Of a stretch of 22,196 nucleotides of DNA, positions 1-22,196 are shown piece by piece. This DNA comes from a bacterium (lineage in GTDB: Bacteria > Zhuqueibacterota > Zhuqueibacteria > Oceanimicrobiales > Oceanimicrobiaceae). The position numbers and the translations under genes are program-made. The stretch spans positions 1 to 22,196 of the forward strand of contig JBHHXN010000084.1 in NCBI GenBank assembly GCA_046757025.1, given 5' to 3'. Numbering within the stretch: position 1 is the first letter of the stretch; each line of letters begins with the position of its first letter. A model generated the notes under the pieces. The model saw only the letters and a list, made by a program, of their open reading frames with translations. It searched no databases and had not been told where the DNA came from.

Positions 1-532
1 AAGTGACTTCTTGCGTGAGCCTGCCGCGGTTATTGTAAAACCAGAGCTTGCCGGTGGCGTTGTGACTCAGGACGGCGGCGCCATCTAAATCTGAAATCGC
101 CACCGCGGGAAAGGCGTCATCGTAATAATGCGTTCGCTGTAAACGGTAGAGTTTTTCGCCGCGAAAAGTGTAAACGTCGATTTGCAGTGTCCGGCGTGCA
201 TCCTCCACGGCTGATGCCGGATTCAAAGACAACATCCCAAAATATCCGCCGCTTTTTGAAAAGACTGTTTCCAGGTAACCGGACGGCAGGTCCAAACTTT
301 GTGCAGGATGGCCTTTGAGCCAGGTTATTTGCTCAGGTTGAATCGCGAGCAGCGGCCCGGCCGGCTGTTTTGAAGTTTTTTCGAATAACCAGGATTTGAT
401 CGGTTGTGCAAAGTTTTCAATTTTGACCAGTTTGAATGGACCGCCCTCGGGCTTGTGATTTTGGGCCACAGAGATGGACCACAAATGCGAAATGAGTAAA
501 ATGCTCAGAAATTGCCGAGTGAATTTGTGCAT
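1..532 (-). CDS. Secreted hypothetical protein, N-terminal ~177 aa only (runs off the window edge); beta-rich, possibly beta-propeller-like
   Basis: Not in the ORF track because it has no stop in the window. Manual translation from ATG at 532 is open to position 1: MHKFTRQFLSILLISHLWSISVAQNHKPEGG...FSKSGGYFGML...IDVYTFRGEKLY...AVAISDLDGAAVLSHNATGKLWFYNNRGRLTQEVT. The N-terminus looks like a signal peptide cleaved at SVA|Q. Confidence 0.8.
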   Translation of the reverse strand, partial: MHKFTRQFLSILLISHLWSISVAQNHKPEGGPFKLVKIENFAQPIKSWLFEKTSKQPAGPLLAIQPEQITWLKGHPAQSLDLPSGYLETVFSKSGGYFGMLSLNPASAVEDARRTLQIDVYTFRGEKLYRLQRTHYYDDAFPAVAISDLDGAAVLSHNATGKLWFYNNRGRLTQEVT

Positions 533-755
533 GTCAGACCTTTTGTTTAAGAGTAACGCCATTTGGCAATTCCAAATAATATAAAGAAAAATTTGATAAA
601 TTCAAATTGAAAGATGGCAAAATCGGGCAAAATACAGTCGAAGGGAGGAAACTTTAATGGGGTTGTACAAAAAGATTAAGTTTATCAACGAATTGTCATT
701 CCTGCGGAAACAGGAATCCAATAAAACAATAGGCTAATGGATTCCCACGTGCGCG

Positions 756-969
756 TTTTCGTGTCAACTTAAGGATTAAATAACCCATTTCTGCCATATT
801 TATGCTGAAAATCCACCCCGTTCTCGTTCTAAAAGTTCTATTTTGGAATGCAAGTGCGGAAAAACTCTGTTTCGAATGACCAATTTACAGAGAAGAAAAA
901 GAGTTTCTTAGACAATGTTGTCCCCAATCTGGAGTTTAGGAACAAGTTTTTCTTAGGTTGACGCCAATT
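756..969. mobile_element. MITE-like insertion in the REP-like arm, with terminal inverted repeats and a degenerate ~10-bp target duplication
   Basis: GTGTCAACTTAAG (761-773) vs CTTAGGTTGACGC (952-964; rc GCGTCAACCTAAG), 11/13. Flanking direct repeats CACGTGCGCG (746-755) and CGCATGCGCG (970-979), 8/10. No coding capacity. Confidence 0.7.
823..946. repeat. Degenerate palindromic repeat of CTCGTTCC...GGAACGAG type (innermost layer)
   Basis: Outer arms CTCGTTCTAAAAGTTCTATTTTGGAAT (823-849) and GTCCCCAATCTGGAGTTTAGGAACAAG (920-946). Inner arms AAACTCTGTTTC (862-873) and GAAAAAGAGTTT (895-906), 11/12 complementary. Confidence 0.6.
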
Positions 970-1152
970 CGCATGCGCGGGAATGACATAATAGGCAGGC
1001 TTTTGGGGACAGCCACAACCTACAATTATCCCTCCAAAACTCAGGTTTTACTTCCTTTTTCAAATTATTCCTTTGAATTTATTCAGAAATATTTTAAATT
1101 TCTCTCTCACCTCTAAATGAATTAATTTTGATAAACTGAAAGCGAAGGCGAG

Positions 1153-2850
1153 ATGAAACTGATATGGGTCTCTTTTGCATTTTTCCTATGCATGACGGTA
1201 GGGCCGGTGTCTGCCCAACTTCTGCACGACCAACGTGAGCTGGTGTTTACGCGCGCAGACACCCTGCGCGGCATGCTTACCCCGCTGAGAACCTGCTACG
1301 ACGTTACCTATTATCATCTGAATATCAAAGTGGACACCTTGACGAAAGCCATCAGCGGCAGCAACAAAATTCGCTTCCGCGTGGTTTCGGATTTCGACCA
1401 AATGCAGATCGATTTGTTCGAAAACATGCACATCGAAAAAATCGAAACTGAACCGGGTCAGTCCCTGCCCTTCGAACGGGAGCTGTCAGCCGTGTACGTG
1501 CGGTTTCCCGAAAAGCTGACTGCCAATTCCATCCATGAAATCACCGTCTTTTACTCTGGCACACCGCAGATAGCCCGGCGGCCGCCCTGGGAAGGCGGTT
1601 TTGTCTGGTCGCGCGACAAACTGGGAAATCCCTGGGTGGCGGTCACCTGCCAGGGTACCGGCGCCAGCCTGTGGTGGCCCAACAAAGAGCACCAGTCAGA
1701 TGAACCCGACAGCATGCTCATCAGCGTTTCCGTGCCGCAGGGTCTGATGAACGTCTCTAACGGCCGGCTGCGCCGGCAGCAAGACACTGACGGCTGGACG
1801 CGCTGGGACTGGTTTGTGAGTTACCCCATCAACAATTACAACGTCACCTTGAACATCGGTAAATTTGCTCATTTTGATGACATTTATATTAACGGTCACA
1901 CGCTGACTCTGGACTACTACGTCATGCCGTACAACCTGAAAAAAGCCCGAGCGCAGTTCCGGCAAGTGAAGCCCATGCTGGCCTGCTTCGAAAAATATTT
2001 CGGCAAATACCCTTTCATTCGGGACGGCTACAAGCTGGTGGAGTCGCCGCACCTGGGCATGGAGCACCAGACCGCGGTGGCGTACGGCAACCAATACCAA
2101 AACGGGTACCTGGGCCGGGCCTCGTCGGAAATCGGCCTCAGCTTCGATTTTATAATTATCCACGAAACCGCGCACGAATGGTGGGGCAATAGCGTCACTT
2201 CCAAAGACATCGCGGACATGTGGATTCACGAAAGTTTTGGCGCGTACGCCGAGGCCCTGTATGTGGAGTGTATAAACGGCTACCAGGTCGCCCTCACTTA
2301 TCAGAACGCCAAAAAGCCGGGAGTGGGAAATCGGCGGCCGGTGCAGGGCGTGTTCCATGTCAACAAAGAAGGCTCACGCGACATGTACCCCAAAGGCTCC
2401 CTGATGCTCAACACCTTGCGCAGCGTGCTCGACGATGACCGTTTGTGGTTTGAGGTCATCCGCGGCATCGCCGAACAGTTCAAATACCAGACCATCACCG
2501 CGGACGACCTCGTTAATTATGTCAACGAAAAAACCGGCCGCGATTTTACTTACTTTTTCGATCAATATTTAAAATATCCGAAATTGCCGCAACTGGAAAT
2601 CACCGTGATTAAAAAGGGCGACAGTTTACTGGCAAAATACCGCTGGCGAGCAGACGTAAAAGATTTTCACATGCCCATAAAAATCACCACCTCCAAACAC
2701 AAGTATGAATTTATTTATCCCACCAGCGAGTGGCAAACCACCGTGCTCGAAAACATGACACCGGCCGATTTTAAACTAGCGGAAGAGCTGTTCTACATCG
2801 ATGTCAAAGTCAATTACCTTTATCGATTAGATAAGGAAAAGTCTGAATGA
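1153..2850 (+). CDS. Secreted M1 family zinc aminopeptidase
   Basis: 565 aa. Signal peptide (..VGPVSA|Q), GMEH variant of the GXMEN exopeptidase motif, HETAH (HEXXH) followed by WIHESF third-ligand Glu, and MYPKG catalytic Tyr region. Confidence 0.93.
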   Translation: MKLIWVSFAFFLCMTVGPVSAQLLHDQRELVFTRADTLRGMLTPLRTCYDVTYYHLNIKVDTLTKAISGSNKIRFRVVSDFDQMQIDLFENMHIEKIETEPGQSLPFERELSAVYVRFPEKLTANSIHEITVFYSGTPQIARRPPWEGGFVWSRDKLGNPWVAVTCQGTGASLWWPNKEHQSDEPDSMLISVSVPQGLMNVSNGRLRRQQDTDGWTRWDWFVSYPINNYNVTLNIGKFAHFDDIYINGHTLTLDYYVMPYNLKKARAQFRQVKPMLACFEKYFGKYPFIRDGYKLVESPHLGMEHQTAVAYGNQYQNGYLGRASSEIGLSFDFIIIHETAHEWWGNSVTSKDIADMWIHESFGAYAEALYVECINGYQVALTYQNAKKPGVGNRRPVQGVFHVNKEGSRDMYPKGSLMLNTLRSVLDDDRLWFEVIRGIAEQFKYQTITADDLVNYVNEKTGRDFTYFFDQYLKYPKLPQLEITVIKKGDSLLAKYRWRADVKDFHMPIKITTSKHKYEFIYPTSEWQTTVLENMTPADFKLAEELFYIDVKVNYLYRLDKEKSE

Positions 2851-2881
2851 GGAAACTTGTTGCTCATTTTACAGATGAACT

Positions 2882-3322
2882 ATGAAAGAACTTGCTATCC
2901 GACCGGCTGTCCCCGAAGATAAAACCGAGCTAACCAATCTGCTGCAGCAATCGGATTTGCCTGTGGAGGATTTAACTGAAAATCTACATGGATTTTTAGT
3001 GGGCGTTGTTGACGGACAAATCGTGGGAACGGTGGGCATCGAAGCTTACCAGAAATGGGGTCTGCTGCGTTCGCTCGCTGTGACTGCCGACTTTCAGAGC
3101 CGGCAAATCGGCAGCCGGCTCTACGAAGCTGCGCTCGAGCTGGCACGCTCAAAAGGGATTGAAAATCTCTACTTGCTCACCACCACCGCCTCGGAATATT
3201 TTGCTCGCAAAGGATTCCATGAAGTGTGTAGAAAGGACGTGCCGGCGGCCATTCGAGCCACCCAGCAATTCAGCCGCATCTGCCCGGACTCCGCCATCGT
3301 CATGCACAAAGCGCTTTTGTGA
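2882..3322 (+). CDS. arsN2: GNAT N-acetyltransferase of the ArsN2 type
   Basis: 146 aa. LLRSLAV...QSRQIGSRL acetyl-CoA motif, YLLTTTASEYFARKGF, and the C-terminal QFSRICPDSA motif typical of ArsN2-like GNATs. Confidence 0.75.
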   Translation: MKELAIRPAVPEDKTELTNLLQQSDLPVEDLTENLHGFLVGVVDGQIVGTVGIEAYQKWGLLRSLAVTADFQSRQIGSRLYEAALELARSKGIENLYLLTTTASEYFARKGFHEVCRKDVPAAIRATQQFSRICPDSAIVMHKALL

Positions 3323-3366
3323 TTTGCGATTCTGATAAGCAGCAACTTTTTTCAGGACGGCACTCA

Positions 3367-3394
3367 AATTCCGAAATCCGCCATCCCAAATCCG
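3367..3394. repeat. Heptamer tandem repeat (AAATCCG-like x4)
   Basis: AATTCCG AAATCCG CCATCCC AAATCCG, downstream of the GNAT stop codon. Confidence 0.6.
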
Positions 3395-3814
3395 CGATTG
3401 GCATGTTTCAGAAATCCTTTCCCCTTTACCGTGCCGCTTGTCGGGGCGAGACGCCTGTGCGAAAAGCGTAAATCCTGCCTTAAATTAAGTCGATTGAATT
3501 TTCTTAGAATATTTCCCTCTACATAGTGTACTAATAATAGGTTTTCCTTTTTTTTAATAATTATTTTTGGTGAATCATGGGAACGCATGAAAAATAAGTT
3601 GTTTCCCCAAAAATAAGTTTAAACTTTTTGCGAGTTAGATTGTCTAATATATAAGCGTTCCAAATGTCTCGAATCCTGAATCCTGATTGTGAGCTTTATT
3701 CGCAAAATAAAAGAGAAGTCGTGAGGCAATCAATCGAAACATCACTTTGTTTTTGAGAATAGACAGCTTCGATAAGCGATTCAACAAAAATCTACCATTA
3801 ATCGATGTTTTTCC

Positions 3815-4072
3815 ATGGCAAACTTTAATACAGGAATGGGCAGTTTGAATTTTATGGAAAAGAAAAGGCAAAAGTTACAGGCTGGTCAGAACAATTATGA
3901 TATCATCGAGGAAAAAATTTCGCTCACCGCATATCATTCTTCAGAATCCCTGAAGCACGAAATCGGGAAAATCATTCAATACCGCACAAAAATGAATTGG
4001 GATTTTGTCAATATCAATAGCCGCGGACCGTTCATATATTTGATTTTTAAACAAAGGGCCAACTGTGCATAA
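3815..4072 (+). CDS. Small hypothetical protein, DUF4177-like; true start may be ATG at 3854
   Basis: 72-85 aa. C-terminal pattern LKHEIGKII..KMNWDFVNI...YLIFKQ resembles the helix-GWELV-LIFKR pattern of DUF4177 proteins. Lies in an AT-rich region. Confidence 0.5.
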   Translation: MANFNTGMGSLNFMEKKRQKLQAGQNNYDIIEEKISLTAYHSSESLKHEIGKIIQYRTKMNWDFVNINSRGPFIYLIFKQRANCA

Positions 4073-4305
4073 ACGACTGATTGAATTTTAACCCCACTTT
4101 CGCAACCAATTCATCATTTCTTCCCTCGTACATCTATGAACCTCATCTCATTTTAAATTCATTTATTTAAATCAATTATTCAATCAAATTAATTTCTTGC
4201 AGGTTGTTAGATAATTGAATTTTTTTTCACAACTGTTGAAGAATTGTCAGAAAATAATTATTATGTTAGGCCAGTCTAAAAAAGGAATCGAAATGGAGAA
4301 ATTGG

Positions 4306-5946
4306 ATGAAATCCACTGCGCTGTCGCTGACCATTGACTGTAAAGAGCCAATTGCAAATGTGCCTGCCGTCTGGCGTTCCTTTGGTTACGATGAAATCAA
4401 CTGGACTTACACGCCGAGAGGGAAACAAATATTCCGGGAGATCGCTCGCCTATCTTCTGAACCGTATTATATTCGCTGCCATCACACATTTACCACGGGC
4501 AACGGTCTTTCCACTCCCACCAAAGGCTCCGGCAACGTGTGTGGGTTGAACGGCCATAAGCAATTGGTGTATGATTTTACAATTTTCGATCAGGTTTTGG
4601 AAACGTTCTTAAATCATAACTGCAAGCCGATTGTGGAGCTCGGTTTCATGCCGGACTTTCTTTCCAAAGGGCCAAAACCCAAACCCACTTACGACTATTC
4701 TGGCAGCGATCTCTGGATGTATCCTCCAAAAGATTTTCGGCAGTGGGCTGATCTGGTTTACGAGACCGTGCGCCATTGCGTGGAGAAATTTGGGGAGGCC
4801 GAGGTCCGTAGCTGGTACTGGGAAGTCTGGAACGAGCCGGACAATCCGGGCTTTTTCAAGGGCTCGGTGAAAGATTACTGTAAAATATACGATCACGCGG
4901 TGGATGGCGCCGTCAGAGCCTTGCCGTCGATCAAAATTGGCGGACCGGCGCTGGCTCGTTCACCCGGGTTTTTGAACACTTTTTTGAAGCATTGTGTGTC
5001 CGGTAAAAACTACGCCACGGGTCAACGGAGTGTGCGTCTGGATTTCATTTCATTGCATACAAAAGGCACCGGATGGCCGCTGCCGGAGCAACCGTTTGAA
5101 ATGCCGTCTCTGCAAACCATTGTAAGCTACTGGCAACGATACCAGGAGATATTGCAAAAGTATCCCTCACTTAAAGACACGGAAATCCTGTTTGACGAAT
5201 GCGACATGGCTGTGGCCACCGATTACGGTGTACATGATTTTCCCGAATATCGCATCCATAATAGCGAGTACTATCCCATCTTCGTAGTCCGCATGGCGAA
5301 GCGCTTGCTGGATTTTATTTCCGCCACAAAGATGCCGGTGAAATTGTTTACCACCTGGGCATTTTATTTGGAGGGCAAACGATTCTTTGAAGGCAATCGG
5401 GCGCTATTTACCAACGAGAATATAAAAATGCCGATCTTCAACGCGTTCGTGATGTTAGAGATGCTGGGGGAAACCAGACTGAAAATGCAGATTAATTCGT
5501 TCCATGAAAGATCCTTTTCGTACGAGGAATTTCCACGGATTGACGGTTTAGCCACGTTAGATGAGCGAAGGGCCATTTGTGCGATCATCTGGAATTTTAC
5601 TGAAAACGAGGCCAGGGTGGGAGTTGAAAATCTTCAAGTTCAATTCAAAAACCTGCCGGTTCAATGGGAAAGTGTGGATGTTGAATTTTATCGAGTTTGC
5701 CGGGAGTTTAGCAATTCGCATACCGTCTGGCAGTCCCTGGGTGCGTCACAAGATCCAGACCCAGAGCAAATTCAAAAGATTAAAGAAAAGGAAAACTTGC
5801 AGCAGGTCGAAGTGTTACGGGAGGTACCAATCAGCCAGAGCACTTTAACTCATGTGCTTGAATTGCCAGCGCAAAGCATGGTGCTGATGAAAATAATTCC
5901 GGTTCCGGCAAAGGTTATTCAAATTGAGGAGAATCTTTCGCAGTAA
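4306..5946 (+). CDS. Glycoside hydrolase family 39 (beta-xylosidase/alpha-L-iduronidase-like), no signal peptide
   Basis: 546 aa. PIVELGFMP, YPPKD..W, WEVWNEPD (acid/base Glu), IGGPA, LDFISLH and LFDECD (likely nucleophile). C-terminal beta-sandwich with SNSHTVWQSLG and LELPAQSMVL. RBS-like GGAGA upstream. Confidence 0.9.
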   Translation: MKSTALSLTIDCKEPIANVPAVWRSFGYDEINWTYTPRGKQIFREIARLSSEPYYIRCHHTFTTGNGLSTPTKGSGNVCGLNGHKQLVYDFTIFDQVLETFLNHNCKPIVELGFMPDFLSKGPKPKPTYDYSGSDLWMYPPKDFRQWADLVYETVRHCVEKFGEAEVRSWYWEVWNEPDNPGFFKGSVKDYCKIYDHAVDGAVRALPSIKIGGPALARSPGFLNTFLKHCVSGKNYATGQRSVRLDFISLHTKGTGWPLPEQPFEMPSLQTIVSYWQRYQEILQKYPSLKDTEILFDECDMAVATDYGVHDFPEYRIHNSEYYPIFVVRMAKRLLDFISATKMPVKLFTTWAFYLEGKRFFEGNRALFTNENIKMPIFNAFVMLEMLGETRLKMQINSFHERSFSYEEFPRIDGLATLDERRAICAIIWNFTENEARVGVENLQVQFKNLPVQWESVDVEFYRVCREFSNSHTVWQSLGASQDPDPEQIQKIKEKENLQQVEVLREVPISQSTLTHVLELPAQSMVLMKIIPVPAKVIQIEENLSQ

Positions 5947-8900
5947 ATTTTTTGTTAGCAACTTTCTTGATATGTATTTCAATGCGGCGATTGATTTGCC
6001 GGCCATAAGTGGTTGCGTTATCGCTTATGAGAAGAACTTTTCTGCCCTTGACTCGCAATTTGAAGGGATCGAATCGAATGGTTTTGAAGCCCGATTCTAT
6101 CTGGTCTTTTATTACTTGATATTCTACAAAATTCTTATTCATCAAAACTTCCAGAAAGCTTTCTTTGTCGATCTCGAACTGAAACGGTTCTTGTTCGCCG
6201 TGCCCATCGTATTTGTCCAGACGGACTTCGATTCGTTTCAGCATTTCCGGGTCGCGATTGTTAATTTCGAACAAAAATTCTTTCTGAAACTTTTTCGCTC
6301 GATTGAGCGAGAGTGTTTTATTTACGGCGGGCGACCCGATGGCGCAGGCATGGCCGATGAACTGCAATCGAATATCTTTGAAATCATCTAATCGGCTTTT
6401 TACTTTATCCAGAACATTGAGCCAGTACAAATCAGAGGCAGGTACATCTTTTTTAAATTCAGCGACCCCAACGATGATTTTTCTGGGCAGCAAATTTAAT
6501 TTTTTCGATGCAAATGTGGCCATTTTTTCTGGCGTGTAAAATACCCGGTTGAGGGAATCCTTCACCACCAGAAAATAAAGAATGTTTTTTCCGGTCCAGG
6601 GACTGGCATCCCCCTGTGCGTGCTGCCACAAAATGCTGTCCGCGGCCGGTGTGTTGAACCGCACATCCGGAATTTCAGCATACAAAGAATCTGCTTTGAT
6701 TTGAGCTGTTCCCGAAGTTAGCGGTACCGCCGAAACGATATTTGAGACGAAATGCACAGGCAGAAACGTTTTCGATTTTGTCAGAGTCAGCGGTACCGAA
6801 TGAAAGAGATCAGCCACCTCTTCGGTGTGGTCGCTTTGTTTGTGCAGGGTAATTTTCACAAACCGTCTTTCGTTTTTCACCCAAGTGCGATCGGGCTGTG
6901 ATTTTGGATTTAAGTTGGTGATAATTTGTTCGGAGGTGAGCTGTTGCGGTATTTCGATCTGGTGTTCTGAAATACCCGCTTCGATAAAATAACTTTTTAC
7001 CGCTTTCGCCCGTTCGTAAGCTAACTCAGCCGGCTCACCGTTGGTGGCATCGGTGTAGCCACGTAGTTTAATGTGGATGCCGGGATTTTGTTGTAATCGC
7101 TTTACCAGCACTTCTAACGGCGAATACATCAAAGTGGATTTAATGGTTTCAATTTTTGCGCTGCCGTGTTTGAAAAATATTTTTGGGATGAATGGCAGTT
7201 CATACTCATAAACGGTATCGATTTCAGCTACAACCTCTTTCTTCGTTTTAAAAACGCCTTTGGGAATGGTATAAAATGCGGCTCTGAATTTGTTGTTCAA
7301 TTCGTTTTTTTCATGAAGGCGATTTTGCTTGTCGATTTTAGCGCTGATTTCGTGCTTGCCATGTGCTGTCGTGTACCATTTCAAGATGACGGTGGTATCC
7401 ATGCCGGCCGCCAGATCCGCGATAGGTACGGGCTCCAGCGCGGTCATGAATTTGTCCGTTCCGTTATGGCCGTTGTTTAAGTTGCTCAACTGCCGGTGGT
7501 CTTCTAATGTCGTATCGAAAACCTGCAGCACATTTTTCGAAGATCGGGTGTTGCTGAGGTTTGCCACGGTGATAAGCAATTCTCCCTGGTAGTTGTCTTC
7601 CGTTATCCATTTGTCGGGTCTGAATTCGATGTCCGTTATGATCAGATCCGGTAGAATACGGAAATGGGCGATGCGTTCGCCATTCTTATCGGCAAAGCGG
7701 GTATGTTGATCTTTGTCGTAAGCGATAACCGACCAAAAATAATCTCCCACATTTAGTTGAGCCAGGGTGATGCTAACCAGTTTTTGTTTTTCATCGATTG
7801 CGAACCCGGAGTCGATGATGCGCAGGTTTTCATCGCGATGTTTTTCAATGGTCTGAAATAACTCGCCTGCCGGGTCGTCAACCGCTTTGATTATTTTATC
7901 AATTTGCTGACTCCGGTCAAGGCTGGCTTCGGCTTTTTCGATGAGTAAGAGGTAATTGACATCATCATAAAGATCGGGATCGGGCGCTGCTTGCCACACT
8001 AATTTGATACTGTCGGTTTCGACTTCGGTGTAAGTCCCCCGACTTAGATTTTTAAATTCAAAATTTTCCGGGGCGATGGGATAATAATTCACTCCACCTT
8101 GAAAAGAAGCCGAGAAGAAGTCGTTGTTTTCAAGGCTGGCCACGTCCAGTCGCAGGGCTTTGTTTCTACCCGGCAGGACGTTTTTCATGGGAAGGGAGTG
8201 GTCATCCAGGCGGAAACTCAATCCGAGAGAAAGTTTACTCAGGGCGTGGTTGTTGAAGTTGTAGCCTCCGCGCAAGGCCATGCGGTAACTCCAAAAAATT
8301 TCGGTGCCGAAACTGAAGCGTCCGACTTCATCGAGTACTTTCTGGTAATCGGCGGTGAATTGAATTTGCAAACCGTTGTGGGTGCCGAGATTGAGAGCCG
8401 CGCCGGCCCGTAAGGTTCTCGGTAAGGGTGTTTCATCCGAAACAAATGTCAGCGGCTCACCCATCTGCGTCACCGAAAGGCCCATTGAAAATACACCATA
8501 TTGGATAAAGTCATTTTTGAGATTAAAGCGATTTGAGCGATAGAGCAAACCCAGGTCCAGAATCCAGGAGCGGTCACTATAGCCGGCTAATTTACTCTGA
8601 AAATACTTCAGGTTCATGCCCAGCGCCAGATTTTCGGAAATCGCGCTCAGTGGGTGTCCGGTGCTGAAAGTTAAAACCATATCGCTGGCAGCCGCCGGCG
8701 CTTGCAACTGATCGGTGCTGTCAAACTCGCGAATACCCTGATAATAGAACCCGAAAGCCACTTTGGATTGATCGCTCCAGGGTAACGGCAGACGCCGGCC
8801 ATAAATGATCGAAAGGTTGTAGATATCCGCGATCCATTCTGTGTAGGATGTGGAGAGCTGCCATTCGCGCAGAAATCCCGTGGCGCCGGGATTGGCGTAG

Positions 8901-9112
8901 AACGCATGCATCTCGTCGATGGCGCCGGTAAGGCTGCCCGCCAATCCATGTTGACGCGCGCCCGGCAGCATCTTCAGAAAGGCGCCTCCCGATCGAATCT
9001 GACCGGAAAGATTCTGAGGCATTAACTCCATCAAAAGCGCCAGTGAAAAAACCAGCGCTATTCTGGCGGTCAAGCGATTTTTCGTAACGAATCTTCTCAT
9101 TTTGACTTTCAT
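5915..9112 (-). CDS. PorV/PorQ-family outer-membrane beta-barrel fused to FN3-like, CARDB and two OmpA-like domains
   Basis: Start taken at ATG 9112, an ATGA overlap with the upstream stop. Signal peptide, then the PorV-type N-terminus GAFLKMLPGARQHGLAG...DEMHAFYANPGA with alternating beta-strands (~8081-8990). FN3-like LVWQAAPDPD..VNY...GDYFWSVIAYD (~7655-8075). CARDB PDLIITDIEF...IDKQNRLHEKNELNN (~7270-7651). OmpA-like 1: IFFKHGSAKI..LRGYTD..LAYERAKAVKSYF (~6845-7190). OmpA-like 2: FIGHACAIGSPAVNKTLSLNRA..GHGE..GRQINRRIEI (~5965-6465). Confidence 0.85.
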   Translation of the reverse strand: MKVKMRRFVTKNRLTARIALVFSLALLMELMPQNLSGQIRSGGAFLKMLPGARQHGLAGSLTGAIDEMHAFYANPGATGFLREWQLSTSYTEWIADIYNLSIIYGRRLPLPWSDQSKVAFGFYYQGIREFDSTDQLQAPAAASDMVLTFSTGHPLSAISENLALGMNLKYFQSKLAGYSDRSWILDLGLLYRSNRFNLKNDFIQYGVFSMGLSVTQMGEPLTFVSDETPLPRTLRAGAALNLGTHNGLQIQFTADYQKVLDEVGRFSFGTEIFWSYRMALRGGYNFNNHALSKLSLGLSFRLDDHSLPMKNVLPGRNKALRLDVASLENNDFFSASFQGGVNYYPIAPENFEFKNLSRGTYTEVETDSIKLVWQAAPDPDLYDDVNYLLLIEKAEASLDRSQQIDKIIKAVDDPAGELFQTIEKHRDENLRIIDSGFAIDEKQKLVSITLAQLNVGDYFWSVIAYDKDQHTRFADKNGERIAHFRILPDLIITDIEFRPDKWITEDNYQGELLITVANLSNTRSSKNVLQVFDTTLEDHRQLSNLNNGHNGTDKFMTALEPVPIADLAAGMDTTVILKWYTTAHGKHEISAKIDKQNRLHEKNELNNKFRAAFYTIPKGVFKTKKEVVAEIDTVYEYELPFIPKIFFKHGSAKIETIKSTLMYSPLEVLVKRLQQNPGIHIKLRGYTDATNGEPAELAYERAKAVKSYFIEAGISEHQIEIPQQLTSEQIITNLNPKSQPDRTWVKNERRFVKITLHKQSDHTEEVADLFHSVPLTLTKSKTFLPVHFVSNIVSAVPLTSGTAQIKADSLYAEIPDVRFNTPAADSILWQHAQGDASPWTGKNILYFLVVKDSLNRVFYTPEKMATFASKKLNLLPRKIIVGVAEFKKDVPASDLYWLNVLDKVKSRLDDFKDIRLQFIGHACAIGSPAVNKTLSLNRAKKFQKEFLFEINNRDPEMLKRIEVRLDKYDGHGEQEPFQFEIDKESFLEVLMNKNFVEYQVIKDQIESGFKTIRFDPFKLRVKGRKVLLISDNATTYGRQINRRIEIHIKKVANKKFTAKDSPQFE

Positions 9113-12100
9113 CGCACCAGGATCACCTTTTTCCAGCAAATTAAATCACCTGAGCGTAAGGTGATGATGTAAACCCCGCTGCCCACATCCTGACCGTTTT
9201 CGGCGCTGCCATCCCATTCAAACCGATTTGCACCGGTGTTGAACGTCGTTTCAATTAGATTTTTCAGATGATAGCCGCTGATGTCATAGACATCGAGGCT
9301 CACCAGCCGGCTTGAATTTAGTTCAAAGTGAATTTCCAGTCGCTCATGTTTTGCTGGCTGAAATACATTGAGATTGAGCGCAAACAAGTCACAGCCCTGC
9401 TTTGGGGGTAAGGTAAAGACTTCATCGATGGTCAGATTGTTGAACAGTTTTTCCGGATCTTCGTTATCTGCTTTTACCAGAGCTGTGTTGGTCAATTGCA
9501 TGATATTTGAAGAAAGATGGAATGTTACAGTGGCATTCAATTTTAAAGATTTTTCAGAAAACGGCGGCAGGATTCCCAGGCTCGATTTCAGTGTGTCCCT
9601 GCTGGTAAAATTTTCGATGACCACGGAATCCGGTACGATATCCTGAAATTGGACATTTGTTGCAGTAAATTTACCCAAATTTCGAATGGTGAAAAAATAG
9701 GTATATGATTCACCCGCTTTCACGTACCAGAGAGTGTCCGCTCCCTGAATTGCAAACGAGTCGGTTTTCACATAACTTTCAATTGCCACATCGGTAATTC
9801 TGGGCTCGACGTAATTGAAAACCGTATCGATGTCTGAATTGTTGGCCAGAAATTCCGGTTCCTCATCAAATGCTGAAATGGTAACTTTGTTGATTAAAGG
9901 ATTGAGGCCTTCTGGCATGTTAGAGGCCACGGTGACGTCGAATGTGAGGGTGGTATCGGCAAACGGAGACAAAGTACCGAGACGCCATTCTAGAGTGTCA
10001 CGGCCCATGCTAGTTTCATTGCGGACCGAATCCGGTAAAAAATCCAGAACCACCACGTTTTCTGCTGGAAATTTATTTTCATTTTTCACCTGAATGAAAT
10101 AGGAGTAGGTTTCCCCCCTTCGCGCAAAATACACGAATTCGGTGCCTTGTACGACCATCGAATCCGTGGTCACGGTGGCAACCACCGACACGTCGATGAG
10201 CACCGGCTCCACGTAATTAAACACGGTATCCACCGTCGTGTTGTTGGCCAGTTTGTCCGCTGCTTCATTTTGTGCTGTCGCCTCGATTCGGTTGATGAGT
10301 AAATTGGTGCCTTCCGGCATCTGGGGTGCGAGTTTGACATTTGCGATCAGCGTGGTGTCCTGGAAGGGGGCCAGTGAGGCCAGCTGCCATTGCAGCAGGC
10401 TTTCTGCGGAAAAGCTGTCTGCTCTGACCGAATCTGGCAGGAAATCCGTCACCAGCACCTTTTCCGCCGGGAATTTATTTTCGTTTTTCACCGTGATCAA
10501 ATAGGTGTAACCGGCCCCGGCTTTGACGAACCAAAGCGTGTCGGAATTTTGCACCACGAAAGAATCCGTTTGCACCCTGGCACTGACTGAAATATCGATG
10601 ATGACCGGTTCCACGTAATTGAAAAACGTATCGATAGCTGTGTTATTTGTGAGCTTGTCCGGTTGTTCATTATCCGCCTGGATTGTGACGGTGTTCACGA
10701 GCAAATTGCGGCCTTCAGGCATTTTTTCCACAACTCGAGCAGGTAAAATCAAAGTAGTGTCTGCGAAAGGGGCGAGCTGCTGGATCCGAAATTGTACCGA
10801 GTCTCCCGAACTTCCTACCAGCGTCTGCACGGAATCGGGTAAAAAATCGGTTACCACGACATTTTCCGCAGGGAATTTCGTTTCATTTTTCACTTGTAAA
10901 TGGAAATTGAAAATTTCACCCGTGCTGGCAAACCAGAGGGTGTCGGAATTTTGCACAACAAACGAATCGGTTTTGGCTGAAGCTGTGATGGAAACATCGA
11001 TGATGACTGGCTCCACGTAATTGAACAAAGTATCGACGGCGAAGTTGTTTTGCTGTTTCTCTGGATCTTCATTTTCCGCCCGCACCGTAACCGAATTGAT
11101 GAGCGTGTTCAACCCTTCCGGCATGAACGGCGAGACATGGGTTTGGAGGACGATGGTGGTGTCAGCAAATGGCCTCAAATCGCCTAAAATTAGTTGCACA
11201 ATATCACCCTGAGCGGAGCGTGCCACCCTGACCGAATCCGGCAGCGCATTCAACACCACCACATTTCGAGCGGGCAGATCGTCTTCATTTTTTACTTTGA
11301 TGGCCGTGATGTACGGCTTACCGGCTTCTGCAAACCACAGGGTGTCATCCTGTGAAACAAAAAAGGAATCCGCCTTTATCACCGTCGTCACCGACACATC
11401 GGCCAGCCGAGTGTGATAAACCGTATTTGTGGCGGTATTGTTCGCCAGGTCCGAAGACGCTTCGTTGTCTATTTCGACTTGCACGGTATTGACGAGCCGA
11501 TTCAGACCTTGGGGTGCGTTGGAAGCCACGGTGGCAGTGAAAATCATAGTGGTGTCGTACAATGCCGGCAAATCGCCTAAATTCCAGGTGACGGTATCGC
11601 CGAAGGCATGCCCGGCTATTTTTACCAGCTCTGGCAGAAAATCGGTCAGAACGACATTTTTAGCCTCAAACTCATTTCCGTTTTGAACCGTGATGAAATA
11701 GGGGAATGTTTCGCCTCTTTCTGCGAACCACAAGGTGTCGCTGTTTTGAATTTGGAAACGGCTGGTTCGGGAAAACTTATTGACGGAAACATCGGTGAAG
11801 CATTTGGAGGGTTTAAAATAGACCGTGTCAACTGCGAAATCATTGAAGTCGTTGGTATCGCACTGTGCTTGTACGTGACTTTTGTTGATGAAACTTACTA
11901 TCGAGTCTGAAATCGCTTTGGCCACCCGCACCGCATAAGAAAACGTCGTTTCCTGTGCCACGCCCAGTGAATCCAGGTTCCAGAAGGCCACGTTTTTTTT
12001 CAAACTGTCGGGTTGCGGTTCGAAATCAAACGGAATCAGAAAATCCGGGATGGTATCCTGTAGTGCAAAATTAAAAGCGGTGGTGGGGCCCAAATTGGTG

Positions 12101-13284
12101 ATCTCGATTTCGTAGCTGAATTCTTCAACTGCGCAAGTCGTGTCGAGATCGGAATTAACCGAAACAGCCAAATCGAAGTAATTCGGCTCTCCAGAGAAAA
12201 TATAGGTGCCGAGCCCGCGGCCGGTTCCGATGAGGTCGTTCACGGTGATATCCAAAATTCGAATGCTGTCGGATACGCACGACTCCGGCGCGGTGTAGGC
12301 CATGACATAAAAATTTTGAATGATATCCGAAATTTTCCGGTAGATGTCGTTAAATTCTAACCCCTCTACGGTTTTGACATACAAACCACCCGTGGCGGTG
12401 GCAATGCGTTGCAGCACTTTTTCATTGGTAAAATTTCCGAGTGCGATGGTGAATATGGGAATATCCAATTTTTGTGCCATAGAAATGATGGTATCGGGGG
12501 TGATGGTTTCTTGCTCCGGATCGGGCAAAGCATTCCGCCCATCGGTATAAATGACGAGGCTTCTTCTCAACGAGGTTTCTTTTTCGATCATTTCAATGCC
12601 CTGCATCAGGCTGCGGTACAGGGGCGTCCAATTGTCAACTCGAGCCGTATCGATGAAACTGATCAAAGTGTCTTTGTCGCTTGTAGGCGGCAAGGTGCGG
12701 ATGCTGCCATTCACTCCGGCGAATTGAATGACGCCGGTACGGTCCTGGGGTCGCATGTCTTCGACAAACACTCTAAGTCCGTCTTTGGCACGGGTTAACA
12801 GCGGGTCGTTAATGCTGGAGCTCATATCCATCAACAGCAGGGTGCTGGCGGGAATAATCTCTTCGCAATCCTCACAAATTTCGATGAATTGCGGCGCCGG
12901 TTTCTGATCGTATAAATTGGGATTCAAAGGCAGTGAGGGGTTGTTCTTGCGAAATTCCAGTATGGGCTGCCAGATTTGTGAAATGAGCCGACCATTCTGA
13001 GCGGATTCCTGCGGTCTTAACCAGAAATTGGTGTGTGCCAATCCCCGAATGAGATTGTTTTGATTATCCAGAACCGAAACAAAAAAGATGACCGGATAGG
13101 GATAGCCGGCATGAACTCCTCGAATGGCGACACCGTCCAGGGCTTTGTTATTCACTAAAACACTAAGCTCTTGCAAACCCTGAGCGAAATTGGCAGCGGG
13201 CAGTAGTAGAAAGAACAAACAAATTGTCAAGAGAAGTACAATTGATTTAAACAATTTACTTCGCCCGAACAATGCAACAACCAT
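9109..13284 (-). CDS. Large secreted adhesin-like protein: VWA domain, seven DUF11-like Ig repeats and a C-terminal T9SS/FlgD-type sorting domain
   Basis: 1391 aa. Signal peptide ending NFA|Q. VWA with intact MIDAS (DMSSS, WTPLY, YTDG). Repeats D(V/I)SV..DTLWF..GE..Y.I.V.N....A.NV.V.DFLPDSV..NTV..A.NE....NN...DTV. C-terminus NVFQP..SLDVYDISG..WDG..GSGVYII..KKVILVR. Confidence 0.88.
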   Translation of the reverse strand: MVVALFGRSKLFKSIVLLLTICLFFLLLPAANFAQGLQELSVLVNNKALDGVAIRGVHAGYPYPVIFFVSVLDNQNNLIRGLAHTNFWLRPQESAQNGRLISQIWQPILEFRKNNPSLPLNPNLYDQKPAPQFIEICEDCEEIIPASTLLLMDMSSSINDPLLTRAKDGLRVFVEDMRPQDRTGVIQFAGVNGSIRTLPPTSDKDTLISFIDTARVDNWTPLYRSLMQGIEMIEKETSLRRSLVIYTDGRNALPDPEQETITPDTIISMAQKLDIPIFTIALGNFTNEKVLQRIATATGGLYVKTVEGLEFNDIYRKISDIIQNFYVMAYTAPESCVSDSIRILDITVNDLIGTGRGLGTYIFSGEPNYFDLAVSVNSDLDTTCAVEEFSYEIEITNLGPTTAFNFALQDTIPDFLIPFDFEPQPDSLKKNVAFWNLDSLGVAQETTFSYAVRVAKAISDSIVSFINKSHVQAQCDTNDFNDFAVDTVYFKPSKCFTDVSVNKFSRTSRFQIQNSDTLWFAERGETFPYFITVQNGNEFEAKNVVLTDFLPELVKIAGHAFGDTVTWNLGDLPALYDTTMIFTATVASNAPQGLNRLVNTVQVEIDNEASSDLANNTATNTVYHTRLADVSVTTVIKADSFFVSQDDTLWFAEAGKPYITAIKVKNEDDLPARNVVVLNALPDSVRVARSAQGDIVQLILGDLRPFADTTIVLQTHVSPFMPEGLNTLINSVTVRAENEDPEKQQNNFAVDTLFNYVEPVIIDVSITASAKTDSFVVQNSDTLWFASTGEIFNFHLQVKNETKFPAENVVVTDFLPDSVQTLVGSSGDSVQFRIQQLAPFADTTLILPARVVEKMPEGRNLLVNTVTIQADNEQPDKLTNNTAIDTFFNYVEPVIIDISVSARVQTDSFVVQNSDTLWFVKAGAGYTYLITVKNENKFPAEKVLVTDFLPDSVRADSFSAESLLQWQLASLAPFQDTTLIANVKLAPQMPEGTNLLINRIEATAQNEAADKLANNTTVDTVFNYVEPVLIDVSVVATVTTDSMVVQGTEFVYFARRGETYSYFIQVKNENKFPAENVVVLDFLPDSVRNETSMGRDTLEWRLGTLSPFADTTLTFDVTVASNMPEGLNPLINKVTISAFDEEPEFLANNSDIDTVFNYVEPRITDVAIESYVKTDSFAIQGADTLWYVKAGESYTYFFTIRNLGKFTATNVQFQDIVPDSVVIENFTSRDTLKSSLGILPPFSEKSLKLNATVTFHLSSNIMQLTNTALVKADNEDPEKLFNNLTIDEVFTLPPKQGCDLFALNLNVFQPAKHERLEIHFELNSSRLVSLDVYDISGYHLKNLIETTFNTGANRFEWDGSAENGQDVGSGVYIITLRSGDLICWKKVILVR
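9405..12175 (-). repeat. Intragenic tandem domain repeats, 402-bp (134-aa) period
   Basis: The ACGTAATT core of the NYVEP linker recurs at 9809, 10211, 10613 and 11015, exactly 402 bp apart. More divergent units lie on either side, seven in total. Confidence 0.85.
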
Positions 13285-13529
13285 AAAAGATAAATAAGAC
13301 CTTTAATTAAGTAAAATAAATCACATACTTATATTTAATAGTACCGTACAACCGGTGATTTTGAGAAAAAAAATATGTGTTTCAGGGGCGGGTTTTGATG
13401 CGGCAACGGATGGATTGGAATAAAAGTTAAGCAGGATGGGGGTTGCAAAAGGATGAGTGTCTTGCTGTAAAAACCAACCAATTTGATCATCGAGTGGTTG
13501 TTAACTTTTTTACTTAACAGAAATTGTGC

Positions 13530-13558
13530 TTGCAATGCGGAACGGAACTAGTTATATT
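13530..13558 (+). promoter_or_regulatory. Candidate sigma70 promoter for yitJ
   Basis: TTGCAA (13530-13535), 17-bp spacer, TATATT (13553-13558), 42 bp before the ATG. Confidence 0.5.
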
Positions 13559-13600
13559 TACAAAATTTGTTTTGAATCAAAGTCCTGGTAAAGGTGTAAA

Positions 13601-15454
13601 ATGAAAAACTTTTTAGAAGAGCTCGACAAAAGAGTCATTTTGTTTGATGGCGCCATGGGCACCATGTTATACAGTCGGGGCGTTTTTATTAATCAGTGTT
13701 TTGACCAGATAAATCTCACCAATCCGCGTCTGGTGAAAGAGATTCATTCCGGTTATGCCAATTCCGGCGCGGATGTTCTGCAGACCAACACCTTTGGCGC
13801 CAATCGCTATAAATTGCTCAAGCACGGTTTAACGGATTCGTTGCAGGCCATCAATTACCAGGGTGCGAAACTTGCCAGAGATGTCGCGGGTAAGCAGCTC
13901 TATGTGGCGGGCTCCATCGGCCCGCTGGGTGTGAAAATCGAACCCTGGGGCAAGCTAAGCAAAGAGGAAGCACAGGAAGCGTTCAGCGAACAGGCAAAGG
14001 CGTTGCTGAATGGCGGGGTGGATTTGTTTATCCTGGAAACGTTTTCAGACTTGAGTGAAATTCAGCAAGCCATCATCGCCATTAAAAAAGTGTCGGATTT
14101 GCCTCTGATTGCGGAGATGACCATCGACAGCTCGGGCAATTCGCTTTACGGTACCGCCACCGAAACCTTTATCTACCAGCTTGACAAATGGGGCGCAGAC
14201 GCGGTGGGCATCAATTGTTCGGTGGGGCCGCCACCTATGATGGACGCGTTGGAAAAAATGGTGCACGTGACCAAAAAGCCCATCATCATTCAACCAAATG
14301 CCGGTAATCCGCGGGTGGTGGAAGAGCGCAACATGTATTTGGCCAGTCCTGAGTATATGAGCGAGTACGCCATGCGATTTATCAAGGGCGGGGCAAAAAT
14401 AGTAGGGGGATGCTGCGGCACCACTCCAGAGCATATCAAAGCAATGGAAAAATCGGTACGGATGTTGAGTCCCAAACAGCACAATTTTTCCATTCACATT
14501 CCAGACGAGATCATCGAAGAAGCCCAACCCGTACCTATGGCGGAAAAAAGCCAGTTTGCCGCCAAGCTGAATCGAGAAGAATTGGTGACCAGCGTGGAAG
14601 TGGTTCCGCCGCGGGGCAGCGACCCCAGCAAAACGTTGAAGGCGACAAAACGGCTCAAACAATTTGGTGTGGATGCCATCAATGTGCCGGATGGCCCGCG
14701 CGCCATGTGTCGAATGGGTGCCCAGCATCTGAGTATTTTGATCGAACAGACCGTGGGCATCGAGACCATTTTACACTATTGCTGCCGCGATCGCAATTTG
14801 CTGGGCATGCAGTCCGATATCATGGGATTGTTTGCGGTGGGCTTGCGAAATATTTTGATCATCACCGGCGATCCGCCGAAAATGGGCGATTATCCCGACG
14901 CCACCGCGGTCTTTGACGTGGACTCCATCGGGCTGACCAACATGGTCAATCGCACCAATCACGGCGTGGACCTCGGGGGCACGCGTTTGGATGCGCCCAC
15001 GGCGTTTCTCATCGGCGTGGGCCTGAATCCCGGCGCCATCGACGTCGAAACCGAAATCCGCCGATTTGAGTGGAAAGTGGATGCCGGCGCAGAATATGCT
15101 ATCACCCAGCCGGTTTTTGATCCGCAAATATTGCTGGATTTTCTCCCAAAAATCCAGCATGTCCGCATTCCCATCATCGCAGGCATTTGGCCGCTGGTGA
15201 GTTTGCGCAACGCGGAATTTATGAACAACGAGGTGCCAGGCGCCACCGTGCCAGAAAAATATATGCAGCGCATGCGATCGGCTCAGGAAAAATCCAAAGA
15301 GGCAGCCCGAGAAGAAGGCATCCGCATCGCTCAGGAGGCCATGGAGCAGGTCCGAGAGCACGTTGCCGGATTCCAGGTGAGCGCGCCATTCGGCAACGTC
15401 GAATACCCCATGAGAGTGCTGACTGTGCTAAAGGAATTTGGCGGTGAAGTTTAG
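13601..15454 (+). CDS. yitJ: Bifunctional homocysteine S-methyltransferase / 5,10-methylenetetrahydrofolate reductase
   Basis: 617 aa. N-terminal HMT domain: FDGAMGTML, TNTFGAN, GINCSVGP, GGCCGTTPEHI (Zn ligands). C-terminal MTHFR domain: EVVPP, HYCCRDRN, TGDPP, TQPVFD. Confidence 0.93.
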   Translation: MKNFLEELDKRVILFDGAMGTMLYSRGVFINQCFDQINLTNPRLVKEIHSGYANSGADVLQTNTFGANRYKLLKHGLTDSLQAINYQGAKLARDVAGKQLYVAGSIGPLGVKIEPWGKLSKEEAQEAFSEQAKALLNGGVDLFILETFSDLSEIQQAIIAIKKVSDLPLIAEMTIDSSGNSLYGTATETFIYQLDKWGADAVGINCSVGPPPMMDALEKMVHVTKKPIIIQPNAGNPRVVEERNMYLASPEYMSEYAMRFIKGGAKIVGGCCGTTPEHIKAMEKSVRMLSPKQHNFSIHIPDEIIEEAQPVPMAEKSQFAAKLNREELVTSVEVVPPRGSDPSKTLKATKRLKQFGVDAINVPDGPRAMCRMGAQHLSILIEQTVGIETILHYCCRDRNLLGMQSDIMGLFAVGLRNILIITGDPPKMGDYPDATAVFDVDSIGLTNMVNRTNHGVDLGGTRLDAPTAFLIGVGLNPGAIDVETEIRRFEWKVDAGAEYAITQPVFDPQILLDFLPKIQHVRIPIIAGIWPLVSLRNAEFMNNEVPGATVPEKYMQRMRSAQEKSKEAAREEGIRIAQEAMEQVREHVAGFQVSAPFGNVEYPMRVLTVLKEFGGEV

Positions 15455-15542
15455 TTATTTTAATTGATAAGTACGAATAAATGACTTCGCACAACCTCTG
15501 ACCGACATGACTATTTTTTCTTTGCAACATTTGAAAATGATC

Positions 15543-15571
15543 TTGATTCTTATGCTTAATTTTTGTATCGT
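15543..15571 (+). promoter_or_regulatory. Candidate sigma70 promoter for the DUF2934 gene
   Basis: TTGATT (15543-15548), 17-bp spacer, TATCGT (15566-15571). Confidence 0.4.
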
Positions 15572-15621
15572 TCAGGCATTTTAAATGGACTTAATTATCA
15601 TGAATTACCTGGAGGTTTCAA

Positions 15622-15837
15622 GTGAGTAAGACTGCCCGTAAAAAAACAACGGCCCAAAAGCTCCGCACCACTGCCAGAAAATCATCCGCAAAAAAAGTAA
15701 CCGTGGTGAATGCAATAAATTACAGCGCTTCGGAAGAGGTCGTTCGACAGCGCGCGTATGAACTTTATTTGGCCCGCGGAAGAGAGCCCGGCCACGAACT
15801 GGAAGACTGGCTGCAAGCCGAAAAAGAACTATATTAA
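15622..15837 (+). CDS. DUF2934 domain protein with a Lys/Arg-rich N-terminal tail
   Basis: 71 aa. GTG start with strong RBS GGAGG (15611-15615). C-terminal EEVVRQRAYELYLARGREPGHELEDWLQAEKEL is the DUF2934 signature. Confidence 0.85.
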   Translation: MSKTARKKTTAQKLRTTARKSSAKKVTVVNAINYSASEEVVRQRAYELYLARGREPGHELEDWLQAEKELY

Positions 15838-15895
15838 TTATTCAGAAAATTTAGTTGCGTCATTTTCCGGTCGTTAAGAAAAATGCCCGTTTACG

Positions 15896-15932
15896 AATCC
15901 CTTGTTTTAACATAAAACAGGGGATTTTTTTT
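15896..15932 (+). terminator. Rho-independent terminator
   Basis: 14-bp stem AATCCCTTGTTTTA / TAAAACAGGGGATT with one G-U pair, 3-nt loop, followed by a T run. Confidence 0.8.
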
Positions 15933-15969
15933 AATTCTCAATTAGCGCACCTGACCCCGGCAAACTGAA

Positions 15970-16144
15970 GAGTTTGTGTGAAAAGTAGCTCGAGACAGCT
16001 CTAAACTTAAAAACAGGTAGATGTCATTCCCCACCTTGCAGGACAGGCTGGAAGAATCTTTTTAATAAACTGCATTTTACGTCCTACAAAAATGATTCTT
16101 ACAGAATGACAAAAATCCCTGTGTTTGCCTTTTCACACAGTCTC
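15970..16144. mobile_element. 175-bp MITE-like element with 16-bp TIRs and a 4-bp TGAA target duplication, carrying an internal REP-like palindrome
   Basis: GAGTTTGTGTGAAAAG (15970-15985) vs CTTTTCACACAGTCTC (16129-16144), 14/16. TGAA at 15966-15969 and 16145-16148. Internal pairs TGTCATTC (16022-16029)/GAATGACA (16104-16111) and AAGAATC (16052-16058)/GATTCTT (16094-16100). Confidence 0.75.
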
Positions 16145-16217
16145 TGAAACTTGTACACCCAAATTTCTACCATTTGCTTTGAAAAATAGGTTGTTCTCTC
16201 CAACAGATAAACTTTTT

Positions 16218-16368
16218 GCTTTTGGCAGTTAGTTATTAGCCTTGAGTTCATTCAAAAAGGTCTTTATCCTCATTGCCAAATATTCAGAGTCCTGAAAGCT
16301 CTCATTGTGTGCAACCAATCATTAAACAATTGCCAACAGCTTACAGCTAACAGCCAATGGCTGAATGC
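16218..16368. repeat. Inverted pair of heptamer arrays (GCTAACA-like)
   Basis: Right array GCCAACA GCTTACA GCTAACA GCCAATG GCTGAAT (16332-16366). Left array GCTTTTG GCAGTTA GTTATTA GCC (16218-16241) is its degenerate reverse complement (17/24). Confidence 0.6.
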
Positions 16369-16470
16369 ACAGATTTTTAGACCATCGTTGACTTGTGAGT
16401 TGATTCTTTCTAATGAAATGATTTTATTAATTTGAATCAACTTGGATTACAAAATTGCGGGAGTTCACGA

Positions 16471-17349
16471 ATGGCTGAAACGAAATTAAAGAGGTTATTT
16501 GGAGGTTGCTTTACAGTTGACAGTCCGGATTTAACAAAGTCCGATTTAGTTTTCGTGGGTTTGCCAGACGACTCACAATCGTCGTATCGCAGAGGCTGCC
16601 GCTTCGCTCCGGCGCGCATTCGCCAGACTTATACTGGCGAATGCTACAATAGCTGTACCGAACCGGGCGTAGAGCTCGAAAACTCGGTGGTGGACTTTGG
16701 CGATCTGCCCTCACATTCAACCTGGGATGAGACCGCGCAATCTTACAGAGAATGTAGTGAAACGCTTTTGAAACAGGGTAAAATTCCATTTTTCGCCGGC
16801 GGTGATCACGCGGTGACCGTGCCGGTTGTCGAAGCCCTGTCTGCATTGCAGCAGCCTATTCATCTGGTGCAAATCGATGCCCATCCGGACCTGTACCCCG
16901 AATTCGATGGCAGCAAAACTTCCCACGCCTGCACCGCCGCCAGAATGCTCGAATTTGAGCACGTGCATTCTCTGACCCAGATCGGCATTCGCACGATGAA
17001 TAAAATTCAATCTGAGCAGGTGGAGCGTCATCCGCAGCGTTTGTGGATTTACGAAGCCCGCAATTTGACCGGTCATCTACCTGAATTAACGCACCTGCCC
17101 GAGGACGCGCTGGTGTATCTCACCGTGGACATGGACGCCTTTGATCCGGCCTTCGCACCGGGCGTTTCGCATGCGGTTCCAGGCGGCTTGACCGCGCGCC
17201 AGGTGATCGAGTTTATCCACAATTTCCGCGGGCGGTTAGTGGGCATGGATGTGGTGGAAGTGAATCCAGAATGGGATATTCACGATCGCACGGCCATTCT
17301 GGCCGCAAAATTATTGCACGAAGCGATGGGGGTATGCTTAAAAATATGA
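16471..17349 (+). CDS. Ureohydrolase (agmatinase/arginase family), plant-arginase-like
   Basis: Start moved to ATG 16471, which has a GGGAG RBS upstream. Mn-binding motifs GGDHAVT, DAHPD, SHAC, DMDAFDPAFAPG, and EVNP. Confidence 0.9.
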   Translation: MAETKLKRLFGGCFTVDSPDLTKSDLVFVGLPDDSQSSYRRGCRFAPARIRQTYTGECYNSCTEPGVELENSVVDFGDLPSHSTWDETAQSYRECSETLLKQGKIPFFAGGDHAVTVPVVEALSALQQPIHLVQIDAHPDLYPEFDGSKTSHACTAARMLEFEHVHSLTQIGIRTMNKIQSEQVERHPQRLWIYEARNLTGHLPELTHLPEDALVYLTVDMDAFDPAFAPGVSHAVPGGLTARQVIEFIHNFRGRLVGMDVVEVNPEWDIHDRTAILAAKLLHEAMGVCLKI

Positions 17350-17411
17350 TTCTTAGAAATACGGCTGGCCAAATGGATGATTGAGCCATTGGAGTCGTTT
17401 TGGGTCAATCA

Positions 17412-18791
17412 CTAATTATGAAATATGCACACTTCAAATGGCTGCAATGGCATTTGGCGTTCTGCTGATTGCAGCAAGATTTGCTCTTTGCGGCCGTGGC
17501 TCATGAATTTTTCGTTTGAAAATTTCGCCCGCAATTCGGAGGTAAACCTCAAAGTCACAAGGATTTTCCGGGAAGCAAAATTTAACACCACCAGACCCAG
17601 CCGGCGTCGATGAGAAATGGCAAAAGCGACCACTTCTTGCGCACAGTTGGAATCAATTCGAGTCATTGCCCCTTTTGAAAATTGTGGATGCCTCTTGCGC
17701 AGTTGAATCAAATCACGGTAAAAAGTTTGTACTTCCTGAATACCTTCCGCCCAATTGATGCTCTCTTTTTCGAAGAGACTGAGCGGATTGCGAGCGCCCA
17801 CTTCCTGACCGTTGTAAATGAGCGGGATGCCGGGGATGGTGAAAATCAAGGCCGCATACGGTTTGAAGGCATCGGTTCCGAACAGCTGTGCCGCCCGGGG
17901 CTGGTCGTGGTTTTCAATGAAGCGCAATCTCAGGGCGTTTTGCGGATACAGAGCTTGTGCTTTCAGGATGACTTTCAGGGCTTGATTGGCGGGGGCCCAG
18001 CCTTTCCTGATGTCAGCCAGCGTGTAGTAGAGGTCCCAATCGTAGGTGGCATCGAACGCCTGCAGGTGCATTTGCGGGTGGTCGCCTTCGGCCAGCATGA
18101 AAATGTCCGGCTTGAGATGTTGCAGATGCGTCCGGAGGTCGGCCCAGAATTCCAGCGGCACCAGGCCGGCCACATCGCAACGAAAGCCGTCGATGTCAAA
18201 CTCTTTGACCCAGTAACTGGCTGCTTTTTTAATATATGCTCTCAAATTGCGATCGTCCCAGTTTAAATCGGTCACATCGGACCAGTCGGAGACGCGCCGG
18301 GTAAAATTTCCCAGCCGGTCTCTCCGGAACCATTCTGGGTGCTCCTGCATTGCCATGTGATCGTTGGCGCCGTGGTTGGCCACCAGATCGAGGATGATTT
18401 TCATGTCGAGTTTGTGCACGGCCGACACCAATTGCCGTAAATGGTCCGTTGTTCCCAAATCGGGATGCACGGAAAAATAGTCTCGAATGGCATAGGGGCA
18501 CCCCTTTTTGCCTTTTCGCCCCCGTTGGCCGATGGGGTGGATGGGCATGAGCCACAGCATTTTGACGCCCAAATCCCGCAAACGTGGCAAATCTTCTTTG
18601 AGTTTGTTGAGCGTGCCGAGGTCGCTGTAACTGCGAGGGTAGATTTCATACAAGGTCATGCCCGTAACCCAATCGGGCGAGGTACGCGACTTGAGATGGT
18701 GAAGGCTGCTGGTGACCTGCGTATGCGCTTCTTCCAATAAACCCCGCTCTTTGGGCGCAAAGAGCAGGCCGAAATTAAGCGGAATAATCAT
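17412..18791 (-). CDS. GH13 alpha-amylase-family glycosidase, no evident signal peptide
   Basis: 459 aa. YEIYPR, WLMPIHP, DLVANH (region I), GFRCDVAG (nucleophile Asp), MLAEG (acid/base Glu), FIENHD (region IV). Confidence 0.92.
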   Translation of the reverse strand: MIIPLNFGLLFAPKERGLLEEAHTQVTSSLHHLKSRTSPDWVTGMTLYEIYPRSYSDLGTLNKLKEDLPRLRDLGVKMLWLMPIHPIGQRGRKGKKGCPYAIRDYFSVHPDLGTTDHLRQLVSAVHKLDMKIILDLVANHGANDHMAMQEHPEWFRRDRLGNFTRRVSDWSDVTDLNWDDRNLRAYIKKAASYWVKEFDIDGFRCDVAGLVPLEFWADLRTHLQHLKPDIFMLAEGDHPQMHLQAFDATYDWDLYYTLADIRKGWAPANQALKVILKAQALYPQNALRLRFIENHDQPRAAQLFGTDAFKPYAALIFTIPGIPLIYNGQEVGARNPLSLFEKESINWAEGIQEVQTFYRDLIQLRKRHPQFSKGAMTRIDSNCAQEVVAFAISHRRRLGLVVLNFASRKILVTLRFTSELRAKFSNEKFMSHGRKEQILLQSAERQMPLQPFEVCIFHN

Positions 18792-18804
18792 CTTTTAAAA
18801 TTCT

Positions 18805-18960
18805 TGTCTTTGCGAGAAACGAAGTGACGAAGCATTTTCCAAACTTAGTTTTTACCACAAAAATTACGAATGGCACATAGGATAAAGATTTTTTGCGTCA
18901 TCTAAAATAATGTTATTTTTTTTCTTGTTATCTCGTTCTAAAGTTAAGCCTGGGACTGAG
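18805..18960. repeat. Remnants of REP-like repeats between the two GH13 genes
   Basis: TGTCTTTGCGAGAAACGAAGTGACGAAGCA (18805-18834) resembles the left arm of TGTCATTGCGAG..CGAAGC repeats. TCTCGTTCTAAA (18931-18942) is identical to 822-833 and is followed by GTTAAGCCTGGGACTGAG. Confidence 0.5.
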
Positions 18961-18988
18961 TTGAATCAAGTAGTTCCAGATATTATTT

Positions 18989-21900
18989 CTATTTTAACTT
19001 GAGCAGCTTCACCGATTTCACCATTGTGCCGGCCTGCAGGCGTAAAATGTAAACGCCTGAAGACAGGTCCATGCCTTGCTCGTCCTGACCGTCCCATTGC
19101 ACCCTGAAGCTGCCAGCCGGTTGTAAGGTATTCAGTAAGGTGCGCACCTTCCGGCCCAGAATATTGTAGATCGACAAATTCACCCGCGATCTTTCCGGCA
19201 GCTCAAACTGGATGGTAGTGACGGGATTGAACGGATTGGGGTAATTTTGAAACAGTTCGAATTGCTCGGGAACGGATTCAGAAACGGGTGCTTTCACAGA
19301 AGTTACAAGCTCAATTACCGAATCTGCCAGCACCAGCACGGTCGCTCCCCACGGGGGCAAATCAAGAGTAAAATTGTTGATACTCGATTTGCTTACGGAA
19401 TAAGCGGTGTCATTCAAAACATCATTCAAATAATAAACTTTACCTGAAAAAAGCGAATCTGCGCTGAGCTGTAAATCAGCCTCTTGAATCGAGAGCGTGG
19501 CAGTGGCTGCGTTGCCGGAGAAGTTGACTGCGGCAATGGCGTTTTCATCAAGCTGGGGTCTCAAGTAGGCATAAACTCGTGCGTGCCCGCTGGCGAGGCG
19601 TTTGATTTGCCGGGAACGAAAGGTCGAGAAGGTGTTGCGGATAGCTCCCAGACGCTGGTAAAAAGCCAGAGTTTCGTCCGCCCTCGCTCGCTGCCAGTTG
19701 ATCTGCCCGCGTCGGTTGGTTTCACCAACCTCCTGGCCTGCGTAGATCAGCGGAATACCGGGAATGGTAAAAAGCAAAGCCGCCCCTGCTTTGGACCGGC
19801 TCAATCCCACAAGCTGAGCAATGCGGGTTTCATCGTGGTTTTCTAAAAATCTCAGATAGTGTGAATTGATGCCGGTAAAATGATTGTAGTTTAAATTAGG
19901 ACTGAAATTCCGGACGCGGTTGTCGAGGCTCTTTAGGCTGCCGCCATTCAAGGTGTTTCTAATTTCTCCATAAAAGTTCCAATCGTAAGCGGCGTCGTTG
20001 GCGCCGCCGAAATCGGCATAATTGTTTTCGCTGCCCGCGCCGGTGCCGTCCGTTTCGCCTAAAATAAAAATGTCCGGACGAACGCGTTTCATCTCTTCCC
20101 GAAAGAGCCGCCACCAGGTGGTTTTACCATAACGGTTTTGGGGACCCCAGTAAACATCCATGCGGTAACCGTCCACGCCTTGGTCCAATATCCAGAATTT
20201 ATACATGTTGAGCATGAAATCTCGGGTTTCGATATTTTGATAATCCAAATTTGCCAGCGTCCAGTTGGAATAATGCACATACACGACATAATTGTTGATG
20301 CTCGTGCGAAATTGTCCCAGCCCGCGATCGTTTCCCAGAATTTGATTCTCCAGCAGCGGACGGTAATTGGAAAAATCCCGATACTCCTCGACATCTTTCA
20401 CCCACTCGTGATTGCCGGATACATGATTTGGCGTGCTGTCGAGGATGACGCGAATCCCCAGGTCGTGGGCTTCCTGAAGAAATGCTTGAAAAGATTCAAA
20501 GGTTCCTAGCTGCGAGTGCACACTAAAAAAATCGGTGATGTTGTAGCCGGCATTGAGCTCGTTGATACTGGTTCCGTTTTCGTAAATGGGCATGAGCCAG
20601 ATGACGGTGGCCCCCAGCGCTTTGATGAGCGGAAGTCTTTCCTGCGCTGCCGCGAAAGTGCCTTGCGGAGTAAAAGCCGGCACGAAAATTTCGTACACGA
20701 TGGCGTCATTCACCCACGCTGGGTTTGAATTGATACTGGCAAATCTTACTTCATTGCCAGGTTTAACGATAAAATAATTTCGTGCTACCCCGATATTCGA
20801 ATCCGGATCGGACAGTTGTAAATCGATGAAATATTCTCCCGGCGTTGCCGGCAGGGGCAACGTGACGGATTCGGCGGTTGCATGGATATTCAACGGTTGT
20901 GGGTTGATGGCATCATCGGAGGTCCAAAGCGCTGAAACCGGATCGTTATCCGGGTCGTTGCTTGCAAAGGTTAATTTCAGCTCGTTGTTTCCACTGCGTG
21001 TGATAAATATTTGCGGTTTTGGAGCGTGTTCAACAAAATAATTAATGATAAGCGGTCCGTCCGTGTAGGTAACCCCGAGGCTATATACCACCTGGACGGA
21101 GAAAAGATTTTCTTTTTCAGCTAAGTTGAAGGTTGCCTGAAACTTGCCGTTTGTAACAGCCACAATTGAAGAATCGCCATTATGAATGATCACTGCCGAG
21201 TTGATCGAGTTGTCCTCCACCAACCCGGCGATGTTTTTTGTCGGACGCAGTTGACGCGGATTGGGTCTCGTTAAAAAGCTGACGATGCCCGGTGGTTCCA
21301 CCAATTCAAAAGTTGTGCTGTCGATAGATGTCGTGCCCTTTGAACTTTGAGCGGCCAGTTTTAAGGTGTGAGTACCAAAATCCAGAGCCGTGGGTGGTAT
21401 GAATGAAAACTTACGGCTGGTCGTATCATAGCCTGTCCCAACGTTTGTGTAAAGCTTACCATCGATGAAAACCTTTATGGAATCCGCCAATACGGTAGAT
21501 GAAAGGGCTGGAAAAATATAAGCCGTGATCTCAGGGATATCGGTTGGCACGGGTTTGCTCACGGAATTTGGCAGCAGATAATGGATGGTCGGATCTTTGA
21601 TAAAGAGGTATGAATTATTGTTGTCCAAAAAATTCATACGCGGATTCAATGGATCCGATTTCCAACCGGTTACCTGGCCATTTTCATTGAATTTGTACTG
21701 GTAAGCCCCCGGAATACTGGTGGATGCCGGCAGCGGCGAGGGTCCCCCCAATCGTAATCTCACAGTTTTGAACCAAATCCCGGTGACCGCGTCTTTGCGC
21801 ATGGCGAATCGGGCGTCAAAAATGCGGCCGTGGATGTTGTTACCCCAATTGTTGAATTCGCCGGGCAAATATACCACGGATGGATTTCCTTGTGGCCGAT

Positions 21901-22015
21901 AAAAAAAAGTCACTTCGACACTGTCTGGTTGTTGGCCAAATAAATCCAGCGGAAAGAAGCAAAAGAATAGCAACAGGATCAGAATTAAGTGTAGTGATTT
22001 TGTTTCAATCTTCAT
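18989..22015 (-). CDS. Secreted multidomain GH13 alpha-amylase-family enzyme with CBM48-like N-terminus, Ig-like linkers and T9SS type A C-terminal sorting domain
   Basis: Start taken at ATG 22015 (MKIETK..., signal peptide ending LFG|Q). CBM48-like VYLPGEFNNW...YQYKF..W.SDPLNP. Catalytic motifs LDSTPNH, GYRMDVYWG, LGETD, FLENHD. C-terminus PEQFELFQNYPNPFNPVTTIQFELP..IYNILGRKV..WDG..SSGVY..KLLKLK. Confidence 0.92.
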   Translation of the reverse strand: MKIETKSLHLILILLLFFCFFPLDLFGQQPDSVEVTFFYRPQGNPSVVYLPGEFNNWGNNIHGRIFDARFAMRKDAVTGIWFKTVRLRLGGPSPLPASTSIPGAYQYKFNENGQVTGWKSDPLNPRMNFLDNNNSYLFIKDPTIHYLLPNSVSKPVPTDIPEITAYIFPALSSTVLADSIKVFIDGKLYTNVGTGYDTTSRKFSFIPPTALDFGTHTLKLAAQSSKGTTSIDSTTFELVEPPGIVSFLTRPNPRQLRPTKNIAGLVEDNSINSAVIIHNGDSSIVAVTNGKFQATFNLAEKENLFSVQVVYSLGVTYTDGPLIINYFVEHAPKPQIFITRSGNNELKLTFASNDPDNDPVSALWTSDDAINPQPLNIHATAESVTLPLPATPGEYFIDLQLSDPDSNIGVARNYFIVKPGNEVRFASINSNPAWVNDAIVYEIFVPAFTPQGTFAAAQERLPLIKALGATVIWLMPIYENGTSINELNAGYNITDFFSVHSQLGTFESFQAFLQEAHDLGIRVILDSTPNHVSGNHEWVKDVEEYRDFSNYRPLLENQILGNDRGLGQFRTSINNYVVYVHYSNWTLANLDYQNIETRDFMLNMYKFWILDQGVDGYRMDVYWGPQNRYGKTTWWRLFREEMKRVRPDIFILGETDGTGAGSENNYADFGGANDAAYDWNFYGEIRNTLNGGSLKSLDNRVRNFSPNLNYNHFTGINSHYLRFLENHDETRIAQLVGLSRSKAGAALLFTIPGIPLIYAGQEVGETNRRGQINWQRARADETLAFYQRLGAIRNTFSTFRSRQIKRLASGHARVYAYLRPQLDENAIAAVNFSGNAATATLSIQEADLQLSADSLFSGKVYYLNDVLNDTAYSVSKSSINNFTLDLPPWGATVLVLADSVIELVTSVKAPVSESVPEQFELFQNYPNPFNPVTTIQFELPERSRVNLSIYNILGRKVRTLLNTLQPAGSFRVQWDGQDEQGMDLSSGVYILRLQAGTMVKSVKLLKLK

Positions 22016-22090
22016 CAAACAGTTCCACAATTTAATTTTTGTATTGTCAAAAGTGTTCCAGTTAATGTCGAACCATGATTTTTGAATATC

Positions 22091-22148
22091 TGAGTAAACG
22101 TGTTTCTCATGGTATAGAGTTATAAGTTTTAGGGCATAAGGTACTCAA
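22091..22148 (-). promoter_or_regulatory. Candidate promoter and palindromic operator for the GH13 pair
   Basis: On the minus strand: TTGAGT (22148-22143), 18-bp spacer, TATAAC (22124-22119). Imperfect palindrome TGAGTAAACGTGTTTCTCA (22091-22109) lies just downstream. Confidence 0.35.
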
Positions 22149-22196
22149 GTTTCGCAGTTGTGTAATCAATGGTTTTTAAGGTATTTTTCTTAACCT

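Follow-up and report, generated by a model that had tools for sequence, protein, structure and literature searches.

In the 22,196-nt stretch of bacterial DNA analysed here (the window), a gene for a secreted protein overlaps a gene for a PorV-like barrel whose chain continues into OmpA-like domains. This arrangement raises the question of whether a single polypeptide can be both the private receptor of a T9SS cargo protein and the anchor that holds this cargo to the peptidoglycan, as the original prediction had proposed from the sequence, and whether such a route would take the place of attachment through PorU and A-LPS.

A cargo gene and a barrel-OmpA fusion gene

Both open reading frames of the original prediction were found on the minus strand, where all features described below lie, as was the ATGA stop/start overlap that couples them (9109..9112). 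The cargo gene (P0002, 9109..13284, 1391 aa), delimited by the list of open reading frames and by domain profiles, begins with a signal peptide recognized by eye (residues 1-34, 13183..13284), after which the mature protein would start at Gln35. It is followed by a VWA domain (approximately residues 147-330, 12295..12846) in which profile match and sequence agree and all letters of the MIDAS motif DxSxS..T..D are present (D153-x-S-x-S, T220, D248), a predicted stalk of seven DUF11 Ig-like repeats (approximately residues 371-1290, 9415..12174; seven stretches by DUF11 and six by TIGR01451), and a C-terminal sorting domain (CTD; residues 1296-1391, 9112..9399) delimited by profiles and model. 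Pfam accordingly reads the protein as VWA_3, DUF11 seven times and a FlgD_ig-like C-terminal end. With its DUF11 stalk and VWA tip, P0002 is probably an adhesin.

The fusion gene (P0001, 5915..9112; open reading frame, profiles and model) would encode 1065 aa if translated from the ATG at position 9112, which has a Shine-Dalgarno-like stretch, AAGGTGAT, 9 nt upstream; a database call starts four codons further downstream, giving 1061 aa. A signal peptide (residues 1-37, 9002..9112), assigned by eye and by the N-terminal helix of the model, precedes a PorV/PorQ-family barrel of 14 strands with an N-terminal hatch, seen in profile and model (residues 38-347, 8072..9001). Next comes a region that the model shows as rich in beta strands and interrupted by helices (residues 348-486, 7655..8071); Pfam gave no match for it and Atlas gave Ig/FN3-clan leads, all under 0.9, its fold class being only a lead. 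The chain continues into a CARDB Ig-like domain (approximately residues 487-615, 7268..7654; Pfam match at residues 560-609, and a structure match) and two OmpA-like domains, the first located by Pfam and alignment (approximately residues 640-760, 6833..7195) and the second by structure match and alignment (approximately residues 870-1052, 5957..6505). The CARDB and the two OmpA-like stretches are thus as first proposed, and the FN3-like label is the weaker part of that description. Promoter and terminator scans stayed at chance level (12 vs 10.4 and 14 vs 11.6, respectively), no plasmid match was found, and no RNA holder was among those listed.

The N-terminal part of P0001 belongs to the PorV/PorQ family. 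It scored 111 bits against NF033709 (cut-off 90, residues 44-305), a profile matched by 74 of 74 relatives, and 47 bits against the PorV equivalog NF033710, below its cut-off of 250. PorV was the best Foldseek match of the barrel model, the best profile match (E 8.8e-7) and the best match in VIA (Z 29.6, rmsd 3.5, 286 residues aligned), ahead of FadL homologues (Z 24.3, 23.7 and 22.9); a PDB sequence search with the barrel alone returned nothing. Gln38, which follows the predicted signal peptide, is invariant in 74/74 relatives. Membership in the PorP/type B group was rejected, as the PorP/SprF profile TIGR03519 did not match the window barrel (weak matches occur in 10/74 relatives) and the type B CTD profile TIGR04131 had no match at the locus.

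In Bacteroidota, cargo-dedicated partners encoded beside their substrate are of the PorP/SprF type. In the host genome, 17 members of NF033709 exceed the cut-off, P0001 among them, and 12 barrel genes other than that of P0001 sit behind a cargo gene with a divergent CTD. Private PorV-family barrels are common in this genome, and the fusion is the special part.

Pairing across the phylum and the predicted complex

The barrel subfamily is present in 138 of 167 genomes of the phylum, mostly in single copy; 16 of the 167, some of them near-complete, gave no match. A CTD gene lies directly upstream of the barrel gene at 76 of 79 genome loci, or 77 when L046, whose cargo gene is interrupted by an N gap, is counted. 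The same holds for 51 of 57 metagenome loci, the remaining six being at contig ends. Among 150 barrels of the phylum listed, 146 adjoin a CTD of one subtype and lie directly downstream of it, and among 150 CTDs of this subtype listed, 144 adjoin a barrel; the exceptions to pairing are four orphan CTD genes and one orphan barrel. The expected linkage of PorV-OmpA fusions to CTD cargo genes is therefore borne out. One relative barrel stops at 465 aa without OmpA, and another is split by a frame change. Five genomes carry two pairs, with paralogous barrels 39-49% identical and their CTDs 36-45% identical, and each CTD there resembles CTDs from other genomes more closely than it does its paralog.

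The partner CTDs are recognizably type A-like. The isolated end of P0002 scored 24.4 bits against TIGR04183 (cut-off 23; the whole protein only 19.8), and the CTDs of 72/74 relatives match this profile. They differ from the other CTDs of the host in the PNP motif, which is found in 0/76 partner CTDs vs 170/172 CTD-like ends in the host genome. When the window CTD was excluded from training of a subtype profile, it still scored 126, the runner-up scoring 66. It models as an Ig-like sandwich with an invariant Lys in the last strand. Together, the partner CTDs make up a new subtype, for which an interface to the barrel is predicted.

This interface was seen in a model of the complex, where the barrel with its own CTD scored 0.89 and the best of three controls, a set that included no generic CTD, scored 0.13. 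The mark applied to this score passes 116 of 157 solved complexes, as against 2 of 215 mismatched pairs. Separate runs share at least 96% of their contacts, with partner pLDDT of at least 86. The contacts involve 29 residues in the seven odd loops of the barrel and none in the six even turns, and are confined to the face opposite the OmpA tail. As PorV-CTD complexes have already been solved (8gl6), the score of 0.89 may reflect memory. On this model, the P0001 barrel is predicted to bind its partner CTD on the extracellular loops.

For covariation between barrel and CTD in 144 pairs, 12 of the top 50 fell in the interface, as compared to a mean of 1.7 and a maximum of 6 after random re-pairing, but this does not exceed within-clade shuffles (means 7.1 and 11.7), and we therefore do not count it as support. 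Subtype-specific CTD positions lie in the interface in 6 of 11 cases, an enrichment that is not significant (p 0.12). The mirror-tree correlation of barrel and CTD was 0.52, a value of the kind that linked inheritance alone predicts.

From secretion to the cell wall

The host genome encodes a full SprA, so the SprA-type translocon that the locus presupposes is present; SprA occurs in 163 of the 167 genomes of the phylum. PorU was found in the host at 843 bits and in 161/167 genomes, and a PorZ-like gene is also present. PorE-like genes that match better than P0001 lie on contig C204; P0001 itself scored 22.9 against the PorE profile NF052230 (cut-off 600), in its OmpA part only. Of the expected motor proteins, GldL, GldM and GldN were not found in the host genome by searches in which no positive-control genome responded, and the best GldK candidate reached only 79 bits vs a cut-off of 350, so that none above cut-off was found as a partner. 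Since PorU is present throughout most of the phylum, covalent attachment is available to these cells, and the notion that the fusion replaces the PorU/A-LPS route had to be given up: the route through P0001 would run beside covalent attachment.

We consider it probable that P0001 serves one cargo as a dedicated carrier, retains it permanently and is itself fastened to peptidoglycan. From the observed overlap, the two genes would be expressed together, and the signal peptides suggest that both proteins cross the inner membrane by Sec. The barrel is predicted to insert into the outer membrane so that the tail faces the periplasm, because 14 strands place both ends on one side. The cargo would pass through SprA, whose gene is present, and its subtype CTD is predicted to bind the outer loops of the barrel. 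The CTD probably escapes cleavage by PorU, as judged from its missing linker and from the type B precedent, and the cargo would then stay lastingly and non-covalently bound. One or both OmpA-like domains may hold peptide stems of the wall, with the result that the DUF11 stalk would be displayed at a fixed spot. Speaking against this reading, a wall-bound carrier would have to dock on SprA and leave it without a detected GldLM motor.

Alternatively, P0001 could be a dedicated shuttle only, taking its cargo from SprA to PorU for covalent attachment or release in the manner of PorV, with the tail merely fixing the place where this happens. The membership of 74/74 relatives in the PorV/PorQ family, with PorP resemblance only weak and in 10/74, the type A-like CTD, and the PorU and PorZ-like genes of the host all fit such a role. 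However, the one-to-one coupled genes suggest stoichiometric use, and the linker typical of generic CTDs is mostly missing. PorU cleavage sites are located in flexible linkers (PMC11969387), and a cleavage-linker motif, which misses half of the generic CTDs, was found in 9 of 74 partner CTDs vs 81 of 153 generic CTDs. The two best VIA matches of the CTD model are moreover the CTDs of PorU and PorZ, both reported as non-cleaved (PMC11285876), though Ig folds without relation to them score equally well (Z 11.0 and 10.6). We regard a mere shuttle as unlikely.

A different possibility is that the fusion serves mainly to tie the outer membrane to the wall, like OmpA or Pal, and that its partner is not an adhesin but a structural spacer or scaffold, for a sheath or a surface layer. 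Near-universal, mostly single-copy presence resembles that of a housekeeping gene, only 16 of 38 cargos had a detected VWA head whereas 37 had DUF11 stalks, and the main function proposed for PorE itself is that of an envelope tether (PMC12204202). Yet the genome holds nine other clear OmpA-domain matches, the subfamily has no match in those 16 genomes of which some are near-complete, and cargo lengths range from less than 700 to more than 2000 aa across loci, a variation like that of adhesin stalks. This explanation appears quite unlikely to us.

The tail of P0001 would bind peptidoglycan through its OmpA-like domains. PF00691 matched it at 48 bits in two stretches, and in VIA the OmpA-like domain structure matched TagL (Z 13.5) and PorE (Z 11.0); the OmpA clusters retrieved from Atlas scored no higher than 0.90. 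All 24 of the long variants that were scanned contain an OmpA match, above cut-off in 23 of them, and precomputed OmpA annotation in 113 of the 120 long homologues listed; the tails of some relatives also carry LysM. In PorE, DAP is bound by the triad D576/N584/R591 (PMC7192894), and neither domain of P0001 holds it in full. In the first, Asp688 and Arg701 are invariant (71/71), the Asn is absent and the loop is two residues shorter. In the second, Asn931 and Arg938 are invariant (71/71), and the position of the DAP-binding Asp is taken by Cys923, the sole Cys of the fusion by alignment (codon 6344..6346), which is invariant in 71/71 members of the main clade. The canonical Asp motif is used in place of Cys by 17/79 relatives, whose tails fall in separate clades, implying five changes (FastTree, 74 barrels).

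Two further readings turn on this Cys. In the bolder one, which we hold to be very unlikely, the fusion is a one-chain, phylum-wide rivet of a T9SS without a GldLM motor, in which Cys923 is covalently linked to a peptide stem or a periplasmic partner; if true, such a link would be new chemistry for an OmpA-like domain. In the other, the OmpA-like domains of the main clade have lost peptidoglycan binding and instead contact one another or some periplasmic protein, a Cys923 disulfide being one example of such a contact, and the barrel-cargo pair would be secured in this way. Both pockets deviate from the PorE triad, the Cys is invariant, and T9SS carriers that are disulfide-linked through a periplasmic Cys are known (PMC12635249). 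Against this stand the DAP-carboxylate Arg, invariant in both domains, the canonical Asp motif in relatives and the lack of a GldK above cut-off as partner, and we find such a loss highly improbable. Lastly, a FadL-type transporter for hydrophobic molecules that lies beside a secreted protein by chance is largely refuted: FadL homologues are the next-best structural matches, but PorV is first by structure and sequence, the FadL/TodX profile PF03349 is silent on P0001 at E 0.1 (one distant relative matches below cut-off), and linkage to one CTD subtype is near-complete.

Relation to known carrier systems

The reading of P0001 as a cargo-keeping carrier with a wall anchor has a close published analogue, and the one-chain receptor-anchor scheme stands as a supported proposal. 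In P. gingivalis, a PorE-PorP-PG1035 complex joins carrier, tether and type B cargo (PMC9143113), and F. johnsoniae has five such operons (e.g. Fjoh_3952-3951-3950) and a static cargo (PMC12618676). In both, as here, a cargo gene is followed by that of its own 14-strand barrel, the tether is OmpA C-like and the cargo is proposed to be surface-bound; SprF's periplasmic C-tail, in turn, sets the destination of its cargo (PMC12635249). Unlike these systems, P0001 joins barrel and tether in one polypeptide, its barrel is of the PorV/PorQ family, its cargo CTD is type A-like rather than type B, and its host lies outside the Bacteroidota. Its tail is also built differently (Ig-CARDB-OmpA-Ig-OmpA), PorE being a TPR/WD40/CRD/OmpA lipoprotein.

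With PorV (6h3i, 8gl6) the barrel shares fold, family and a CTD predicted on the extracellular loops, and the terminal-strand Lys of the CTD is conserved as in the PorV system (PMC10994853); unlike PorV, the general shuttle of type A cargo, P0001 has a 720-residue tail and ties to one cargo subtype. The nearest barrel labelled Elusimicrobia is 29% identical and is likewise without such a tail. PorQ-PorZ and PorV-PorU, stable pairs within the attachment complex, also join a PorV-family barrel with a type A-like CTD that is there uncleaved (PMC11285876), but P0002 is a VWA/DUF11 stalk protein and not a sortase component, and PorQ and PorV (family model lengths 335 and 367) are without a wall-binding tail. 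The tie of P0001 to one subtype also means that the rule of one general PorV for type A and private carriers for type B fails outside the Bacteroidota.

In OmpA-type proteins, a single chain runs from an outer-membrane barrel into an OmpA C-like domain in the periplasm. P0001 differs from them in its 14-strand PorV-type barrel, its predicted protein ligand on the outside and its two OmpA-like domains with altered pockets. The model in which Bacteroidota carriers are pinned to the wall by PorE rests on pull-downs and operon structure; if our reading is true, the fusion would give it independent evolutionary support, from different parts and in another phylum. Among the papers listed in our literature searches, subscription journals and supplements aside, neither a PorV-OmpA fusion nor a KSB1 T9SS is described.

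Close relatives of the host carry the label KSB1, an uncultured, widespread lineage of sediment and aquifer. The locus suggests that this lineage has a T9SS in which SprA and PorU are present and no motor is detected, and the pair offers a two-component system that is testable in vitro or in F. johnsoniae.

The gene pair and its conservation

Two genes on the minus strand overlap in an ATGA at positions 9109-9112, as the original prediction of a two-gene module had it. The upstream gene (9109-13284) encodes the 1391-aa cargo protein P0002, in which a VWA domain with a complete set of MIDAS letters precedes seven DUF11 repeats; the chain closes with a C-terminal sorting domain (CTD) of FlgD-Ig/type A-like character. 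The downstream gene (5915-9112) encodes the 1065-aa fusion protein P0001, in which a PorV/PorQ part (residues 44-305, scoring 111 against a cut-off of 90 with the family profile) is followed by an Ig-like domain, by CARDB and then by a pair of OmpA-like domains. The proposed order of PorV-family barrel, CARDB and two OmpA-like domains thus stands; the "FN3-like" label is just a lead.

P0001 is matched in 151 of the 167 genomes of its phylum; strict thresholds leave 138 genomes with the barrel subfamily and 140 with the CTD subtype. Adjacency was counted among the 150 barrel and 150 CTD matches listed, with 17 barrel and 22 CTD matches further to these. On the barrel side, 134 adjoin a listed CTD and 12 more were adjacent when the locus was fetched, so that the expected linkage to CTD cargo genes is found for 146 of the 150 barrels listed; the others are two at contig ends, one with an intervening radical SAM gene, and one orphan. 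Among the 150 CTD matches listed, 144 are adjacent, one has an intervening gene, one lies at a contig end and four are orphans, all four with a barrel elsewhere in the same genome. The intervening radical SAM gene, seen in one genome (L118:4878-6314), is of the B12-binding type. The CTD lies upstream of the barrel in 51 of 57 metagenome loci and the other six start at a contig end. The sets counted here overlap, and related loci are not independent samples. No more than 120 nt separate the cargo stop from the start of the mature barrel in 62 of 73 pairs, leaving space for hardly more than a signal peptide.

Around the pair, a GH39 glycoside hydrolase gene (4306-5946, plus strand) is convergent with the fusion gene and overlaps its 3' end by 32 bp. 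Two GH13 genes lie on the minus strand (17412-18791 and 18989-22030), the longer of which encodes a type A CTD of the ordinary PNP kind (40 bits) at its end. An M1 peptidase gene (1153-2850), a homocysteine S-methyltransferase/MTHFR fusion gene (13601-15454) and an arginase-family gene (16432-17349), all on the plus strand, are ordinary and apparently unrelated.

The predicted barrel and its partner CTD

Modelled with AlphaFold2 from an alignment of 71 homologues (mean pLDDT 84), P0001 is predicted to form a barrel of 14 strands within residues 84-345, preceded by a helical hatch. As had been proposed, this N-terminal part models as a PorV-like barrel rather than a FadL-type one: PorV chains are its top structural matches (VIA Z 29.6, rmsd 3.5, 286 aligned), FadL homologues rank below them (VIA Z 24.3 and 23.7), and the matches listed for the family profile include PorV and lack FadL. 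Since an even strand count puts both ends of a barrel on the same, periplasmic side, the 720-residue tail of P0001 is predicted to lie in the periplasm. SprF is a reported precedent for a carrier barrel with a functional periplasmic C-tail (PMC12635249).

The barrel is further predicted to bind the CTD of P0002, in line with the original suggestion: the complex model scores 0.89 against 0.13 for the best control, a result that may reflect mere likeness because PorV-CTD complexes have already been solved. Runs agree to at least 96%, and the pLDDT of the partner is 86 or higher; of 157 solved pairs 116 reach the score mark, as do 2 of 215 mismatched ones, a calibration only approximate for the alignments used here. 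Contacts in the model come from the tip of the hatch and from every one of the seven odd loops (29 residues), and from none of the six even turns, placing the contact side opposite the tail; the CTD contacts reported for PorV are on the same face (PMC10994853). Over 144 pairs, barrel-CTD covariation in the interface exceeds that of random re-pairings (12 of the top 50, against a mean of 1.7 and a maximum of 6) but not that of within-clade shuffles (means 7.1 and 11.7), and subtype-specific CTD positions show no significant enrichment there (6 of 11, p 0.12). Gln38 (8999-9001), the likely mature N-terminus, is invariant in 74 of 74 sequences and falls within the predicted interface, reminiscent of the Bacteroidetes Q-rule (PMC5837995).

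Judged by sequence, the partner CTDs are a distinct subtype. The PNP motif occurs in none of 76 partner CTDs against 170 of 172 CTD-like ends of the source genome, and a subtype profile trained without the P0002 CTD gives it a score of 126, with the runner-up at 66. They are still type A-like, with TIGR04183 matched by 72 of 74 and TIGR04131 by none of the 74; the CTD model (pLDDT 95) best matches the PorU and PorZ CTDs, which stand only slightly ahead of unrelated Ig folds. Among 38 cargos scanned, DUF11 occurs in 37, VWA in 16 and cadherin-like repeats in one. A motif that we take to be the linker preceding CTDs stands ahead of 81 of 153 generic CTDs and of only 9 of 74 partner CTDs. Because of this rarity, and because PorU is reported to cut in flexible linkers (PMC11969387), the partner cargo may perhaps escape PorU cleavage.

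The OmpA-like tail

PorE, the peptidoglycan-binding OmpA-domain protein of Bacteroidota, is reported to bind DAP through D576, N584 and R591 (PMC7192894, PMC12773672). Compared over 71 full-length homologues selected for likeness to P0001, the first OmpA-like domain retains Asp688 and Arg701 but has no Asn, and its loop is shorter by two residues; the second has Asn931 and Arg938 at the PorE spacing, with Cys923, the sole cysteine of P0001, replacing the Asp. By pattern, 56 of 79 relatives have the Cys motif, 17 the canonical Asp motif and 6 neither, and the Cys and Asp states switch five times on a quick barrel tree.

The tails are rearranged, with an OmpA match in 24 of 24 long variants scanned (23 over the cut-off), LysM added in two, and a precomputed OmpA match in 113 of the 120 long homologues listed. 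Short members also exist (17 matches); five of them were read, among which one bears a partial label and several break off abruptly. In the genomes, a frame change divides one copy, and another barrel stops at 465 aa without being followed by an OmpA gene. In three fusion variants of about 1300-1360 aa (P0177, P0193 and P0206), propeller repeats of the two-component-regulator type come behind the OmpA domain.

A probable private carrier and its secretion system

We consider that the pair probably works like a fused PorP and PorE anchor, yet belongs to neither family: the P0001 barrel is of PorV/PorQ type and the cargo signal type A-like. The cargo would be exported through SprA, keep its CTD, be held at the wall and serve in adhesion. 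In Bacteroidota, PorP reportedly binds PorE as well as PG1035, a type B cargo, and anchoring to the wall via PorP/PorE is the proposal made for non-mobile cargos (PMC9143113); for F. johnsoniae, a static cargo is described along with five operons of the cargo-carrier-PorE kind (PMC12618676), and an alternative view holds PorE to be chiefly an envelope tether (PMC12204202). The literature searched, subscription papers and supplements aside, yielded no description of a PorV-OmpA fusion or of a KSB1 T9SS.

In the source genome (G000; 5.96 Mb, 94.8% complete), nine other PorV-family genes over the cut-off, two below it and a PorP-like gene each directly follow a divergent-CTD gene (contigs C3, C6, C15, C16, C21, C25, C28, C29, C60, C114, C121 and C132). 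Private carriers are therefore a local habit, and these twelve pairs lower the surprise of this one. The genome has 17 PorV-family genes over the cut-off, and 184 of its ORFs finish in a CTD-like stretch. Relatives with names carry KSB1 or Calditrichia labels, the remainder generic ones.

A SprA-type translocon, which the original prediction required, and PorU are encoded in G000 (a whole SprA at 867 bits, PorU at 843 bits) and occur in 163 and 161 of the 167 phylum genomes; a PorZ-like gene falls just below the cut-off. GldL, GldM and GldN have no match in G000, nor GldM in any of the 167 genomes, in searches where none of the three had a positive-control match, and GldK gives weak partial matches only; the phylum's T9SS possibly uses another motor or none. 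Behind each of two cargo and extended-barrel modules (L153:1169-7612 on C15 and L156:1705-8503 on C21) lies a gene that weakly matches ExbB/TolQ, a candidate local energiser. A tandem pair of PorE-like OmpA proteins (L154:3989-7671 on C204; 238 and 204 bits against a cut-off of 600) has no PorP gene adjoining at that locus. G000 also encodes, in addition to PorU, a PorU2-like protein of 1921 aa (L152:306-6068 on C172), and PorU-like matches number two to four in many genomes of the phylum.
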